From an uncultured Collinsella sp. (GTDB lineage: Bacteria; Actinomycetota; Coriobacteriia; Coriobacteriales; Coriobacteriaceae), in contig UQIW01000008.1 of assembly GCA_900541235.1 (NCBI GenBank), positions 5,910-69,909 of the forward strand: a DNA stretch of 64,000 nucleotides, read 5' to 3'. Each line of letters begins with the position of its first letter. Positions within the stretch are counted from its first letter, which is position 1. Positions 1 through 64,000 of the stretch are shown here, piece by piece. The position numbers and the translations under genes were made by a program. The notes beneath the pieces were generated by a model. That model was given only the letters and a program-made list of their open reading frames with translations. It did not search any database and was not told where the DNA came from.

Positions 1-576
1 GCCCTTGTTGGCCGAGACAAGGATGTTGGGGAACGTGGTGGGCAGCAGGCGCGGCTCCTTCATGGCACCGTCGTAGCTGTCGACGAAGTCGACCGGGTTC
101 TTGTCGATGTCCTTGAAGATCTCGGCACTGATGGGGGAGAGCTTGGCCTCGGTATAACGCGAGGCGGCATAGCTTAGATCACCCGAATAGTACTTACCAA
201 AGTTGCCCTTCGACTCCACGAAGGGGGCGAGCAGCGCCTCGTTGCCGGTTGCTAGACGCACCATCGTCTCGTAGATCGCGGCATCGCCGTGAGGGTTGAG
301 CTTCATGGTCTGGCCCACAATGTTGGCGCTCTTCTGGCGCTCGCCCTTGAGCAGACCCATCTTGTACATGGTGTAGAGCAGCTTGCGGTGCGAGGGCTTA
401 AAGCCGTCGATCTCGGGGAATGCACGCGAGACGTTGACGCTCATGGCGTAGGGCATGTAGTTGACCTCGAGCGTCTGTGTGATCGGCTGGTCGGTGACCT
501 CGGAGTGCAGGCCGATGACGTTCTCGGCGTTAACCTGCTTTTTCTTTGGCTGGTTCTTCGTCTTCTTCTTTGCCAC
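1..576 (-). CDS. Type IIA DNA topoisomerase subunit A (GyrA/ParC family), N-terminal part; the gene continues beyond the window start
   Basis: Reverse-strand translation from the GTG at 576 gives MAKKKTKNQPKKK...YAMSVNVSRAFPEIDGFKPSHRKLLYTMYKM...LNPHGDAAIYETMVRL...SRYTEAKLS...FPNILVSANKG. This shows the catalytic-Tyr region motifs of GyrA/ParC. It lies 45 nt downstream of the B subunit on the same strand. Confidence 0.8.
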   Translation of the reverse strand, partial: MAKKKTKNQPKKKQVNAENVIGLHSEVTDQPITQTLEVNYMPYAMSVNVSRAFPEIDGFKPSHRKLLYTMYKMGLLKGERQKSANIVGQTMKLNPHGDAAIYETMVRLATGNEALLAPFVESKGNFGKYYSGDLSYAASRYTEAKLSPISAEIFKDIDKNPVDFVDSYDGAMKEPRLLPTTFPNILVSANKG

Positions 577-621
577 GATTTCCTCTTGAACTTATTATGG
601 GCCGTCGTTATCGATTTGCTG

Positions 622-2619
622 CTATTGCAGGTCCAGCTGGTCCAGGTATTCCTTGCCGTGCTCGGAGATATGGCGCTTGCGGCCTGCCTCGTCGTTGCCC
701 AGCAACAGATTGAACATGGTTTCCATCTTGGTGACGTCCTCGGGCTCCACCTTGATCAGGCGGCGCGTCTCGGGGTTCATGGTGGTGAGCCACATCATGT
801 CCGGGTCGTTCTCACCAAGACCCTTGGAGCGGTTGATGGAGCATTTCTGGTCGCCGATCTCCTTAAGAATGCCGTTCTTCTCGAGCTCGGTGTAGGCAAA
901 GTAGGTCTTCTCTTTGCAGTTGATCTCGTAGAGCGGCGACTCGGCGATATAGACGTAGCCCTCGTCGATAAGCGTGGGCACCAGACGATAGAGCATGGTG
1001 AGCACAAGCGTGCGGATGTGATAGCCGTCGACGTCGGCGTCCGTACAGATAATGACCTTGTTCCAGTTGAGGTTGTCCAGGTCAAAGACACCGAGGTTCT
1101 TAATGCGCTTGTCCTTGATTTCCACGCCGCAGCCCAGCACGCGCATGAGATCCATGATGATGTCGGACTTAAAGATGCGCGGATAATCCTCCTTCAGGCA
1201 GTTGAGAATCTTACCGCGGACGGGCATAACGCCCTGGAACTCGGCATCGCGCGAGGTGCGAATGGCGCCTGCTGCCGAGTCGCCCTCTACGATGTAGATC
1301 TCGCGGCGGCTCTTGTCCTTGGAGCGGCAGTCGATGAACTTCTGCACGCGGTTGGCCATGTCGGTCTTCTGCTGCAGGTTGGTCTTGATGCTCTGACGCG
1401 TCTTCTCGGCGTTCTCGCGCGAGCGCTTGTTGATGAGCACCTGCTCCATGATCTTGTTGGCGGCGTCTTTATTCTCGATCAAGTAGGTCGAGAGGCGCTC
1501 CTTAAAGAAGGCCGTCATAGCCTGCTGGATAAAGCGGTTATTGATGGCCTTCTTGGTCTGGTTTTCGTAGGACGTCTGGGTGGAGAAGCAGTTGGTCACC
1601 AGCACCAGACAGTCCTGGACGTCCTGCCACTTAATGCCGCTCTCGTTTTTGTTGTACTTGCCTTGTTGCTTGATGTAGGCATCGATGGCGCTGGTCAGAG
1701 CGCTACGGGCCGCCTTCTCGGGTGAGCCGCCGTTCTCGAGCCACGATGAGTTGTGGTAGTACTCCTGCATCATGAAGGTGCGCGAGAAGCACATGCACGC
1801 GGTGATTTTTACGTTGTAATCGGGCAGGTCCTCGCGATCGCGACCGCGACGGTCGGCCTCGATAAAGAAGGGCTCGGTAAGGTAGTCGGTACCGACCTTC
1901 TCGAGCACGTAGTCCTCGATGCCCTTGGGATAGCAAAAATCCTCTTCGGAAAACTCGCCATCGTCGCCCTCGATACGCAGGCGGAAGGTCACGTTAGCGT
2001 TGACCACGGCCTGACGGCGCATGGTTTCGCGATACCAATCGTGGGGAATGCTAATCGAGGTAAAGACCTCAAGATCGGGGCGCCACTTGATGGTGGTGCC
2101 GGTGCGGTTCTCGTCGCTGGGCTCAATCTCGAGTGCCTTCTTTTTGGCACCGACGACCTTGCCTTTTTTAAAGTGCAGGGAGTACTTGTTACCGTCACGC
2201 CAGACGGTGACGTCCATGTACTCGGAAGCGTACTGGGTCGCGCAGGAGCCCAGGCCGTTGGTGCCGAGCGAGAAGTCGTAGTCGCCGCCCTGGTTGTTGT
2301 TATACTTGCCACCGGCGTAGAGCTCGCAGAAGACGAGCTCCCAGTTAAAGCGCTTCTCGGAAGGGTTCCAGTCGAGCGGGCAGCCACGGCCATTGTCCTC
2401 TACCTGGATAGAGCCATCGCGAAAGGCGGTAAGGGTGATGAGCTTGCCGTAGCCCTGGCGTGCCTCGTCAACGGCGTTGGACAGGATCTCGAAGGCGGCA
2501 TGCGCGCAGCCATCGAGTCCGTCCGAGCCAAAGATGACGGCGGGGCGCAGGCGTACGCGCTCCTCGTCCTTGAGCTGACGAATACTGTCGTTACCATAGT
2601 TTGCGGTGTTTTTTGCCAT
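622..2619 (-). CDS. Type IIA DNA topoisomerase (ATP-hydrolyzing) subunit B, GyrB/ParE family, 665 aa
   Basis: The GHKL ATPase motifs are present (FEILSNAVDEA, VEDNGRGCP, YAGGKY). A TOPRIM domain is present (YIVEGDSAAG, CTDADVDGYHIRTL), and the C-terminus has KGLGENDPDMMWLTTMNPETRR. Confidence 0.85.
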   Translation of the reverse strand: MAKNTANYGNDSIRQLKDEERVRLRPAVIFGSDGLDGCAHAAFEILSNAVDEARQGYGKLITLTAFRDGSIQVEDNGRGCPLDWNPSEKRFNWELVFCELYAGGKYNNNQGGDYDFSLGTNGLGSCATQYASEYMDVTVWRDGNKYSLHFKKGKVVGAKKKALEIEPSDENRTGTTIKWRPDLEVFTSISIPHDWYRETMRRQAVVNANVTFRLRIEGDDGEFSEEDFCYPKGIEDYVLEKVGTDYLTEPFFIEADRRGRDREDLPDYNVKITACMCFSRTFMMQEYYHNSSWLENGGSPEKAARSALTSAIDAYIKQQGKYNKNESGIKWQDVQDCLVLVTNCFSTQTSYENQTKKAINNRFIQQAMTAFFKERLSTYLIENKDAANKIMEQVLINKRSRENAEKTRQSIKTNLQQKTDMANRVQKFIDCRSKDKSRREIYIVEGDSAAGAIRTSRDAEFQGVMPVRGKILNCLKEDYPRIFKSDIIMDLMRVLGCGVEIKDKRIKNLGVFDLDNLNWNKVIICTDADVDGYHIRTLVLTMLYRLVPTLIDEGYVYIAESPLYEINCKEKTYFAYTELEKNGILKEIGDQKCSINRSKGLGENDPDMMWLTTMNPETRRLIKVEPEDVTKMETMFNLLLGNDEAGRKRHISEHGKEYLDQLDLQ

Positions 2620-2772
2620 GCTCGCTCTCTTGGTACTTCCTCTTGTGTATTTAAGTCGTATAGATAGTCAAGGTAGCATAGCCCAGCCCGTGGGCGATTC
2701 CAACCAACACGAAATCCATCGAACAATCGTTCGATTAGATAATGAATGCTTGGAATGCGGGAGGGGCCTGTC

Positions 2773-4155
2773 CTATCCAAACATCTGCGGTAGGTCGATG
2801 AAGACGGTTCGATCGCTTTCGCCAGCTTCGAAGCCCGAACGGGAGAAGAATCCATAGCGATGGCACTTGAGCCCCGTTGCCTCGACTTGGATGATTTCCT
2901 CGTCGACCATTTTTTGCGTGACGGGGGATTTGCGGAACTTTGCTTCGTAGAATGCGTAACCCTCGGGGTCTTGCGTTACCACATCGAACTCGCCGCTCGT
3001 CTTGTTTGCGGGATCGTCGTACCAGTACTTGCCTATGGCGTCGAAAGCCGGTTCGATCTTGCCGGTCCTGTTCTGCCGCACGAGGTATTGACGGCAGACC
3101 TCCTCGAACATATGAGGAACGTAGTTTTCCTCGAAGTCTTGGGAGACGTGACGATCATAGAAGACTTCCGGGTCGAGCAGCTGACGCGCCGAGGCATTGC
3201 GGAAAACATAGCGATAGTAAAAGAGCGAAAGCGGATCCACTACAAAGTAGCCGGACTTACGCTTGTTCGTAGGGTCGTTGATGGGTGCACGCTTTTGGAC
3301 GATTTCGAGTGACATGAGCTTGTCGAGCACGTCTGCCATGGCCGGACCGCTCGAGACGTGCGACTGTGCCAGCACGTCCCCCCAACGGGAGTAACCTTGT
3401 GCGAGAGCCCCGAAAACTTCGTTGGCGTTGGTCATCTTCGAGATCTCGGCGTTGAGATAGGACGGCACCTCGCTTTCTAAGCGGGCGCCAGGTTCCGTGA
3501 CGAGCTCGATGATGTTGTTGCGTACGCTTTGGGATTGATCGATGAGGCGATTGTAAAAGGGGATGCCGCCAAAAACGCTATAGAGCCGCACCTTGTCCTC
3601 GGGCGAGAACGCGGGATAGAACTTCGCAGCGTCAAAGTAATCCATGGGCTTAAGCTCAAGCGCGAGATCAATTCGCCCGTAGAGGGGGCTTTCATGCTCG
3701 ATGAGGGATTTCATAATCTCAACGTAGGAGCCGCACAGGACAATGTTTAAACGTGAGTCTTCCCTGTGAGCGTCGATTGAGGTCTGAAGAATGCTGTCTA
3801 AGCCCTTAACCGCATCTCTCAAGTAGGGGTATTCGTCGAGAACGAGGGTAATGTTCTTGTCTTTGGCTTGGGCAAACAGAAATTCGATGAGCTCGCGGAT
3901 GCCTGTGAAGGCGAGCGGAGGAAAGCTCAGCGTTTCAGCAACAAGGGCGGACAGACTCTCGAGGTTGTCTGCCTCGGAGGTTTGGCGGCACTCGTAATAG
4001 ACCGTTGCGACGTCCGACAAATCGGTTAGCGCCTGCTTGATGAGCTCACTTTTTCCGACGCGACGCCTGCCGTAAATGAGAACATTGCGCTGCTCAGGTG
4101 CTTTGAGCGTTTTCTTAATACGGGCGAGTTCACGCTCCCTGCCAATGAATTCCAC
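2773..4155 (-). CDS. AAA+ ATPase of the COG1672/Arch_ATPase type with a C-terminal DUF234-like domain
   Basis: It starts MEFIGRERELARIKKTL and has a Walker A (YGRRRVGKSEL) and Walker B (LVLDEYPYL). It has a GTG start at 4155. Confidence 0.7.
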   Translation of the reverse strand: MEFIGRERELARIKKTLKAPEQRNVLIYGRRRVGKSELIKQALTDLSDVATVYYECRQTSEADNLESLSALVAETLSFPPLAFTGIRELIEFLFAQAKDKNITLVLDEYPYLRDAVKGLDSILQTSIDAHREDSRLNIVLCGSYVEIMKSLIEHESPLYGRIDLALELKPMDYFDAAKFYPAFSPEDKVRLYSVFGGIPFYNRLIDQSQSVRNNIIELVTEPGARLESEVPSYLNAEISKMTNANEVFGALAQGYSRWGDVLAQSHVSSGPAMADVLDKLMSLEIVQKRAPINDPTNKRKSGYFVVDPLSLFYYRYVFRNASARQLLDPEVFYDRHVSQDFEENYVPHMFEEVCRQYLVRQNRTGKIEPAFDAIGKYWYDDPANKTSGEFDVVTQDPEGYAFYEAKFRKSPVTQKMVDEEIIQVEATGLKCHRYGFFSRSGFEAGESDRTVFIDLPQMFG

Positions 4156-4157
4156 TT

Positions 4158-4260
4158 ACTCGGTTCCTTCCGACTCGGTTTTGTCCGAGTTAATTGTATC
4201 GCATGAATCAGTTTATGCTCGAGTTTACTCGGACAAAACCGAGTCGGTTCTGTCCGAGTA
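4158..4260. promoter_or_regulatory. Array of palindromic operator-like sites (ACTCGG-N6-CCGAGT) between the divergent ATPase and XRE genes
   Basis: ACTCGGttttgtCCGAGT lies at 4173-4190 and ACTCGGacaaaaCCGAGT at 4227-4244. Extra ACTCGG/CCGAGT hexamers lie at 4158, 4241 and 4254. Overall this forms a 33-nt imperfect inverted repeat, 4158-4190 versus 4227-4260. Confidence 0.4.
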
Positions 4261-4334
4261 AGTTTGAATAGTGAACCGAAGTTGTAATGTCCGCATGGCG
4301 ATGACGAACATGGTTTCCATAATGACAGATATAG

Positions 4335-4363
4335 TTGACATCTTCTGATAGATGCAATATATT
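4335..4363 (+). promoter_or_regulatory. Near-consensus sigma70 promoter for the XRE regulator gene
   Basis: TTGACA lies at 4335-4340 and a TATATT -10 at 4358-4363, with a 17-nt spacer. It is about 48 nt upstream of the ATG at 4412. Confidence 0.4.
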
Positions 4364-4411
4364 TCTGCCATGTTGCAACGGATATCTGTCCATTACCACG
4401 AAAGGAACTCC

Positions 4412-4642
4412 ATGCCGGGCAAAAAGAACCTACGCATGAAGGCGGCGCGCGCGGCGGTTGGCCTTTCGCAAGCTGACTTGGCCGAGGCCGTGGGCGTTAC
4501 GCGCCAGACCATCGGCCTGATCGAGGCGGGCGGCTACAACCCCACGCTCAATTTGTGCGTGGCAATCTGTAAAGCGCTACGCGTTACGTTGAACGACTTG
4601 TTTTGGGAAGACGAGAGCGACGTCGACCCTGACGCTCTTTAG
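4412..4642 (+). CDS. XRE-family helix-turn-helix transcriptional regulator, 76 aa
   Basis: LSQADLAEAVGVTRQTIGLIEAGGYNPTLNLCVAICKAL is a classic Cro/C1 HTH. An AAAGGAA ribosome-binding site precedes the ATG at 4412. Confidence 0.8.
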   Translation: MPGKKNLRMKAARAAVGLSQADLAEAVGVTRQTIGLIEAGGYNPTLNLCVAICKALRVTLNDLFWEDESDVDPDAL

Positions 4643-4651
4643 GAGTTCGCT

Positions 4652-5236
4652 ATGAAATTTGAAGATTTAAAACTCGTGCAAAAGTGGCGTGAATATGCCG
4701 GCCCAAAGGATGAGCGCCTGGAGGCTGAGAACGCGAAGATCTACAAGATTGGTTTCGTGCTGCTTTCGTTTGGCATGTTGATGATCTTTTTCTACCAGTT
4801 TATAGCTCGACAGGTTGCGTGGGTTCACAGCGACGTCAGTGAAATGCCGCATGGCTTTGCAACGCCGTTCGAGGCGGCCATGTATTTGTGGCTCGTTCTC
4901 GTGATGTTGATTTGCGCAGGACTGCAAACGCGGAAGGGCTATGTCGATACCAATCGTTTTGGGCAAACCGAGCATCTTCCTGTTGGATATTTCCTGCTTC
5001 TCAGCGGTCTTAGCGGCACCGCGTTCGCGCTTGTTATTGCCGCAATGCGCTGTATCGCTGAGGCGCAGATCGTACCGCTCGAAAGCGTCTTTTGGTTGGC
5101 GAACCTGGCCACGGGCGTGTTCTGCGGTGCGACGATTTTCGCGGCCACGTTTGCTGCCCTGTGCGCAACGTTTTTCACGGCGAAAAGACGCCGTGCCAAG
5201 CTCGAGGCAGAACTCGACTCCTCTGACGACATCTAA
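4652..5236 (+). CDS. Integral membrane protein, DUF2178-like partner of a small XRE regulator
   Basis: It has four predicted TM segments. It lies 10 nt after the XRE gene stop, which is the typical XRE-plus-membrane-protein pair. Confidence 0.65.
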   Translation: MKFEDLKLVQKWREYAGPKDERLEAENAKIYKIGFVLLSFGMLMIFFYQFIARQVAWVHSDVSEMPHGFATPFEAAMYLWLVLVMLICAGLQTRKGYVDTNRFGQTEHLPVGYFLLLSGLSGTAFALVIAAMRCIAEAQIVPLESVFWLANLATGVFCGATIFAATFAALCATFFTAKRRRAKLEAELDSSDDI

Positions 5237-5241
5237 TGCGT

Positions 5242-5280
5242 AATGGGCTGGCTCTGGGTATTCAGAACCAGCCCATTTGA
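5242..5280. terminator. Bidirectional intrinsic terminator hairpin between convergent genes
   Basis: A 10-bp stem, AATGGGCTGG/CCAGCCCATT, has a 16-nt loop and is followed by TTTGATGTT. It sits between the stop at 5236 (plus) and the stop at 5326 (minus). Confidence 0.45.
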
Positions 5281-5325
5281 TGTTCGATGAGCCGAGTCGG
5301 CGCCTCTCACAAAAGTAACTAGGAG

Positions 5326-8300
5326 CTAGCGAGGCCTATCCGAATTGGCCTCATTGGCGGTGTCGATCTCGAGCGCCGTGCGGCGGGCGCTGTAGGCGAC
5401 AAGGCCAGCACCAGCCGCGGCGAGTGCTGCAGCGGCTGCCGTGAGGGGAGCGTTGGCATCGCCCGTGCCCGCAAGCGCGCCCGCTTTTCCGGAGCGCTTG
5501 TTATTGCCGTGGTCCTTGCCACTGCCGGAGCTGCTTCCGCCGGAGCCGCCGCCCTCGTCAGTACCGCCGCCACTTGAGCCACCATCGCCGTCCGCCGTCA
5601 TCGGGGCGTCGTGAAGCCCTGTGGCGTCCGCGCTGTCGCATACGCCGACCTGAACTTCTGAGCGTTCGCATGCCGCGTCGGGCACGTGGAGCTCGTGCAG
5701 TACAGCACCCAGCGCCGAGTTCGCGCCCGGTCGAATTTCTTCGAGCGTTACGGGATCGAGCGCCACCAGATTACGCGCCTTCGCATACAGCGTTACGCGT
5801 TTGCCCACTTCGTCGCTCCAACTCTCGGGGATGGCGAAGCTCATGCGGAACTGTGCCGTGCAACCCGGTGCCAGCACGGCGTTGCCACTGTCGGCTACCA
5901 GCGGGTGCGTTGCAAAAGGTGTGCCCAGCGTTTCGAGCGCGTACTTCACGTGTGCCATGTCGTTGACCGAAGCGTCCTCGGCAAGCTCTGGATCGTAGAT
6001 CGATGCCATGCGTGTGTTCGCTCCGAACCCGATGGATGCGCTGGAGAACGGCTGGCTGGAGCCCTCTCGGTACAGATCGATTGTGCCGGCGGTCAGCAAG
6101 GTGTTGCCGTCGTTTCGCACCGTGACCATGAAGGATTCGCCTGCTGCTCCGGGCACCACCGCGCCCGAGGTAGCGACTGCGCCCGTCGGGGTGGCACACG
6201 CCACCAAGGGCACTTCGATGCCGTGTAGTTCTGCCTCGCTCTTCTCCGCGCTCACAATGTGCGTGGCGAGCGCGGAGAGCATGCTCCCCGACGTCAAAAA
6301 TGTCGTTATCTGATCGACGGGATGGTCCAGCTCGCACATCACGAACGGCTCCGTAAACAGATCGCCTGCCAAGGTGCTGGCGAAGATGCGGAAGTGCTTG
6401 CCCATCACTGCTACCGGGTTGCCTTCTTCGTCGTAGGTTTGCCCCACCTTGCCATCGGTGTTCTCTACATAGAGCACGCACCTGCCGTTGTTGCTTACGC
6501 TAAACGATGCCGGGCCACAGCCTGCGGCACCCACGGGCTGCGTTGCAAATGCCGATGCGCCTCGCGTCCAAGTAATATGCTGCAGTTGCTCGTTGACGGT
6601 AGCCAAAAAGCCCGTGTGCTGCGGCCACGGCACCGCGTGGGGTACTGTGGCATCTGGCGACATAACGCCCCAGCTCGCAATGGACTGGCCGATCACGGCG
6701 TACGATGCACAGCCACAACCGCCTGCGGTCTCGTATGCAATGGGCACCACCATTTTGCCGTTGATATTCTCGGGCGCGCCGAGCTCGATGCTCGACGGTG
6801 CCTGCGGAAAGCGGAGGACCTGACGGAACGTGAGACTGTCGCCCGAAACGTCCGACCACAGGGTAAAGCACTCCAGCGCAACCTCGGCCTCGCTGCCGAG
6901 CGTCTTTTCTGCGGTGGTTCCGCGGCGGTGGAGGTAGGCGCCCGACAGGCGCCCGTCGACAAGTGTCTTGCCCACCGTGATGCGTGGGCACTGCAGGCAA
7001 TGGTAGCCATCCTCCTGAAGGCGGCCGCGCGAGATGCTGCGCCACGACGTGTGCGATATCACGCGAACTCCGTCGTTGCTTATGCGCAGGCGCACAACGG
7101 ACAGTATGCCGGATGTGCTCGCCGTATCGAAAAGGGTGTTGTCGCCGGCGGGGCGCTCGCCCGAGACCAGCAGCACGTAGGCGTCCTGGTTTCCTCTTCC
7201 GTCCGTATATTCCACTACGTCGAAGTCGTAATCGTATATGCTGTCGCGCTCCACGTCGCCCTCGCCAAACCCAAGGGGAAAGTCCACAGGCGTGGGAGCG
7301 GACCACGTCCCGTTTGCCTTTGTGTGTACCACCAGGCGCGAGCGACCATTGTCGCCGTAGCGCACCGAGGCGATACGGAACAGGCATTCTACGCCGGCAA
7401 TCATTGCCAGCTTCATGTGGGCTTCGCTGAGCACGCCAGCAAACAGCACGTTGTCGCTCGAGGGCTTGATGCCGCCACGCTCGTCCTCCGACACGCCGGC
7501 AGAATCGGCGTTCGGGTCGGCAACGGTGTTCGTTGCCTGACCGATGTAGGTGTACTCATACATCGGCGCGGCGTTTTCGTCGTTCTCTATCAGTGCATGG
7601 ACGAAATGCTCGATCTGTCCCGTGTCGTCGCTTTCTGCATCCGCCTCGAGCTCAATGCGCGTGACCGCCCGATCCCAATCGCGCACGACAGGCGCGGCGT
7701 TTACGGCAGTGGCCTTAACCTCGGCGCGTGCGAGCAGCTCGGCGTTGGTGACGATGGTGGCCGATGCGATAAATTGCGGAACGCCGCCCGCCTCGATGTT
7801 GCCGGGCGTGCCGAAGCGGGCGTCCAGCGTGTAAGGCGTATCTCCACCCAATGCGAGCTCAGAGCGCTGGAGCGCATACTGGTCGCCATTGTTCACCGAC
7901 ATATTCCACGAATCGATGAGTGTGGGCCACGACCCCGACCAAGCCTTGGTGGTCCACTTGAACATTACGAACTGGAGTATCACATCGACATCGACGTCTG
8001 CACCTACGCGCAGTCGCGGAAGCTGGTGTCCATCCGCCTTCTCGTACCCAATGAACAGCGTGAGGGATGCGGCGCCGCGCACGGCAGACGAAGCGACGCC
8101 TGCAACGCCGGCGCCAAAGGTGACGGCGAGCCCGATCTGGATGGTGAACGAGCCCGACGTGTTTGAATAGTCGAGCGAAATGTTTTTAAAAAACGCCGCG
8201 CCGCTGCCGTGCGTGTGGGCACCCACGGCGAGCGCCAGTTTTGCCAGCACCCAGGGGTTGACGTTTAGGAAAAATGGCACCGGTCCTAGGGTAAACTGCT

Positions 8301-9576
8301 CGGTCCAATTGAGGTCGGTTCTTACCTGGAAGAGGGCCTTAATATTGCCGTATGCGGGGTCGTTGTTGTTACCCCAGGTTTTGCCCACCCAATCGTAGGC
8401 GAGCGAGCCGTACAGCTGTGTGGCGATATCCATCGTGAACAGCGGCGTGCAATGGTGGCGAAGGAGCTTGGTGTTTCTTGGATCGGTGCCCGAACCGGCA
8501 CTCATCCTCTTGTACTGATTCCACTTCCCCTCCATCTCGTCGAGGTAGCGGTTTGCCTGCTTGGCGCCCGACTCGCGCGGCGATTTCTTCCAGTATTCCG
8601 GATCAGGGTTGCCCGAATCGTTCATATAGCTAGCTGGTTTGTACCCTCCGCCAAACAGCACGTATCCAGCAAACGAGAAATCGAACAGAATGGGAAATGT
8701 GGGCATCCAGCACGTGAACTTATTGCCGCCGATACCGGGAAACGCCGCGGGGAAATCAAACGGAGTGATCTCTTGGTCCATGGTGGTGGGAATGATGGTG
8801 GTCGAGCCCGATTCCGCCTTTGCGGCCGGCGCGGTGACAACGGCCATAGGGGATGAGAGCGTGTAGGTTTTGCCCTGGTAGTCGAGCATAAAGCGCAGCT
8901 TGCACCCTTCCTCCAGAAGGCCCGAAGCTGCATCGAGGAACGTGTCTTCGAGCGTGAACGTCGCCAGATTATCCGCGCCCGATGCGCTGGCCTTGATCAG
9001 GCCGATCTGCGTGACGGTTTCGGTTGAGCTGCCCGCAGAGGGCATCACTTTATTGATATGCAACGTTGCCTGCCCGCCCTGCGGCAGATGAGCCTGCACG
9101 GTAAAAGCGTGCGTGTCGGGCTGGTCGTTTGCTGCTTCGTCCGCTGGCATTGCCATAAACGTGGCGTCGGCGTACTGGATGTCCCATTCGTCGAACGTGA
9201 GCTGTCGAAAGTACGGCTCGCCATCGGAGAGCGGACGTGTGGGTGCGGTAATAGCGGTGCCGCCCTGGATACGCGCAAGGGGAATCTCGACATCGCGGTA
9301 GCCTGCCATGCTAATGGAGATGCCGCCGTTAAAGTCGTACGCGTCGAGAAGCGTTGCCTCGTCCACGTAGCCTTCTGAAAGAGGGGCGACCTCAAAGATG
9401 GCCGTGCCTTCGTCATCGGTCGTGGCGGTGAGCTGCTTGCCTGCGGCATAGCGCGATATGAGCGTGACCTGGGCACCCGTGATGGGCGTATTCTTGTTGG
9501 CGACGTCGACCACGACCACACCGAACATGGTGCGCGAGAGAACGAGCACCCTGAAGGGGGTCTTTTTCGTCGGCAT
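5326..9576 (-). CDS. Very large (1416 codons) cell-surface protein of unknown function, with a C-terminal LAXTG-like sorting motif and TM anchor. Its N-terminal signal peptide appears to be encoded in a different frame upstream, suggesting a frameshift or phase-variable gene
   Basis: This is a continuous ORF. Its N-terminus has a beta-rich Ig-like or carboxypeptidase-regulatory-like fold character. Near the C-terminus there is a Gly/Ser-rich linker and then LAGTG-DANAP-LTAAAAALAAAGAGLVAY-SARR. Confidence 0.75.
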   Translation of the reverse strand: MPTKKTPFRVLVLSRTMFGVVVVDVANKNTPITGAQVTLISRYAAGKQLTATTDDEGTAIFEVAPLSEGYVDEATLLDAYDFNGGISISMAGYRDVEIPLARIQGGTAITAPTRPLSDGEPYFRQLTFDEWDIQYADATFMAMPADEAANDQPDTHAFTVQAHLPQGGQATLHINKVMPSAGSSTETVTQIGLIKASASGADNLATFTLEDTFLDAASGLLEEGCKLRFMLDYQGKTYTLSSPMAVVTAPAAKAESGSTTIIPTTMDQEITPFDFPAAFPGIGGNKFTCWMPTFPILFDFSFAGYVLFGGGYKPASYMNDSGNPDPEYWKKSPRESGAKQANRYLDEMEGKWNQYKRMSAGSGTDPRNTKLLRHHCTPLFTMDIATQLYGSLAYDWVGKTWGNNNDPAYGNIKALFQVRTDLNWTEQFTLGPVPFFLNVNPWVLAKLALAVGAHTHGSGAAFFKNISLDYSNTSGSFTIQIGLAVTFGAGVAGVASSAVRGAASLTLFIGYEKADGHQLPRLRVGADVDVDVILQFVMFKWTTKAWSGSWPTLIDSWNMSVNNGDQYALQRSELALGGDTPYTLDARFGTPGNIEAGGVPQFIASATIVTNAELLARAEVKATAVNAAPVVRDWDRAVTRIELEADAESDDTGQIEHFVHALIENDENAAPMYEYTYIGQATNTVADPNADSAGVSEDERGGIKPSSDNVLFAGVLSEAHMKLAMIAGVECLFRIASVRYGDNGRSRLVVHTKANGTWSAPTPVDFPLGFGEGDVERDSIYDYDFDVVEYTDGRGNQDAYVLLVSGERPAGDNTLFDTASTSGILSVVRLRISNDGVRVISHTSWRSISRGRLQEDGYHCLQCPRITVGKTLVDGRLSGAYLHRRGTTAEKTLGSEAEVALECFTLWSDVSGDSLTFRQVLRFPQAPSSIELGAPENINGKMVVPIAYETAGGCGCASYAVIGQSIASWGVMSPDATVPHAVPWPQHTGFLATVNEQLQHITWTRGASAFATQPVGAAGCGPASFSVSNNGRCVLYVENTDGKVGQTYDEEGNPVAVMGKHFRIFASTLAGDLFTEPFVMCELDHPVDQITTFLTSGSMLSALATHIVSAEKSEAELHGIEVPLVACATPTGAVATSGAVVPGAAGESFMVTVRNDGNTLLTAGTIDLYREGSSQPFSSASIGFGANTRMASIYDPELAEDASVNDMAHVKYALETLGTPFATHPLVADSGNAVLAPGCTAQFRMSFAIPESWSDEVGKRVTLYAKARNLVALDPVTLEEIRPGANSALGAVLHELHVPDAACERSEVQVGVCDSADATGLHDAPMTADGDGGSSGGGTDEGGGSGGSSSGSGKDHGNNKRSGKAGALAGTGDANAPLTAAAAALAAAGAGLVAYSARRTALEIDTANEANSDRPR

Positions 9577-9694
9577 GGGCTTCGGTGGGTGCGAACGGCA
9601 ATATGAAGGCGTTTGCGCTTCCCGGCACGCGCGGCATCATAATGCTCGCTAACGAGGACGCTCCGGCGACAAGTAACGAACGGCGATCAAGCAT
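9577..9694 (-). pseudogene. Tat/Sec-type signal peptide segment (MLDRRSLLVAGASSLASIMMPRVPGSANA) in the +1 frame relative to the large surface-protein ORF; this is the likely frameshift or phase-variation site
   Basis: An ATG at 9694 follows a GGGAG ribosome-binding site. It has an RR motif, a hydrophobic core and an AxA cleavage site. Its frame collides with the big ORF at the C5/A5 tracts (plus strand G5 9556-9560, T5 9564-9568). Confidence 0.55.
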
Positions 9695-9849
9695 CTTGGG
9701 CTCCCATCCCGCAAGTATCGGTGGAAATAATCCAATTTTGCGAGAAGGCGCCCCGTGGCGGTAGTGCCGTTCAAGGGTCAAAATGTCCAAATTGATCGAG
9801 CGAAGCGCCGGGTTCCGGAACGCGTTCGATGCGCTTGGTAGTCCGGTCG

Positions 9850-10854
9850 CTAACGTAACATATGCGCGACCAGCTCGGCGCGTGTGCCGATGCCAAGCTT
9901 TGCGTATACGCCGGATAGGCGGTTTTTGACGGTGCCCGGCGATACTCCCATATGGCGTGCGATTTCGGCGTTGGTCCACCCACGACAGGCGAGCATGGCC
10001 ATGGTGAATTCCGTGGTCGTTAGATCGTCGGCAACGTCCTCGCCCGAATCGGGGTTGTGGATGCGCCGCCAGCCGTAGCTGAAGCGGTACGTGATCTCGA
10101 TGATGCGCGCGAAGTCGTCAGGGTATTGCGTTTTTAGGCATGCCTCGATAAGCCCCTGTAAAAGGCCGTGATGCTCGCCAATGAGCTCAATAAGGCCGTC
10201 GGGACGCGCAATGTTCCAAGCAACTCCGAAGTGCGTTTTTGCGGCGTCGATGTCCTTGAGGCTCATGCATGCCATGGAAGCTGCCAAGTGCAGGAACAGC
10301 TCCGAGATGGGATAACTTCCCTGTTTCATGATCAGGGCGTTTTCCGCCATGCCCAGGCTGCGGCCATATTCGCCGCGCAGGTACAGGGCATGCGCCATCA
10401 CGTAGCTGGCGAACAGGCGCAGACCTTCGGGCAGATGCGCCGCAAGCGGATAAAACTTTTCGGCGGAATACGGGGAAGGCAAGTGCAGCAGGACGCTCGC
10501 GGCCGAGGCGAACAGGATATGCGTGGCGTGGACGGCGGGCGACTCCTCGTCAGCCGGCGTATCGAGGATGCCAGCAAGGCACCGGCGGGCGTCGACGATA
10601 CGGTTGAGCGACAGGCTGGCGTATCCGCAGATAAAGCATGCGGAATAGCACAGCGCGGGATCGGTGGCGTCAAGATAGGGGCGCGCCGTCTTGGCAGCGA
10701 GGGCGGCCTGTCCGCGAAAGTACAGCGCTTCTGCCGTGGCGATGGTGCGTGAATCGGGGTCGGAAATGCCTGCAACCGCAGCGTCAATCTGCCCCGGCAC
10801 AAAGGCGGTGCACATCAACGGCATGGGAACGCATGGGTAGCCATCGCAGTCCAT
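9850..10854 (-). CDS. LuxR-family transcriptional regulator with a C-terminal HTH
   Basis: The C-terminus reads LTTTEFTMAMLACRGWTNAEIARHMGVSPGTVKNRLSGVYAKLGIGTRAELVAHML. The ATG at 10854 is preceded by GGGAGA. The ORF track extends to a TTG at 10881. Confidence 0.75.
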   Translation of the reverse strand: MDCDGYPCVPMPLMCTAFVPGQIDAAVAGISDPDSRTIATAEALYFRGQAALAAKTARPYLDATDPALCYSACFICGYASLSLNRIVDARRCLAGILDTPADEESPAVHATHILFASAASVLLHLPSPYSAEKFYPLAAHLPEGLRLFASYVMAHALYLRGEYGRSLGMAENALIMKQGSYPISELFLHLAASMACMSLKDIDAAKTHFGVAWNIARPDGLIELIGEHHGLLQGLIEACLKTQYPDDFARIIEITYRFSYGWRRIHNPDSGEDVADDLTTTEFTMAMLACRGWTNAEIARHMGVSPGTVKNRLSGVYAKLGIGTRAELVAHMLR

Positions 10855-10921
10855 CTTCCATCTCCCAACAGCTGGCAACAATGCAGCAATTGTACTCCTG
10901 TTGCTCGGGACCCCTTTCGTT

Positions 10922-12073
10922 TTACTGTTCGGTTAACGCTGCGGATCGTTTTGGAAGGCTTACGAGTATGGTAGTACCGTTCTCGGAACTTTCTTCGACC
11001 TCTACCGTGCCACCGTGAAGCGCTGCAATCTCCCAAACGAGCGCTAGTCCGAGTCCTGCGCCGCCGTATGCCCTACTGCGGGATTTGTCTAGACGAAAGA
11101 ACGGCTGGAAGATGCTCTCACGGTACTGCTTGGGTATTCCCGGGCCCTGGTCCTCGACTCGCAGGAACACATGGCTGTCGTTGTCGCAGATGGAGACGTT
11201 GACAGTCGAGCCGGTGCGGCTGTAACGGATGGCATTTTCGACCAGGTTAAACACCAGCCTATAGAGGAGCGTGCCGCTCCCGATTACTAAAGCGTCTCCA
11301 GCACAATTGAGGGCTATGCCCTTATTTTCGGCAAGTGGCGCAAGGTCGGTGAGGACCTCTTCGGACAAAGGACCAAGTTCCACATCGTCCTCGCAAGGGA
11401 CGCTGCGGAGCTCACTCATCTCGAGCAATACCTTGGCCATTCGAGACATGCGCTCGGTTTGTTCTTGTAGCAGGCCGAGCAGCTCGGCTGTTTCGGGTTG
11501 CAAACCGGAGTGCTCGGAGATGAATAGTTCAATCTGTGCTTGCATAAGGGCGAGCGGGGTGCGCAGCTCGTGTGCGGCGTTGCCGGTAAACTGACGCTGT
11601 GCAGAGAACCCTTCGCCAAGACGGGCGATCATGTCGTTGAAAGAGGCGCTGCATCGTTGTAGCTCGGTGGGCACATCTTCACTGAGTCTGATTTCGCTTA
11701 GGTTGTCAGGCTGCACGCGCTCAACCTGGGCTGCAAAAGCCCGTAGCGGTTTGAGTGCACGGCCGCTCACAAAGTATGCCAGCACGCCGCCAAGGAGTGT
11801 GACTCCAGCCGTGATGTACCAAGCTGTCGTGCCAAAAGATTCCTGTGCGTCGTTTACGACGATCGTGACCTTGTCATCGGGGGTCGCTTTCGTTGGGTCG
11901 AACACCTGGGGCGAATCCGCGCCGGCAGCGTTAAAGGCCGAGATGTCACTGCCGATGGCATCCATATAGCGCATGCCCGTATAGCCGACCAGGCAGTTCG
12001 TCAGCACGCACGCCGCACACGTCAGCAGCGCCGTCATGATCGTTATGCGCCATTGCAGCGAAAGCCTTTTCAT
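10922..12073 (-). CDS. Two-component sensor histidine kinase
   Basis: It has two N-terminal TM segments, a HisKA H-box (AAHELRTPL) and a HATPase_c domain (GGAGLGLALVWEIAALHGGTVEV). Confidence 0.85.
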   Translation of the reverse strand: MKRLSLQWRITIMTALLTCAACVLTNCLVGYTGMRYMDAIGSDISAFNAAGADSPQVFDPTKATPDDKVTIVVNDAQESFGTTAWYITAGVTLLGGVLAYFVSGRALKPLRAFAAQVERVQPDNLSEIRLSEDVPTELQRCSASFNDMIARLGEGFSAQRQFTGNAAHELRTPLALMQAQIELFISEHSGLQPETAELLGLLQEQTERMSRMAKVLLEMSELRSVPCEDDVELGPLSEEVLTDLAPLAENKGIALNCAGDALVIGSGTLLYRLVFNLVENAIRYSRTGSTVNVSICDNDSHVFLRVEDQGPGIPKQYRESIFQPFFRLDKSRSRAYGGAGLGLALVWEIAALHGGTVEVEESSENGTTILVSLPKRSAALTEQ

Positions 12074-12744
12074 TCGCTATCCTCCATAACGTAGCCCTCT
12101 CCAATCCGATTGCGAATCGGGTCGTATCCCAAAGCGCTGCGCAACTTTTTTCGGAGCGACGAGATGTGAACGCGGGTTGCGTTGCTAAAGCTGTTCACGG
12201 TGCTATCCCAAACGTGCTCGATAAGCTCCTCTTGGCTTACCGGTCGCCCCTGATTAAGTATCAGGTATTCCAAGATTCCCGTTTCCTTGCGTGTAAGAGA
12301 TAAGGCCTCGCTGCCCACGGAAGCGATGCGCGCCTTGGTGTCAAAGCTGAGTTTTCCGCAGGTTAATACTATGTCGCTTTGTGCGAAGCGCCTGAGGGTA
12401 AGGCTGCGGATCCTTGCCGCAAGTTCGTCCAGATGAAACGGCTTGGTGAGGTAATCGTTGGCGCCGGCATCGAGTCCGTCGACCTTATCGGATACTTCGC
12501 CACGCGCGGACAGAATCAGCACCTTGGTCTCGCAGTCGGTTTTCCTAAGTTCCCTGAGTACGGTCATGCCGTCGATACGGGGAAGGTTGAGGTCGAGTAC
12601 CACGAGGTCAAAGACTTCGACGCCCAGCAGGTCGAGCGCCTCCCGTCCGTCGTGACAGCAGTCGACGCTGTATGCCAGGTTTCGCAAGCTGCGCGCGATT
12701 GCGTCACACAGCGCCCGCTCGTCCTCGACGATCAAAATACGCAT
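12070..12744 (-). CDS. OmpR-family response regulator
   Basis: It starts MRILIVEDERALCD with a receiver Asp, and has a C-terminal winged-helix domain (YVMED). It overlaps the kinase start by 4 nt. Confidence 0.85.
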   Translation of the reverse strand: MRILIVEDERALCDAIARSLRNLAYSVDCCHDGREALDLLGVEVFDLVVLDLNLPRIDGMTVLRELRKTDCETKVLILSARGEVSDKVDGLDAGANDYLTKPFHLDELAARIRSLTLRRFAQSDIVLTCGKLSFDTKARIASVGSEALSLTRKETGILEYLILNQGRPVSQEELIEHVWDSTVNSFSNATRVHISSLRKKLRSALGYDPIRNRIGEGYVMEDSE

Positions 12745-13006
12745 AACAGTCTCCTTGCACATTTCAAATCGCGCTTAACACGGATTTTATAGTCGATATG
12801 GTCCAATGGTCGCGTAACGAAAGGAGTGGTCGAGTTGTTCAAAGCGGTAAAACCCATGGTACAGGTCGCTTTGTTGATCGTCGGAATTGCCATGGTGTGC
12901 TTTGGTGTTATGCGTGGCGAGGCGGATGCCGTGCTGGCCAAAGCGATTAGGCTGTGCTTGGAGTGTATCGGAATTGGATAAAAGAGCAAACACCGCGTCG
13001 CATGTT

Positions 13007-13876
13007 TTGGCCCGATTTCGCGGACTCATTCAGGCGGCGGCGACGCTGGTCACCAACATTCACCTGCCAAACTTTGCCAAAGGCGGCATCTATCAGGGCG
13101 CGGGGAAAACAGTCTGCGTACCTGGACTTAATTGCTATTCGTGCCCCGCGGCATCGGGCGCGTGCCCCATCGGGTCGTTCCAGTCGGTGGTAGGTTCATC
13201 CAAGTTCAACTTTTCTTACTATGTTACCGGTACGCTCATTTTGCTCGGCGTGCTGCTGGGACGCTTTGTATGTGGCTTTCTGTGTCCGTTTGGCTGGCTT
13301 CAGGAGCTGCTTCATAAGATTCCCGGCAAAAAGTTCTCCACAAAAAAGCTTAAGCCGCTCACGTACATCAAGTACGTCGTGCTGCTGTTTGCCGTGGTGC
13401 TGCTGCCCGTCTTGGTGGTTAACGACGTAGGCATGGGCGACCCGTTCTTTTGTAAGTACATCTGTCCGCAGGGCGTGCTCGAGGGCGCCATTCCGCTGGC
13501 CATTGCCAACGCCGGCATTCGATCTGCGCTGGGGCAGCTCTTTACCTGGAAACTTGCCGTTCTCATTGCCGTAGTAGTGCTGAGCGTTTTGTTCTATCGC
13601 CCCTTCTGCAAATGGATTTGCCCGCTCGGTGCATTCTATGCGCTCATGAATAGGGTGTCCTTGTTGGGGATTCAGGTTGACGCGTGCAAATGCGTCTCGT
13701 GCGGCAAGTGTTCAAGGGTTTGTCAGATGGACGTTGATGTGGTCCGCGCGCCCAATCATGCCGAATGTATCCGGTGCGGAAAGTGCATCGGGGCCTGTCC
13801 TGTCGATGCCATCAGCTATCGCTATGGCCTGGATGTGTCGGCGGAAAAGCTTCCCTTGACCGCCGATAAAAAGTAA
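13007..13876 (+). CDS. NapH/MauN-like membrane-bound 4Fe-4S binding protein
   Basis: It has CxxxCP motifs in TM segments (CPFGWLQEL, CKWICPLGAFYAL) and two C-terminal CxxCxxCxxxCP ferredoxin motifs. The start is uncertain, and the TTG at 13007 is the first plausible in-frame start. Confidence 0.65.
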   Translation: MARFRGLIQAAATLVTNIHLPNFAKGGIYQGAGKTVCVPGLNCYSCPAASGACPIGSFQSVVGSSKFNFSYYVTGTLILLGVLLGRFVCGFLCPFGWLQELLHKIPGKKFSTKKLKPLTYIKYVVLLFAVVLLPVLVVNDVGMGDPFFCKYICPQGVLEGAIPLAIANAGIRSALGQLFTWKLAVLIAVVVLSVLFYRPFCKWICPLGAFYALMNRVSLLGIQVDACKCVSCGKCSRVCQMDVDVVRAPNHAECIRCGKCIGACPVDAISYRYGLDVSAEKLPLTADKK

Positions 13877-13899
13877 ACAAGCTTCGACAAAACGGAGGA

Positions 13900-14877
13900 A
13901 TGATCATGAAGCTTTCTAAGATTGCGGCCCTGTTTATGGTGCCGGTATTGGCCTTGTGCCTTGTGGCATGTTCGGCGTCCGGTGGCAATGCGAGCGAATC
14001 TGCGAGCTCCGATCCTAAGATCGCAGAACTCACTGCGCAGAAGCCGACCAATGCCGACGAGGCCGCCGAGCTGTATGCGAAGCTCATGAAAAAGGAGAAC
14101 GATATCCTTTCGAGTGATAACGCGCTATGGGAAAAGGTATTCAATGCGGCAAATAAAGACTCGGTAATGATTGAGGACGGCAGCAATTACGGCGATTTCC
14201 TGCTCAAGACCATCGACGGTGCCAAGGATGAGTTCACGGCGGATGAGCTTAAGACGCTCAAGGCCGGTGCGCAGCAGATCAAGGAGATCGAGGACAAGCT
14301 CGAGAGCCTGGAGAAGGAGTTCCCCGGCTGTGGAAGCACGCCGAGCTCAGGCGAGAGCGTCGACGCTTCGACCGCTGGCATGACGGCTGGTGCCAATGCT
14401 TCGAGCGAGGCGACGAAGTTCCCCAGCTTTACGGGCAAAGACCTGGATGGCAACGACGTGAGCAGCGACGAGCTGTTCGCTAAGAACAAGGTCACCGTCA
14501 TGAACTTCTGGTTCACCACTTGCAAGCCGTGCGTGGGCGAGCTGGGCGATCTTGAGAAACTGAATAAGGAGCTTGCCAAGAAGGGCGGCCAGGTCGTGGG
14601 CGTCAATTCCTTTACGCTCGATGGCAACAAGGGCGAGATTGCGGATGCCAAGGACGTGCTGAGCAAGAAGGGCGTGACATATAAGAACATCTGGTTCAAG
14701 TCGGATAGCGAGGCCGGTAAGTTTACGTCAAATTTGTTCTCGTTCCCGACAACGTATGTCATCGATCAGAATGGCAACATCGTAGGGGATCCAATCGTGG
14801 GAGCCATCAGCTCCGCCGAGCAGCGCGCAGCACTCGACAAGCTTATCGACCAGGCGATTGCGAATAGCGAGCAGTAG
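13900..14877 (+). CDS. TlpA/ResA-like thiol-disulfide oxidoreductase lipoprotein
   Basis: It has a lipobox (LVAC), a Ser/Ala-rich linker and a C-terminal thioredoxin fold with a CKPC active site (WFTTCKPCVGE). A GGAGG ribosome-binding site is present. Confidence 0.75.
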   Translation: MIMKLSKIAALFMVPVLALCLVACSASGGNASESASSDPKIAELTAQKPTNADEAAELYAKLMKKENDILSSDNALWEKVFNAANKDSVMIEDGSNYGDFLLKTIDGAKDEFTADELKTLKAGAQQIKEIEDKLESLEKEFPGCGSTPSSGESVDASTAGMTAGANASSEATKFPSFTGKDLDGNDVSSDELFAKNKVTVMNFWFTTCKPCVGELGDLEKLNKELAKKGGQVVGVNSFTLDGNKGEIADAKDVLSKKGVTYKNIWFKSDSEAGKFTSNLFSFPTTYVIDQNGNIVGDPIVGAISSAEQRAALDKLIDQAIANSEQ

Positions 14878-14956
14878 AAAACGCGTAAAGCATAGCGAGG
14901 ATCGTGTGTCGCTGTGCGAAGTAGTCTGCTGCCTTTCAAGATAAGCTCCACCATAT

Positions 14957-14986
14957 AGAGGTCCCGCTCGGGACCTCTTCTTTTGG
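14957..14986 (+). terminator. Intrinsic terminator
   Basis: A 9-bp stem, AGAGGTCCC-gctc-GGGACCTCT, is followed by TCTTTTGG. Confidence 0.5.
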
Positions 14987-15130
14987 GCGCCGTCCCGTTC
15001 GTTTTTTGGCGCGGTTTGTTACATTCCTCACTGGCGTCGGCAAAAAATGGGGATAGAGTAGGACAAAAGCGTCGAATACGAACGGCGGAGGAGAGCGGGC
15101 AGGGTGCCTGCGCAGGAGAGGTTGCCGTCC

Positions 15131-18100
15131 ATGCTGGAGCTCAAAGGTATTTGCAAAAGGTACGTTACGCAGTCGTTTACGCAGGTAGCGCTCGACAGCG
15201 TGAGCCTGTCTTTTCGCGATAACGAGTTCGTGGCCATTCTGGGACCTTCGGGGTCGGGCAAAACTACGATGCTCAACGTTATCGGTGGGCTCGATCATTT
15301 CGATTCTGGCGACCTGCTGATCGACGGTATTTCGACCAAAGACTTTCACGATCGCGATTGGGATGCCTACCGCAACAACCGCATCGGCTTTGTGTTCCAA
15401 AGCTATAACCTCATTCCGCATCAGACCATTTTGGAAAACGTGGAGCTGGCGCTCACGCTCACGGGCGTGGGGCATGCCGAGCGTCGCCAGCGTGCGCGCG
15501 AGGCGTTGGAGAAAGTCGGCTTGGGCGAGCACGTTAACAAGCGCCCGAGCCAGCTATCGGGCGGGCAGATGCAGCGCGTGGCCATTGCCCGCGCCCTGAT
15601 TAATGATCCCGAGATTGTGCTGGCAGACGAGCCGACCGGCGCTTTGGATTCAACGACATCCGTACAGGTCATGGATCTGCTCAAGGACGTGGCACGCGAC
15701 CGCCTGGTTATCATGGTCACGCACAATCCCGAGCTGGCGTACCAATATGCCACGCGCATCGTCAACCTGGCGGACGGCAAGATCACCGACGATTCCGACC
15801 CTTTCGATGTCGCTGACGTCACGCGCCGCGAGGCCAAGCCTACGCGCAAAACCTCGATGAGCTTTGTGACGGCGCTGGGGCTTTCTGCCCGAAACCTTAT
15901 GACCAAGAAGGGCCGTACGGCCATGACTGCCTTTGCGGGCTCGATTGGCATTATCGGTATCGCAGCGATTCTGGCGCTGTCCAATGGCGTAAACGGCTAC
16001 ATCAAAAAGGTCGAGGAGGATACGCTCTCGAGCTACCCGCTCACCATTTCCAAGCAGGATTACGACCTGTCGTCCATGATGGGCGGGCAGGGGGCTGCGG
16101 ATGACGAGGCGTCCAACGGTGAGGATTTATCTGACGGTACTGGTGGCAAAGCTAAGGGAACCGATAAGATTCCCGTGGTCACGGCCGTAAAGGATATGTT
16201 TGCGAGCGTTAAGTCCAACGACATGACGAGCTTTAAGGCATGGCTCGATGCCGGTGGCGACGGCATCGATAAGGAAGTCAACGCCGTTCAGTACGGCTAC
16301 GGTGTATCGCCGGTTGTCTATCGTGCCGGCAAGGGCGACGAGAAACCCGTCCGGCTTGTTCCCAACGCTATGACTGAGGCCATGAGCGGAGGCGCGAGCT
16401 CGGCGGCAACGGTGAGCATGGAATCCATGGGAACCTCGGTCTTTAACGAGATGATTGACGACCAGAGCCTGCTCGACAGCCAGTACGATGTCGTCGCCGG
16501 TCATTGGCCCACGTCTGCCAACGAAGCCGTGATGGTGCTTTCGAGCCGCGGTACGGTGGGCGACTACACGCTCTATAGCATCGGCGCGCTGGATATCGAT
16601 GAGCTCAACGACCTGGTTAACAGTGCTATGACGGCCGACGGTGGGGTCAAAGCACCCGAGACCGGTACCGACTTTACCTACGACGATGCGCTGTCCACGA
16701 CGTTTAAGGTGCTGTCGCCGGCCGATGCCTATCGCAAAAACGAAGAGACCGGCATGTGGGCTGACATGTCTGGCGACGCCGACTTTATGGCCGCCAAGGT
16801 TGCCGACGGTATCGACGTGCGCATTGTGGGCGTGGTGCGACCTAACGAGACGGCCAATGCGAGTGCATTGTCTCCGGGCATTGCCTATACACATGCGCTG
16901 ACTCGCCGGCTTATGGAGCGCGCCGCCGATTCGCAGATTGTGCAAGAGCAGCTTGCGCATCCCGAGACGGATGTCTTTACGGGCAAGTCTTTCGATGAAC
17001 TGCAGGGCGAGGCCAAGCAAGGCGTGGATCTGGGCAGCATGTTCAGTGTGGACGAGGCGGCGCTCAAGAGCGCGCTCTCGTTCGATGCGTCTGCGCTCTC
17101 GGGTGTTGCCGGCGGTATGGACCTGTCGGGTCTTGATTTGTCCGGGCTGGATATTGACCTTTCGGGCGTTGGTAGGGACATCGACTTCAGCGACATCATG
17201 GCAAAAGCACCGGCCCCAGATTTCTCGGGTATCTTTGACGGTCTGGAACTCACGCCCGAGCAAATGCAGCAGGTGGGAACGCTTGCCAACCAACTGTTTG
17301 AGGGCTTTTTGCAGTCTGATCAGTTTAAGGCGCTGTCGCCCGAAGATCTTAAGGACGCGTCAAAGCTCGCTGCCGCATTCTCGACGTATCTTGAGAATGA
17401 TGCCGCAGCCCAGCAAATCCTGGCCCAGCTCAAAGCGCTGGGCGGCGATGTTCTTGCCGAGCGCCTGCAACAGGCGATGACCGACTATGTGCAAAAGCAG
17501 CTGGCTCCGTATCTGCAACAGGCTATGGATCAGCTGATGAAGGCGGTTAGCGAGCAGATAGCGTCGACGGTATCATCCCAGCTCAAGGTGGGCGCGGCAG
17601 GGCTCATGGACCAGATGGCGACGCAGATGTCTTCGAGTTTTGCCAACCTGGCGAGCGCTATGCATGTGGATGCGAGCGTCTTTGCCAATGCCATTCACTT
17701 CAACATGGACGCCGAGGACCTGAGCTCGCTCATGATGAGCTATGCCAAGGCTTCGAAGCTCACCTACGACAACAACCTGACCACGCTGGGCTATGCGGAC
17801 GAGGCAGACCCCATCTCGGTCAAGATTTTCCCGCGCGACTTTGAGGCCAAGGAGCGCGTACTCGATCACATCGATGCGTACAACAAGCAGGTCAAAGCCG
17901 CTGGCCATGATGATCGGGCAATTTCGTACACCGACTACATGGGCATCATCATGGGTTCGGTGACCGACATCGTGAACACCATCAGCTTGGTGCTCATCGC
18001 ATTCGTGAGTATCAGCCTGGTGGTGAGCTCCATCATGATCGGCATCATCACGTACATCAGCGTGCTGGAGCGCAAGAAGGAGATTGGCATTCTACGCGCG

Positions 18101-18382
18101 ATCGGCGCATCGAAGCGCAACGTGGCCAACGTATTCAATGCCGAGACCTTTATCGAGGGCCTCATTGCCGGCGTCTTTGCTATTGTCGTCGTGGTACTCG
18201 TGAGCTTCCCGGTCAATGCCTGGGCGCTTGCTGCCAAACAGGTACCCAATCTGATGAGCCTGCCCGTGCAGGATGCGCTGGTACTCATTGCAATTTCGGT
18301 GCTGTTGACGGTCGTTGCCGGCCTGCTGCCTGCCCGCAGCGCATCCAAGAAGGACCCCGTCGAAGCCCTGCGCTCCGAATAA
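15131..18382 (+). CDS. Fused ABC transporter ATP-binding and FtsX/MacB-type permease protein, 1083 aa
   Basis: It has a Walker A (GPSGSGKTT), the LSGGQMQRVAIARAL signature and a Walker B (LADEPTGALD). The C-terminus has the FtsX-like motif ILRAIGASKRNV and TM helices. A GGAGAGG ribosome-binding site is present. Confidence 0.85.
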   Translation: MLELKGICKRYVTQSFTQVALDSVSLSFRDNEFVAILGPSGSGKTTMLNVIGGLDHFDSGDLLIDGISTKDFHDRDWDAYRNNRIGFVFQSYNLIPHQTILENVELALTLTGVGHAERRQRAREALEKVGLGEHVNKRPSQLSGGQMQRVAIARALINDPEIVLADEPTGALDSTTSVQVMDLLKDVARDRLVIMVTHNPELAYQYATRIVNLADGKITDDSDPFDVADVTRREAKPTRKTSMSFVTALGLSARNLMTKKGRTAMTAFAGSIGIIGIAAILALSNGVNGYIKKVEEDTLSSYPLTISKQDYDLSSMMGGQGAADDEASNGEDLSDGTGGKAKGTDKIPVVTAVKDMFASVKSNDMTSFKAWLDAGGDGIDKEVNAVQYGYGVSPVVYRAGKGDEKPVRLVPNAMTEAMSGGASSAATVSMESMGTSVFNEMIDDQSLLDSQYDVVAGHWPTSANEAVMVLSSRGTVGDYTLYSIGALDIDELNDLVNSAMTADGGVKAPETGTDFTYDDALSTTFKVLSPADAYRKNEETGMWADMSGDADFMAAKVADGIDVRIVGVVRPNETANASALSPGIAYTHALTRRLMERAADSQIVQEQLAHPETDVFTGKSFDELQGEAKQGVDLGSMFSVDEAALKSALSFDASALSGVAGGMDLSGLDLSGLDIDLSGVGRDIDFSDIMAKAPAPDFSGIFDGLELTPEQMQQVGTLANQLFEGFLQSDQFKALSPEDLKDASKLAAAFSTYLENDAAAQQILAQLKALGGDVLAERLQQAMTDYVQKQLAPYLQQAMDQLMKAVSEQIASTVSSQLKVGAAGLMDQMATQMSSSFANLASAMHVDASVFANAIHFNMDAEDLSSLMMSYAKASKLTYDNNLTTLGYADEADPISVKIFPRDFEAKERVLDHIDAYNKQVKAAGHDDRAISYTDYMGIIMGSVTDIVNTISLVLIAFVSISLVVSSIMIGIITYISVLERKKEIGILRAIGASKRNVANVFNAETFIEGLIAGVFAIVVVVLVSFPVNAWALAAKQVPNLMSLPVQDALVLIAISVLLTVVAGLLPARSASKKDPVEALRSE

Positions 18383-18410
18383 TGTGACAAAGGGGCAGTC
18401 CCTTTGCCAC
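18383..18410. repeat. Family A stop-codon-adjacent palindrome (TGTGACAAAGGGGCAGTCCCTTTGCCAC)
   Basis: It lies immediately after the TAA at 18380-18382. It shares the AAAGGGrCAG core with copies at 50911, 54638 and 55893. Confidence 0.5.
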
Positions 18411-18435
18411 GTTCGTTGATATGAGAGAAGAGTAG

Positions 18436-19389
18436 ATGATTCTATCGTTGGCCCCTATGGAGGGGATTACCGGGCATGTGTTCCGTCGCGTGCATGCGGA
18501 GTGCTTCGGTGCACTCGATTGCTATTACACGCCGTTTTTGCCGCCGCCGCGGGTGGGCAACCGCTTTGGCGGCAAGGCGTTTAAGGAAGTCGATCCGGCT
18601 AACAACCAAGGGCTTAACGTGGTGCCTCAGTTGATGTCCAAGAACGCGGACGAGTTTGTGTGGGCGGCACAGGTGCTCGCCGACATGGGCTACCGCGAGG
18701 TCAATCTCAACCTTGGCTGCCCCTCGGGGACGGTTGTTGCCAAGGGCAAAGGATCGGGCTTTTTGCGCAACTTGGATGAGCTCGAGGTGTTCTTGTGTGA
18801 TGTGTGCGAGCGCTCGCCGTTGCCGGTATCGGTAAAAACCAGGCTGGGGCTGGAAAGCGACGACGAATACGAGCGCGTACTCGATCTATATTGCCGCATG
18901 CCGCTGGCAGAGCTGATCGTGCATCCGCGCGTGCAGAAGGACCGTTATGCGGGCTCGCCGCGCAAAGAGTTTTATGGCGAGACGCTGGAGCGTGCGCCGT
19001 TCCCGGTCGCCTACAACGGCGATATTTTTGATCTTGAGGATATGGACGCGCTGGTGGAGGCCTATCCCGGCACGCGCCATGTGATGTTGGGGCGTGGCCT
19101 GCTCGCGAATCCCGCTCTGGCTCGCATGGTCAACGGCGGCCTTGCTGCCACGGCAGCCGAAGTGCAGCGTTTCCACGACACACTGTTTGCGGCCTATGCA
19201 GAAGAGATTGGCGGTAACGCGGTCTTTCGTATGAAGGAGTGGTGGTTCTACGCCAAGTGCGCTTTCGCCGACCCCACTACCGTCCACAAGCTCGTACGTA
19301 AGACCAAAAAGGTCGACGAATACCGCGCCGCCGTCGAGCGCGTCTTTCGCGAGCAGCCACTTGCGCCCATAGCCCGCTTCTACGGCTAG
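18436..19389 (+). CDS. tRNA-dihydrouridine synthase (Dus family)
   Basis: It has MEGITGHVFRR, NLNLGCPS and a TIM-barrel flavin-enzyme signature. Confidence 0.85.
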   Translation: MILSLAPMEGITGHVFRRVHAECFGALDCYYTPFLPPPRVGNRFGGKAFKEVDPANNQGLNVVPQLMSKNADEFVWAAQVLADMGYREVNLNLGCPSGTVVAKGKGSGFLRNLDELEVFLCDVCERSPLPVSVKTRLGLESDDEYERVLDLYCRMPLAELIVHPRVQKDRYAGSPRKEFYGETLERAPFPVAYNGDIFDLEDMDALVEAYPGTRHVMLGRGLLANPALARMVNGGLAATAAEVQRFHDTLFAAYAEEIGGNAVFRMKEWWFYAKCAFADPTTVHKLVRKTKKVDEYRAAVERVFREQPLAPIARFYG

Positions 19390-19520
19390 TTAGCCATTGG
19401 GGACGTTCTTTAACGACTAGTCATTTTAGAACGTCCCCAATGGCTATGTTGCAAAAGCTGCACGTCAGCATCCAAAGATGTCGAAAAATGTCGACTTTGG
19501 ATGCTGGTGTACATGTTTGG
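19390..19520. repeat. Family C composite MITE-like repeat, copy 1
   Basis: It has inverted GGGGACGTTCT/AGAACGTCCCC and ACTAGTCATT/AATGACTAG modules, plus a 19-bp perfect inverted repeat CAGCATCCAAAG...CTTTGGATGCTG around the ATGTCGA direct repeats. It is about 90 percent identical to the copy at 20495-20620. Confidence 0.55.
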
Positions 19521-19533
19521 GTGTGGTGGGTAA

Positions 19534-19800
19534 CTAGGCAATCATTGCATCAAGCGTGATGAGCTCCCTGAGTCGCTCCGTGCGTGTTTGCCCATGGCGC
19601 TTTGCTTTTGCGTCAAAGGCTTCAAGGACCGATTCGCCCACACGTGCCGACAAGACAGCGCTCGGCTCATCAGAGATCGGCGGCCTTCCCAGCTTAACGG
19701 TGCGGCCTTTCGGCCATTCATCTTTTTCGTAAGCTTCCGCGGCTTTCTCTAACTCTCCAGGGGCAAATCCCATCATTTTTTCAAGCTGCTCAGCATCCAT
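19534..19800 (-). CDS. Ribbon-helix-helix (CopG/BrnA-like) antitoxin-like protein, 88 aa, without an obvious toxin partner
   Basis: The sequence reads MDAEQLEKMMGFAPGELEKAAEAYEKDEWPKGRTVKLGRPPISDEP...LEAFDAKAKRHGQTRTERLRELI. An AGGAGG ribosome-binding site lies 5 nt before the ATG at 19800. Confidence 0.65.
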   Translation of the reverse strand: MDAEQLEKMMGFAPGELEKAAEAYEKDEWPKGRTVKLGRPPISDEPSAVLSARVGESVLEAFDAKAKRHGQTRTERLRELITLDAMIA

Positions 19801-20252
19801 GGCGCCTCCTATCGATCGACATAATGTCGAGCGCTGGTTCTCGGATTCCCTTTTTTGTATACAGTTTTGTAGACAAAAATACAAGCAGTTTATCGGGACA
19901 ATTAGCTTGTTTTGATCCGCCTGCTCGATAGGAAATGAGCATTGACGGTTTCGATACTCCTTTGCTTTTCAGCTTGGAATTTGGATGCTCGTTGAACTTC
20001 CGGAGGGGAGCGTTTTATTAAGCTATCGAGATTCTGGGCAGGAGCTCTCACCGGTCTTCGATAGTGGGACCAGCTTAATTCGCGACACAGTGTGTCGCGA
20101 ATTGGAGTAGTCGTTGGGTGTCCTTCAATGGCTAGTCATACAAGAACGTCCAAGTGCCGGATTTTGTCATTTAGTATCGTTCTCAGCGACTATTCTGGAG
20201 GGTCGTGGTCAATAAAGGGCAAATATGAGTACTGTTGCCATTATGGTTGCAT

Positions 20253-20414
20253 TTATTTTGCTATAAATAGTAGCTCCTGATGAGATTTGTTCCCATTAGG
20301 AGCTACGTTTATTGAACATATGAGGAGAAATAACGTCGTCTGCGGACGAGTGGAACGTTGAATAGTTCCTGAAGTGATCAAAATCGCTGCTACTAAACAG
20401 GTAGCAGTACTCAT
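20253..20414 (-). CDS. Small hydrophobic hypothetical protein (53 aa from an internal ATG; the ORF extends to a TTG at 20498)
   Basis: The sequence reads MSTATCLVAAILITSGTIQ...LFLLICSINVAP. It lies in AT-rich non-coding-looking DNA inside a repeat-bounded islet, and a weak AAGGG lies upstream. Confidence 0.2.
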   Translation of the reverse strand: MSTATCLVAAILITSGTIQRSTRPQTTLFLLICSINVAPNGNKSHQELLFIAK

Positions 20415-20494
20415 ATTTGCCCTTTTTTGACCACAGCCCTCTCGGAAACCCTTTCCAGAGGCGTCAAACAGCCATAATCCAAAGGCCATCTCAA

Positions 20495-20620
20495 ACAACT
20501 AGTCATTTAAGAACGTCCCCAATGACTACCTCTGCAAAAAACTGTACACCAGCATCCAAAGATGTCGAAAAATGTCGACTTTGGATGCTGGTGTACATGT
20601 TCAGGCCGTATGGGGTGGGG
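20495..20620. repeat. Family C composite MITE-like repeat, copy 2 (direct orientation relative to copy 1)
   Basis: AACTAGTCATTTAAGAACGTCCCCAATGACTA is followed by the perfect 55-nt palindrome TGTACACCAGCATCCAAAGATGTCGAAAAATGTCGACTTTGGATGCTGGTGTACA. Confidence 0.55.
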
Positions 20621-20644
20621 CCTTGGACGGACGGGATGCGCGTA

Positions 20645-20890
20645 CTAGAGCAGGTTCTTCTGTACCCATGCGATGATGTCGCTCGACTCGTAGAGCGGCT
20701 TTCCGTCGATGAACAGGCAGGGAACCTGGCGCTTTCCGCCGACGGCGATGAGTGTCTGCTCGGCTTCGGTATCGGTCGAGATATTGCGCTCGGGAATGGT
20801 CACGCCGTTATCGGCAAGGAAACGCTTGACCTTTAAGCAATACGGGCAGCCGGTCATAACGAACAGCGCGAGCTCATGATTAGTAGCCAT
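20645..20890 (-). CDS. Glutaredoxin/NrdH-like small redox protein
   Basis: It has a CPYC active site (FVMTGCPYCLKVK). GGAGA lies 4 nt before the ATG at 20890. Confidence 0.7.
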   Translation of the reverse strand: MATNHELALFVMTGCPYCLKVKRFLADNGVTIPERNISTDTEAEQTLIAVGGKRQVPCLFIDGKPLYESSDIIAWVQKNLL

Positions 20891-20941
20891 AGGTCTCCAA
20901 TCGGTTGCGGTTTTGATTGAAATACCCAAAGCCGCCGCAGT

Positions 20942-21769
20942 CTATGCGCGCGTCAACGACGACTCGATGGCCTGTACCAGAAACGCCGTGGCTCCGGTGC
21001 CACAGGGCTTGTCGTAGTAGTCGATAAAACGCCGATCGGCAAGATAGCCGTGGGCGAGGCCCAGGTATGCTTCGTCTTGGGGTTCGTGTCCCCAGTTGAG
21101 ACCAATCCAACGACGATGTATCGCGACGAGCTTGCGAGCCTCGTTGCTCTCTGGGTCGCCAATGCCCATGGCAATCGAAAGCTGGCCCAGAACAGCGCGT
21201 TCAAGTTCCTTCATGTCGTTCCATGTCTGAGGATCCATGTCCAGTAGCGTTTCGTTTGCTGCATCGATAGCCTCATCGCCATAGCGCACCCGGGCTTCGG
21301 CACCGTAGCGCTCCTCGTTTTCTTGCACGGCGCGCCAGCGCTCCAGTTGCGGCAGGACGGCGCCCATGAGCGAGACGGCTTCGTCGAGCGACATGCCGGT
21401 GTTTTGCGCCAGCCGCGGGGCACAGTCCTCGATCATCGCCTCCATCGTGGTGTCGTAGGTGTACTTGCCGTGGTCGTAGCACCACTTGCAGTAATGGTCG
21501 GTCGTGGCGCCCGCGGCGTCGGTGCCGCAGTCGTTGGGCGTGAGTATCATGCCGCAGCTCTGACAATAGTGCTCGGGCATTTCGAGCAGATGAGACAGGG
21601 GCTCGCCGGTTACGGCGGCAATGAGCTTCATCATGTCGATGCCCGGGGTGACCTCGTCGCGCTCCCAACGGCTGACGGCTTGGCGTGTGACGAAGAGCTT
21701 GGCGGCGAGCTGCTCTTGGGTAAGGTGATGGGCGCGACGGATGGCAATGAGCTTTTCTGCAAAGGCCAT
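20942..21769 (-). CDS. Transcriptional regulator with an XRE HTH N-terminus, a central zinc ribbon and a TipAS-like C-terminal domain
   Basis: It has an N-terminal HTH_XRE (MAFAEKLIAIRRAHHLTQEQLAAKLFVTRQAVSRWE) and a CxxC...CxxC zinc ribbon (CQSCG...CKWC). The C-terminus is TipAS-like (IHRRWIGLNWGHEP...GLAHGYLADRRFIDYYDK). Confidence 0.7.
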   Translation of the reverse strand: MAFAEKLIAIRRAHHLTQEQLAAKLFVTRQAVSRWERDEVTPGIDMMKLIAAVTGEPLSHLLEMPEHYCQSCGMILTPNDCGTDAAGATTDHYCKWCYDHGKYTYDTTMEAMIEDCAPRLAQNTGMSLDEAVSLMGAVLPQLERWRAVQENEERYGAEARVRYGDEAIDAANETLLDMDPQTWNDMKELERAVLGQLSIAMGIGDPESNEARKLVAIHRRWIGLNWGHEPQDEAYLGLAHGYLADRRFIDYYDKPCGTGATAFLVQAIESSLTRA

Positions 21770-21901
21770 AACGGCTCCTTTCTGCTGGTTGATGGCTTAA
21801 GCATACGCGGCGGCAGGCGCCCTTCCAAGCAACCGTTGGTTGCACGACGGGAGACCGCGGCGAAGAATTGCGCGCAACGCCCCACGCCTCCATGCCGTAC
21901 A

Positions 21902-22648
21902 ATGACCGGCATGGAACCTATTGCACACATACATACCGACCTGCCGCAGAAGTTCGGCATTCCGCGCAACAGCTTTTTGGCGCCCCATCTGCAGGGGCGC
22001 ATCGTCTTTGAGCCGGAATTTGCCTCCAATGCAGCGGTTGAGGGTCTGGACTCCTTCTCTCACCTATGGCTGCTGTGGCGCTTCGAAAACGGCACGCCCG
22101 GCGGCACGGCTAAGGACATAGCTGCCGATGCCAAGTCGCAGGACAGGTCCGGCACCAATGCAAAATGGTCGAAAACCGTGCGTCCGCCGCGTCTAGGTGG
22201 AGCCGAGCGCGTGGGAGTGTTTGCCACGCGCAGTCCGTTTCGCCCGAATCCCATCGGGCTCACCTGCGTCAAGCTCGACCGCGTGGAGCTTACCGACGAT
22301 GGCCCCATCATCCATGTGCTGGGGGCCGATCTACGCGACGGCACGCCCATCTACGACATTAAGCCCTACATTCCGTTTGCAGACTGCCACCCGGATGCAA
22401 CGGGCGGCTGGATTGAGGACGCCCCGTGGCAAGAGCTCGACGTCGAGTTTCCGCAAGCGCTGCAGGATATGGTCTCGCCCGCAAAGCTCCCCGGCTTGGT
22501 CGAGGTTCTTCGCCAAGATCCGCGCCGCGCGGGCAGCAAGCACGAGCCAAACCGCGTTTACCACTTGGCTTACGCCGGGCTCGACATATCGTTTACGGTC
22601 GACGGAGCCAGGTTGACGGTAACCGCCATCAGCGACGCGCGGGACTAA
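21902..22648 (+). CDS. trmO: tRNA (adenine37-N6)-methyltransferase TrmO (TsaA/YaeB family)
   Basis: It has SHLWLLWRF and the TsaA beta-barrel motifs (GVFATRSPFRPNPIGLT). Confidence 0.8.
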   Translation: MTGMEPIAHIHTDLPQKFGIPRNSFLAPHLQGRIVFEPEFASNAAVEGLDSFSHLWLLWRFENGTPGGTAKDIAADAKSQDRSGTNAKWSKTVRPPRLGGAERVGVFATRSPFRPNPIGLTCVKLDRVELTDDGPIIHVLGADLRDGTPIYDIKPYIPFADCHPDATGGWIEDAPWQELDVEFPQALQDMVSPAKLPGLVEVLRQDPRRAGSKHEPNRVYHLAYAGLDISFTVDGARLTVTAISDARD

Positions 22649-22756
22649 CCATCCGTCCGTATCCGTCAAAAACAACGCCAAACCCCATGTCAAAACCGCC
22701 CACGCTGGTGGACAATAACGCCTATCGAAACAGTCTACTTCGCACGGGAGCTCAGC

Positions 22757-23971
22757 ATGAAATACGACTTTAGCTCGCTTATCGACCGCCATGGCATGGA
22801 TTCCATCGCCGTTGACTCCTGGGGCGAGATCCCCGACATGGCTCCGAACGCACCCGACGAGGGTTTCGACCGCATCCCCATGTGGGTGGCGGATATGAAC
22901 TTTGCCACGGTGCCCACGGTCCAGGAACACATCATTCAGCGCGCCCAGCATCCCATGTTTGGCTACTTTAACCCGCGCTCCGAGTACTTCGACCGCATCA
23001 TCGAATGGCAGAGCCGCCGCAATGGCGTCGAGGGTCTGCGCCCTGAACATATCGGTTACGAAAACGGCGTGCTGGGCGGTGTCGTGTCGACGCTGCGCGC
23101 GTATGTCCAGCCGGGCGATGCGGTGCTGGTCCACAGCCCCACCTACATCGGCTTTACCAAGTCTATCGAAGCCGCGGGCTATCGTATTGTCCACAGCCCG
23201 CTTAAGCTCGATGATCAGGGCGTGTGGCGCATGGACTTTGAGGACATGGAGCGCAAGCTCGCTCAAAACCACATCCATGCCGCGGTATTCTGCTCGCCGC
23301 ACAATCCCTGCGGCCGCGTATGGGAGCGCGACGAGATTGAGCGCGCCATGGACATCTATTGCCAGCACGATTGCGTGGTGATCTCGGACGAGATTTGGTC
23401 CGATATCATTCTGCCGGGTCACAAGCATATTCCGACGCAGTCGGTGAGCGAGGATGCCCGCATGCGCACGGTTGCCCTCTATGCGCCGAGCAAGACGTTC
23501 AACCTGGCGGGCTTGGTCGGCAGCTACCACATCATCTATAACGAGACGCTGCGCGACCGCGTGTGCGCCGTGTCCAACAAGACCCACTACAACGAGATGA
23601 ACGTCCTCTCCATGCACGCGCTTATCGGTGCCTACCAGCCGCAAGGCTACGAGTGGGTGGACGAGCTCAACCAGGTGCTTGCCGGCAATATCGAGTACTT
23701 CTGCGATTACGTTGACGAGCATTTTGAGGGCGTGTCCTATTCGCGTCCGCAGGGCACGTACATGGTGTTTCCGGACTGCACCGAGTGGTGCCGCGAACAT
23801 GGCCGCGATATTCAGTGGCTGCTCGATGAGGGAGCGCGCGTGGGCGTTGGCTACCAGGATGGCCGTCCGTTCCACGGACCCTGCCACATTCGCGTGAATC
23901 TGGCGCTGCCGCTTTCGCGCGTAAGGGAAGCGTGCGACCGCCTGGACCGCTACGTTTTTAATGCACGGTAA
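22757..23971 (+). CDS. MalY/PatB-family PLP-dependent C-S lyase (aminotransferase class I/II)
   Basis: The 404-aa protein starts MKYDFSSLIDRHGMDSIAV and has the PLP lysine region (SKTFNLAGL). The 572-aa ORF on the opposite strand has junk composition. Confidence 0.85.
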   Translation: MKYDFSSLIDRHGMDSIAVDSWGEIPDMAPNAPDEGFDRIPMWVADMNFATVPTVQEHIIQRAQHPMFGYFNPRSEYFDRIIEWQSRRNGVEGLRPEHIGYENGVLGGVVSTLRAYVQPGDAVLVHSPTYIGFTKSIEAAGYRIVHSPLKLDDQGVWRMDFEDMERKLAQNHIHAAVFCSPHNPCGRVWERDEIERAMDIYCQHDCVVISDEIWSDIILPGHKHIPTQSVSEDARMRTVALYAPSKTFNLAGLVGSYHIIYNETLRDRVCAVSNKTHYNEMNVLSMHALIGAYQPQGYEWVDELNQVLAGNIEYFCDYVDEHFEGVSYSRPQGTYMVFPDCTEWCREHGRDIQWLLDEGARVGVGYQDGRPFHGPCHIRVNLALPLSRVREACDRLDRYVFNAR

Positions 23972-24115
23972 GTGAGCACTGCATGCGGGGCCTTCTGCCA
24001 AGTCGGCTGGAAGGTCCCACACGGTAAAGCGCCTGTAACAATTGGGCACTCGTGTGGTTTTGTTTGCTATTATCTTTAACCATTTAAGTCTGTAAACAGG
24101 ATCGTATGGAGCTCG

Positions 24116-24985
24116 ATGAAAAGATCCCGTCGCTCGGTTGCCATTTCGTTGTTTGTTGCGCTTGCAGTGGCGAGCGTCTTTGTCGTAGCGATAGCTGGCT
24201 GCTCCGGGTCGAATGACGGAGCCTCGACGTCTGCATTAGAAGGTCTGGACGCCTCGCAAGTCAAAGACGACGACCTTAAGACGCTCAACGTCGGAAGCGA
24301 CCTCTATCCACCGTTTGTGTATACCGACGAGTACGGCGATATCGTTGGCCTGGATGTCGAGATATTGACCGAGGCTTTGGCTCGCATTGGTTACAAGCCA
24401 AAATACCAGCTGATCGACTGGGAAAAGAAGAAGGAGCTGCTGGCGAGCGGCGAACTCGATTGTGTCATGGGCAGCTTTAGTATGACGGGTCGCGAAAACG
24501 AATATCGTTGGGCCGGCCCGTACCTTGCGAGCCGCCAGGTGGTCGCGGTCGATCCCCAGAGCGATATCTACACGCTTGCCGATCTTGAGGATAAGATCGT
24601 GGCGGTTCAGTCCACCACCAAGCCCGAGGACATTTTGCTCAATCGCATAAATGAAAACGTTCCGCAGATCAAGGAACTCTACAGCTTTTCGGACGGTTCA
24701 TACCTGAACCCGGCGCTCGTCGAGGGCCTGGTCGACGCTATCGCCGCGCATGAGTCCTCGTTCCTCACCTACGAAAAAGACTATGGTGTGACATATCGCA
24801 TTTTGGATGAGCCGCTGCTAGAGGTCGGTTTGGGCACCGCTTTCGATATCAACGATACGCGTGGCATCGACGTCAAGCTCACTCATGCCTACCAAGAAAT
24901 GCTTGCCGATGGCACCATGGAACGCCTGGTGTCAAAGTACTTCGATGACCCTTCGCCATTTTTGAATATGGAGGGCCTGTCATGA
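24116..24985 (+). CDS. Amino-acid ABC-type substrate-binding lipoprotein (SBP_bac_3 family)
   Basis: It has a signal peptide and lipobox (IAGCSG) and a periplasmic-binding fold. It overlaps the downstream kinase start by 4 nt. Confidence 0.8.
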   Translation: MKRSRRSVAISLFVALAVASVFVVAIAGCSGSNDGASTSALEGLDASQVKDDDLKTLNVGSDLYPPFVYTDEYGDIVGLDVEILTEALARIGYKPKYQLIDWEKKKELLASGELDCVMGSFSMTGRENEYRWAGPYLASRQVVAVDPQSDIYTLADLEDKIVAVQSTTKPEDILLNRINENVPQIKELYSFSDGSYLNPALVEGLVDAIAAHESSFLTYEKDYGVTYRILDEPLLEVGLGTAFDINDTRGIDVKLTHAYQEMLADGTMERLVSKYFDDPSPFLNMEGLS

Positions 24986-27174
24986 TCGATGCGCCCGACC
25001 ACGCTGCTCAGGAGCGGGGCAATCGTTCGGCAGGGGCATGGCTCCTTGTCGCTCTGCTGGGGATAGCGCTCTCGGTTGTTGCCGGCATGATGAGCTACGG
25101 TTACACGACGGCCCAAGCCGAGCAGCGCTTTGCCGACGTTGTCGATTACGTGGCGACGCAGAGCCTTTCCTACGATGCATTCAACAGCGCCTATACGACC
25201 AAAAACCTGATTCGCGTTATGGAGATCGCCGGAGAGGCTGCCCGCGATATGGAGCGCGACGGTTCAGTGGATAACGCCATGCTGGAGCAATACGCCGACC
25301 AGTTCAACGTGAGCGCGCTGATCGTGACGGACGCATCGGGCAATTTGGTGTCCGAGTCCTCGACGGGCGATGTGGACTACGGGTCGCTCGCTACGTATCT
25401 CAAAGAATCACCCGTGCTGGAGGTGGCAACTCATCCGCTTAAGTCCTATACCGCCCGCATTACGCTTGCGGATGATTCGGTCGCAGACATTGGCTGCGTG
25501 ACTCGGCAGGATGGCGAGGGCATCGTTATCGCGGTAAGGCATCAGAGCGCGAAAGCGGTTGCAAGCAATACACTCAAACTGCAGAGCTTGCTTGATGGCT
25601 ATGAAACCATCGATAGCGGCAATATCGTGATCGAAAGCGACGGCAAGGTCGTTGCGACCAATGCCGTTGAACCCACCGTATTGGGCGTGTTCGATCTGCC
25701 TGCGACGGATGTCTTTATTGTCGACGGTATTAAGGATCGATGCCTGGCTGGTAAGGTCAGATTGGTTAACGCCGACGGCGAGTGGTATTTGGGCACATTT
25801 GGAAAAGCGCACAAATTCTATGTGTACACCTATGCCTCGGCGCAGCGCTACTTTGAGGTCGCCGCGGCTGTTGCCGCCGGCGTGCTGGTGCTCTACGGCG
25901 GTGTTATAGCCGTTGTTGTGACGGTGCGTCGCCGCGCTGATCGTCGACGTTTGACGGACTTGCTGCAGCAGGAGCGCGACTATGGCGACAAGCTGGCAAA
26001 GGCGGCGCGTGAGGCCTCGTCTGCCAACTCGGCAAAGACGGAGTTTCTGCGTCGCATGAGCCACGATCTGCGCACGCCCATCAACGGCATTCGCGGCATG
26101 GTCGAGGTTGGCGATGCCAATGCGGACGATCTGCAAAAGCAGACTGAGTGCCGCTCAAAAATCTGGACGGCATCGGGACTGCTGCTCGACCTTGCCAACG
26201 AGGCGCTCGATATGAGTCGCCTGGAGAGCGGGCAGGTCGACCTGAACCTCGTGCCCATAAATTTGGTGGCCCTCAACTGTGAAGTGCGCGATATTCTGGA
26301 GCGCCAGGCCGAGGAGCGTCTGGTGACAATTATCTCCGACCAGCAGACGCTTAATCATCCCTATGCGCGGGTGAGCGTGACGCACCTCAAGCGTTTGTTG
26401 CTCAATATTGCCGGCAATGCCGTCAAGTACAACCGCCAGGGCGGCTATGTCCGCCTGGTGTGCCGCGAGGTGGAGCCAGCGGATGGCGTCCCCGTCTATG
26501 AATACACGATCGCCGACAACGGTATTGGCATGAGCGAGGAGTTCCAAAAGCACCTCTACGAGCCGTTTTGCCGCGAGGAGCAGCAGGTGGAAGGCGCTTC
26601 GTCGGGAACTGGCCTGGGCGCGCCTATCGCAAAACAGCTGGTCGAGCTTATGGGCGGAACCATGAGCTTTACGAGTGTCTTGGGGCAGGGGACGACGTTT
26701 ACCATTCGCCTGCCGTTCGAGAAGTGCGACCGCTCCGAGATTCCTCAGGCAGTTCCCGCGGATGCGGGAGACGGCGATGCGCTCCAGGGCTTGCGCGTTT
26801 TGCTCGTAGAGGATAACGATCTGAATGCCGAGATCGCGCAGTTTACGCTCAGCCGTGCCGGTGCCATCGTGACGCATGCTAAGGATGGCGAGTCTGCCGT
26901 CGAGATGTTTGCCGCGAGCGCGCCGTACGAGTACGACGCGGTGTTGATGGACATCATGATGCCCGGTATCGATGGCCTTGAGGCCACGCGTCGGATTCGA
27001 GCACTCGATCGCGAGGATGCCGCGACCACGCCGATTGTTGCCGTGAGCGCCAACGCCTTTGCCGACGACCGCAGGCTTTCGCGTGAGGCGGGCATGAACG
27101 CGCACCTGATCAAACCTGTGAGCTCGCAAGAGCTCGTCGAGGCGCTAGCGCACATCGCCGCCGACGCTTCATAA
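24982..27174 (+). CDS. Hybrid sensor histidine kinase (TM-flanked periplasmic sensor domain, HisKA, HATPase_c and a C-terminal receiver)
   Basis: It has MSHDLRTPINGIRGM, a G-box (GTGLGAPIAKQLVELMGGT) and a receiver (LRVLLVEDNDLNAEI...DAVLMDIMMPGIDGLEAT). Confidence 0.85.
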   Translation: MIDAPDHAAQERGNRSAGAWLLVALLGIALSVVAGMMSYGYTTAQAEQRFADVVDYVATQSLSYDAFNSAYTTKNLIRVMEIAGEAARDMERDGSVDNAMLEQYADQFNVSALIVTDASGNLVSESSTGDVDYGSLATYLKESPVLEVATHPLKSYTARITLADDSVADIGCVTRQDGEGIVIAVRHQSAKAVASNTLKLQSLLDGYETIDSGNIVIESDGKVVATNAVEPTVLGVFDLPATDVFIVDGIKDRCLAGKVRLVNADGEWYLGTFGKAHKFYVYTYASAQRYFEVAAAVAAGVLVLYGGVIAVVVTVRRRADRRRLTDLLQQERDYGDKLAKAAREASSANSAKTEFLRRMSHDLRTPINGIRGMVEVGDANADDLQKQTECRSKIWTASGLLLDLANEALDMSRLESGQVDLNLVPINLVALNCEVRDILERQAEERLVTIISDQQTLNHPYARVSVTHLKRLLLNIAGNAVKYNRQGGYVRLVCREVEPADGVPVYEYTIADNGIGMSEEFQKHLYEPFCREEQQVEGASSGTGLGAPIAKQLVELMGGTMSFTSVLGQGTTFTIRLPFEKCDRSEIPQAVPADAGDGDALQGLRVLLVEDNDLNAEIAQFTLSRAGAIVTHAKDGESAVEMFAASAPYEYDAVLMDIMMPGIDGLEATRRIRALDREDAATTPIVAVSANAFADDRRLSREAGMNAHLIKPVSSQELVEALAHIAADAS

Positions 27175-27175
27175 G

Positions 27176-27222
27176 CATATGGCCCGGTTCCAAGGTGGGT
27201 TGGAACCGGGCCATATTATTAT
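27176..27222. terminator. Bidirectional intrinsic terminator
   Basis: It is a perfect 17-bp stem, CATATGGCCCGGTTCCAA-ggtggg-TTGGAACCGGGCCATAT, followed by TATTATT, between convergent genes. Confidence 0.55.
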
Positions 27223-27243
27223 TGATGAGGCCTGCTGAGGGGC

Positions 27244-27723
27244 TTACTTTTCTTGAATCTGCTTGCCGCAAAGATGCTCAATCGAAATCTCGTAGAGCTG
27301 GACGCCCTTGATGTCTTTGGCGATTTCCTCTTCGACTTCTTCGGCAGAAGGGTAGTACTTAAGGGCGAGCTGGCGGACTTTGTCCTCGATAAACGCGGGG
27401 GTGTCATTCGCCAGGCGACAACGGCCAAAGACGACGGTGCTCATAACGTAGGGAGCCCAGTCACCGTCCTGGTACCACTCGTTGCCGTATACGGTAAAGC
27501 AGACCTTGTCATCGCGCTTGAGTGCGTCGACCTTGTGGCCGGCTTTGGCGCCATGGAAATAGATCTTGTCGTGCTCGGCGTCAAAGAAGTAGTTGACGGG
27601 AATGGCGTACGGGTAGCCATCGTCGCCGTTGACGGCAAAGACGCCGCGCTTGCAGGTGGCGAGCAGTTTGCGCGCTTCCTCGTCGGTGATGGCGCGTTTC
27701 TTTCGACGTAAGGGTCTAAACAT
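27244..27723 (-). CDS. Pyridoxamine 5'-phosphate oxidase-family FMN-binding split-barrel protein (NimA-like)
   Basis: It has MFRPLRRKKRAITDEEARKLLATCKRGVFAVNGDDGYPYAIPVNYFF. An AAAGGAAG ribosome-binding site precedes the ATG at 27723. Confidence 0.75.
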   Translation of the reverse strand: MFRPLRRKKRAITDEEARKLLATCKRGVFAVNGDDGYPYAIPVNYFFDAEHDKIYFHGAKAGHKVDALKRDDKVCFTVYGNEWYQDGDWAPYVMSTVVFGRCRLANDTPAFIEDKVRQLALKYYPSAEEVEEEIAKDIKGVQLYEISIEHLCGKQIQEK

Positions 27724-27765
27724 CGTTGGCTTCCTTTCTGGTCGTGCGTAGTGGTCGAGCACAAA

Positions 27766-30603
27766 CTATAGCGAAACGGATCCGTTTTTCTTGATGCGGG
27801 CGAGTATGTTTTTGAGCTTGTTAAAGTCGAGCGGTTTGGATAGATGGGCGTTCATGCCGGAGTCGTGTGCCGCCTTGGCGTCCTCGGCAAAGGCATTGGC
27901 GGTGAGCGCGATGATGGGGATATCGGCTGCATCGACCTTCTCGCTCAGGCGAATCGCGCGGGTTGCCTCGTAACCGTCCATGTCCGGCATCATAATGTCC
28001 ATCAGGATCGCATCGAAGCTGCCGGCGGGATGCGATAGGTACAGATCGACGACTTCGTTGCCGTTGGCGGCGCGGGTGACCACGACGCCCTCGGATTCTA
28101 GCAGCGCCTGGGCAATCTCGGCATTCAATTCGTTGTCTTCGGCGAGCAGTACGTTCATGTCGGCGAGCGAGCAGTCGAGCGCCCCCTCGACCGTATTCGC
28201 CCGCGCTTGGGGGTTCTTGTCGATATCGAGCGGAATCTCCACGTAGAACGAGGTGCCCGCATGGAGCTCGCTGGTGACTTCGATGGTGCCGCCCATTAGT
28301 TCAATAAGCGACTTGACGATTGGCATGCCCATGCCGGTTCCTTGGAACTTGCTACGTGCATCGTTACCTTCTTGGGCAAACGGCTCATAGATATGCTTTA
28401 AAAACTTGGAAGTCATGCCAATGCCGGTATCCGAAACGCTAAAGCAAAAGAGCGCGCGCCCGTTATCGAGTGGCTTGGTCTTTGAGCTAAAGGTGACGGA
28501 GCCGCCGTGCTTGTTGTACTTAATGCTGTTGTCTAACAGGTTGATCATGATCTGTCGGATATGGGTGGGACTGCCGACCATGTATGGCCCCGTGGTGTAT
28601 GGCAGACTATTGTCCTGCATGGTGATGCCGTTATCGGATGCGCGGAGCTTGCACAGAACCAGCGTATCGTCACAGAGCTCTTTGAGGTTAAAAGGCGCAT
28701 GTTCCAGTGTTATCTTGCGGTCTTCGATTTTGCCCATCTCGAGGATGTCGTTAATCAGCGAGAGCAGGTGATTGGCGGCAACACGAGCCTTGGCGCGGCT
28801 TTCGCGGGCGACCTGGATATCGCCTTCCTTCAATTCCTCGATATCGATAAGGCCCAGGATGCCGTTGAGCGGCGTACGGATGTCGTGGCTCATGCGCGTG
28901 AGGAATGCCGTCTTAGCGGCGTTGGCGGCGTCGGCTTTTTCGCGCTCGGTTCGAGCGCGCACGAGCGCCCAGATGAGCAGGACGATGCTGACCGACAACA
29001 TACCGATGAGGGTGGAGGCAACGGCGGTGCGGTTGCGATAAAGGAATTGAAGCGTGTTGGATTCCTGGGCCGTGTACGACGTAGAGGAGTAATTGCTTGC
29101 GGAGAGCGATTCTCCGGCATTGATGATGCCCTTGTTGATGATTCCCAGCAGCTCGGGCTTTCCGCGCGAAATCCAGCACGAGAGCTCGCAGGTGTCAGGG
29201 AGCTCGACCGTCTCGCAGTCCTCGAGATCATAACGATCGCCGAGGGTTTTTACGCGTGAACTGGGAGCGACGACGCAGCGCGCCGTTCCCCTCCTGAGGG
29301 CGTCGAACGCTTCATCGTCGGATCGGTATTCGGTCACGGTCGCTGTGGGGAACAGACTTTCAAGTACGTTTCGGTTGATAAACGATGATTTGGTACAGGC
29401 GATGTTCTGAAGATCTTTGTTCAGGTTGCTTCCGCTGTGGATGGCGGTGAGGGATATGGTCCCCAACGATACCGACTGCACAACGCCTGATTGCTCGGCA
29501 AACCAGTAATCTCGGTATACCGGCAGCGCGACGTCTATGCTTCCCTTTGACAGGGCCTTTGACATCATCTTGTAGCTATCAAAGGCGACGGTTTCGACCG
29601 TAATGCCAAATTTATCGTGCAACGTCGTCGCAAGCGATGCGAGCGAGCCTTCCATTTTGCCGTCTTCGTCTTCGTTGCAGTAGGGGAGTTTGCCCGTAAT
29701 GTAGCCGAGCGTGATGGTGTTGTTGTTCGCCTTGAGCCAGGCGCGCTCATCGCCGGTGAGCGAGGATGATCCGCTGTTTTGCGCTGAATAGTTCGATTTG
29801 ACCTCGTCGTTATAGCGGGGGTTGACGCGGTTGATTGCCGCCATTGCGGAGTTGATGTTGTCCATCAGGTCGGGGCGGCTTTTGGGAACGGCAAAGTAGT
29901 AGTCGCTCGAACCGACGTAGAACATGGGCGACGCCTCGGGCGACGAAATGGTGTCGTTCATGATGATGGCGTCGACCTCGCCGTTTGCGAGCGCGTCAAA
30001 GAGAACGGAGCCTCCGTCATACTCCCTGTATGTGCAGGCGATTCCCTCGTTGGCGAGCCACTGCTGGCCGACGATGGTTTGCATAACACCGGAGTTGTAA
30101 CCGATGGTGAGACCCTGGAGTGCTTGAGGGTCACCCTTGGCCAGGTCGTCACGGTCGGGCCTGGCGTAGATGTAGTAGCGCTCGGTGCCCTCGGGGTTCG
30201 AGGAAAAGAGCAGCTTTTGGGCGCGTTCCTCGGAGTAGGAGATGTTGGGCATGAGGTCGATCTCGCCTGCCTCGAGCATGTCCATAAGCTCGGTGAAGGT
30301 GCCGGAGACGTATTCGTACCGCCAGCCGGGCGTGTAGTACGACAGGGTCTGGAGGTACTCGTAACCCCATCCCGAGAGACGCTCGCCGGGGGTGCCGTTC
30401 TGGAAGCCCTCGTTGTTGACGAGCCAGCCGACGCGGACCGTCTTGACTGGCTGACTAGAGTCATCGGCAAAAGCCTGGACAGGCGCGATGGAACACAGTG
30501 CGGCAAGCGCGGCAAGCACAATGGCCAGGGCGCGACATATAACTGAACGAAGGACAGTGGCAGCTCTCACATGCAATCCTAACGAATCGAGACAATACCG
30601 CAT
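27766..30603 (-). CDS. Hybrid sensor histidine kinase with two N-terminal periplasmic SBP_bac_3 domains (BvgS/EvgS-like architecture), 945 aa
   Basis: It has a signal peptide, two solute-binding repeats, a TM segment, an H-box (MSHDIRTPLNGILGL), HATPase_c and a C-terminal receiver (VLLAEDNELNAEI...DAILMDIMMPDMDGYEAT). Confidence 0.85.
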   Translation of the reverse strand: MRYCLDSLGLHVRAATVLRSVICRALAIVLAALAALCSIAPVQAFADDSSQPVKTVRVGWLVNNEGFQNGTPGERLSGWGYEYLQTLSYYTPGWRYEYVSGTFTELMDMLEAGEIDLMPNISYSEERAQKLLFSSNPEGTERYYIYARPDRDDLAKGDPQALQGLTIGYNSGVMQTIVGQQWLANEGIACTYREYDGGSVLFDALANGEVDAIIMNDTISSPEASPMFYVGSSDYYFAVPKSRPDLMDNINSAMAAINRVNPRYNDEVKSNYSAQNSGSSSLTGDERAWLKANNNTITLGYITGKLPYCNEDEDGKMEGSLASLATTLHDKFGITVETVAFDSYKMMSKALSKGSIDVALPVYRDYWFAEQSGVVQSVSLGTISLTAIHSGSNLNKDLQNIACTKSSFINRNVLESLFPTATVTEYRSDDEAFDALRRGTARCVVAPSSRVKTLGDRYDLEDCETVELPDTCELSCWISRGKPELLGIINKGIINAGESLSASNYSSTSYTAQESNTLQFLYRNRTAVASTLIGMLSVSIVLLIWALVRARTEREKADAANAAKTAFLTRMSHDIRTPLNGILGLIDIEELKEGDIQVARESRAKARVAANHLLSLINDILEMGKIEDRKITLEHAPFNLKELCDDTLVLCKLRASDNGITMQDNSLPYTTGPYMVGSPTHIRQIMINLLDNSIKYNKHGGSVTFSSKTKPLDNGRALFCFSVSDTGIGMTSKFLKHIYEPFAQEGNDARSKFQGTGMGMPIVKSLIELMGGTIEVTSELHAGTSFYVEIPLDIDKNPQARANTVEGALDCSLADMNVLLAEDNELNAEIAQALLESEGVVVTRAANGNEVVDLYLSHPAGSFDAILMDIMMPDMDGYEATRAIRLSEKVDAADIPIIALTANAFAEDAKAAHDSGMNAHLSKPLDFNKLKNILARIKKNGSVSL

Positions 30604-30664
30604 AAGGATACCAGCTCAGCCTGCCCAGTCGGCAGCTGTACCGCTAAACGCTCCCGCCCGGCAG

Positions 30665-30775
30665 TCATCGGGGACGTTCTTAAACGACTAGTCATTGGGG
30701 ACGTTCTTGTTTGACTGGTCATTTAAGAACGTCCCCAATGACTAGTTCCGTTTGCTGGGGAGGCGTGGGACAATA
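30665..30775. repeat. Family C MITE-like repeat, copy 3 (module A only), in the 5' region of the K+ channel gene
   Basis: GGGGACGTTCTTAAACGACTAGTCATT occurs twice, followed by TTAAGAACGTCCCCAATGACTAG and a GGGGAGGCGTGGGACAAT tail. Confidence 0.5.
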
Positions 30776-30814
30776 CCGAGCGAACGTGATTGGTTGTCCG
30801 TGGAAGGGGTCGCG

Positions 30815-31240
30815 ATGAAAAAGCTCAGGACGCTTGCCGATGTGCTGCGACAGGCTGGCTTTGCACGCATTACGGGCCTGTTTCTTATTTTCTATCTGCT
30901 TTGCTCGACGGCTGTCTGGCTGTCCGAGCCCACGACCCTCACGTTTGGCGATGGTCTCTGGTTTAGCTTTGAGACGGTCTCGACGATTGGCTTTGGCGAT
31001 ATCCCCGCTGAAACGCCGGTTGCCCGCGGCATTACCGTTATCCTAAGCGTCATCAGTATCTTCTATATCGCCATGCTTACGGGCGTGGCGGTGAACTACT
31101 GCAATACGCTTATCAAGCTGCGCCAAAAGGACACCATGGCGCGCTTTATGGACGATCTTGAGCATTTGGAAGAACTCGACCGCGATGAGCTCGCCGATCT
31201 GTCGCGCCGCGTGCGCGAATACCGTCGCCGGCAACGATAG
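30815..31240 (+). CDS. Two-TM potassium channel family protein
   Basis: It has the selectivity-filter-like motif TIGFGD between two TM helices and a charged C-terminal tail. GGAAGGGG precedes the ATG. Confidence 0.7.
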   Translation: MKKLRTLADVLRQAGFARITGLFLIFYLLCSTAVWLSEPTTLTFGDGLWFSFETVSTIGFGDIPAETPVARGITVILSVISIFYIAMLTGVAVNYCNTLIKLRQKDTMARFMDDLEHLEELDRDELADLSRRVREYRRRQR

Positions 31241-31276
31241 AACGGGTGCCGCGCGTCACGACGAGGGGGATTGCAT

Positions 31277-31810
31277 ATGAACATCACGGTGTACCTGGGC
31301 GCGAGCGTCGGCAACGACCCGGCGTTTCTGCCCGCGGTGCAGGAGCTGGGCAATTGGATTGGCGCCAACGGACACGCGCTCGTATACGGCGGGTCCAAAT
31401 CGGGACTGATGGGCGCGCTCGCCGATAGCGTACTCGAGGCAGGCGGACATGTGACGGGTGTGGAGCCGAGCTTTTTTATCGAGGCAGAGTTTCAACACGA
31501 CGGAATCGACGACCTTATCGTGACGAGCGACATGGCCGAGCGCAAAGCCAAGATGATCGAGCTCGGCGATGCGTTCATCGCATTTCCGGGCGGCACGGGC
31601 ACGCTCGAGGAGATTGCCGAGGTTATGTCCGCGGTGTCGTTGGGGCACCTGAGCTCTCCGTGCATCCTGTATAACCTGGACGGTTACTACAACGACCTCA
31701 AGGCGTTGCTCGGGCACATGATTGATAAGGGGCTTTCGAGCCCGAGGCGCCAGCACGGCATCTACTTTGCCGACGATTTGCGCGAGATTGCCTCGATTAT
31801 CAACGGATAA
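31277..31810 (+). CDS. LOG-family cytokinin riboside 5'-monophosphate phosphoribohydrolase (TIGR00730)
   Basis: It has a GGSKSGLMGAL region and the PGGTGTLEE motif. Confidence 0.8.
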   Translation: MNITVYLGASVGNDPAFLPAVQELGNWIGANGHALVYGGSKSGLMGALADSVLEAGGHVTGVEPSFFIEAEFQHDGIDDLIVTSDMAERKAKMIELGDAFIAFPGGTGTLEEIAEVMSAVSLGHLSSPCILYNLDGYYNDLKALLGHMIDKGLSSPRRQHGIYFADDLREIASIING

Positions 31811-31935
31811 GTCTTGAGCTTGCCCCACTATGGCTCCCAATGGTGCCGTTCGCGGCGCAGACGGTTGGCTCGTTCGGGCAACGCTCGCTCTACAATAAAA
31901 CGTATCTATGTCGACTTTGACCGCGGGAGGACCCG

Positions 31936-33249
31936 ATGGATAACCTTGCCAAACCCACGAACCGAGCGCTGTTTTTGGTCAGCGTCGCCGTGACCGGTGC
32001 ACTCGCGGGTGCCGCAGTCTGGCTGTTCTTTTTTGCGATGGAGCACGGTATCGACTATCTATGGACCGAGATTCCGCACGCGCTGGGCGTCGCTTCGCCC
32101 GAGCTTGCCAGCGGCCCGTTTGGCTTTCTGCCGTACCCGTTTTTTGTCTGCCTGCTGGGCGGCCTGTTAATCGGTCTGTACGAAAAGATGACAGGCACCA
32201 AGACCGATGACCTCAACCAGGTGATGGCTAAGGTTAAGCAAGACGGGCGCTACCCGTACGACAACCTGGGCAAGCTTTCGCTCGCGGCATTGCTGCCGCT
32301 GCTGTTTGGCGGAAGCATTGGACCGGAGGCCGGCCTGACCGGCGTTATCGCCGGTCTGTGCAGCTGGGTCGGCGACCGCATGCGTCGCTTTGGCGCCGAG
32401 TTTAGGGAGCTCACGTTGCTGGGCACCCAGGCTGCCCTGACGGCGCTCTTTACCGCGCCCGTCTTTGGCTTTGTGGCGCCGCTTGCCGGTAGCACCGACG
32501 GCCAGGGTGAAGACGCCGACGATGAGTCCGCGTCCGGCGAGATCACCATCAAGCTGCCCAAGACGCAAAAGACGGTGGTCTACGGTATTGCGATTGCCGG
32601 CGGTCTGGGCACCTACCTGCTGCTTGGACAGCTTGTGGGCGGCGGCATGGGCATGCCCAGGTTCGAGTCCGCCGAGGTGGGCAACCTAGAGCTTACCTGG
32701 CTCGTCCCTCTGTCGTTGATCGGCACCGTCTGCGGCTGGCTGTACTTTGTCTCTGAGCACGCGAGCGAAGCATTTGCCCATGCAATAGGGGAACGTCCTG
32801 TCGTCAAGGCCATGCTAGCCGGTCTGGCGCTCGCCATCTGTGGCACGGTCCTGCCCTACACCATGTTTGCCGGCGAGACCCAGGCCGGTGTGCTCATGGA
32901 AACCTACCTGACCATCCCCGCCGGCGTGCTGATCGCGACCGGTCTTGTTAAGGCCATGCTGACGCCCGCCCTCATCAACCTTGGTTGGCGTGGCGGCCAC
33001 TTCTTCCCGGTTATCTTCTCGGGTGTGAGCTTGGGCTACGGCCTTGCCATCCTCACCGGCGCCGATCCGGTCTTTTGCGTCGCCGTCTGCACAGCCTCGA
33101 CGATGGGCGCCGTCATGCGCCAACCCGTTATGGTCGTGGGCCTGTTGCTCATGTGCTTCCCGCTCAAAGGCATCGTCTGTATGATCATCGCCGCCGTCAT
33201 CGCCGCCGGTATCCCACTGCCCAAGCCGCTGCACAAATGGCGCGGTTAA
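31936..33249 (+). CDS. ClC-family chloride channel-like membrane protein
   Basis: It has 10 or more TM helices and GGSIGPEAGLTG and GGHFFPVIFSGVSLG motifs that resemble the ClC GxEGP/GxFxP motifs. Confidence 0.6.
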   Translation: MDNLAKPTNRALFLVSVAVTGALAGAAVWLFFFAMEHGIDYLWTEIPHALGVASPELASGPFGFLPYPFFVCLLGGLLIGLYEKMTGTKTDDLNQVMAKVKQDGRYPYDNLGKLSLAALLPLLFGGSIGPEAGLTGVIAGLCSWVGDRMRRFGAEFRELTLLGTQAALTALFTAPVFGFVAPLAGSTDGQGEDADDESASGEITIKLPKTQKTVVYGIAIAGGLGTYLLLGQLVGGGMGMPRFESAEVGNLELTWLVPLSLIGTVCGWLYFVSEHASEAFAHAIGERPVVKAMLAGLALAICGTVLPYTMFAGETQAGVLMETYLTIPAGVLIATGLVKAMLTPALINLGWRGGHFFPVIFSGVSLGYGLAILTGADPVFCVAVCTASTMGAVMRQPVMVVGLLLMCFPLKGIVCMIIAAVIAAGIPLPKPLHKWRG

Positions 33250-33277
33250 TCGCGAGTCAACTCCAGAGGGGTACGAG

Positions 33278-34069
33278 ATGATCCTGTACTTTAGCGCGAC
33301 GGGGAACAGCGAACATGTGGCGCGTCGCATTGCGGCGGCGACAGACGACAAGGTTGTGTCGATTGAGCGTTTTGATGCCGAAGCCCTTCGCCTTGTTGCG
33401 ACGGAAGGCCCCTGCCAGCTGGGATTTGTTGCTCCGGTGTATGCCTGGGGTCTGCCGACACCGATGATCGAGTTTTTGAAGACTGCCGACCTGTCGATTG
33501 CTGCCGGTGCAAAGGGCGGCGAGCGCCCCTATACGTTCTATGTTTCGACGTACGGTTCGACGACCGGCCAATCTGCCAAGTTTGCCCGCGACCTGCTGCA
33601 CGAGCGTGGGCTCGAGTTGGATGCGGCGATGAGCGTCAAGATGCCCGATACCTGGACGCCTGTTTTCGACCTGTCTGACCCTCAAAAGGTTGAGGGTATC
33701 AATAGAGCTGCCGAGGCGCAGATTGATGCCGTGATCGAGGCGGTGCGGGCACGCCGCACGGGTAACATGATGCGCCATCGCGTGCCTCTGTTTGCATCGT
33801 GCGCGTATCACGCAATTGGGCTGCCGCGCATGCAACAGACGAGCAAGTTTGCCGTCGATGCCGATCGCTGCATCGGCTGCGGCCTGTGTGCCAAGCGCTG
33901 CCCCATGGCGGCGATTGAGATGCGCGACGGCCTTCCCGTCTGGACAAAGCCGGAGTGCGCAGCCTGCCTTCGTTGCCTGCACCGTTGTCCCAAATTTGCC
34001 ATCTCGCACGGTAAGCGCACGGCATCCCACGGTCAGTACAGGCATCCCAAGCCAGGTGTGAGGATGTAG
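33278..34069 (+). CDS. EFR1-type flavodoxin-domain protein with a C-terminal 2x[4Fe-4S] ferredoxin
   Basis: It has an N-terminal flavodoxin-like region (MILYFSATGNSEHVARRIA) and C-terminal CIGCGLCAKRCP and CAACLRCLHRCP motifs. Confidence 0.7.
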   Translation: MILYFSATGNSEHVARRIAAATDDKVVSIERFDAEALRLVATEGPCQLGFVAPVYAWGLPTPMIEFLKTADLSIAAGAKGGERPYTFYVSTYGSTTGQSAKFARDLLHERGLELDAAMSVKMPDTWTPVFDLSDPQKVEGINRAAEAQIDAVIEAVRARRTGNMMRHRVPLFASCAYHAIGLPRMQQTSKFAVDADRCIGCGLCAKRCPMAAIEMRDGLPVWTKPECAACLRCLHRCPKFAISHGKRTASHGQYRHPKPGVRM

Positions 34070-34084
34070 CGGCTGCTGGCCGCG

Positions 34085-34960
34085 CTACTTCCAAACCGCG
34101 AGCGCCGCAGTGCCCAGTACGATGAGGGCGAGACCGATGGCGCTGCGCCGCGAGACCTTTTCGTTGAATGCCAAGCGCGCAAATAGTACCGATACGACAA
34201 TCGATAGTTTGTCGATCTGCACCACGACGCTCACCTGGCCTGCGGCGATGGCATAGTAATAGAGCAGCCACGATGCTCCGGTCGCGATGCCCGATGCCGC
34301 GAGAAATACGAGCTCGTAGCGGTCTACGTGCACGGCTTGGCCCATCTTGCCTTTAGCTGCCACGATTGCCCATGCCATAACCAGTACCACGCAGGTGCGG
34401 ATTGCCGTGGCCAGGTTTGACTCGACGCCTTCGATGCCGATCTTGGCGAGGACGGAGGTGAGTGCTGCGAACATGGCGGCGCCGAGGGCGTAAGCGAGCC
34501 AGGTCCGGTCTTGCTGCTGCTCGGGTCCGGCGGATTGCTGCTTCTCGGTCATTAAAAAAGTGCCGAGGGTAATGACGGCGGTTCCCACGAGCTTAACCGC
34601 AAGGTTGCTCGTCTCGCCAAAAAGCACGATGGCGATCAGCGCGGCGAGCACGGTGCTCATCTTGTCGACCGGTACGACCTTATTGACGTCTCCGATGCTC
34701 AACGCCTTAAAGTAACAGATCCACGAAGCGCCGGTAGCGAGTCCCGAGAGGACGAGAAAGAGCCAGGATCTGGGTTCGATGCTGCCAATGGTTCCAATGG
34801 ATCCAGAAATGCCCGCCATTGCCCAGGCGAAAACGAGCACCACGCAGGTGCGAATGGCCGTCGCGACATTGGAGTCGGTCTGCTTGATGCCGCATTTGGC
34901 CAAGATGGATGTGATGCCGGCAAAGAATGCTGACGCAAATGCTGCGACGACCCACGACAC
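34085..34960 (-). CDS. DMT-superfamily (EamA-like) transporter
   Basis: It has 10 TM segments in two EamA repeats. Confidence 0.8.
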   Translation of the reverse strand: MSWVVAAFASAFFAGITSILAKCGIKQTDSNVATAIRTCVVLVFAWAMAGISGSIGTIGSIEPRSWLFLVLSGLATGASWICYFKALSIGDVNKVVPVDKMSTVLAALIAIVLFGETSNLAVKLVGTAVITLGTFLMTEKQQSAGPEQQQDRTWLAYALGAAMFAALTSVLAKIGIEGVESNLATAIRTCVVLVMAWAIVAAKGKMGQAVHVDRYELVFLAASGIATGASWLLYYYAIAAGQVSVVVQIDKLSIVVSVLFARLAFNEKVSRRSAIGLALIVLGTAALAVWK

Positions 34961-35099
34961 GGGTGAAATGCCTCCCCAAAGAACAACCGCGCCAGATTTA
35001 CGGCGCTCGTCCGATGATACCGTCCCGCCATGAAGCTTTGATATCGCTGTGGTGAGACAGGGGCCATAGTTCGAGAGGGCATTTGGTTAAGGCTCGAAT

Positions 35100-35280
35100 C
35101 GAAGGTGAATGGTTTTCCGCGAAGTGAACGAGTAAATCTGGACCCCTGGGACATGCACACTTTTTCGAACAAAACTGCAGGATTCTTAGACAAAAACCGC
35201 AGGAATTGAGTCCTTAAAAATGTCGATGCTACAGGGTACTGTTTTTACTCGTTCACTTCTCGGAAAAGTATTCACCTTCG
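35100..35280. repeat. 181-bp MITE-like element with 37-bp terminal inverted repeats
   Basis: The left arm is CGAAGGTGAATGGTTTTCCGCGAAGTGAACGAGTAAA (35100-35136). The right arm at 35244-35280 matches its complement at 33 of 37 positions. The internal direct repeat AAAACTGCAGGATT/AAAACCGCAGGAATT is present. Confidence 0.4.
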
Positions 35281-35409
35281 ATATGCTGACGGTGTCTTTT
35301 TGGTTGCCAAGAACTAGACGGCCTGCTGTGAGGGGCGGTGGTGACGCTATGCCGCCTTGTTTCATTGAAAAAATAAGCGGGGTACCACCTAAGCTTTTTT
35401 AGCTGTCGA

Positions 35410-36108
35410 TTACAGATCGCGTACTCGATAAACCTTGGTGCTGACAGCGCAGCTGATTGCACATAGTGCGAGCGCCAGTACTGCAATTCCTGCACACAGA
35501 CAGCCAAGGACGGCGGGATCGGGATTCGCTCCGGCAATCGACATGAGCCAGTTGCTGATGGGGTTGGAGGAACTCAGCATTGCCATGGTGCCGCAGCCAA
35601 ACAGGGCAAACAGGCCAAGGGATAGGCGCAGCGCCTCCATGTGTCCAAATCGGAAGAACAGCGGCTGTGCCAAGAATACCATCATGAGGGAGATGAGCAT
35701 TGATGCCGCCGAGGCGGTTGCGATTTCAAAGATCGTCTGTCCCGTCGAAGGAATGCCCGCGCTGTTGAAGAGCGGGATGGAGGCGATGCTCAAAAGCGTG
35801 GCTGCACATGCCATGACGACCGAGAAGACAACGATGCACAGGTAGCGTGCGCAAATAATGTCTTTGCGCGAGAAGGGCAACGTTGCTCGATAACGCTCCC
35901 AGCCGTTTTGGTTATCGTAGCCAGCTAGCGAGTTCATGATTATGATGGGCGACATTGCGCTGACCGCACAGGCGCCGGCGCTCATACCGGAATCGCCGTC
36001 TGTCGCGTTGGCGAGGGTCAACACGACGAAGATGAACAGCCCGACACCCGCGATGCTCGGGGTGAGCGTGCGAACGATGGCGAGCTCGGACATAAAGGCA
36101 CGTTTCAT
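35410..36108 (-). CDS. ABC-2 family transporter permease
   Basis: It has 6 TM segments and overlaps the upstream ABC ATPase by 4 nt. Confidence 0.65.
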   Translation of the reverse strand: MKRAFMSELAIVRTLTPSIAGVGLFIFVVLTLANATDGDSGMSAGACAVSAMSPIIIMNSLAGYDNQNGWERYRATLPFSRKDIICARYLCIVVFSVVMACAATLLSIASIPLFNSAGIPSTGQTIFEIATASAASMLISLMMVFLAQPLFFRFGHMEALRLSLGLFALFGCGTMAMLSSSNPISNWLMSIAGANPDPAVLGCLCAGIAVLALALCAISCAVSTKVYRVRDL

Positions 36109-36986
36109 TTCGAAGTCCCTTTCAGCGTGAGGCGCAGATAGTCGTCAATGGTTGCCCGATCGCAGGGAATCTCGGGGAAGGCCTCGAGCGTTTCGCGACG
36201 GTTGGGCACGAGCACGTCCACGCTGTAGGCGTGGTGGACGGCACGGGCGCCTTCGACGCAAACCATAAGCTCGGCGGCCTGTGCTTGGGTACAGTGGGCG
36301 ATGCCGGCGCGGTCGGTAATATCCTCGCGCGGCAGGTCAAACACAATCGAGCCAGCATCGATGCAGATGACGCGATCAGCGGTGCGATCGAGATCGGACG
36401 TAATGTGGCTCGAGAGCAACACGCTGTGCTGGCCGTCGGCGACAAAGGCAAGCAGCTCATCAAGCAGTTCCTCGCGTGCCATGGGATCGAGGCCCGCAGT
36501 GGCTTCGTCCAAAACGAGCAGCTTGGCATTGTGGCTGAGCGCGCAGGCGAGCTGCAGCTTCATACCCATGCCGCGGGAGAGGTCCTTGACCTTTGTCTTG
36601 GGATCGAGGCCAAATCGGTTGATGAATCCGGCGAACGTTTCGCGGTCCCACGTGGGGTACGCCGGGCCTACGAGCGCCTCGATCTGGCCCACCTTGAGCG
36701 TGGAGGGGAAGGGGCACGTGTCCAGGACAAGACCGACGCGGGAGCGTAGATGGTGTTGCGACTCATCGGGCGCGTCGGCGCCACAGCGCTGCCCAAACAG
36801 GTGCACTTCGCCGGCATCGAGCTTTATAAGCCCGAGAGCAGCTCGAATCGCCGTTGTTTTGCCAGCACCGTTGGCACCAACGAAGCCGACGATCTGGCCA
36901 GGCTCCACGGCAAGCGTGACGTCGCGCAGCGAAAAGCGGTCGCTTACAGTGTGTGAGATGCCTTTGAGTTCAAGCAAGTTTTGCAT
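36105..36986 (-). CDS. ABC transporter ATP-binding protein
   Basis: It starts MQNLLELKGISHTV at the ATG at 36986. It has a Walker A (GANGAGKTT), an LSRGMGMKLQLACAL signature and a Walker B (LVLDEATAGLD). The upstream 155 codons of the track ORF are junk. Confidence 0.85.
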   Translation of the reverse strand: MQNLLELKGISHTVSDRFSLRDVTLAVEPGQIVGFVGANGAGKTTAIRAALGLIKLDAGEVHLFGQRCGADAPDESQHHLRSRVGLVLDTCPFPSTLKVGQIEALVGPAYPTWDRETFAGFINRFGLDPKTKVKDLSRGMGMKLQLACALSHNAKLLVLDEATAGLDPMAREELLDELLAFVADGQHSVLLSSHITSDLDRTADRVICIDAGSIVFDLPREDITDRAGIAHCTQAQAAELMVCVEGARAVHHAYSVDVLVPNRRETLEAFPEIPCDRATIDDYLRLTLKGTSK

Positions 36987-37009
36987 GGTATAGCCTTTCT
37001 TGCAGATGG

Positions 37010-37390
37010 CTACTGCATGGTTTCGGGGGCTACCAGGTCGAGCATCTCGTGCAGTTTGTCGCGCGTGACGCCCAAGGCTTCGGCTTGGCTTGCCGCTTTC
37101 GCAAGCAGCTCTTCGATATGACAGAGCTGGTTTTCGCGCAAAAGCTCCTGGTTGCCCTCGGCGACAAAACAGCCCTTGCCCTGCACGGTGCAGATAAACC
37201 CGAGCTGCTCCAGGTCGGCGTAGGCGCGCTTGGTGGTGATGACGCTCACGCCAAGATCGCTCGCGAGTGCACGGATGCTGGGGAGTTTGGCGCCCGCAGC
37301 GAGCGTGCCCGATAAGATCTGAGCTTTGACTTGCGAGGTTATCTGCTCGTAGATGGGCTTGTCGCTCGAATTGGATAGGATGATGTCCAC
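37010..37390 (-). CDS. GntR-family (YtrA-like) transcriptional regulator
   Basis: It has a winged HTH (PSIRALASDLGVSVITTKRAYADLEQLGFI). It has a GTG start and forms a ytrA-ABC operon layout. Confidence 0.8.
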   Translation of the reverse strand: MDIILSNSSDKPIYEQITSQVKAQILSGTLAAGAKLPSIRALASDLGVSVITTKRAYADLEQLGFICTVQGKGCFVAEGNQELLRENQLCHIEELLAKAASQAEALGVTRDKLHEMLDLVAPETMQ

Positions 37391-37417
37391 AGCGGCTCCT
37401 TAGCTGTTGGGCTACAC

Positions 37418-37451
37418 GTGTATATAACCGGTAAGCACAGTATATATACAC
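37418..37451. promoter_or_regulatory. Candidate GntR operator, a 9-bp inverted repeat GTGTATATA-N16-TATATACAC within the divergent promoter region
   Basis: It is a perfect inverted repeat 28-61 nt upstream of the GntR start. AT-rich TATATA boxes could double as -10 elements. Confidence 0.3.
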
Positions 37452-37605
37452 TATGCACAGTTCTGCAAGAGGTAAATACGGATTGGGCCGGCTGCCCAGG
37501 TCCCAACTGATGAATTTGTCCTGATAGGCGCCCTAGAGCGGGATTTCGCGGCTACAATAGTGCGGTTACAACGACGTAATGCACTCAATGCAAGAAAGGA
37601 TCCGC

Positions 37606-39219
<1,614 letters not shown>

Positions 39220-39375
39220 CGCATCGGCGCGGTGGCCCTGCGGGGCTGCCGCGCCGTTTGCTTGCCTGATGCCGTGTGAGCGGCTATCATACCCACCGTC
39301 GTCTCAAGACCGGGGCGTCCGAGCAGTTCGGGTCCGATATCCTGCTCGTTAAACCTAAAACCAAAGGAGTACATA

Positions 39376-40098
39376 ATGATCAAGAAGGTCATGGAGGACT
39401 ACAAGGTCCTGTTGCGGAGCATTCCCGCGGCAACGGTTTCGCTGTTTTTCGTGAGCGTCATCATGATGAACCTGCTGGCCAACAAAGAACTCATCAGCCT
39501 ACCGTATCTGGCGCTCGACTGTGGCTTTGTGGTGAGCTGGGTTTCGTTTTTGTGCCAGGACATGATTTGCAAGCGCTTTGGCGCCAAGGCATCCATCAAA
39601 ATCTCTATCCTCGCGCTGCTGGTCAACCTGGCCGTGAGCCTGTGCTTTTGGGCATGCTCACTCACGCCCGGCATGTGGGGCGCCTACTACGACACGGGCA
39701 TGATCGAGGTCAACACTGCCCTTAACGCCACCATCGGCGGCACCTGGTACGTGGTGCTGGGCTCTTCGCTGGCAATGCTCGTTTCTGCCGTGGTTAACTC
39801 CACGCTCAACCAGTCGCTCGGCCGCATGCTCAAAAAGAATAACTTTGCGAGCTTCGCCTTCCGCTCCTATGTGTCCACGGGTGTTGGCCAGTTTATCGAC
39901 AACCTGGTCTTTGCCATTGTAGTGAGCCACACGTTCTTTGGTTGGACCTGGGTGCAGGTCCTTATGTGCTCGCTGACGGGTGCTGTTGCCGAGCTGCTGT
40001 GCGAGGTCTTCCTGAGCCCTGTGGGCTACAAGGTCGTGCGCGGCTGGGAGCGCGAGAATGTGGGCTCCGAGTACCTCGAGCGCCACGCAACCGCCTAA
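39376..40098 (+). CDS. Queuosine precursor transporter (YhhQ/VUT family)
   Basis: The 240-aa protein has 6 TM helices and YhhQ-like motifs (FVVSWVSFLCQDMICKRFG). Confidence 0.75.
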   Translation: MIKKVMEDYKVLLRSIPAATVSLFFVSVIMMNLLANKELISLPYLALDCGFVVSWVSFLCQDMICKRFGAKASIKISILALLVNLAVSLCFWACSLTPGMWGAYYDTGMIEVNTALNATIGGTWYVVLGSSLAMLVSAVVNSTLNQSLGRMLKKNNFASFAFRSYVSTGVGQFIDNLVFAIVVSHTFFGWTWVQVLMCSLTGAVAELLCEVFLSPVGYKVVRGWERENVGSEYLERHATA

Positions 40099-40107
40099 GG
40101 AGCAAGT

Positions 40108-40788
40108 ATGCGGGTTTTGATCACGGGCGCTTCGGGCGGTATCGGAGCCGCATGCGTGCGGCGCTTTTTGGATGAGGGCCACGAGGTCGTGGGCTTTGAC
40201 CTGCTGCCGGCGGCGGTCGAACACGAGCGCTACCGCCATCTGATCGTTGATGTCCGCGAGCCTAACTCGTTTCCAGGCGACCTTGAGCCTCAGGTAATCG
40301 TGAACGTTGCCGGTACGCAGGAATCGGCCGACGACATCGCCGCCAACCTGTATGGCACCATCAACGTGACCGAGCGCTACGCCTTTGTGGGGGAGGGGCT
40401 TGCCGCCAAGCCGGCGCCGGCTATCAAATCCGTGGTCAATGTGGGGTCGGCGAGCGGGCATACGGGATCAGAGTTTCCCGCTTATGCCGCCAGCAAGGGC
40501 GGCGTTATCGCCTACACCAAGAACCTTGCAAACCGCCTGGCGCCGCAGGCCATCGCCAACAGTGTGGACCCGGGCGGCGTTATCACGCCGCTCAACCGTT
40601 GCGTGATGGAAGACGAGCACCTGTGGAATCAGATTATGGAGCTTACGCCGCTTAAACGCTGGGCCACCGCCCAAGAGATCGCCGAGTGGATCTACTTTGT
40701 GGGCGTGACCAACCAGTTTATGACCGGACAGAGTCTGTTGATCGATGGCGGCGAGGCCGGCCGCACGCAATTTATTTGGCCCGAATAG
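40108..40788 (+). CDS. SDR-family short-chain oxidoreductase
   Basis: It has TGASGGIG Rossmann motifs and a YAASK catalytic motif. Confidence 0.8.
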   Translation: MRVLITGASGGIGAACVRRFLDEGHEVVGFDLLPAAVEHERYRHLIVDVREPNSFPGDLEPQVIVNVAGTQESADDIAANLYGTINVTERYAFVGEGLAAKPAPAIKSVVNVGSASGHTGSEFPAYAASKGGVIAYTKNLANRLAPQAIANSVDPGGVITPLNRCVMEDEHLWNQIMELTPLKRWATAQEIAEWIYFVGVTNQFMTGQSLLIDGGEAGRTQFIWPE

Positions 40789-40838
40789 GTAACGCGCCCG
40801 ATGGAAAGCCGTCGGGCGCGTTTTTGATGTATCGATTT

Positions 40839-41564
40839 TTAGCCGAGGCAGGTCCAGTTGACGGGGGTCGAGCCGTACTGTTCGAGTAGCCGATTGGCTG
40901 CCGAGAAGGGACGCGACCCCATAAAGGCGGGGAGTTCTGCCGTGGCACGATTGGCCGAAAGCGGCGAGGGGTGCGTGGAGGCCAGACAGAACTTGTCGGT
41001 TGCCTTGCCCGCGTCAGTTGCGACGAGCTTGCCCTCGACCATCTGCTGGGCAAAGCGGCCCCATGCCAAAAAGACAACCGGTTGAGGCAGCTGGCAGCAG
41101 CGTTCGATAACGTAGTCGGTGAGCGTGCTCCAGCCCAGCTTGGCGTGCGAGTTCGCGGCATGCTCGCGCACGGTGAGCGTAGTGTTGAGAAGCAGGACGC
41201 CCTGTTGTGCCCATGGCGTTAAATCTCCTGTGGCGGGAATGGGACAACCCAGGTCGGCATTGAGTTCCTTGTAGATGTTGCGCAGGCTCGGCGGCAACTT
41301 GGTTTGCGTCGCGGGGACCGAGAACGACAGCCCCATGGCCTGGTTGGGTCCGTGATAGGGGTCTTGACCCAAGATGACAACCTTGACCTGGTCGGCCGGC
41401 GTGTAGGCGAGGGCATTGAGGATGTCGTCTTGTGCCGGGTAGATAGTCTGCTCGGCACGCAAAAGGGCGATGCGCTCGAGCAGCTGGTTCGTAGTGTCAC
41501 GTACCGGCTGCGGTGCATCGCCCAACCAAGTTGCTATGTTGCGGTCGCGGGTCGCGGCGTCCAT
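40839..41564 (-). CDS. ung: Uracil-DNA glycosylase, family 1
   Basis: It has the GQDPYHG water-activating loop and the HPSPLS motif. Confidence 0.9.
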   Translation of the reverse strand: MDAATRDRNIATWLGDAPQPVRDTTNQLLERIALLRAEQTIYPAQDDILNALAYTPADQVKVVILGQDPYHGPNQAMGLSFSVPATQTKLPPSLRNIYKELNADLGCPIPATGDLTPWAQQGVLLLNTTLTVREHAANSHAKLGWSTLTDYVIERCCQLPQPVVFLAWGRFAQQMVEGKLVATDAGKATDKFCLASTHPSPLSANRATAELPAFMGSRPFSAANRLLEQYGSTPVNWTCLG

Positions 41565-41652
41565 GGGGCTCCTTTACGTCAGATGCTCTGTTGGCATCTA
41601 TTGTAAAGGCGCACCGGTTGCCTTTATGCCGCGGCTGTATGAAGAGCGGGGT

Positions 41653-42555
41653 CTACGAGACGTGCTCGGGCGCTCCTGCCATGCGAGCCTGTCCATGTGC
41701 GCGGAGGCGCGGAAGCTCGACGGTTGCCACCATGACGCCGGTGAGGATGAGGGCGGCGCCAAAGAAGGCGATGGGGCTCAGGACCTCGCCGACCAGGAAG
41801 AACGAGAAGACGGCGGAGCAGACTGGCTCGAGCGAGAAGGCGAAGCCGGTGGTCTCGGCGGGCACGTGGGGCTGCACGAGCGTCTGGGTGATAAAACCGT
41901 AGGCAGAGCAGATGAGCGCGAGGGCAACGACGACCACGATCTCGCTGGGCGTACTGGGAAGTGTGAAACCGCCAAAGACGCATGCGGCAATGCCCGAGAA
42001 CAGGCCGCCAAAGCCCAACTGCCAAACGCCCAGGGACAGCGGGTCGACATCTTCGACAAAGCGCTTGGCTACGATAATGTGGCCGGCATAGATAAAAGCG
42101 GAGAGCAGCATGATGAGCGCGCCCGGATTCAGGCTGGTGAAGTCGGTGCCCGAGAGCAGCAACATGCCGCAGGTGACGATGGCGGTGCCGATGAGCACTT
42201 TGCGCTCGGGGGCGCGGCGCAGCAGGGCGGCGTTGGCAAACGGCACGATCACGACCGTCAGGCTCTGCAAAAAGCCGGCAGTGGAGGCAGAGGTGAGGCT
42301 GGAGCCCAGGCACATGCAGGTGAGCTCGGTTGCCATGATGGCGCCGATGATGGCGGCGCGAACCATAAGGTCGCGGTTGATGCGCAACGCGTGCTTGTGG
42401 AAGAGCAGCAGGCAGACCACAAAGGCGATGATGCAGCGTAGCGCGACGATGCTCGTGGCGTTCATGCTGTCCATGCCGATCTTCATGAGAGGGTACGAAA
42501 AGCCCCATGCGACGGGAACGGAAAATGAGAGCGCGATTGCTTTTTTGCGATCCAT
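41653..42555 (-). CDS. DMT-superfamily (EamA-like) transporter, divergent from the LysR regulator
   Basis: It has 10 TM segments. The overlapping ORFs on other frames have Arg/His-rich junk composition. Confidence 0.75.
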   Translation of the reverse strand: MDRKKAIALSFSVPVAWGFSYPLMKIGMDSMNATSIVALRCIIAFVVCLLLFHKHALRINRDLMVRAAIIGAIMATELTCMCLGSSLTSASTAGFLQSLTVVIVPFANAALLRRAPERKVLIGTAIVTCGMLLLSGTDFTSLNPGALIMLLSAFIYAGHIIVAKRFVEDVDPLSLGVWQLGFGGLFSGIAACVFGGFTLPSTPSEIVVVVALALICSAYGFITQTLVQPHVPAETTGFAFSLEPVCSAVFSFFLVGEVLSPIAFFGAALILTGVMVATVELPRLRAHGQARMAGAPEHVS

Positions 42556-42713
42556 GGGACTCCTTTTGTTACAGAACGGTTTCGTACAAAGGATTCTGCT
42601 CCCAGATGTGGATGTAGTAAAGCGAATGTATCTTCAGTATGATTAAGAAATACTAATGTTGGCAGAAAAAGCCCTGGCAAAACGTTTTACGGCTGCATTG
42701 ATGTGGAGGTGCG

Positions 42714-43580
42714 ATGGCATCGCGGTATCAGATTGTTTGTATGGTGGTCGATCGCGGCAGTCTTAAGGGCGCGGCGGACGAGCTGGGCTATACGCAAAGT
42801 GCGGTGAGCCAGGCCGTCAAGGCACTCGAGCGCGAGCTGGGTACCACGCTTATCGAGCGCGGTAAGCAGGGCGTTTCGCTTACGCGCGACGGTAAACAAT
42901 ATCTGCCGTATCTGCGCCAGATTGTGACTGCCGAGGCTGAGCTCGAGGGCAAGCGCCAGGAGTTGCTGGGGCTTTCGTCGACCGATATTCGCATCGCGAC
43001 GTTTACCAACGTGAGTCGAACCGTGTTACCGCGTGTGATCCGCGACTTTGGGGCGCTGCACCCGGGCGTACGCTTTACCCTTAAGCAGGGCGACTACACG
43101 CGCAACGCCCAATGGGTGCACGATGGCGTGGTCGATTTTTGCTTTACGGCACGCGGGTTTACCGCTGGCCTCGAGAAGCGCGTGGTCTATCACGACGAGT
43201 TGGTGGCACTGTTGCCTGTCGCGCATCCGCTGGCGGCAAAGGAAAAGGTGACACTCGCCGACCTGGCTTCCGAGCCGTTTGTGCTTCTGGATGAGGGCGA
43301 ACAGAGCCTGGTGCTCGATACATTCGCGGCGCATGGCCTGTCGCCGCACGTGACGAGCGAGGTCACCGACGACTACACCATCATGGCGATGGTGGAGGAG
43401 GGCCTAGGCGTGAGCATGCTCTACCGTCGTACTGTGGAGGGCATGCGAGCCGATATTCGTGTGCGGCCCATCGTGCATGCCCCCTCGCGCGACGTGGTGG
43501 CGGCCTGGCGCAGCTGGGACACCATGCCTATCGCCACGAGGCGCTTTATCGACTATATGAGCTCGCATATTGTCAATTAA
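42714..43580 (+). CDS. LysR-family transcriptional regulator
   Basis: It has an N-terminal HTH (LKGAADELGYTQSAVSQAVKALERELGTTLIER) and a LysR substrate-binding domain. Confidence 0.85.
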   Translation: MASRYQIVCMVVDRGSLKGAADELGYTQSAVSQAVKALERELGTTLIERGKQGVSLTRDGKQYLPYLRQIVTAEAELEGKRQELLGLSSTDIRIATFTNVSRTVLPRVIRDFGALHPGVRFTLKQGDYTRNAQWVHDGVVDFCFTARGFTAGLEKRVVYHDELVALLPVAHPLAAKEKVTLADLASEPFVLLDEGEQSLVLDTFAAHGLSPHVTSEVTDDYTIMAMVEEGLGVSMLYRRTVEGMRADIRVRPIVHAPSRDVVAAWRSWDTMPIATRRFIDYMSSHIVN

Positions 43581-43607
43581 TGACTGGCGTGGCGTTGGGT
43601 GCGGTGT

Positions 43608-44990
43608 TTAGCGGGCTGTCGCTTTGGCTTGGGTGGCGCGATAGGTGCGTGCCGGGTGGCAGAGTAGCACCGCCACGACCATAAAGAACGCCGTGGTGCC
43701 CAGGCTGATGGGGTAGACCATCATGATGTTCGCAAAGGTGCGGAAGTGCGGGAACACGCAGAACACCCAATAGAAGCGGATGCCGCAGACGCAGATCATG
43801 GTGATGAGGGCGGGCGTGAGCGAGATACCAAAGCCGCGCAGGTAGCCGGACATGTTTTCGTAGAACATGCTAAAGGCGTACGCCGGGAAGATCGAGCACA
43901 CGCGGATATAGCCGATCGAGACGATGTTGGGATCACTGTTGAACAGCGACAAGATCTCACGCCCCAGGCCGACAATAACGATAATTGTGGTGAGCGCGAC
44001 GATACCGCCTTCGACCAGGCAGACCTTGAGCGTTTTGGTGCAGCGGTCGATCTGGCGGGCACCGTGGTTTTGTCCCACAAAGGTGGTGCAAGCCTGGCTA
44101 AAGCTGTTGAGCAGGTTATAGCACACGTACTCCAAGCTCATAGCGGCGCTCGATGCCGCCATGACCTCGGTGCCCAGGCTGTTGATGGCGGACTGGATGA
44201 TGATGTTGGCGACGGCAAAGACGGCGCTTTGGATGCCGGCGGGCAGGCCGATCTTGACGATGCGCTTGAGGGCGACGGGGTCGATAGCCAAGTCACGCGG
44301 GGTGACGCGGACGACAGAGTCGGTCTTGAGCAGGCGGATAAAGAGCGTAGCGGCGCTGACGGTGTAGGCGATGGCGGTGGCGATGGCGACGCCCGCGACG
44401 CCCCAGTGAAGTACGGGGACAAAGATGAGGTCCAGGCCAATGTTGAGGACGGTGGACACGGCAAGCGCCTGCAGCGGCATGCGGGTGATGCCGACGGAGC
44501 GGAAGATCGCGGCCTCAAAGTTGTAGAGCAAAATCGAGGGCATGCTCAGCAAAAAGACGCGTAGATAGAGTGAGGCGAGCGGCATGGTCTCGGCGGGAAC
44601 GTTGAGCGCGGCGAGCATGGGCTCGGCAAAGATCTCGCCCAGAGCGATGACGACAAAGCCCACGAGTGCCATTAAAATCGAGGTATGGACGGCGCGTTTG
44701 ACCATGTTCTGATCGTTGCGGCCGATAGCGTTGGCGATGACCACGTTGGAGCCAAGCGACATGCCAATAAACAGGTTGAGCATAAGACTGGTAAGCGGAA
44801 CATTGGAGCCGACCGCCGCCATGGCGAGGGTTCCCTGGTCGCCCGAGAAGTTACCGATAATGACCGTGGCGATGAGGTTCGACAGCTGCTCCAAGATGCT
44901 CGTGGCGGCCACGGGGAAGGCGAACAGGGGAATATTGCGCCACAGCGAGCCGGTGGTCATGTCAATGTGCTTAGATACGGTGTCAGCCAT
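43608..44990 (-). CDS. MATE-family efflux transporter
   Basis: It has 12 TM helices and the MatE repeat pattern. Confidence 0.85.
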   Translation of the reverse strand: MADTVSKHIDMTTGSLWRNIPLFAFPVAATSILEQLSNLIATVIIGNFSGDQGTLAMAAVGSNVPLTSLMLNLFIGMSLGSNVVIANAIGRNDQNMVKRAVHTSILMALVGFVVIALGEIFAEPMLAALNVPAETMPLASLYLRVFLLSMPSILLYNFEAAIFRSVGITRMPLQALAVSTVLNIGLDLIFVPVLHWGVAGVAIATAIAYTVSAATLFIRLLKTDSVVRVTPRDLAIDPVALKRIVKIGLPAGIQSAVFAVANIIIQSAINSLGTEVMAASSAAMSLEYVCYNLLNSFSQACTTFVGQNHGARQIDRCTKTLKVCLVEGGIVALTTIIVIVGLGREILSLFNSDPNIVSIGYIRVCSIFPAYAFSMFYENMSGYLRGFGISLTPALITMICVCGIRFYWVFCVFPHFRTFANIMMVYPISLGTTAFFMVVAVLLCHPARTYRATQAKATAR

Positions 44991-45059
44991 ACGCTCTCAA
45001 TCTCTAACATGCTCTTTCGTGCTTATTTGCGCAGATGATGATACTCCTAATGCAACCAG

Positions 45060-45175
45060 TCGGCACTTGGGGACGTTCCTTTTCTGTCGGCAGCTGGGGA
45101 CACTCCTTATCTCTTCTAACTAGTCATTCAAGAACGTCCCCAATGACTAGGTGGGGAAGGCGTGAGACAATGGTG
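45060..45175. repeat. Family C MITE-like repeat, copy 4, in the divergent region between the MATE and rlmA genes
   Basis: TTGGGGACGTTCC...AACTAGTCATTCAAGAACGTCCCCAATGACTAG is followed by a GGGGAAGGCGTGAGACAAT tail that matches the copy 3 tail. Confidence 0.5.
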
Positions 45176-45206
45176 GGCGTTGTGTTGTTCGCGCTAAGGA
45201 GTTGCC

Positions 45207-46022
45207 ATGTTGTTGTGTCCCGTTTGCCATGAACCGTTGGTGGACGATGAGCGTGGGGCCGCATGTGCGGGCGGACACCGGTTTGACCGTGCGCGCGAGG
45301 GTTATCTATATCTACTGCGCTCGTCCAAGAGCGGCGACTCCATGGGCGATCCCAAGTCGCAGGCACGCAGCCGTCGTGACTTTCTAAACCGTGGCTACTA
45401 TGCGCCGTTGCGCGATGCAATGGTCGAGCTGGTGCGTGAGCGGGCGGCTGGGTGCGCTGCGTCTACGAACGGCCCCATGACGTTGCTCGATATTTGCTGC
45501 GGCGAGGGCTACTACACCAGCGCCATGGGCGCGGTGCCGGGTGTGGATGCTTACGGTTTCGACCTGGGCAAAGAGATGGTACGCCTTGCCGCCAAGCGCG
45601 GCGATGCGACCTATTTCGTGGCCAACATGAAGGACGTCCCCGTGGCCGATGGCGCCTTCGATATGGTGACCGAGCTCTTTGCCCCCTTTAACGAGCGCGA
45701 GTTTGCCCGCGTGCTGGCACCCGAGGGCTCGCTCTACACCGTGGTGCCGGGTGCCCGTCATCTCTTTGGGCTCAAGGAGGTGCTCTACGACACGCCGTAC
45801 CTTAACGATGAGAAGCTGCCGAAGACCACCGAGCTCGAGTTGGTCGGAACGCAGCGGGTGTCTGCGAATATTACGCTCCAGACCCAGGCCGATATCGAGG
45901 CGGTGTTCCAGATGACGCCGTACTACTATCGCACGCGCCCTGCCGACAAAGAGCGCCTGGCAAACCTGGAAACGCTCCAGACCGATATCGACTTCATCAT
46001 CGCCGAGTACCGCCACAGCTAA
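45207..46022 (+). CDS. rlmA: 23S rRNA (guanine745-N1)-methyltransferase RlmA-like
   Basis: It has an N-terminal zinc ribbon (CPVCHEPL...C..GH) and a class I SAM methyltransferase fold (LDICCGEGYYT). An AAGGAG ribosome-binding site is present. Confidence 0.7.
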   Translation: MLLCPVCHEPLVDDERGAACAGGHRFDRAREGYLYLLRSSKSGDSMGDPKSQARSRRDFLNRGYYAPLRDAMVELVRERAAGCAASTNGPMTLLDICCGEGYYTSAMGAVPGVDAYGFDLGKEMVRLAAKRGDATYFVANMKDVPVADGAFDMVTELFAPFNEREFARVLAPEGSLYTVVPGARHLFGLKEVLYDTPYLNDEKLPKTTELELVGTQRVSANITLQTQADIEAVFQMTPYYYRTRPADKERLANLETLQTDIDFIIAEYRHS

Positions 46023-46024
46023 CA

Positions 46025-46059
46025 ACCTGCCAAAAAGGGACAGGTTTATTTTGGTAGGT
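46025..46059. repeat. Family B palindrome (ACCTGCCAAAAAGGGACAGGTTTATTTTGGTAGGT) directly after the rlmA stop
   Basis: It has 11-bp complementary arms around an AGGGACAGGTTTAT core. It matches the copies at 62099-62133 and 62168-62200. Confidence 0.5.
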
Positions 46060-46076
46060 TTTATCTGGGCAAACGT

Positions 46077-46114
46077 AAAGGGCCGACCGCGGAGATGCGC
46101 GATCGGCCCTTTTT
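46077..46114. terminator. Bidirectional intrinsic terminator
   Basis: An AAA run precedes the hairpin GGGCCGACCGCG-gagat-GCGCGATCGGCCC, which is followed by TTTTT. Confidence 0.5.
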
Positions 46115-46150
46115 AGTTGCCTGGCTGCAGGGGTTATGAGAAGCGAGCGC

Positions 46151-46552
46151 TTATAGGCGGTCCTTGTTCTCGGCCTTAACGGCGTGTGCCTGCTGAACAA
46201 AGAACAGGTCGTACACCACGATGACAAAGGCGCCAAAGTTGATGGCGTCGCCGCCAAACGCGGGAAGCGTGAGCACCGCTTGGGCAAGCGTGGCGACCGC
46301 GGCAACAATACCGAGCTTAAACGCGCCGTCCACCTGCGAAGGCTTGTTGGCGCCCTTGATACCGGCGACGCCTGCGGCAAGGTCGACGAGACCCTTGGCG
46401 ATAAGCACGACCGCTGCGAGTGTGGCGTACGAACCGTACGTGGAATCGAGACCGCCCGTGGCAATACCGACGCCGGCGGTGACGAGGCTGGCGATGCCCA
46501 AAACAAAGTAGATGAGAGCAAGGATTTTGAGAGTCTTGCGAGTGAAGCTCAT
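46151..46552 (-). CDS. Small integral membrane protein, hypothetical, 133 aa
   Basis: It starts MSFTRKTLKILALIYFVLGIASLV and has 3-4 TM segments. AAAGGA precedes the ATG at 46552. Confidence 0.5.
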   Translation of the reverse strand: MSFTRKTLKILALIYFVLGIASLVTAGVGIATGGLDSTYGSYATLAAVVLIAKGLVDLAAGVAGIKGANKPSQVDGAFKLGIVAAVATLAQAVLTLPAFGGDAINFGAFVIVVYDLFFVQQAHAVKAENKDRL

Positions 46553-46784
46553 GGCTGGTCCTTTCGATACGAGTACGCCAACTTGGCGCACCCAATGTAC
46601 TGCACATATGGTGAAGCACATTGTAGTTCAACGCGGCGATGCATGCGTTTGAAAGCGCATTGAGCCCGCGCAGCCAAGCCCAACCTTTCAAAAAGGAAGG
46701 CTGGGCGTAAGTCAAATCGATGGCAGCGTATGCGCGGCGCTGCGATGATGGGTCCATGGTAAGAGCTGGTCTCAAGGAGGAGCC

Positions 46785-46928
46785 ATGATGTACGGAGCAG
46801 GGCAAGTGCATGAGCCGCGGTCGTTGGGAAGGCGCATGAGTGATTCTGCGATCGCTGCCGTGTGCACGGGATTGATGACGGTGCTTTGCATTGGGATGCT
46901 GTGGGCCATGTCGCATGTGGGACAATAG
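46785..46928 (+). CDS. Unannotated small ORF encoding a 47-aa single-TM protein
   Basis: An AAGGAGGAG ribosome-binding site lies 4 nt before the ATG. The sequence is MMYGAGQVHEPRSLGRRMSDSAIAAVCTGLMTVLCIGMLWAMSHVGQ. It is below the 60-aa cutoff of the supplied track. Confidence 0.35.
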   Translation: MMYGAGQVHEPRSLGRRMSDSAIAAVCTGLMTVLCIGMLWAMSHVGQ

Positions 46929-46992
46929 CGAACGGTTGGGTGCTGACATAAACGGTGCCCCGCGTATTCGTTTTGCTTGTTAAGGAGTGTCC

Positions 46993-47697
46993 ATGGGCGT
47001 CGTCGATCCCTTATCTGTTGCTCGGGCCGCGGGGCTTGAGCTGATCGGGAAGCCCGAGGGCCTCACGCTCACCGACGGCACGATGGAGCTGCGCGCGGAT
47101 TTTGGCCGCATGCTGCCGCGACTCAAGCAGGGCCGTCTGCAGCAAGAGCTGTTGGTAAAGGCCGCGCGCACAAAAGGCATCGAGAGCCCATGGGCGATTG
47201 ACGCCACGGCAGGCTTTGGCGAGGATTCGCTGCTGCTGGCGGCTGCGGGTTTTGCCGTCGATCTGTATGAGCAGGATTGCGTGATCGCGGCGCTCCTCAA
47301 GGATGCCTTGGATCGCGCGGCAGATGATCCGGCGCTTGCGACAGCCGTGGCGCGCATGCGCTTACATGCGGGCGAGGACAGCATTGCCGGCCTTCGCCAT
47401 ACAGCTGAGCTGATCGGGCAGGGCGAGCTCACCGTTCCTGACGTGGTGTATCTGGACCCCATGTTTCCCGGACGCACCAAGAGCGCGGCGGTTAAAAAGA
47501 AGTTCCAACTCTTGCATCATCTGGAACAGCCGTGCGCCGATGAGGAGACGTTGGTCGAAGCTGCGCTTGCGGTGCACCCGCGCAAGGTCGTTATCAAGCG
47601 ACCGGTGAAGGGGCCACTGCTTGCCGGCGTTAAGCCGAGCTATCAACTTGCGGGCAAGGCCGTTCGTTACGATGTTTTGGTGCCGCCGCGCCCGTAG
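46993..47697 (+). CDS. rsmJ: Class I SAM-dependent rRNA methyltransferase, RsmJ-like (16S m2G1516)
   Basis: It has DUF548/RsmJ-like motifs (AIDATAGFGEDSLLLAAAGFAV, VVYLDPMFP). An AGGAG ribosome-binding site precedes the ATG at 46993. Confidence 0.6.
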   Translation: MGVVDPLSVARAAGLELIGKPEGLTLTDGTMELRADFGRMLPRLKQGRLQQELLVKAARTKGIESPWAIDATAGFGEDSLLLAAAGFAVDLYEQDCVIAALLKDALDRAADDPALATAVARMRLHAGEDSIAGLRHTAELIGQGELTVPDVVYLDPMFPGRTKSAAVKKKFQLLHHLEQPCADEETLVEAALAVHPRKVVIKRPVKGPLLAGVKPSYQLAGKAVRYDVLVPPRP

Positions 47698-47745
47698 CTT
47701 GCGTGCGATGGCTGGCGCTCCGTCAATGCCGTGCCGATGCGGCGC

Positions 47746-48048
47746 CTATTTCCAAGGGTGCGACGTCAGGTGCCATCCGCCGCAGTATTCGCATTTGTAG
47801 CAGGCCAAACCGCGCCGCCCGCGGTTTTCGCAGTCGGCCATAACGGCCTCGGCCTCGGCGCGCGTGTCGTAACGGTTTTTGCGCTCGCACGACTTGTAGC
47901 GCCAGGCCTCATTGCGCTCGGCGTCCAGGGCGTCGCGGCGCTCGTCCTCGCGTGCAAACAGGTCGCTCATATCGCCGCCGGTGGCAGTGCTCAAAAACTC
48001 GCTTTTTGCTTTTGACCAGGCGGCTCGCTTTTTGCTCCCCATCTGCAT
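47746..48048 (-). CDS. Hypothetical protein with a C-terminal Cys-rich zinc-ribbon-like motif, 100 aa
   Basis: It has CENRGRRGLACYKCEYCGGWHLTSH. A GGAGAGGGG ribosome-binding site precedes the ATG at 48048. The opposite-strand ORF is Ala/Val-rich junk. Confidence 0.5.
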   Translation of the reverse strand: MQMGSKKRAAWSKAKSEFLSTATGGDMSDLFAREDERRDALDAERNEAWRYKSCERKNRYDTRAEAEAVMADCENRGRRGLACYKCEYCGGWHLTSHPWK

Positions 48049-48119
48049 CGCGCCCCTCTCCAAACGTTGGTATCATTGCTCAATCAAAGTGATACCAATA
48101 AACGTGAGGTCGCCGCGTG

Positions 48120-48608
48120 ATGATCAGAAAAACCCTCGATACCGACATTCCCGCTGTCATGGCTATCTATGACGCGGCCCGCGCCTTTATGCGCGCGCAT
48201 GGCAACGCCACACAGTGGCCCGAGGGCACGCCTTCTGCCGAGCAACTGGCTGCCGATATCGCCGCCGGTGGCAGCTATGTGTGCGAAGTCGATGGCCGCG
48301 TGGTGGCGACGTTTGCCTTTTTGCCCGGCCCGGACGAGTGCTATGACGTAATTGAGGATGGTCAATGGCGCAGCGACACTCCGTACGCCGTGCTGCACCG
48401 TGTGGCGTCCGATGGCACCGTGCACGGTATCGCGGCTGCGATGTTTGCCTTTGCCAAGGAGCGTGCCGATCACCTGCGCATCGACACGCATCAGGACAAC
48501 CTGCCCATGCAGGGAGCCATCGCCAAGGCCGGGTTTAAGCGCGCCGGTATCGTATATGTGTCGGACGGTACGCCGCGCGTCGCGTTTGATTGGCTGCGCG
48601 AGGCATAA
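48120..48608 (+). CDS. GNAT-family N-acetyltransferase
   Basis: It has an acetyl-CoA binding fold and GNAT motifs (RVVATFAFL, AAAMFAFAKERA). Confidence 0.8.
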   Translation: MIRKTLDTDIPAVMAIYDAARAFMRAHGNATQWPEGTPSAEQLAADIAAGGSYVCEVDGRVVATFAFLPGPDECYDVIEDGQWRSDTPYAVLHRVASDGTVHGIAAAMFAFAKERADHLRIDTHQDNLPMQGAIAKAGFKRAGIVYVSDGTPRVAFDWLREA

Positions 48609-48642
48609 AGGCCGAGTCACATACCAGCGTTTCACCGAAATG

Positions 48643-48669
48643 AAAATGGCCCCGAGTGGGGCCATTTTT
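48643..48669 (+). terminator. Intrinsic terminator after the GNAT gene
   Basis: The hairpin AAAATGGCCCC-gagt-GGGGCCATTTT is followed by TGG. Confidence 0.5.
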
Positions 48670-48913
48670 GGTAAAACGCGTTGTTGTGGGGCTCGCGTTG
48701 CTACCGTCCCAGATGACCCCGGGCAGACAAAAAAGGGAGGTGCCGGCTTTCGCAAGGCGCGAACCTACGAAAATCGCCGCGCGGCAACGCGGGGCGATGA
48801 GCTCGGTCGGGGGATAGGGCCCGCTTCGCCCGCCGGCCCGTAAATTGTATCATCCAGTGTGGAACGAGGATGCCCGTTGCCGCGTGCGATGGGCTTGCAA
48901 TAAGAGGAGAGCC

Positions 48914-50917
48914 ATGTCGAAGCAAGCGGTCGTTGGAATTGTGGCGCATGTCGATGCCGGCAAGACCACGCTGGCCGAGGCCATGCTGTTCAACGCGGGT
49001 CGCATTCGCAAGCGCGGCCGCGTGGACGATGGTGATTCGCATCTGGACACTGACGCGATCGAGCGCGAGCGTGGCATCACGATTTTCTCGTCGCAGGCCG
49101 TACTCGACCATGGCGATACCCACGTCATGCTCGTGGATGCACCGGGGCATGTCGATTTTTCGGCCGAGGCGGAGCGCACATTGCGCGCGCTGGACTACGC
49201 GATTTTAGTTGTGGGCGCCAACGACGGCGTGCAGGGGCACACCGAAACCCTGTGGCGCCTGCTTGCACGCTATGACATCCCGACGTTCATCTATATCAAC
49301 AAAATCGATTTGGAGAATCCCGGCCGCGATGTTTTGCTGGCACAACTTGGGCAACGTCTTTCCGAGGGCTGCCTGGATGCCAGCGAACTGCTGGCGGGCG
49401 GCTCCGTTCAGGAGGACGCTGCTGCGTTGGACGAGGCGGCGCTCGAGGAGTTTCTTGAGGCGGGTGAGCTTTCTGTCGCAATGCTGTCACGCATGGTTGC
49501 CGAGCGCAAATTGTTTCCCTGCTTTGCGGGATCGGCGCTCAAGGACCAGGGTGTGGCAGAGCTGCTCGACGGCATATGTGCTCTGATGCGCGAGCGAACA
49601 TGGCCCCAGGAGTTCGCCGCGCGTGTCTACCGCGTGAGTCGTGGAGAGCGTGGCGAGCGTCTTGCCTGGGTCAAGGTGACGGGCGGCATGCTGCATGCCA
49701 AGCAGATGATTAGCGGACGTTCCGGTGCCGAGGCATGGGAGCAGAAGGTCGATCAGGTGCGCATCTATAACGGCGAGAAGTATGAGCTTGCCCAAGAAGT
49801 TGCCGCTGGCGGTATTTGTGCCGTGACGGGTCTTGCGCACGTTCGCCCAGGGGACGCCCTGGGTGCGGAGCCCGCGGGCGATGCGCCTGTCATTGCGCCG
49901 GTTCTCACCTATACGGTGCTTCCGGGCGAACACGATGTCCACGCGGTGTTCAAAGCACTGACAGAGTTAGCGGACGAAGATCCTATGCTCGGCGTAAGCT
50001 GGAATACTCATCTGGAGCAGATTCACCTGCAGCTGATGGGCGCCGTGCAACTCGAGGTCGTGCAGCGGGTGTTGGCAGATCGTTTTGGCCTTTCGATTGC
50101 GTTTGAGCCCGGCGGCATTCTCTATAAGGAGACTATTTCGCAGCCGGTCGAGGGCGTGGGCCACTTTGAGCCGCTGCGCCACTATGCCGAGGTACATCTG
50201 CGTTTGGAGCCGTTACCGGCGGGCTCGGGCGTGCAATTTGGCACCGTGACCTCGACTGACGAGCTCGACTTGAACTGGCAGCGTCTGGCGCTCACCAACG
50301 CCATGGAGCGCGATCACCTGGGCGTGCTGACTGGCTCGCCCGTCACCGATGTGCGCATTACGCTCACGGGCGGCCGTGCGCATGCCAAACACACCGAGGG
50401 CGGCGATTTTCGCCAGGCCACGTACCGCGCGATTCGCCAGGGGTTCATGCAGGCGCGTGAGGCGGGCGCGGCGGTGCTGTTGGAGCCGTGGTACCACTTT
50501 GAGCTCGAGGTGCCGGGGGAGTGTGTGGGCCGGGCGCTTTCGGATGCTACGCGTATGGGTGCCGAGTACGAGCCGCCGACGATGGCGGGAGACCGCGCCA
50601 AGCTCATGGGCCGCGTGCCGGCATCCGAAGTGCAGGATTACGCGCTGGAGGTGGCTGCCTATACGAGTGGCCGCGGGCATCTGTACCTGGAGTTTGCCGG
50701 CCACGCGCCCTGTCATGATGCTGAGCGCGTAATTGAGGCGGCCGCCTATAAGCCCGAGGCCGATCTGCCCAATACGCCCGACTCGGTCTTCTGCTCTCAT
50801 GGCGCCGGCTACACCGTCAAGTGGCACGACGTCCCCGCCACGGCGCACGTAAAGGTCGATCCCGCCACCTTTCGCCCCTGGCGAGCAGCAGACGCCGAGT
50901 TTTTCGGCCACATGTGA
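48914..50917 (+). CDS. TetM/TetO/TetW-family ribosomal-protection-type translational GTPase (EF-G paralog), 667 aa
   Basis: The G-motifs are AHVDAGKTTL, DAPGHVDF and INKID, which resemble TetM-type more than EF-G-type (AHIDAGKTT/NKMD). It has EF-G domains II-V. GAGGAG precedes the ATG at 48914, and the stop lies inside palindrome A2. Confidence 0.75.
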   Translation: MSKQAVVGIVAHVDAGKTTLAEAMLFNAGRIRKRGRVDDGDSHLDTDAIERERGITIFSSQAVLDHGDTHVMLVDAPGHVDFSAEAERTLRALDYAILVVGANDGVQGHTETLWRLLARYDIPTFIYINKIDLENPGRDVLLAQLGQRLSEGCLDASELLAGGSVQEDAAALDEAALEEFLEAGELSVAMLSRMVAERKLFPCFAGSALKDQGVAELLDGICALMRERTWPQEFAARVYRVSRGERGERLAWVKVTGGMLHAKQMISGRSGAEAWEQKVDQVRIYNGEKYELAQEVAAGGICAVTGLAHVRPGDALGAEPAGDAPVIAPVLTYTVLPGEHDVHAVFKALTELADEDPMLGVSWNTHLEQIHLQLMGAVQLEVVQRVLADRFGLSIAFEPGGILYKETISQPVEGVGHFEPLRHYAEVHLRLEPLPAGSGVQFGTVTSTDELDLNWQRLALTNAMERDHLGVLTGSPVTDVRITLTGGRAHAKHTEGGDFRQATYRAIRQGFMQAREAGAAVLLEPWYHFELEVPGECVGRALSDATRMGAEYEPPTMAGDRAKLMGRVPASEVQDYALEVAAYTSGRGHLYLEFAGHAPCHDAERVIEAAAYKPEADLPNTPDSVFCSHGAGYTVKWHDVPATAHVKVDPATFRPWRAADAEFFGHM

Positions 50918-50943
50918 CAAAGGGACAGTTCCTTTGTCACATG
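50911..50943. repeat. Family A palindrome (CATGTGACAAAGGGACAGTTCCTTTGTCACATG) containing the TGA stop of the upstream gene
   Basis: It is a 13-bp stem whose ATGTGA encodes the terminal Met plus the stop codon. Confidence 0.55.
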
Positions 50944-51010
50944 CTATTGGTATAACTCGGTACAAGTTGGTATAACTATTGCCAAGGTTTGCCAATCCGA
51001 GGAGGCCGAC

Positions 51011-52129
51011 ATGAATCCAAATCCCTTTAAGCCCACGGCTGGCAAGCGGCCTCCGATACTCATCGGTCGCGAGTCGGTCATCGAAGATTTCGAGGAAGGG
51101 CTCGATAACGGCGCCGGAGCGCCGGGCAGGCTCATACTCATTACGGGAAACCGCGGTTGCGGCAAGACGGTTCTCCTGCGGGAGCTGCAACGTCTAGCCA
51201 ATGAGCGCGGATGGGCGGTTGTCTCCGATTCCGCTTCGCTTGGCTTATGCGACCGCTTGGCCGATGCACTTCGCTCGAATAAACCCGTTGTGACGTCAAT
51301 GGAACTCAGTCCATCATTCGGGCGCATGTCGGTCGAGGCGGCGCGTGCAAAGGGTGAAACGCTGCGCGGGCTGGTCAACGAGCGCCTTAAGAAGCTCGAT
51401 CCAGGCAAAGGCATGCTGTTTGCGATTGACGAGGCACAATCGGCGTCTATCGAGGAGCTGGCGGCCCTTGCCGTTCTCTATCAGCAGGTGCTCGGAGACC
51501 AGGATGCCACGGGCTTGTCCGATAGCGACCAGCGCGGTCTTGCGCTGGTGTTTGCCGGCTTACCCAGTATGGTTGACGATCTGCTCGAAGAGCCGAGCGT
51601 GACGTTTTTGCGGCGTGCCCAGCAGCGTACGCTGGGGGCGATTTCTTTGCCCAAGGTGCGCGATTCATATATCCAGACGGTCAAAAACGCTGGTCTTTAC
51701 GTTGACGCGGGGACGGCGGATCTTGCGGCACACAAGAGCATGGGGCATCCCTATATGGTTCAGCTGGTGGGCTATTACATGTGGCGCTCTGCTGTCCGGC
51801 GTGGCTCGCAAGTCATCGAAAGGCACGATGTCGAGGATGGCCATGCGGATGCCGTCTCCGAGTTCTACGAAGCGGTTGACGCGCCTCTATATTACGGGCT
51901 GCGCAGTCCACAGCGCCTTTTTATCGAGGCCATGGCGGTTGACGAGGGCAAACCGACTCGCATGGCGGATATCATTGAGCGCTGCGATCGCACCCAGAGC
52001 TGGGCGAGCAAATATCGCGCAAGCCTGATTCGCGAGCGTGTCATCGAGGCTGCCGGATACGGCCTCGTCCGATTTACCGTGCCCATGCTGGGCGCGTACG
52101 TTCGCGATCGAGTTTTATGGCATGAGTAG
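51011..52129 (+). CDS. COG1672/Arch_ATPase-type AAA+ ATPase (paralog 1)
   Basis: It starts MNPNPFKPTAGKRPPILIGRESVIEDFEEGL. It has a Walker A (GNRGCGKTVLL), a Walker B (LFAIDEAQ) and SVTFLRRAQQ. It is a clear paralog of the protein at 54676-55776. Confidence 0.7.
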   Translation: MNPNPFKPTAGKRPPILIGRESVIEDFEEGLDNGAGAPGRLILITGNRGCGKTVLLRELQRLANERGWAVVSDSASLGLCDRLADALRSNKPVVTSMELSPSFGRMSVEAARAKGETLRGLVNERLKKLDPGKGMLFAIDEAQSASIEELAALAVLYQQVLGDQDATGLSDSDQRGLALVFAGLPSMVDDLLEEPSVTFLRRAQQRTLGAISLPKVRDSYIQTVKNAGLYVDAGTADLAAHKSMGHPYMVQLVGYYMWRSAVRRGSQVIERHDVEDGHADAVSEFYEAVDAPLYYGLRSPQRLFIEAMAVDEGKPTRMADIIERCDRTQSWASKYRASLIRERVIEAAGYGLVRFTVPMLGAYVRDRVLWHE

Positions 52130-52154
52130 GGTGATAAAGGTGACGGAACAGAAG

Positions 52155-54635
52155 ATGAGCCCGCAGGCTATCGAGGTACGCGGCGCGCGCGTCCATAACC
52201 TCAAAGACATCGATATCGATATTCCGCTGGGAAAGCTGGTGGGTATTGCCGGCGTATCGGGTTCGGGCAAGAGTTCGCTGGCACTGGGGGTTCTTTATGC
52301 CGAGGGTTCGCGCCGCTACTTGGAAGCGCTCAGCACCTATACTCGACGTCGCCTGACGCAGGCCGAACACGCCCAGGTGGATGAGGTATTGCACGTACCG
52401 GCGGCGCTCGCATTGCATCAGCGCCCCAGCGTGCCGGGCGTGCGCTCGACCTTTGGTACCATGACCGAGCTCAACAACAGCCTGCGCCTGCTCTTTAGCC
52501 GTTGCGCCCATCACGTGTGTCCGCACTGCGGGGCGCGCGTGGAGCCGAGCCTTAACGTGGCTGCGGGCCTGTCGCTCACGTGCCCTGCATGCGGTCGCGA
52601 GTTCTACGCGCCGAGCGCCGAGGACCTTGCCTTTAACAGCGGCGGTGCCTGTCCCACCTGCGGCGGCACCGGTGTCATGCGCGAGGTGGACGAAGCGAGC
52701 CTGGTGCCCGATGAGTCAAAGACTATCAACGAGGGCGCGGTGCTTCCCTGGGGTACGCTCATGTGGGATCTGATGAAGCAAGTGGCTGGCGAGATGGGCG
52801 TGCGCACCGATGTGCCGTTTAACCAGCTCACGCCTGAAGAACGCGACATCGTGTTCCACGGCCCGGCGGTTAAGAAGCACATTCTCTACGTTCCCAAAAA
52901 CGGCGAGGGTGCCACGCCGCTCGACTTCACCTATTACAACGCCGTCTATACCGTCGAGAATGCGCTCGCCAAGGTTAAGGACGACAAGGGCCTCAAACGC
53001 GTTGCGCGCTTTTTGCGCGAGGGAGCATGCCGCGATTGCGGCGGCACGCGTCTCTCCGAGGCTGCGCGCCAGCCCCAGGTGTGCGGTATCAATCTGGCGC
53101 AGGCCGCGGCCATGACGCTTGGCGATGCGGTTGAGTGGGTGCGCGGGGTGCCCGCATCCTTGCCGCCCGAGATGCGGCCCATGGCGACGGATATCTGCGA
53201 TTCGTTTTTGAGCGTGGCCCGTCGTCTGGTCGACCTGGGTCTCGATTACCTTTCACTCGACCGCGCTGGTGCCACGCTCTCCACGGGTGAGCGCCAGCGC
53301 GTTCAGCTCGCCCGCGTGGTGCGCAACCGATCGACGGGCGTGCTCTATGTGCTGGACGAGCCTTCGATCGGCTTACATCCCGCCAATGTCGACGGCTTGG
53401 TGGGCGTGATGCGCGATCTGGTGGATGACGGCAACACCGTGGTTGTTGTCGACCACGATACGCGCGTACTGGCGGAAGCCGACTATCTGGTCGAGATGGG
53501 CCCCGTTGCCGGAGCAGGCGGCGGCAGTGTAATCGCCGCTGGTACGGTAGACGAGGTCGAGCAATCGCAGGGCAGCCGTATCGCGCCGTTTTTGCGCGCC
53601 GAGCTCAAGCGCTTGCGTCCGCAGGTGACTGACGACGAAATGTTCGACCAGGGACATATCCGCATGGCAACCGATGCCATCCATACCGTCAAGCCGCTCG
53701 AGGTTGATATCCCGCGCGGCCGCCTTGTCGCGGTAACGGGCGTTTCGGGTTCGGGTAAGACGACGCTCGTGCTCGAGACGCTCATTCCTGCACTTAAGGC
53801 GCAGGCAGCTGGCGAGCGCTTGCCGGGGCACGTGCGTTGGGTCGATGCCGAGGGCATTGGCCGCGCAAATCTGATTGACGCTACGCCCATCGGCGCCAAC
53901 GTACGCTCGACGGTAGCGACCTATGCCGACATTCATGACGAGCTGCGCCGCGCCTTCGCCCGTACGCCCGAGGCTAAGGCAGCCGGCTACAAGGCGGGCG
54001 CCTTTAGCTACAACACCGGCGCCTTGCGCTGCCCTACGTGTGACGGCACGGGCTCGATATCGCTCGACGTGCAGTTTTTGCCCGACGTCGAGATCATCTG
54101 CCCGGCATGCCGTGGTTCGCGCTACGCCGAGGCCGCCTCGCATATCCATCGCGAGGGCAAGGACGGGAGCTTGCTTACGTTGCCGCAGCTCATGGACATG
54201 AGTGTGGACGAGGCCCTCGACGCCACGGTGGGACTCAAGAAAGTCCAGGCGCGCTTGCAGACCTTGCATGACCTAGGCTTGGGCTATCTCACGCTCGGTG
54301 AGCCCACGCCGGCGCTCTCGGGCGGCGAGGCACAACGCCTTAAGCTCGCGAGCGAGATGGGCCGCGTGCAGGACGATGCCGTGTTCGTATTCGACGAGCC
54401 CACGATCGGACTACATCCGCTCGATGTTCAGGTGTTGCTGAGTGTGTTCGACGGCCTTGTTTCCAAGGGCGCCACGGTTATCGTGATCGAACACGATCTC
54501 GACCTTATCCGTAACGCCGATTATGTGATCGACATGGGCCCGGGCGGTGGCGACGCCGGCGGGCAAATCGTCTGCGCCGGCACGCCGGCGGATATCGCTG
54601 CCTGTCCCAAGAGCGTTACTGGCCGCTACCTATAG
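52155..54635 (+). CDS. UvrA paralog (class II/UvrA2-like excinuclease ABC subunit A homolog), about 826 aa
   Basis: It has two ABC ATPase modules (GVSGSGKSSL, GVSGSGKTTL, LSGGEAQR signatures) and zinc-finger modules (CPHCG, CPACG, CPTCGGTG, CPTCDGTG). It is shorter than canonical UvrA, and the UvrB-binding region is apparently absent. It starts MSPQAIEVRGARVHNLKDIDIDIP. Confidence 0.8.
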   Translation: MSPQAIEVRGARVHNLKDIDIDIPLGKLVGIAGVSGSGKSSLALGVLYAEGSRRYLEALSTYTRRRLTQAEHAQVDEVLHVPAALALHQRPSVPGVRSTFGTMTELNNSLRLLFSRCAHHVCPHCGARVEPSLNVAAGLSLTCPACGREFYAPSAEDLAFNSGGACPTCGGTGVMREVDEASLVPDESKTINEGAVLPWGTLMWDLMKQVAGEMGVRTDVPFNQLTPEERDIVFHGPAVKKHILYVPKNGEGATPLDFTYYNAVYTVENALAKVKDDKGLKRVARFLREGACRDCGGTRLSEAARQPQVCGINLAQAAAMTLGDAVEWVRGVPASLPPEMRPMATDICDSFLSVARRLVDLGLDYLSLDRAGATLSTGERQRVQLARVVRNRSTGVLYVLDEPSIGLHPANVDGLVGVMRDLVDDGNTVVVVDHDTRVLAEADYLVEMGPVAGAGGGSVIAAGTVDEVEQSQGSRIAPFLRAELKRLRPQVTDDEMFDQGHIRMATDAIHTVKPLEVDIPRGRLVAVTGVSGSGKTTLVLETLIPALKAQAAGERLPGHVRWVDAEGIGRANLIDATPIGANVRSTVATYADIHDELRRAFARTPEAKAAGYKAGAFSYNTGALRCPTCDGTGSISLDVQFLPDVEIICPACRGSRYAEAASHIHREGKDGSLLTLPQLMDMSVDEALDATVGLKKVQARLQTLHDLGLGYLTLGEPTPALSGGEAQRLKLASEMGRVQDDAVFVFDEPTIGLHPLDVQVLLSVFDGLVSKGATVIVIEHDLDLIRNADYVIDMGPGGGDAGGQIVCAGTPADIAACPKSVTGRYL

Positions 54636-54637
54636 AC

Positions 54638-54670
54638 AATGAGGCAAAGGGACAGTCCCTTTGCCTCATT
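54638..54670. repeat. Family A-like palindrome (AATGAGGCAAAGGGACAGTCCCTTTGCCTCATT) 2 nt after the uvrA-paralog stop
   Basis: It is a perfect hairpin with the shared AAAGGGACAG core. Confidence 0.55.
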
Positions 54671-54675
54671 GATGC

Positions 54676-55776
54676 CTATTTCACGCACTGAGCGGAGAGA
54701 TAGTCGCGGAAGAATGGCAATTCAAATGCGACGAGCCCTCGTCCTCGCTCCCCGATGATGCCGGCGTCTATCATGCGGCGTCGGTAGCGGGAGACCTGCT
54801 GCGGCGAACGCCTAAGGCGCTCGACAAGGTCAGCGGTGGTGGACTCTTCCTCGTCATCGAGCATGGCGATGAGGAATCGCTTGTCCTCTGCAGTGAGTTC
54901 CCGATAGGTTGCCGCGAGGATTCGGTCGTCCATCTCGTCGCGCGCGATTTTGATTCCCAGGTCAAAGTCGCGTGACGAGATCTCCTTCGAATCGCTTGTG
55001 AGATCCCAGGCACGGTAGCCTACGAGTTGCAATAGGAAGGGAAAACCAGAGATCGAGCGAACGGCTCTATCGATTCCCTCAGCATCTGCCAAGCGATCGT
55101 TTTCCTGGATCGTGCGAATCAAGGCCTCGCGTACGTCATAGTCGGCAATGCGACCCAGATGATATTGTTGGGCGCGGCGAAGGAACGAGACCGTCTTGTG
55201 GTTCAGCAACGTCGAGACGTTGTTGGGAAGTCCCGCCATGAGCAGGGCGACGCGTTTCCCATCGGTCACAAAGTGCTGATACGTCGCTGCGAGCTGAATC
55301 ATCTCGTCGAGTGTCGGGTCCACCTCGTCAACCGTGACGAGCAGACCGGTGCCCGCCTCGTTGAGCTGGTCGATGATGTCGCTCATGCGATAACGCCAGG
55401 TTGAGGCATCGTGGACACGATTGACCTCGATGCTGCCGAGCGGTGCAATTCCGAGGCCGGTGACTTCGAAGTGGTTGGACGGGTCGATGAGATGGGCTGC
55501 GGCGCGTTTCGCCCCGAACTCGAGTTCCTCAAGCATTCCCGGGAGCGCGGTCGTCTTTACGGCTATCCAGCCGTGGGATTCCGCCCTTGTCGCGAGCGAC
55601 GACATGAGAGCGGTTTTACCGGTTCCACGCGCGCCTGAGAAGATCGAGGTCAATTCTGGGCGCCTGCGCTGGCTCAAGAAGGCACGGTCCAAATCCCGAA
55701 TAATCTGTTGTCTGCCAGCGAGATGGGCGGGAACCTCACCAAAACTGGGGGTAAACGGGTTCTCGAGATATTCCAC
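54676..55776 (-). CDS. COG1672/Arch_ATPase-type AAA+ ATPase (paralog 2)
   Basis: It starts MEYLENPFTPSFGEVPAHLAGRQQIIRDL. It has a Walker A (GARGTGKTALM), a Walker B (LLVTVDEVD), TVSFLRRAQQ and a C-terminal wHTH-like tail. Confidence 0.7.
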   Translation of the reverse strand: MEYLENPFTPSFGEVPAHLAGRQQIIRDLDRAFLSQRRRPELTSIFSGARGTGKTALMSSLATRAESHGWIAVKTTALPGMLEELEFGAKRAAAHLIDPSNHFEVTGLGIAPLGSIEVNRVHDASTWRYRMSDIIDQLNEAGTGLLVTVDEVDPTLDEMIQLAATYQHFVTDGKRVALLMAGLPNNVSTLLNHKTVSFLRRAQQYHLGRIADYDVREALIRTIQENDRLADAEGIDRAVRSISGFPFLLQLVGYRAWDLTSDSKEISSRDFDLGIKIARDEMDDRILAATYRELTAEDKRFLIAMLDDEEESTTADLVERLRRSPQQVSRYRRRMIDAGIIGERGRGLVAFELPFFRDYLSAQCVK

Positions 55777-55892
55777 AAGGCTCTCCTTTCACACCGCCGT
55801 TTAACTTCATTTTACTTTAGTTAATTCTGATTAAAAGTGAGGCTCTTTATCTAGAGCATCAATTGGGCGTGTGTGCCATCGGCGTGGCGCCT

Positions 55893-55927
55893 GAATGTGA
55901 CAAAGGGGCAGTTCCTTTGTCACATTC
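55893..55927. repeat. Family A palindrome (GAATGTGACAAAGGGGCAGTTCCTTTGTCACATTC) containing the stop of trmL on the minus strand
   Basis: It is a 14-bp stem, and the minus-strand reading ATGTGA gives Met plus stop for trmL. Confidence 0.55.
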
Positions 55928-56519
55928 CCGGAAAGCCTGTTTGGCGTAGGGCCTCGTAGAGGACGATGGCGGCGCTGTTGGAGAGGTTGAGTGCGCTGAT
56001 GCGGTAGTCGTCCGGATTGACGAAGTTGCCGCAGATATCCTGCCGAAGGATGGCCTCATGGCCGTCCTCGATATGCCCCAGCGATTCCTCGTGGGCTTCC
56101 CAGGCCTCGGCGTTATCGAGCGAGTCGCAATCGCGCAGCATCGGGATGCGCTCGCAACGCTCGGACGCCGCGGCAAGCAGTGGCTCGGGAATGCCCGAGC
56201 TCTCGCTGCCAAAGACCAAGTAGTCTCCATCGCGGTAGGTACTCTGCGCATAGGTGCGGCGTGCCTTTTTGGTCAGCAGATGCAGGCTACCATCGGCAGG
56301 GGAGAGGTCGTTGCGCGCAAGAAAATCCTCCCAGCCGGCATAGGTCGTCACGTCCAAGTTTTGCCAGTAGCCCAGGCCGGCGCGGCGCACTGTCTTGTCG
56401 TCGAGCGAAAAGCCCAGGGGCTCCACCAGATGCAGGCGGGCACCGGTAACCACGCAGGTGCGGCCGATATTGCCCGTATTGGCCGGAATCTCGGGCGCGT
56501 ACAGCACGATGTTGAACAT
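55920..56519 (-). CDS. trmL: tRNA (cytidine/uridine34-2'-O)-methyltransferase TrmL (SpoU/TrmH family)
   Basis: It starts MFNIVLYAPEIPANTGNIGRTC and has the SPOUT knot motifs. AAGGAG precedes the ATG at 56519. Confidence 0.8.
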   Translation of the reverse strand: MFNIVLYAPEIPANTGNIGRTCVVTGARLHLVEPLGFSLDDKTVRRAGLGYWQNLDVTTYAGWEDFLARNDLSPADGSLHLLTKKARRTYAQSTYRDGDYLVFGSESSGIPEPLLAAASERCERIPMLRDCDSLDNAEAWEAHEESLGHIEDGHEAILRQDICGNFVNPDDYRISALNLSNSAAIVLYEALRQTGFPGM

Positions 56520-56614
56520 GAATCTCCTTGGCTCAGAACGAAAAACCACCACGAAGGGCACCTTCGTGGTGGTTTGGCGGTTACGTAGGCGGAAAAATGC
56601 CCGCTTGGATAAAC

Positions 56615-57745
56615 CTAGGCGCGGTGCCAGTCGGTCAGACAGGCATCAAGGGAGGCGATGAGTGCATCCTTGTCCATGTGACGGCCGATGATGCACAGGC
56701 TCGTCATGCGGTCGCCCGTCTCATCGTCCCAAATCTGCATGATCTCGGGGTTCTCGTCGATGATCTTCTGCTTCTCGCCCTCGGGCGCCGAATCGACAAA
56801 CAGGCCGTTCTCCATTAAGCGCATCTGGTGGCCCGCCTGCTCGAACATGTAGCACATGTCCGGATTGCCGGTCTGCCACAGCGGACCCTTGACGCGGATG
56901 ACCTCGTCGGGCCACTCCTGCTCAACAAAATCGGTGAACTTCTGCAGGTCAAACGGCTTGCGGCGCGAGTACACAAAGGTCTCGATGTCGTACTCGAGCA
57001 CCTCGGGGTCGTCGTGCTCCTCGGGATGCTCCATGGCCTCGATCCAAGCGGCGGAGTTGTAGGCGCGCATAAAGTCGAAGCGGCCGGTATCGAGCAGCTC
57101 CTCCATGGGGACCTCACCGTTTTGGGCCTCGACGATCACGGCGTCTTTCTGCAGGCTGCGCACGATGGCCTTGAGCTCGGCGATCTGCTCGGGCGTCACG
57201 GTATCGGTCTTGTTGAGGATCAGCGTGGAGCAGAACTCGATCTGCTGGATGAGCAGGCTCTCGATGTCGTCTTCGTCGATATCCTCGGCCAGCAGGTCGC
57301 GACCGCCGTTGAACTCGTCATACATGCGGGCGCAATCGACCACGGCCACGATGTTGTCGAGCGCGAGCTTGGGCTCGCCGCCCACCTTGGCCTCGTCGCA
57401 GAAGCTCGAGATGGTGTAGGCGATGGGGATAGGCTCGCAAATGCCCGAAGCCTCGATGATGATGTAGTCGAAGTTGCCCGAATCGGCGATGCCCTGCAGC
57501 TGGTTAGCAAGGTCGTCCGAAAGCGTGCAGCAGATGCAGCCGTTGGTGAGCGGGATGAGGTCGTCGGTCTCGGAAAGGCCGCCGTCGGCGATAAGGCTGG
57601 CGTCGACGTTGATCTCGCCGATATCGTTGACGATCACGGCGGCGCGGATGCCGCCGTCGTTAGCGAGGATGTGGTTGAGCAGCGTGGTCTTGCCGGCACC
57701 GAGGTATCCGGTAAGCATGATGATCTTCACGGGTTTGTTGGGCAT
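56615..57745 (-). CDS. COG0523/CobW-family metal-chaperone GTPase
   Basis: It has a Walker A (GYLGAGKTTLL), the CxCC motif (GCICCTL) and a CobW C-terminal domain. Confidence 0.8.
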   Translation of the reverse strand: MPNKPVKIIMLTGYLGAGKTTLLNHILANDGGIRAAVIVNDIGEINVDASLIADGGLSETDDLIPLTNGCICCTLSDDLANQLQGIADSGNFDYIIIEASGICEPIPIAYTISSFCDEAKVGGEPKLALDNIVAVVDCARMYDEFNGGRDLLAEDIDEDDIESLLIQQIEFCSTLILNKTDTVTPEQIAELKAIVRSLQKDAVIVEAQNGEVPMEELLDTGRFDFMRAYNSAAWIEAMEHPEEHDDPEVLEYDIETFVYSRRKPFDLQKFTDFVEQEWPDEVIRVKGPLWQTGNPDMCYMFEQAGHQMRLMENGLFVDSAPEGEKQKIIDENPEIMQIWDDETGDRMTSLCIIGRHMDKDALIASLDACLTDWHRA

Positions 57746-57831
57746 GTGCCCTCCTTTGTTAGACATGGCTTACAGTTAAATCATATGCCAAACGCCTGCT
57801 CTTATACCCACGCGCCGGCAAATAACACAGG

Positions 57832-58173
57832 CTACTCCCAGGCTCCCCACACATCGGGGCAGTAACCGACGGTGGCCTTTTTGCCGTTGCGCACGATGGG
57901 CTCGGCCAAAACCTGCTGATTCTCGAGCAGTTTGTCGAAGCGCTGACTGGGGGTAAGGTGCTGAATGAGCGCGAGCGTCTCCTCGTCCTTGGCTTTGGGG
58001 TTGAGCAGCTTGTCGATACCGCCGACCGCTTGCATCACGCTCGTAAGCTCACCCTTGCTCATCTCCTTTTCCTTAAGGTCAATAAACTGCACCTTAATGC
58101 GGCGCTCCTTAAAATAGCGCTGGGCCTTCTTGGTGTCGAAGGACTTCTTAGTCCCGAAGATTTGAATATTCAT
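57832..58173 (-). CDS. ArsC/Spx-family thioredoxin-fold protein lacking the N-terminal catalytic cysteine
   Basis: MNIQIFGTKKSFDTKKAQRYFKERRIKVQFIDL has YffB-like topology without the CxxC. Confidence 0.6.
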   Translation of the reverse strand: MNIQIFGTKKSFDTKKAQRYFKERRIKVQFIDLKEKEMSKGELTSVMQAVGGIDKLLNPKAKDEETLALIQHLTPSQRFDKLLENQQVLAEPIVRNGKKATVGYCPDVWGAWE

Positions 58174-58185
58174 GGTCCCGCCGCT

Positions 58186-58809
58186 CTATCGAATGAAGTT
58201 GGTCGTTGCTCGATCTGCCTCGGGTGCGTTGATGCCGGCGGCCTGTCCTGCCTCGATGCAGCGCAGGAGCCAGGCCATGTTTTTGCCGATGTTTCGCATG
58301 GTGGCAAGGCCCTCGGCATCCCCATCGGCGTCGCCGGGCACGCGGCCAAACACGTTATTCCAGTAGGTGGAAGCAACCACGGGCATTTGCTTAATGGTGA
58401 AGTACTTGTTGAGCACATCGAACGTGGTCGACGTGCCGCCGCGGCGGGCGACGGCGACAGCGGCGCCGGGTTTGTGCTCAAAGGCATGTCCGCCTGCATA
58501 GAATGCGCGATCGAGTGCCGAGAGAATGCGGCCGCTGGGGTGCGCGTAGTAGACAGGCGAGCCAAAGACAAAGCCATCTGCCTGCTCGGCTGCAGCGATG
58601 AGCTCGTTGACCACGTCGTCGTCAAAGGTGCAGCGGCAATCGAGCTTGCCACACTGGCCGCAACCGATGCAATCGCGAATGGGCTTGGCGCCCAGCTGAA
58701 ACACCTCGGTATCGATACCCTCGGCATGCAATTGCTCGGCGACTTCGGCAAGCGCGCGAGCGGTGTTGCCGTTTGCCTTGGGGCTACCGTTGACTAAAAG
58801 AACCTTCAT
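58186..58809 (-). CDS. Iron-sulfur flavoprotein / NADPH-dependent FMN reductase-like protein
   Basis: It has a flavodoxin-like fold (MKVLLVNGSPKANGNT) and a Cys cluster (CIGCGQCGKLDCRC). Confidence 0.75.
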   Translation of the reverse strand: MKVLLVNGSPKANGNTARALAEVAEQLHAEGIDTEVFQLGAKPIRDCIGCGQCGKLDCRCTFDDDVVNELIAAAEQADGFVFGSPVYYAHPSGRILSALDRAFYAGGHAFEHKPGAAVAVARRGGTSTTFDVLNKYFTIKQMPVVASTYWNNVFGRVPGDADGDAEGLATMRNIGKNMAWLLRCIEAGQAAGINAPEADRATTNFIR

Positions 58810-59067
58810 CACAAACTCCCTCTGCTTTTGGTGACTTCTGCTGAGAATTATCTCACGTTGCGTGCGATGACGTCGGCATGGTGCGGGCGATGTTTATCCC
58901 GCAACGTTCTTAAGGGCGTTCATGCCTAAGGCCATCTAGGGGCATTGCGGTACGGCATGGGGAATGCATTGGGAAACGTTCGATAAATGCTTATAAACAC
59001 GTTTTTGACGGCATACGTTGACAGATATACTTGTTGAGTTCAAAAGCATGGGAACGGAGATGGTTGC

Positions 59068-59937
59068 ATGACACAGCCGGAGACATCACACACGGTGGGG
59101 CTTGCGCTCGAGGGAGGCGGCTACCGCGGTATGTATACGGCGGGCGTGCTCGACGTTTGGATGGAGCACGGTTTGACCTGCGACCATATGGTGGGTGTCT
59201 CGGCGGGTGCGGCGTTTGGCTACAACTTTAAATCGCGCCAGATCGGCCGCGCCATTCGCTATAACAAGGCCTATTGTGCCGATAAGCGCTATGCGGGTGT
59301 AGCAAGCTGGCTGCGGACCGGCGATATGTTCAATGCCGATTTTGCCTATCACGAGGTGCCTATCGAGCGCGATCCCATCGACCTGGAGACATATCGCGCC
59401 TGTCCCATGCGGTTTACGTGCGTGTGTACCGATATCGAGACGGGCAAGGCTGTCTACCACGACCTGCCCTATGGCGATGAGCGCGATATCGAGTGGATCC
59501 GGGCGTCGTCGGCTATTCCCGTGGCGACGCGTCCTGTTGTCATTGAGGGACACAAATATCTGGATGGTGGCGTGGCTGATTCTATTCCCAGTGCATGGCT
59601 GTTTGCGCAGGGCTACGACCGCAACGTGGTGGTGCTGACGCAACCGGCGGGCTTTGTAAAGCAGCCCAACAGCGTTATGCCCATGCTGCGGCGCGTGTTC
59701 CGTCACTACCCGGAGTTTGTCGCGGCGCTTGAGCATCGGCATGAGGTCTACAATGCCACGCTCGATGACCTGGCGCGTCGCGAGGCTGCCGGCGAGGTCT
59801 TTATGGTGCGGCCGAGCGAATCGGTGAAGGTGCCGTCGCTGTGCCGCGAACCGGATGAGCTCGAGCGCATCTATCAGATCGGTCGTCGAGATGCGGAGGC
59901 GACTTTGCCGGCGTTGAAAGCGTATCTGGCGGGGTAA
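59068..59937 (+). CDS. Patatin-like phospholipase
   Basis: It has GGGYRG oxyanion and GVSAG nucleophile motifs and the catalytic DGG motif. Confidence 0.8.
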   Translation: MTQPETSHTVGLALEGGGYRGMYTAGVLDVWMEHGLTCDHMVGVSAGAAFGYNFKSRQIGRAIRYNKAYCADKRYAGVASWLRTGDMFNADFAYHEVPIERDPIDLETYRACPMRFTCVCTDIETGKAVYHDLPYGDERDIEWIRASSAIPVATRPVVIEGHKYLDGGVADSIPSAWLFAQGYDRNVVVLTQPAGFVKQPNSVMPMLRRVFRHYPEFVAALEHRHEVYNATLDDLARREAAGEVFMVRPSESVKVPSLCREPDELERIYQIGRRDAEATLPALKAYLAG

Positions 59938-60038
59938 GGGTCGCATGCGGAAAGCGCATCCCGGAATGGAGGTCCAAACTGGGATGCGCTTTCCATTGCT
60001 GAAGATATGAGGCTGCGGATCGGCTGCTCGGCCTAGAC

Positions 60039-60734
60039 TTATGCCTGCTGCCAGGTGTCGACGAGCTCCTTGGCGGCGGCGTAGGGGTTGTCGGCACTGC
60101 AGACGGCGCTCACCACAAAGAAGCCATCGACGCCGGTGGCCTTGAGCTGCGGCAGGTCGGCCGTCTTGACGCCGCCGCCCACCACGATGGGCACGGGGCT
60201 TGCCGCGTGGAGGGCGGCCAGGTCCTCAAAGCTCTTGGTGATGATAGAGCCATCGGCCGCGCGTCCGCAATCGCGTTTGGTCTCAGTCTCGTGGAGTGGG
60301 CCGATGCCCAGGTAGTCGACTAGGCTCATGTCGGCGGTCTTGACGTACTCGAGCATCTCCTCGCAGCGGGCCGAAAGTCCCACGATGGCATCGGGGTCCA
60401 GAAGCTTGCGACAGACCTCGACGGGAATATCGCTCTGGCCCACGTGCACGCCGTCGACAGCAATACCCTGCTCACGCGCGGCGAGTACGCAGTCCAGACG
60501 GTCGTCGATTAACAGGGCGACCTGACCGGTCTTGCCAGCCTGTGCGATTGCCTGCGCGGCGTCGCCGGTCAGCGCAATGATCTCGCGGGCGCTTGCCACC
60601 TTGGAGCGCACCTGGATGCAGGTAAAGCCGGCATCGAGCGCCTGGGCCACCACATCGCTCACGGGACGCCCCAGCGTGTTTTCGGGGCCGAGTACCAGAT
60701 AGGCCGAGATATCAAGGTTGTCGCGGATGCTCAT
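60039..60734 (-). CDS. thiE: Thiamine-phosphate synthase
   Basis: The TIM-barrel ThiE motifs IQVRSK and VVGGGV are present. The ATG at 60734 overlaps the upstream gene's stop (ATGA). Confidence 0.85.
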   Translation of the reverse strand: MSIRDNLDISAYLVLGPENTLGRPVSDVVAQALDAGFTCIQVRSKVASAREIIALTGDAAQAIAQAGKTGQVALLIDDRLDCVLAAREQGIAVDGVHVGQSDIPVEVCRKLLDPDAIVGLSARCEEMLEYVKTADMSLVDYLGIGPLHETETKRDCGRAADGSIITKSFEDLAALHAASPVPIVVGGGVKTADLPQLKATGVDGFFVVSAVCSADNPYAAAKELVDTWQQA

Positions 60735-61072
60735 CGTGCTTCCTCCTGCTTCTTGATTTGTGCTTCCATGCGCTCGAGCTTGCCGGTCATGGTGTCGGTA
60801 AATCCGGGCCGGATATCGGCTTTGAGCACGACTTCGGTGCGGATGCCTTTGCTCGCCAATACAAAGGTTGCGTCGCGCACGACCTGCATGACCTCGTCCC
60901 AATCGCCCTCGATCTCGGTGAACATCGAGGTGGTGCGATTGGGAAGGCCGCTATCGCGAATGACGCGCACGACCTCGGCGACCTCGGCGGACAGCTCATC
61001 GCCGGTGCCGCACGGGGCGATGGCCACGGCGACGAGTGTGTTCATTCCGGTAGCAGTTGCGGGCTCGGACAT
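60731..61072 (-). CDS. YkoF/MTH1187-family thiamine/HMP-binding protein
   Basis: It is a 113-aa protein with a DUF77/ACT-like fold. It is embedded between thiM and thiE. Confidence 0.65.
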   Translation of the reverse strand: MSEPATATGMNTLVAVAIAPCGTGDELSAEVAEVVRVIRDSGLPNRTTSMFTEIEGDWDEVMQVVRDATFVLASKGIRTEVVLKADIRPGFTDTMTGKLERMEAQIKKQEEAR

Positions 61073-61075
61073 GGC

Positions 61076-61915
61076 CTATGCCTCCTCGAGGTCGAGCTGG
61101 TTGTTGGCGATGTCCTGGGCGGTTGCGCGGTAGAGCTCGTCGATAAAGGCGACCTTAAAGCTTGCCGGGGCGTCGGCGACAGCGGCGGCACGCGAGCCGG
61201 CAACGTTGTAGACGGCGGTGCCGCAGACGGCGGCCGTAAACGGGTCGGCAGCGCAGGCGTACACAGCCAGCACGCCGCCCTGCGAGCAGCCGCAACCGGT
61301 GATCTTGGACATGAGCGGGCTGCCGCCGTGAGACTTGGCCACGGTCGTGCCGTCGGTAATCAGGTCGACTTCGCCCGAGACCACAACGGCGCCGCCGGTG
61401 TAGCGGGCGAGCGCCACGGCGGCATCGCGGGCGGCGTCTACCGTGTCGGTGGTATCGACACCGCGTACGCGGCTCAAATCGGCCGCCTCGCCCTCAAGAC
61501 CCCACAGGCCGGCGAGCGCGATGATCTCGGAGGCGTTGCCGCGCACGATGGCGGGCTTGTACTGCTTGAGCTCATTTACCAGCTGGGTGCGCAGGCTACC
61601 GATACCCAGGCCCACCGGATCGAGCACCCAGGGCTTACCGGCGTCGTGTGCCGCTTTGGCCGCGCGGGGAATCGTTTGCTCGTAAATGGGGAAGAGCGTG
61701 CCCATGTTGAGATAGATGGCGCCGCCGCCGGCAACGAGTGCCTCGCCCTCGTCGGGCAGATAGACCATGGCGGCTGATCCGCCCACGGCGAGCTGTGCGT
61801 TGGCGACAAAGTCGATCGTCACCGTGTTGGTGATGGAGCCGGCCATCGGATTGGTGGTGTGAATCTCCTCCACGGCCTTGACCATATGTTGTTTAAGCTG
61901 TTCCGAATCAATCAC
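61076..61915 (-). CDS. thiM: Hydroxyethylthiazole kinase
   Basis: It has ThiM motifs (NTVTIDFVANAQLA, GCGCSQGG). A GTG start at 61915 follows AAGGAGG by 8 nt. Confidence 0.85.
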   Translation of the reverse strand: MIDSEQLKQHMVKAVEEIHTTNPMAGSITNTVTIDFVANAQLAVGGSAAMVYLPDEGEALVAGGGAIYLNMGTLFPIYEQTIPRAAKAAHDAGKPWVLDPVGLGIGSLRTQLVNELKQYKPAIVRGNASEIIALAGLWGLEGEAADLSRVRGVDTTDTVDAARDAAVALARYTGGAVVVSGEVDLITDGTTVAKSHGGSPLMSKITGCGCSQGGVLAVYACAADPFTAAVCGTAVYNVAGSRAAAVADAPASFKVAFIDELYRATAQDIANNQLDLEEA

Positions 61916-61940
61916 TGCACATGCCTCCTTGGCATAGAAA

Positions 61941-61968
61941 AGGGGCGCTGTGCATAGACAGCGCCCCT
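61941..61968 (-). terminator. Riboswitch-associated intrinsic terminator (expression platform)
   Basis: The minus-strand RNA forms ACAGGGGCGCUGUCUAUGCACAGCGCCCCUUUUCU, between the aptamer and the thiM ribosome-binding site. Confidence 0.55.
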
Positions 61969-61974
61969 GTAAAG

Positions 61975-62072
61975 GCGGCATGCTCCCTACGCCAGCATTA
62001 ACTGACAGGTTCAAAGGATTGGGCCCCATGCCCTCTCAGCCTTGTGGTTTGCACCGCCGGCACTCCCGCATC
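61975..62072 (-). ncRNA. TPP (THI-box) riboswitch controlling thiM-ykoF-thiE
   Basis: The minus-strand RNA contains GGGAGUGCC...GCUGAGA...CCUUUGAACCUGUCAGUUAAUGCUGGCGUAGGGA. This matches the THI element consensus (CUGAGA, ACCUGAUCUGGAUAAUGCCAGCGUAGGGA) in the 5' leader of thiamine genes. Confidence 0.75.
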
Positions 62073-62098
62073 GAATCTGTTGTTCCCTATACTAGCGC

Positions 62099-62200
62099 AC
62101 CTGCCAAAAAGGGACAGGTTTATTTTGGCAGGTAACAACTGGGACTTTGCGTTTTCCCAAATGAAATCTGCCGAAATAAACCTGTCCCTTTTTGGCGGGT
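62099..62200. repeat. Pair of Family B palindromes in inverted orientation (62099-62133 and 62168-62200) separated by 34 nt
   Basis: ACCTGCCAAAAAGGGACAGGTTTATTTTGGCAGGT is paired with the reverse complement of ACCCGCCAAAAAGGGACAGGTTTATTTCGGCAG. This lies in the divergent region between the riboswitch and the HAD gene. Confidence 0.5.
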
Positions 62201-62240
62201 CGGTACAATAGATGGGATTAAGAATGACCGAGGGGACCTT

Positions 62241-63149
62241 ATGATCAAACTTGTGCTGACCGATATGGACGATACACTGATTCCAGCCGGGCATGACGGC
62301 GCCAGCGACTACGCCATTGAGGGTATTCATGCCATGCAGGCGGCGGGTTTGCACTTTGGGCCGGTTTCGGGTCGTCAGCCGTCCGCGATGGGCTGGATGT
62401 TCCGCAATCGCTCCGAGTGCTTCTCGACCGGTGCGTTTTGCAACGGCCAGGTGATGTTTGTCGATGGCGAAGTAGTCGCTTCGCGCGCAATCGATAACGA
62501 TGTCCTTATGCGCTTAGCCGATTATTTTGAACAGGAGACCGACGATACGTATTTGAAGGTCTACCGTCTGGGTGATGACTTTTGGAATAACGATGCCTAT
62601 TGCGTGACAAGCGATCCCGAGCGTGTGCGTCGCGCCATGAAGTCAGGCGGCAACGCGTGGCTCAAAGGCGAAGAGGCCCCGTGCCGTCCCGTCGTCGATG
62701 ACGCGCCGGTGTTCAAGGCGAATATTTGGAGTGCCCGTTCGCGTGAGGAGCTCGCGGAGCTACGCGAGCGCGTTGCCGCTGAGGTGCCGGAACTCTCGCT
62801 TGTGTTTCCCAACAACCGTGTGCGCCTGTTTGACATCCTTCCGGCCGGTTGGGACAAGGGTTGCGCTGCGCTGGAGCTGGCGCGCGCTTTGGGCCTGACG
62901 CCCGACGAGGTGGCCGTATTCGGCGATTCCGATAACGACCTGCCCATGATCGATGCCGTTCCCAACTCCGTTGCAGTCGCCAATGCCAACGAGGCCGTCA
63001 CGGCTGCCGCGCGCTGGCATATCGGCGCTGCGGCGGACGATGCGGTTGCCGGGGCCCTGCATCAGATTGCCGCCTGCGCCGCGACGGGGGAGATGCCGCC
63101 GTTTATGCGCCAGATGGACGCGGCGGGTCTTGGCATCACGAACGTCTAG
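62241..63149 (+). CDS. Cof-type HAD-IIB family hydrolase
   Basis: It has the DxD motif (VLTDMDDTLI) and C-terminal GDSDND. Confidence 0.8.
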   Translation: MIKLVLTDMDDTLIPAGHDGASDYAIEGIHAMQAAGLHFGPVSGRQPSAMGWMFRNRSECFSTGAFCNGQVMFVDGEVVASRAIDNDVLMRLADYFEQETDDTYLKVYRLGDDFWNNDAYCVTSDPERVRRAMKSGGNAWLKGEEAPCRPVVDDAPVFKANIWSARSREELAELRERVAAEVPELSLVFPNNRVRLFDILPAGWDKGCAALELARALGLTPDEVAVFGDSDNDLPMIDAVPNSVAVANANEAVTAAARWHIGAAADDAVAGALHQIAACAATGEMPPFMRQMDAAGLGITNV

Positions 63150-63159
63150 GGAGAAAGCC

Positions 63160-64000
63160 ATGAAGCTTCAGCAGCTCAGGTATGTCGTCAAAGTTGCCGA
63201 ATGCGGCAGCATCACCGAGGCCTCGCGCCGGCTCTTTGTGTCGCAGCCTTCGATTACCGCATCGATTCGCGATCTCGAAAGCGAGATGGGCGTGCACATC
63301 TTTGAGCGCACCAACAAGGGCGTCATTGTGTCCGAGGAGGGCGAGACCTTCTTGGGCTACGCGCGCCAAGTGCTCGACCAGGCCGATCTGCTCGAAGGCA
63401 AGTACAAGGGCGCGTCCGAGCAGGTGCCGCACTTTAGTGTGAGCTGCCAGCATTATTCCTTTGCCGTCAACGCGTTTGTCGACGTGATCCGCGAGTTCGA
63501 TGCCGCGCGCTACGACTTTACCCTGCGCGAGGAGCAGACCCACGAGATTATCGAGGACGTCGCGCATATGAAAAGCGAACTGGGCATCCTGTACCTGTCC
63601 GAGCACAATCGCGAGGTCATCGAGCGCATGCTGGTGGCCAACGAGCTCGTGTTCGAAGGACTCTTCTGCGCCACGCCGCATGTCTTCGTCTGCGCCGACC
63701 ATCCGCTGGCGGACCGCTCCAGCGTGACGCTCGAGGATCTGGAAGACTACCCGTTCCTGTCCTACGAGCAGGGCAGCTATAACTCGTTTTACTATTCCGA
63801 GGAGCTGACCTCGACGTTCGAGCGTCGCAAAAATATCCGCGTGCGCGACCGTGCGACGTTGTTCAATTTGGCCATGGGCCTCAACGGCTACACGGTATGC
63901 TCGGGCGTGATCAGCCACGAGCTCAACGGCCCCGGCATTATCTCGATTCCGCTCGACGTGGACGAGTACATGGAGATTGGCATCATCACGCGCAAGAACA
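63160..64000 (+). CDS. LysR-family transcriptional regulator (3' end beyond the window)
   Basis: MKLQQLRYVVKVAECGSITEASRRLFVSQPSITASIRDLESEMGVHIFERTNKG is an HTH. An AGGGAGAAAG ribosome-binding site is present. The ORF is not in the supplied track because there is no in-window stop. The opposite-strand 260-aa ORF is junk. Confidence 0.8.
   Translation, partial: MKLQQLRYVVKVAECGSITEASRRLFVSQPSITASIRDLESEMGVHIFERTNKGVIVSEEGETFLGYARQVLDQADLLEGKYKGASEQVPHFSVSCQHYSFAVNAFVDVIREFDAARYDFTLREEQTHEIIEDVAHMKSELGILYLSEHNREVIERMLVANELVFEGLFCATPHVFVCADHPLADRSSVTLEDLEDYPFLSYEQGSYNSFYYSEELTSTFERRKNIRVRDRATLFNLAMGLNGYTVCSGVISHELNGPGIISIPLDVDEYMEIGIITRKN

Follow-up and report, generated by a model that had tools for sequence, protein, structure and literature searches.

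The closest described systems to the repeats reported here are the REPs and BIMEs of Proteobacteria such as E. coli and Pseudomonas. These are short, imperfect palindromes that are extragenic, taxon-specific and dispersed, and that cluster in both direct and inverted orientation with a variable number of units. In classical REPs, a conserved tetranucleotide, GTAG or CGTC, directly precedes the stem on its 5' side, and a cognate RAYT gene, encoding a Y1 transposase, is flanked by inverted units. In MITEs, a non-coding segment lies between terminal inverted repeats, the insertion is marked by a target-site duplication, and a parent IS has matching ends. REPs can also serve as targets for other elements: IS621, ISPpu9 and ISPpu10, insertion sequences of the IS110 family, target REPs via a bridge RNA. 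That IS110-family elements insert site-specifically into REPs is well documented (PMC1525189, PMC11208160, PMC12288879).

We analyzed a 64-kb stretch of Collinsella DNA (the window) and compared it to loci from relatives, each given below as L followed by a number. The genus Collinsella is abundant in the gut and very diverse. Its short repeats appear to be undescribed, as a literature search found no account of such a repeat in Collinsella. The explanation that we consider probable is that two unrelated hairpin elements lie side by side in the window, a REP-like repeat (M1) and a local terminator-like hairpin (M2), and that repeats made of both bracket a decayed gene cassette.

Two hairpin elements in the window

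The M1 unit is approximately 31 nt long and consists of a stem strand (TAGTCATT), a 13-nt loop (GGGGACGTTCTTA) and the opposite stem strand (AATGACTA), with 8-10 bp in the stem. Allowing up to three mismatches, we found seven sites in the window that match the 19-nt core of this unit, AGAACGTCCCCAATGACTA, compared to none expected from 100 shuffled sequences. The sites are at 19391(-), 19428(+), 20510(+), 30662(-), 30689(-), 30726(+) and 45131(+), and they form four clusters (19391-19446, 20498-20528, 30662-30744 and 45060-45149). In addition, there is a degenerate M1-like unit at 20120-20151 that is 84% complementary to 30699-30730. An earlier note on this DNA had described a repeat family with four to five copies, in agreement with these numbers.

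The four clusters differ in composition. Copy 1 (19391-19446), directly 3' of the dus stop codon, is an inverted pair of M1 units forming a palindrome with 28-nt arms. Folded as single-stranded DNA it reaches -22 kcal/mol (z -10.4 compared to shuffled sequence), and there are orthologues in L107, L063 and L022. Copy 2 (20498-20528) is a single unit. Unlike the description in the earlier note, copy 2, with its one unit, does not have the full nested palindrome. Copy 3 (30662-30744) is an array of two tandem units 27 nt apart and one inverted unit (z -10.0 for the single-stranded DNA fold compared to shuffles), with three units as against two at the orthologous site in L022 and L026. Copy 4 (45060-45149) contains one canonical unit and two variant units, CGGCACTT-GGGGACGTTCC (with GGGGACGTTCC at 45069) and GGGGACACTCC; orthologues in L038, L086, L099 and others have a plain inverted pair of M1 in place of the variants. 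Copies 3 and 4 lie just 5' of gene starts and have a common motif, GGGGA(A)GGCGTG(G/A)GACAAT.

We built a consensus from 289 distinct copies of M1, gathered by a 10-nt core alone. It reads A(C/T)GAC-TAGTC(A/G)TT-TAA-GAACGTCCCC-AATGACTA. The 13-nt loop is nearly invariant, and the changes at stem positions are compensatory, giving Watson-Crick or wobble pairs. G.T wobbles are over-represented on the GAACGTCCCC strand. There are also subfamilies in which the loop is kept on other stems; L026 has TACTCATT/AATGAGTA at its orthologous site, and another stem type is CCGGCA/TGCCGG. Units are found singly, as inverted pairs or in tandem arrays with a 27-nt period (three in tandem in L037). The number and type of units at orthologous sites differ between lineages, and there is local tandem duplication of 27 nt.

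The second element, M2, is a long hairpin around ATGTCGAAAAATGTCGA with a minus-strand stem of approximately 22 bp. In the window it is found solely at 19453-19517 (M2L) and 20537-20601 (M2R), two copies that are 94% identical, consistent with the second module that had been noted in two of the repeat copies. M2L, on the minus strand, is 20 nt 3' of the stop codon of a ribbon-helix-helix (RHH) gene and is followed by TTTT. M2R, also on the minus strand, is 44 nt 3' of the grx stop codon, with TTTTTT after it. Its hairpin is perfect (-24.9 kcal/mol as single-stranded DNA, z -11.2 compared to shuffles). Both copies had been thought to contain a perfect 19-bp inverted repeat; this is so for M2R, but the left arm of M2L carries three transitions. 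Most of the differences among M2 variants in general are transitions at two CG positions, and some variants are mismatched, the commonest one having a mismatch on the minus strand.

Because M2 lies shortly after minus-strand stop codons and is followed by a run of T, we read it as a terminator-like hairpin. A terminator pattern scan did not call M2, since its loop, with an inner stem, exceeds the limit of the tool. A search of metagenomes for the M2 loop pattern gave at least 120 stretches, and 120 of the 120 matches listed sit in the dus-grx locus. In approximately 0.8 Mb of other Collinsella DNA, there was one diverged M2-like hairpin, in L013, with compensatory changes in its stem. M2 is a locus-specific element that most likely terminates minus-strand transcripts of grx and of the cassette next to it.

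M1 and M2 together make up the direct repeats. The left repeat (19412-19517) comprises the inner M1 unit of copy 1, a linker and M2L, and the right repeat (20494-20601) comprises the M1 unit of copy 2, a linker and M2R. They are identical at 97 of 108 positions (89.8%), close to the 90 percent given earlier, and their starts are 1082-1084 bp apart. The segment between them, the islet (19534-20490), has a GC content of 47.6%, compared to 58.9% for the window, and the sharp drop in GC that had been pointed out is therefore real.

M1 is a dispersed extragenic repeat of Collinsella

M1 extends well beyond the window, as the earlier note had anticipated. When we scanned one genome per species, at least 120 stretches contained the core, and almost all of these are from Collinsella, C. 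aerofaciens included. M1 is also present in a short contig that is labelled Methanobrevibacter but is probably mis-binned. Among plasmid records (7.3 Gb), M1 was present only in one 900-kb C. aerofaciens record, at 14 near-perfect places, and one copy was found in a single viral contig. The window has approximately one cluster per 16 kb, and the loci that we fetched have approximately one extra cluster per 50 kb. By our estimate, a genome has tens to perhaps about 100 clusters.

Using a rough gene call based on ORFs and GC3, we found that 128 of 135 distinct M1 clusters are intergenic, though approximately 80% of the DNA was called coding. Spacers between co-directional genes hold 56 clusters, compared to 19 in convergent and 15 in divergent spacers. 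Single units lie in either orientation to the transcription on their flanks (20 sense, 17 antisense, no bias), and they showed no strand bias relative to GC skew (28:19, p = 0.24). The strand bias sought as a signature of single-strand transposition was thus lacking in both comparisons. When we searched 1.03 Mb of Collinsella DNA around M1, a partial sample, by tblastn with E. coli RayT as the query, there was nothing with E < 1. The region had no match to an Rfam family or a tRNA.

M1 is a Collinsella-specific extragenic palindromic repeat of the REP/BIME-like kind, and this label fits it better than MITE. Its arrays most likely change by local duplication and recombination, and M1 itself is most likely selfish or neutral. 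A bolder proposal, which we regard as rather doubtful, is that M1 is an undescribed REP-like type that spreads without RAYT and whose loop is recognized by an unknown protein or guide RNA. In that case, M2 plus M1 would be copied as one module, a "terminator plus landing pad", and would seed sites of cassette gain and loss.

The direct repeats bracket a decayed cassette

The islet can be read by comparison with loci that have the cassette in full. The full cassette (L217, L168 and L259-L265), known in Collinsella only, is 2.3 kb long and has three genes, p428, p88 and RHH, all co-oriented with grx. In the window-type islet, p88 and most of p428 have been lost, the RHH gene has been kept and a 255-bp element has been gained. 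The RHH gene (19534-19800, minus strand) encodes 88 amino acids and matches Pfam RHH_1 (E 1.2e-4, above the curated cut-off). Next to it, at 19801-19899 on the minus strand, comparison with the intact cassette of L217 identified the RHH ribosome-binding site, the junction of the p88 deletion, which includes the palindrome TCGACATAATGTCGA at 19816-19830, and a retained segment, TTTTTGTCTACAAAACTGTATACAAAAA (19850-19879), from between p428 and p88. A remnant of the 3' end of p428 follows (19900-20031, minus strand) and is approximately 75% identical to positions 4326-4485 of L217. The 255-bp element, at 20193-20447, is separate and MITE-like, with terminal inverted repeats of approximately 55 nt and the core GGCAAATATGAGTACTGTT. 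It has a fold z of -13.8, has copies at other loci (L090, L057, L112 and L108) and is absent from the intact cassette. A hammerhead ribozyme was considered for CTGATGAG in this element and was rejected, as there was no hammerhead match.

The ATGTCGA heptad occurs twice in each M2 loop and again as the palindrome upstream of the RHH gene, and this led us to suspect that the RHH protein binds both places. We rejected this idea because the palindrome sits on the junction left by the deletion and the intact L217 cassette does not have it, and because RHH homologues at other loci do not have ATGTCGA heptads.

The cassette appears to be toxin-antitoxin-like, and this function is suggested by the gene order and the RHH domain and not by a match to a toxin family. 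We take its gene order to resemble the BrnT/BrnA-like order, with the toxin first and an RHH antitoxin after it. There were no matches for p88 to toxin HMMs or to Pfam, NCBIfam or PHROG, and a weak match to a PDB chain named "Toxin" had E = 0.14. The p88-RHH pair is also present at an unrelated locus, where p88 is 48% identical. p428 likewise had no Pfam, NCBIfam or PHROG match and gave weak PADLOC matches to PDC-S02 (E = 1e-4). Its homologues are found in Collinsella only and are as little as 57% identical.

None of the 44 distinct alleles of the RHH gene is disrupted, and dN/dS is approximately 0.07 at dS of approximately 0.5. The value is also 0.07 among the 37 orphan alleles, those from islets without the toxin-like gene. 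RHH is therefore a live gene under purifying selection. The exact RHH protein of the window was found at the same locus in 10 of the 10 places shown.

We surveyed the dus-grx spacer in 53 loci with both flanks present, a sample biased by the manner in which loci were fetched. Most (33 loci) have the window type, with a spacer of 1243-1325 bp. The shortest spacer, 64 bp in L107, contains the M1 pair alone, and 12 loci (L063 for example) have spacers of 154-181 bp with the M1 pair and one M2. Two loci, with spacers of 234 bp and 268 bp, have extra M1 units after M2 (L229) or a fragment of an IS110-family element beside M1 (L187). Partial cassettes are found in spacers of 727 bp and 1731 bp (one locus each), and one spacer of 2430 bp has the full cassette. 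The remaining two are 3889 bp (L127, with an IS110-family and an IS3 insert) and 4673 bp (L246). The direct copies accordingly flank variable DNA, as had been proposed, with single-copy empty spacers in some relatives and the full cassette in others. A single-copy spacer could be either a deletion scar or a pre-insertion site. As a parallel case nearby, relatives have a 377-aa gene between two hairpins of another family; it is absent from the window.

We read the locus as follows. One copy of the M2+M1 module follows grx and another follows the RHH gene. These genes belong to neighboring minus-strand transcription units, and the cassette is therefore surrounded by direct repeats, 108-135 bp long. 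In the lineage of the window, the cassette has lost p88 and most of p428 and gained the unrelated MITE-like element. What is left is the low-GC islet with its orphan RHH gene, still under selection. RecA-type homologous recombination between the two repeats would remove the islet, with a single M1+M2 copy staying behind, the state seen in a dozen other lineages.

The same arrangement could also result if the direct repeats were the attL and attR sites of a small integrative, mobilizable element that enters an M1+M2 attB by site-specific recombination, but we think this unlikely. Direct repeats of 108-135 bp around low-GC cargo, together with a single-copy site in relatives, are what such an element would leave. 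The islet is also often a separate contig in assemblies, of approximately 1.05-1.1 kb or approximately 2.3 kb. However, short contigs of these recurrent sizes are expected in any case, because an assembly graph broken at repeats would yield them. Furthermore, the full cassette has no integrase, recombinase or transposase domain, and searches of plasmid and phage collections found no match for it, so that a plasmid or phage origin was set aside. Every cassette copy that we retrieved adjoins grx, and there was no second site and no circular form. The divergence of p428 in place, down to 57% identity, argues for long residence. Finally, the divergent cassette of L264 has neither M1 nor M2 at either end, and the repeats are therefore not integral to the cassette. 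A related possibility, that M2L is a crossover chimera (attB-left plus attP-right), was rejected: M2R does not have the reciprocal pattern, both hairpins of L217 are self-complementary, and the variation consists of transitions.

An IS110-family insertion sequence targets M1

The dus-grx locus of L127 contains a 2.6-kb insert encoding an IS110-family transposase, with the domains DEDD_Tnp_IS110 and Transposase_20 as assigned from the gene calls of L127. The transposase gene is itself interrupted by an IS3-type element. The insert split a single M1 unit at TAGTCATTGGG^GGACGTTCTT. The same insertion point, TAGTCRTTGGG^GGACGTTCTT, was found in L006, L079, L127 and L110, representing at least four insertions at different loci, and an 87-bp fragment of the element adjoins M1 in L187. 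M1 is thus a preferred landing site of an IS110-family insertion sequence in Collinsella. The element is not in the window, and there is no transposase near any M1 copy of the window.

The ends of the IS110-family element, TGTTCCTATAG... and ...CGACTGTAAT, are unrelated to M1 and are not inverted. Its non-coding end contains GGGACGTTC, a 9-nt copy of the target half-site, which would fit the guide of a bridge RNA. The candidate pairing target for such an RNA in M1 is TCATTGGG/GACGTTC. The element had no Rfam match.

These findings bear on the view of the earlier note that the repeats are one composite, MITE-like family, possibly served by an IS transposase with matching terminal repeats. In a true MITE, M1 or M1+M2 would be moved in trans by an IS transposase that recognizes the terminal inverted repeats. 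An M1 inverted pair does form a perfect inverted repeat of 19-28 bp, M1 copies are dispersed and intergenic, and the M2+M1 module follows two neighboring transcription units. Nevertheless, we consider this explanation quite unlikely. M1 units are single, paired or in tandem with the 27-nt period, and the arms abut with no internal segment. At the two sites compared, copy 1 and its orthologue in L107, no target-site duplication could be made out. The only IS associated with the repeat has ends unrelated to it and cuts M1 in the middle of the unit, using it as a target. Nor do M1 and M2 behave as one family: M1 is dispersed, and the M1+M2 composite was never found outside the dus-grx locus (120 of the 120 matches listed).

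Very unlikely, finally, is that M1 is a functional cis-element, a protein operator or an mRNA stability or termination hairpin kept by selection and not by selfish spread: the nearly invariant loop, the covarying stems, the excess of G.T wobbles on one strand and the shared motif of copies 3 and 4 upstream of gene starts would suit such a role, but M1 shows no transcription orientation bias, occurs in convergent, co-directional and divergent spacers alike, varies freely in unit number and type at orthologous sites and matches no Rfam family.

Significance and comparison with known systems

The preferred explanation, a REP-like M1 and a local terminator-like M2 around a decayed cassette, does not challenge current understanding. 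A REP-like family in Collinsella accounts for breaks in assemblies, such as the recurrent contigs of approximately 1.1 kb and 2.3 kb, and flags places at which strains have often gained or lost genes. M1 also offers a natural multi-copy target for a recombinase of the IS110 family (the bridge-RNA type) in this genus. The orphan RHH gene, long under purifying selection after the loss of its partner, provides an example of an antitoxin-like gene that outlives its cassette.

In its layout, the cassette resembles type II toxin-antitoxin operons in which the toxin comes first: the small ORF p88 comes first, and the 88-aa protein encoded after it has an RHH domain at its C-terminus. It differs from them in that p88 fits no toxin family model and in that, in the window, p88 is deleted and the antitoxin-like gene stands alone. 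Real MITE anatomy is seen here in one element alone, that at 20193-20447. As in MITEs, its terminal inverted repeats enclose a variable core, and there are further copies elsewhere. It belongs to a sequence family other than M1 and M2, which are themselves without MITE anatomy.

M1 differs from REPs and BIMEs in several respects. Its host is an actinobacterium (Coriobacteriia), and its density is apparently lower, at approximately one cluster per 16-50 kb. There was no RAYT in the 1.03 Mb sampled. Its conservation lies in the large 13-nt loop and not in a GTAG or CGTC head beside a long stem; in the consensus, A(C/T)GAC precedes the stem, and CGTC occurs solely within the loop. In other respects M1 is much like them. 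Both are short, imperfect palindromes that are extragenic, dispersed and specific to a taxon, and both cluster in direct and inverted orientation with variable numbers of units. Both are also specific targets of IS110-family insertion sequences. Like IS621, ISPpu9 and ISPpu10, the Collinsella element is without inverted ends and inserts at one exact position in the core of a repeat, and it does so at several loci; in contrast to theirs, its bridge RNA is putative.

Cargo bracketed by repeats, and its recovery as separate contigs

The flagged islet, a decayed cassette in the low-GC segment 19534-20490 between direct repeats of the M1 and M2 hairpins, shares its bracketed-cargo pattern with a 377-aa gene located between dus and an ABC transporter. 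In L121, a locus from a relative, and in most other relatives, this gene is flanked by two hairpins of a second repeat family, GTGACAAAGGG-N4-CCCTTTGTCAC (L121 7385-7420 and 9025-9060). At the corresponding site the window has one such hairpin and the 377-aa gene is absent; the window copies of the family are at 18381-18414, 50911-50944, 54638-54671 and 55894-55927. In L121, a MITE-like element of ~215 bp, with inverted ends of ~70 nt (TCGAGGTCTAATACTTTTCCGAGAAGTGAACG...), lies 3' of the 377-aa gene (8800-9015).

In many public assemblies (proteins P0006-P0030 and P0109-P0146) the islet is a separate contig of ~1.05-1.1 kb, and the full cassette, comprising the p428, p88 and ribbon-helix-helix (RHH) genes, is likewise found as a separate contig of ~2.3 kb. 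These stand-alone contigs are consistent with assembly graphs that were broken at the flanking repeats. Less probably, they may reflect a circular form.

Dispersed repeats and associated sequences

M1 units, which are dispersed REP/BIME-like hairpins of ~31 nt, hold an IS110-family insertion at exactly TAGTCRTTGGG^GGACGTTCTT at no fewer than four different loci (L127 2650-5282; L079 4227-5640, reverse strand; also L006, L110 and L187). In the non-coding end of the IS110-family element, the 9-nt stretch GGGACGTTC repeats the target half-site and is possibly a bridge-RNA guide. A single copy of the M1 core was found at 980-998 of L258, a 6.7-kb IMG/VR contig classed as viral.

The downstream sides of M1 copies 3 and 4 (window 30745-30790 and 45150-45190) have in common the motif GGGGA(A)GGCGTG(G/A)GACAAT, which may be a promoter -10 region. 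Start codons of plus-strand genes follow the motif at a distance of ~40-60 nt.

A 255-bp element at window 20193-20447 has terminal inverted repeats of ~55 nt (core GGCAAATATGAGTACTGTT) and a variable interior. Each arm has an ATG behind a weak ribosome-binding site, and the peptides begin MSTV... or MSTAT.... Because further copies are present at unrelated Collinsella loci (L090 3139-3370; L057 6190-6434; L112 1827-2167; L108 7851-7888), this is a true MITE-like family, separate from the repeats around the islet that the earlier note had described as MITE-like.

Another repeat family (ACCTGCCAAAAAGGGACAGGTTTATTTTGGCAGGT) has direct and inverted copies at window 46020-46080 and 62099-62205, one of which adjoins a TPP riboswitch (61967-62077, minus strand; Rfam RF00059, with a bit score of 55.9 and a gathering cutoff of 54.3). 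A repeat finder also detected two long local inverted repeats, at 4154-4263 (40 nt, 83% complementary) and 35098-35282 (67 nt, 78%).

The heptad ATGTCGA is over-represented in the whole window (22 occurrences versus 8.6 expected), and each M2 loop (19478-19494 and 20562-20578) includes two copies. An ATGTCGA palindrome at 19816-19830, directly upstream of the RHH gene, lies at the deletion junction. It is unlikely to be an operator, because the intact cassette does not have it.

Genes of the cassette

The RHH gene (window 19534-19800) is still under strong purifying selection (dN/dS ~0.07, dS ~0.5) in lineages where its neighbors p88 and p428 have been lost, and thus represents an orphan, antitoxin-like survivor of its cassette. 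The p428 gene (L217 4372-5658; L259 3501-4787; L264 464-1750) encodes a 428-aa product that is confined to Collinsella and has no family assignment. At its fixed locus the identity of p428 falls to 57%, and residues 96-195 have weak matches to PADLOC PDC-S02 (E = 1e-4). Based on this divergence and these matches, p428 may be a defense-type gene.

Follow-up and report, generated by a model that had tools for sequence, protein, structure and literature searches.

Family A, a REP-like dispersed palindrome at gene 3' ends in Collinsella and related bacteria

Related repeats and gene-end hairpins

The closest described systems are the REP elements, dispersed extragenic palindromes of 20-40 bp long known in proteobacteria (Enterobacteria, Pseudomonas and others). 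Most occupy unidirectional or convergent spacers, no more than 20 bp from where the preceding ORF ends, and their ends often supply the stop codon (PMC3733652). REPs have been linked to mRNA 3'-end stabilisation and to attenuation, and those located less than 16 nt from a stop codon to translational down-regulation of the upstream gene (PMC12306157). The palindrome analysed here, family A (31-35 bp), has the same habit and is likewise a substrate for rearrangement; as a short, dispersed, extragenic palindrome close to the end of the preceding ORF it fits the REP class in the broad sense.

The two differ in form. The REP stem is imperfect and has a loop, whereas in family A the dyad is near-perfect and its centre a single base. 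The tagged REP superfamilies possess an unpaired GTAG or CGTC at one end, and family A lacks such a tag: of 418 flanks among the matches listed, none has GTAG and 11 have CGTC, which is close to chance. REPINs and BIMEs are inverted doublets, whereas family A copies are almost always singletons, with four adjacent pairs (gaps of 10-151 nt; loci L105, L097, L022/L029/L052, and L037) among the matches listed. In REP-RAYT systems a single-copy RAYT gene of the Y1 (IS200-like) type is flanked by the repeat. No such gene was found with family A in about 2 Mb around the copies, where an approximate query retrieved two Y1 transposase homologues (L071 and L004), both flanked by AAACCACC...GGTGGTTT hairpins with no family A copy nearby. 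Finally, family A belongs to Coriobacteriia (Actinomycetota), a host outside both the tagged-REP survey and the RepRanger paper. Existing REP surveys cover neither this phylum nor this form (untagged, perfect dyad, no RAYT seen), to which family A extends REP-like biology. Since REPs that hug and supply stop codons have already been described (PMC3733652), this feature is not special to family A, and no established view is overturned. The REP-like behaviour makes family A an undescribed family of a familiar kind of element, not a new kind.

Canonical intrinsic terminators also place a strong hairpin directly 3' of genes and, like family A, can be used from both strands between convergent genes. 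They consist of individually evolved hairpins followed by a U/T tract, whereas family A is a repeated conserved sequence that has no such tract and, unlike them, is A/T-rich in the middle of the stem (CAAAGGG). Hairpin terminators without a U-tract, called I-shaped, have been proposed for Actinobacteria, and their activity in vitro is disputed; they share with family A the high-GC Gram-positive host and the gene-end hairpin without a U-trail, but are heterogeneous hairpins and not one repeated sequence.

Three further systems show partial likeness. Paired DNA uptake sequences (Neisseria DUS and Pasteurellaceae USS) are, as in family A, short conserved sequences in inverted pairs at gene ends, where they form terminator-like repeats. 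A DUS-like element, whose single motif would be strongly over-represented across the genome and also within genes, was rejected, since the half-site CAAAGGGAC is not over-represented alone: in the window, both it and its complement are confined to the palindromes. We know of no competence link for family A. The Rickettsia palindromic elements (RPE) are dispersed and able to overlap coding sequence, like family A, but they are inserted in frame inside genes, whereas family A supplies only the last codon and the stop. Integron attC sites form an imperfect bottom-strand hairpin with extrahelical bases and a conserved R'/R'' core, next to an integron integrase and co-oriented cassettes, whereas family A is a symmetric dyad with no GTTRRRY-type core.

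Four palindromes in a Collinsella contig

The window, the whole 64,000-nucleotide stretch analysed here, comes from an uncultured member of Collinsella, an abundant and heavily studied human-gut genus. The family A unit in it reads (GA)ATGTGACAAAGGGAC-A/T-GTCCCTTTGTCACAT(TC), and all four copies listed in the preliminary description were found again, in the following setting.

15104..18382, plus strand: ABC_tran+FtsX gene; TAA at 18380-18382, its last A being the first A of copy 1
18382..18412: family A copy 1, 31 bp, imperfect, ATGTGACAAAGGGGCAGTCCCTTTGCCACGT
18436 (start): Dus gene, 23 nt downstream of copy 1
48845..50917, plus strand: EF-G/TetM-like GTPase gene, ending ...GHM and stop; ATG 50912-50914 and TGA 50915-50917 inside copy 2
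50911..50943: family A copy 2, 33 bp, one G·T, CATGTGACAAAGGGACAGTTCCTTTGTCACATG
54635 (end of TAG): UvrA-like gene, 1 nt before copy 3
54637..54671: family A copy 3, 35 bp, perfect palindrome, CAATGAGGCAAAGGGACAGTCCCTTTGCCTCATTG
54676..55776, minus strand: AAA_16+HTH gene, convergent with the UvrA-like gene; stop 4 nt past copy 3
55893..55927: family A copy 4, 35 bp, GAATGTGACAAAGGGGCAGTTCCTTTGTCACATTC
55920..56519/56561, minus strand: TrmL gene, ending ...PGM and stop; ATG-TGA at 55925-55920 inside copy 4

All four copies touch or include a stop codon, and copy 3 takes up nearly the whole 40-nt gap between the convergent UvrA-like and AAA_16+HTH genes. The gene identities given earlier were correct, as was the observation that Met and stop (ATG-TGA) lie inside the stem in two genes, those for the EF-G/TetM-like protein and TrmL; the terminal Met of TrmL is ancestral. 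The sequence CAAAGGGRCAGTYCCTTTG is matched at 18388-18406, 50918-50936, 54645-54663, and 55901-55919, with 0.02 matches expected by chance in the window. A covariance-model search, suggested in the preliminary description and run here with filters off, retrieved the same four copies from the window (50.6, 53.5, 53.8, and 56 bits for copies 1 to 4) and no fifth, the next best match scoring 10.2 bits.

The stem had been called perfect. This does not hold for the copy at 18382, which has T·G, A·C, and G·T mismatches and folds at -17.6 kcal/mol (z -2.5); the other three fold at -24.8 to -30.4 kcal/mol: copy 2 at -24.8 (z -5.9), copy 3 at -27.6 and -30.4 on its two strands, and copy 4 at -28.3 on the mRNA strand. 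The arms of copy 3 are the compensated variant ATGAGGC/GCCTCAT. The supposed GGGACAG loop is part of the dyad, in which GGGAC pairs with GTCCC and the symmetry reaches a single central base; folded as RNA, the element has a loop of 3-7 nt.

The absence of a U-tract was borne out: no T-run follows any window copy on its 3' side, and a terminator scan flagged none of the four, so that efficient intrinsic termination is doubtful. Nor is the element a named Rfam family. At the gathering threshold Rfam gave only a TPP riboswitch in the window and no matches in 14 loci, and with E up to 10 the region 50700-56100 yielded only far sub-threshold noise of miRNA-type hairpins. A full-text literature search for the palindrome sequence gave no match, and a search for Collinsella and palindromes returned just an unrelated structured-RNA survey.

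Distribution and placement of family A sites

Two public scans returned at least 120 matches each, forming a first sample and a metagenome sample; because the first shared the R/Y bias of the four copies originally described, the metagenome scan was anchored on the outer arms. The collected family comprises at least 320 copies in about 57 distinct site clusters, concentrated at gene 3' ends and without a U-tract, which agrees with the earlier suggestion of a REP-like dispersed palindrome. The Chao1 estimate from the matches listed is approximately 118 sites, or about 100 per pangenome sample. The matches listed come from Collinsella, some Atopobiaceae, and human-gut metagenomes, and most of their sites are common to several species. 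The consensus ATGTGAC of Collinsella corresponds to ATGAGAC...GTCTCAT in loci of Olsenella, Tractidigestivibacter, and Atopobiaceae. Three other assignments were set aside: the one Dethiothermospora match among those listed (L014) is probably an unrelated hairpin; L117, in a bin labelled Sodaliphilus, shares the ABC-transporter site of Collinsella and probably stems from contamination; and phage carriage was considered for the one viral contig among the matches listed, whose flanks match a Collinsella-locus site (L005 and L012).

Concentration at gene 3' ends extends beyond the window: among the matches listed, the stop codon of a strong ORF lies inside the palindrome or at most 15 nt away in 36 of 57 site clusters. 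The preliminary statement that the element is always at stop codons is true of the four window copies but not of the family, where the proportion is about 63% and approximately 19% of the clusters listed lie more than 150 nt from any strong ORF end. In tandem spacers among the matches listed, the distance from stop to element has a median of 3 nt and is at most 11 nt in 62 of 81 cases, whereas T-tailed hairpins of the same loci, the canonical terminators, have a median of 27 nt and lie within 11 nt in 7 of 31. In the metagenome sample, all 12 tandem cases among the matches listed have the element closer to the upstream stop than to the downstream start. Proximity to stops as a general habit of this genome, hinted at by the window, was ruled out by the larger sample.

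The element is found in either orientation, including between convergent genes, and in L047 both convergent stops fall within the arms. The tandem, convergent, and divergent counts among the matches listed (27/11/6) are not clearly different from those of the background (272/106/89), and divergent spacers, with 6 of 44 copies against 19% in the background, are not significantly depleted. A few of the copies listed, including an 11-member orthologous cluster, sit between divergent genes; no tRNA or ncRNA was found beside them, and they lie truly between two gene starts. With over-long ORF starts trimmed, none of the copies listed is inside a confidently called gene. The next start codon follows within 35 nt of the element in approximately 28% of the tandem cases listed, and hence read-through must be common. 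Across the copies, positions 32-37 show T at +1 only, with no bias further on, and the flanking consensus is merely gA...T(C/G).

At two genes the element occupies the slot of the canonical hairpin-plus-T-tract terminator of related species. In L118 the element lies 6 nt past the stop of the peroxiredoxin-like gene, where the window and five loci have GAGGTCCC-GCTC-GGGACCTC followed by TTCTTTT and L038 has another T-tailed terminator. Similarly, trmL ends in the element in this lineage, whereas in a C. tanakaei-like contig it is followed by a T-tailed terminator, a strong one.

Family A copies bound gene segments that vary from species to species. At the ABC-Dus site, six loci carry a copy at either end of a variable segment of 0.15-3.8 kb, whereas the window and three loci have one copy, and window copy 1 is the orthologue of this single-copy form; in L086, a copy marks the exact point at which synteny with the window is lost. 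An enriched gene family between copies was sought and rejected, the genes being ordinary and diverse (DUF4143 ATPase, NUDIX, GNAT, LysR, aldo-keto reductase, flavodoxin, and MFS). Among the 346 sites of the matches listed we found no precise filled/empty sites or target-site duplications, one microhomology deletion (L006), and one 1.5-copy form (L057/L026). In the loci scanned, no transposase flanks the family A copies.

Covariation, probable role and alternative readings

The arms covary, as had been proposed: 69 double-sided changes were observed versus 20.2 +/- 3.8 after shuffling, none of 500 shuffles being as high, and the covarying positions are 2, 3, 4, and 6 of the outer arm. Orthologous copies show 15 switches from one Watson-Crick pair to another, with both kinds of intermediate also present, and outer-arm base-pairing is kept up by compensatory change. 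Almost no variation is seen in the inner 9-bp half-sites or at G5/C27, although the core invariance of the first sample is partly ascertainment. What had been described as a conserved loop is conserved stem, with GACAGTC as the centre 7-mer in 48 of 98 copies among the matches listed, where sampling was unbiased at the centre. The R/Y wobble pattern stemmed from the original four copies and was rejected as a sign of selection on the RNA strand: sense-strand G·U and A·C stand at 16:16, 23:13, and 33:32, with no excess of G·U. Consequently, selection on single pairs at the RNA level is undetectable, and upkeep at the DNA level is possible.

These data suggest that family A, a dispersed REP-like palindrome specific to the Collinsella/Coriobacteriaceae and Atopobiaceae lineage, probably acts as a 3'-end hairpin, either a stabiliser or a weak terminator. 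Transcription of the upstream gene would place an RNA hairpin of 14-17 bp (-18 to -30 kcal/mol) right where the coding region ends. This hairpin would define the mRNA 3' end and shield it against 3'-to-5' exonucleases and, even with no U-tract, might weakly reduce read-through from either side. The REP elements of enterobacteria act in this way. The hairpin may also lower the expression of the upstream gene, since its 5' arm lies within the footprint of the terminating ribosome, an effect reported for REPs less than 16 nt from a stop. At the DNA level, the copies would serve as substrates for copy-to-copy recombination.

It is possible, but in our opinion doubtful, that family A is instead mainly a selfish or neutral repeat with no RNA function. 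A DNA process would then copy or homogenise it, for example conversion between arms or between copies, or hairpin-dependent transposition involving a putative enzyme, in which case stop-adjacent copies would have piled up solely because insertions elsewhere were purged. The balance of G·U and A·C mismatches and the sequence conservation of the full 31 bp, even at the centre that pure structure would leave free, are consistent with such a repeat, as are the copies in divergent spacers, the partial deletions and 1.5-copy forms, and the lineage-specific consensus (ATGAGAC...GTCTCAT versus ATGTGAC), which indicates concerted evolution. Orthologous copies, moreover, are no better conserved than their flanks (95.2% versus 93.7%). 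However, a repeat of this kind does not readily explain why the element has replaced canonical terminators at two genes and hugs stops far more tightly than T-tailed terminators do. Mobility is also hard to reconcile with the multi-species occurrence of most sites and the lack of precise filled/empty polymorphism among the 346 sites of the matches listed; no transposase is associated in the loci scanned, the genes enclosed by pairs of copies are of ordinary and varied kinds, and the sole Y1 transposases seen carry a different hairpin family at their flanks.

A related reading, which we regard as unlikely, is that the palindrome is the site of a putative Coriobacteriia-specific, non-RAYT enzyme that binds DNA or RNA hairpins, copies or homogenises the element, and uses it as a breakpoint to swap gene segments at operon ends. 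If true, it would represent a new repeat-plus-enzyme system and would account at once for a dyad conserved in full sequence in two bacterial families, for the consensus specific to each lineage, and for the copy-bounded variable segments.

The perfect dyad around a single central base and the nearly invariant inner 9-bp half-sites and G5/C27 could also point to a duplex DNA site for a dimeric nucleoid-associated or regulatory protein contacting two CAAAGGGAC half-sites. This is distinctly improbable: compensatory changes at arm positions 2, 3, 4, and 6 are unexpected for a duplex-binding site, the copies are at gene 3' ends and not in promoter regions, half-sites are not enriched outside the palindromes, and the inner-core invariance of the first sample partly reflects ascertainment. 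Least probable of all is an integron attC-style site of site-specific recombination bounding mobile gene cassettes, for although copies directly follow cassette-sized genes, several single genes have a copy on each side, the variable ABC-Dus segment lies between two copies where other genomes have one hybrid copy, and the L086 synteny break falls exactly at a copy, homologous recombination between 31-35 bp operon-end repeats would give the same pattern, attC features are absent from the perfectly symmetric element with no extrahelical bases, the flanked genes are in mixed orientations, no integrase or recombinase was found beside the arrays or among the scanned neighbouring genes, and no cassette was seen to recur at another site.

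We know of no data on transcript ends in Collinsella, and family A, read as a REP-like 3'-end hairpin, offers a test case for whether hairpins without a U-tract in Actinomycetota terminate or only stabilise transcripts. One 31-bp sequence at an estimated 100 or so gene ends would be a useful landmark for the annotation of operon boundaries, and it is a ready part for Coriobacteriia genetic tools. The element also explains spurious read-through ORF calls ending ...CDKGTVPLSH; read-through products of this kind were seen only in frameshifted gene calls.

Structure of the family-A palindrome

The pattern CAAAGGGRCAGTYCCTTTG was matched at four places in the window (18388-18406, 50918-50936, 54645-54663, and 55901-55919; 0.02 expected by chance). 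A covariance model trained on 130 distinct copies, with which the window was searched without filters, scored these four copies at 50.6-56 bits, the best other window score being 10.2 bits; the recurring palindrome of the preliminary description, here called family A, is therefore real. Its copies lie as follows, the last three being outlined by an inverted-repeat finder and the gene ends read from translation:

Family-A copies in the window
18382-18412, imperfect 31-bp copy (mismatched pairs T·G, A·C, and G·T); the last base of the ABC/FtsX transporter TAA is part of the palindrome
50911-50943, 33-bp dyad with one G·T; the EF-G/TetM-like protein ends ...GHM, with ATG-TGA within the palindrome arm
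54637-54671, 35-bp dyad, perfect; the UvrA-like stop is 1 nt upstream and the convergent AAA_16 stop 4 nt beyond
55893-55927, 35-bp dyad; TrmL (minus strand) ends ...PGM, with ATG-TGA within the palindrome arm

The names given earlier to the copy-bearing genes were confirmed by Pfam. The perfect stem once ascribed to all copies holds for the 54637-54671 dyad but not for 18382-18412 with its three mismatch types, and the supposed loop is in fact stem, since GGGAC is complementary to GTCCC and the dyad continues to one central base. The RNA folding energies of the copies are -17.6, -24.8, -27.6/-30.4, and -28.3/-28.9 kcal/mol (z from -2.5 to -7.5). In agreement with the absence of a U-tract noted previously, none of the four is followed by a T-run, and the terminator scan calls none of them.

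The family-A consensus is gA-ATGTGACAAAGGGAC-A/T-GTCCCTTTGTCACAT-T(c/g). Arm positions 1, 2, 3, 5, and 7-15 are at least 90% conserved, whereas the pairs 4/28 (T-A 89, A-T 14, C-G 7, G-C 5) and 6/26 (A-T 98, G-C 8) are free to vary yet complementary; pairs 2/30 and 3/29 switch too. Double-sided changes occupy 69 cells vs 20.2 +/- 3.8 when shuffled (0/500), which bears out the co-varying arms described at the outset, and arm pairing is 93.5% against 37-55% in slid controls. Between orthologous copies we observed 15 position-by-site switches from one Watson-Crick pair to another, G·T as well as A·C intermediates being present. At orthologous sites the central base is sometimes A and sometimes T, and on the sense strand A prevails over T (23 vs 10 clusters, 53 vs 21 copies), the sole strand asymmetry found.

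Distribution and position relative to genes

The window (G+C ~59%) is ~96% identical to Collinsella contigs. A species-level genome scan yielded at least 120 family-A matches; nearly all of those listed belong to Collinsella or unnamed gut bins, about ten to Atopobiaceae (Olsenella, Tractidigestivibacter, and Paratractidigestivibacter), and two are outliers, one a Dethiothermospora hairpin and the other a mislabelled bin with a Collinsella site. A metagenome scan anchored on the outer arms only also gave at least 120 matches, and among those listed, contigs whose record name states a source come from human-gut assemblies. The single viral contig with family A, among 2.9 million, has flanks matching a site in Collinsella loci (L005 and L012). 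Rfam, suggested earlier as a check, holds no matching family, and a full-text literature search found no paper containing the sequence. As a repeat family, family A is real and well defined, and it appears not to have been described before.

Genes in the public loci collected around family-A matches were called by a simple codon-usage finder, whose start positions are rough and whose stop distances can be relied on.

Position of gene ends relative to family A (320 copies lying 300 nt or more from the ends of their loci, grouped into 57 site clusters; Chao1 ~118)
Stop within the palindrome, 18 clusters
Stop 0-15 nt from the palindrome, 18 clusters
Stop 16-150 nt from the palindrome, 10 clusters
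No strong ORF end up to 150 nt away, 11 clusters

In tandem spacers the element follows the stop by a median of 3 nt (at most 11 nt in 62/81), vs 27 nt for T-tailed hairpins of the same loci (at most 11 nt in 7/31). The median distance from the element to the next start codon is 91 nt. The division into 27 tandem, 11 convergent, and 6 divergent spacers does not differ clearly from the background (272/106/89), and one 11-member orthologous cluster truly sits between two gene starts; the stop rule is therefore strong, not absolute. The initial claim that copies are always at stop codons applies to all four window copies but, over all sites, to 36 of the 57 clusters, those with a stop within the palindrome or 0-15 nt from it.

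At two genes family A takes the place of canonical terminators. In the window and five loci, the peroxiredoxin-like gene (window 13900..14877) is followed by a ~110-nt spacer closing with the terminator AGAGGTCCC-GCTC-GGGACCTCT+TCTTTT (14957-14984), and locus L038 has another T-tailed terminator; in locus L118 a family-A copy stands in its stead, 6 nt past the stop. Similarly, trmL ends with family A in aerofaciens-type genomes and with a strong T-tailed terminator at the same place in a C. tanakaei-like contig; in other relatives a convergent gene lies 5-50 nt off. TrmL homologues end ...GFPGM, ...GFAGME, or ...GFPGMA, so the terminal Met is ancestral and the palindrome ATG coincides with a native codon, none being added. 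Frameshifted gene calls run through family A as ...CDKGTVPLSH. In a Parafannyhessea-like contig (L249, 2143-2272) a G+C-rich tandem-like repeat, GGCGGCGCGTAGGCGGCGCGTGGCGGCGCGTAGGCGGCACGCGG, lies 3' of trmL where Collinsella has family A.

Recombination between copies and nature of the family

Among 346 sites there were no clean filled/empty pairs or target duplications; the only events of the kind were a single microhomology deletion and one form with 1.5 copies. Most sites are common to several species, and orthologous copies are about as identical as their flanks (95.2% vs 93.7%). Copies recombine with each other: in the spacer between the ABC/FtsX transporter and Dus genes, six loci have two copies around 0.15-3.8 kb of differing genes (encoding either an uncharacterised 391-aa protein or LysR, aldo-keto reductase, and flavodoxin), and in the window and three loci a single copy joins both outer flanks, as expected from such recombination. 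In locus L086, synteny with the window stops exactly at a family-A copy. Genes with a copy on either side are of varied kinds, and none of them is a transposase. The ORFs in the variable ABC-Dus slot of L051 (555..1730, minus strand, 391 aa) and L077 (1546..2679, minus strand, 377 aa) have no Pfam match.

REPs (repetitive extragenic palindromic elements) are short dispersed palindromes <20 bp from upstream ORF 3' ends, and their ends often supply the stop codon (PMC3733652); at a distance of <16 nt from a stop they reportedly lower translation (PMC12306157). Family A matches these descriptions in anatomy and distribution, and carries neither a GTAG nor a CGTC tag; its half-site alone is not enriched. 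The probable interpretation is therefore that Coriobacteriia have here a new REP-like family without a tag, whose likeliest role would be that of an mRNA 3'-end hairpin. Such a hairpin could be both an exonuclease barrier and a weak bidirectional attenuator, and may also affect terminating ribosomes. Family A is of a known kind, and its most striking trait, stop codons within the stem, is a documented REP habit.

That family A is a DNA-level, largely selfish repeat seems distinctly less probable, with three observations in its favour. The sense strand has no G·U over A·C bias (16:16, 23:13, 33:32). In a search with the centre left free, GACAGTC occurred in 48/98 distinct-flank copies and the others were 1-2 substitutions off, so the centre is conserved as sequence. 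Finally, Atopobiaceae copies have their own consensus, ATGAGAC...GTCTCAT, which indicates concerted, lineage-specific evolution. A duplex protein-binding site is improbable beside the selfish repeat, and an attC-like cassette recombination site slightly more so.

Other repeats and neighbouring features

Additional features of the window and collected loci
19391-19446, 20500-20530, 30660-30745, and 45060-45150; L070 ~880-940; L071 7129-7192, second repeat family
56543-56575; L071 5999-6020 and 6678-6702; L004 1163-1187 and 1859-1880, third hairpin family, AAACCACC...GGTGGTTT
19461-19511 and 20545-20595, two near-identical ~50-nt hairpins (CAGCATCCAAAGATGTCGAAAAATGTCGACTTTGGATGCTG...), direct orientation
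50947-50957 and 50967-50977, direct repeat TTGGTATAACT, 20 nt apart
51011..52129 (+), 52038..54635 (+), and 54676..55776 (-), UvrA-like ABC ATPase gene between two AAA_16 ATPase genes, one with wHTH (Pfam)
61967-62077 (-), TPP riboswitch RF00059 (55.9 bits), overlapping the annotated 5' end of ORF 61076..62029 (-)

The second family (core TTGGGGACGTTCTT / AAGAACGTCCCCAA, flanks ACTAGTCAT; 8 matches vs 0.31 expected) is more abundant than family A and builds up long hairpins and arrays of several arms. It differs from family A in that its copies also sit upstream of genes and, at 30660-30745, between divergent genes. The third, matched in 13/121 loci, has a T-tail behind its window copy. In L071 and L004 its hairpins lie on both sides of an IS200/RAYT-like Y1 transposase homologue, a result that is indicative only, with two such homologues found; hairpins and transposase together may be a true REP-RAYT or IS200 system of Collinsella.

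The CAGCATCCAAAGATGTCGAAAAATGTCGACTTTGGATGCTG hairpins enclose ~1.1 kb, from the Dus gene to 20645, in which no gene is called with confidence; they could mark both ends of a small unit, mobile or duplicated. The TTGGTATAACT repeat, just past the second family-A copy and 5' of the AAA_16 gene (51011), looks like an operator or promoter element. In L086 this first AAA_16 gene is bounded by family-A copies and has no UvrA-like gene with it; the UvrA-like/AAA_16 group may form a module of accessory or defence type.
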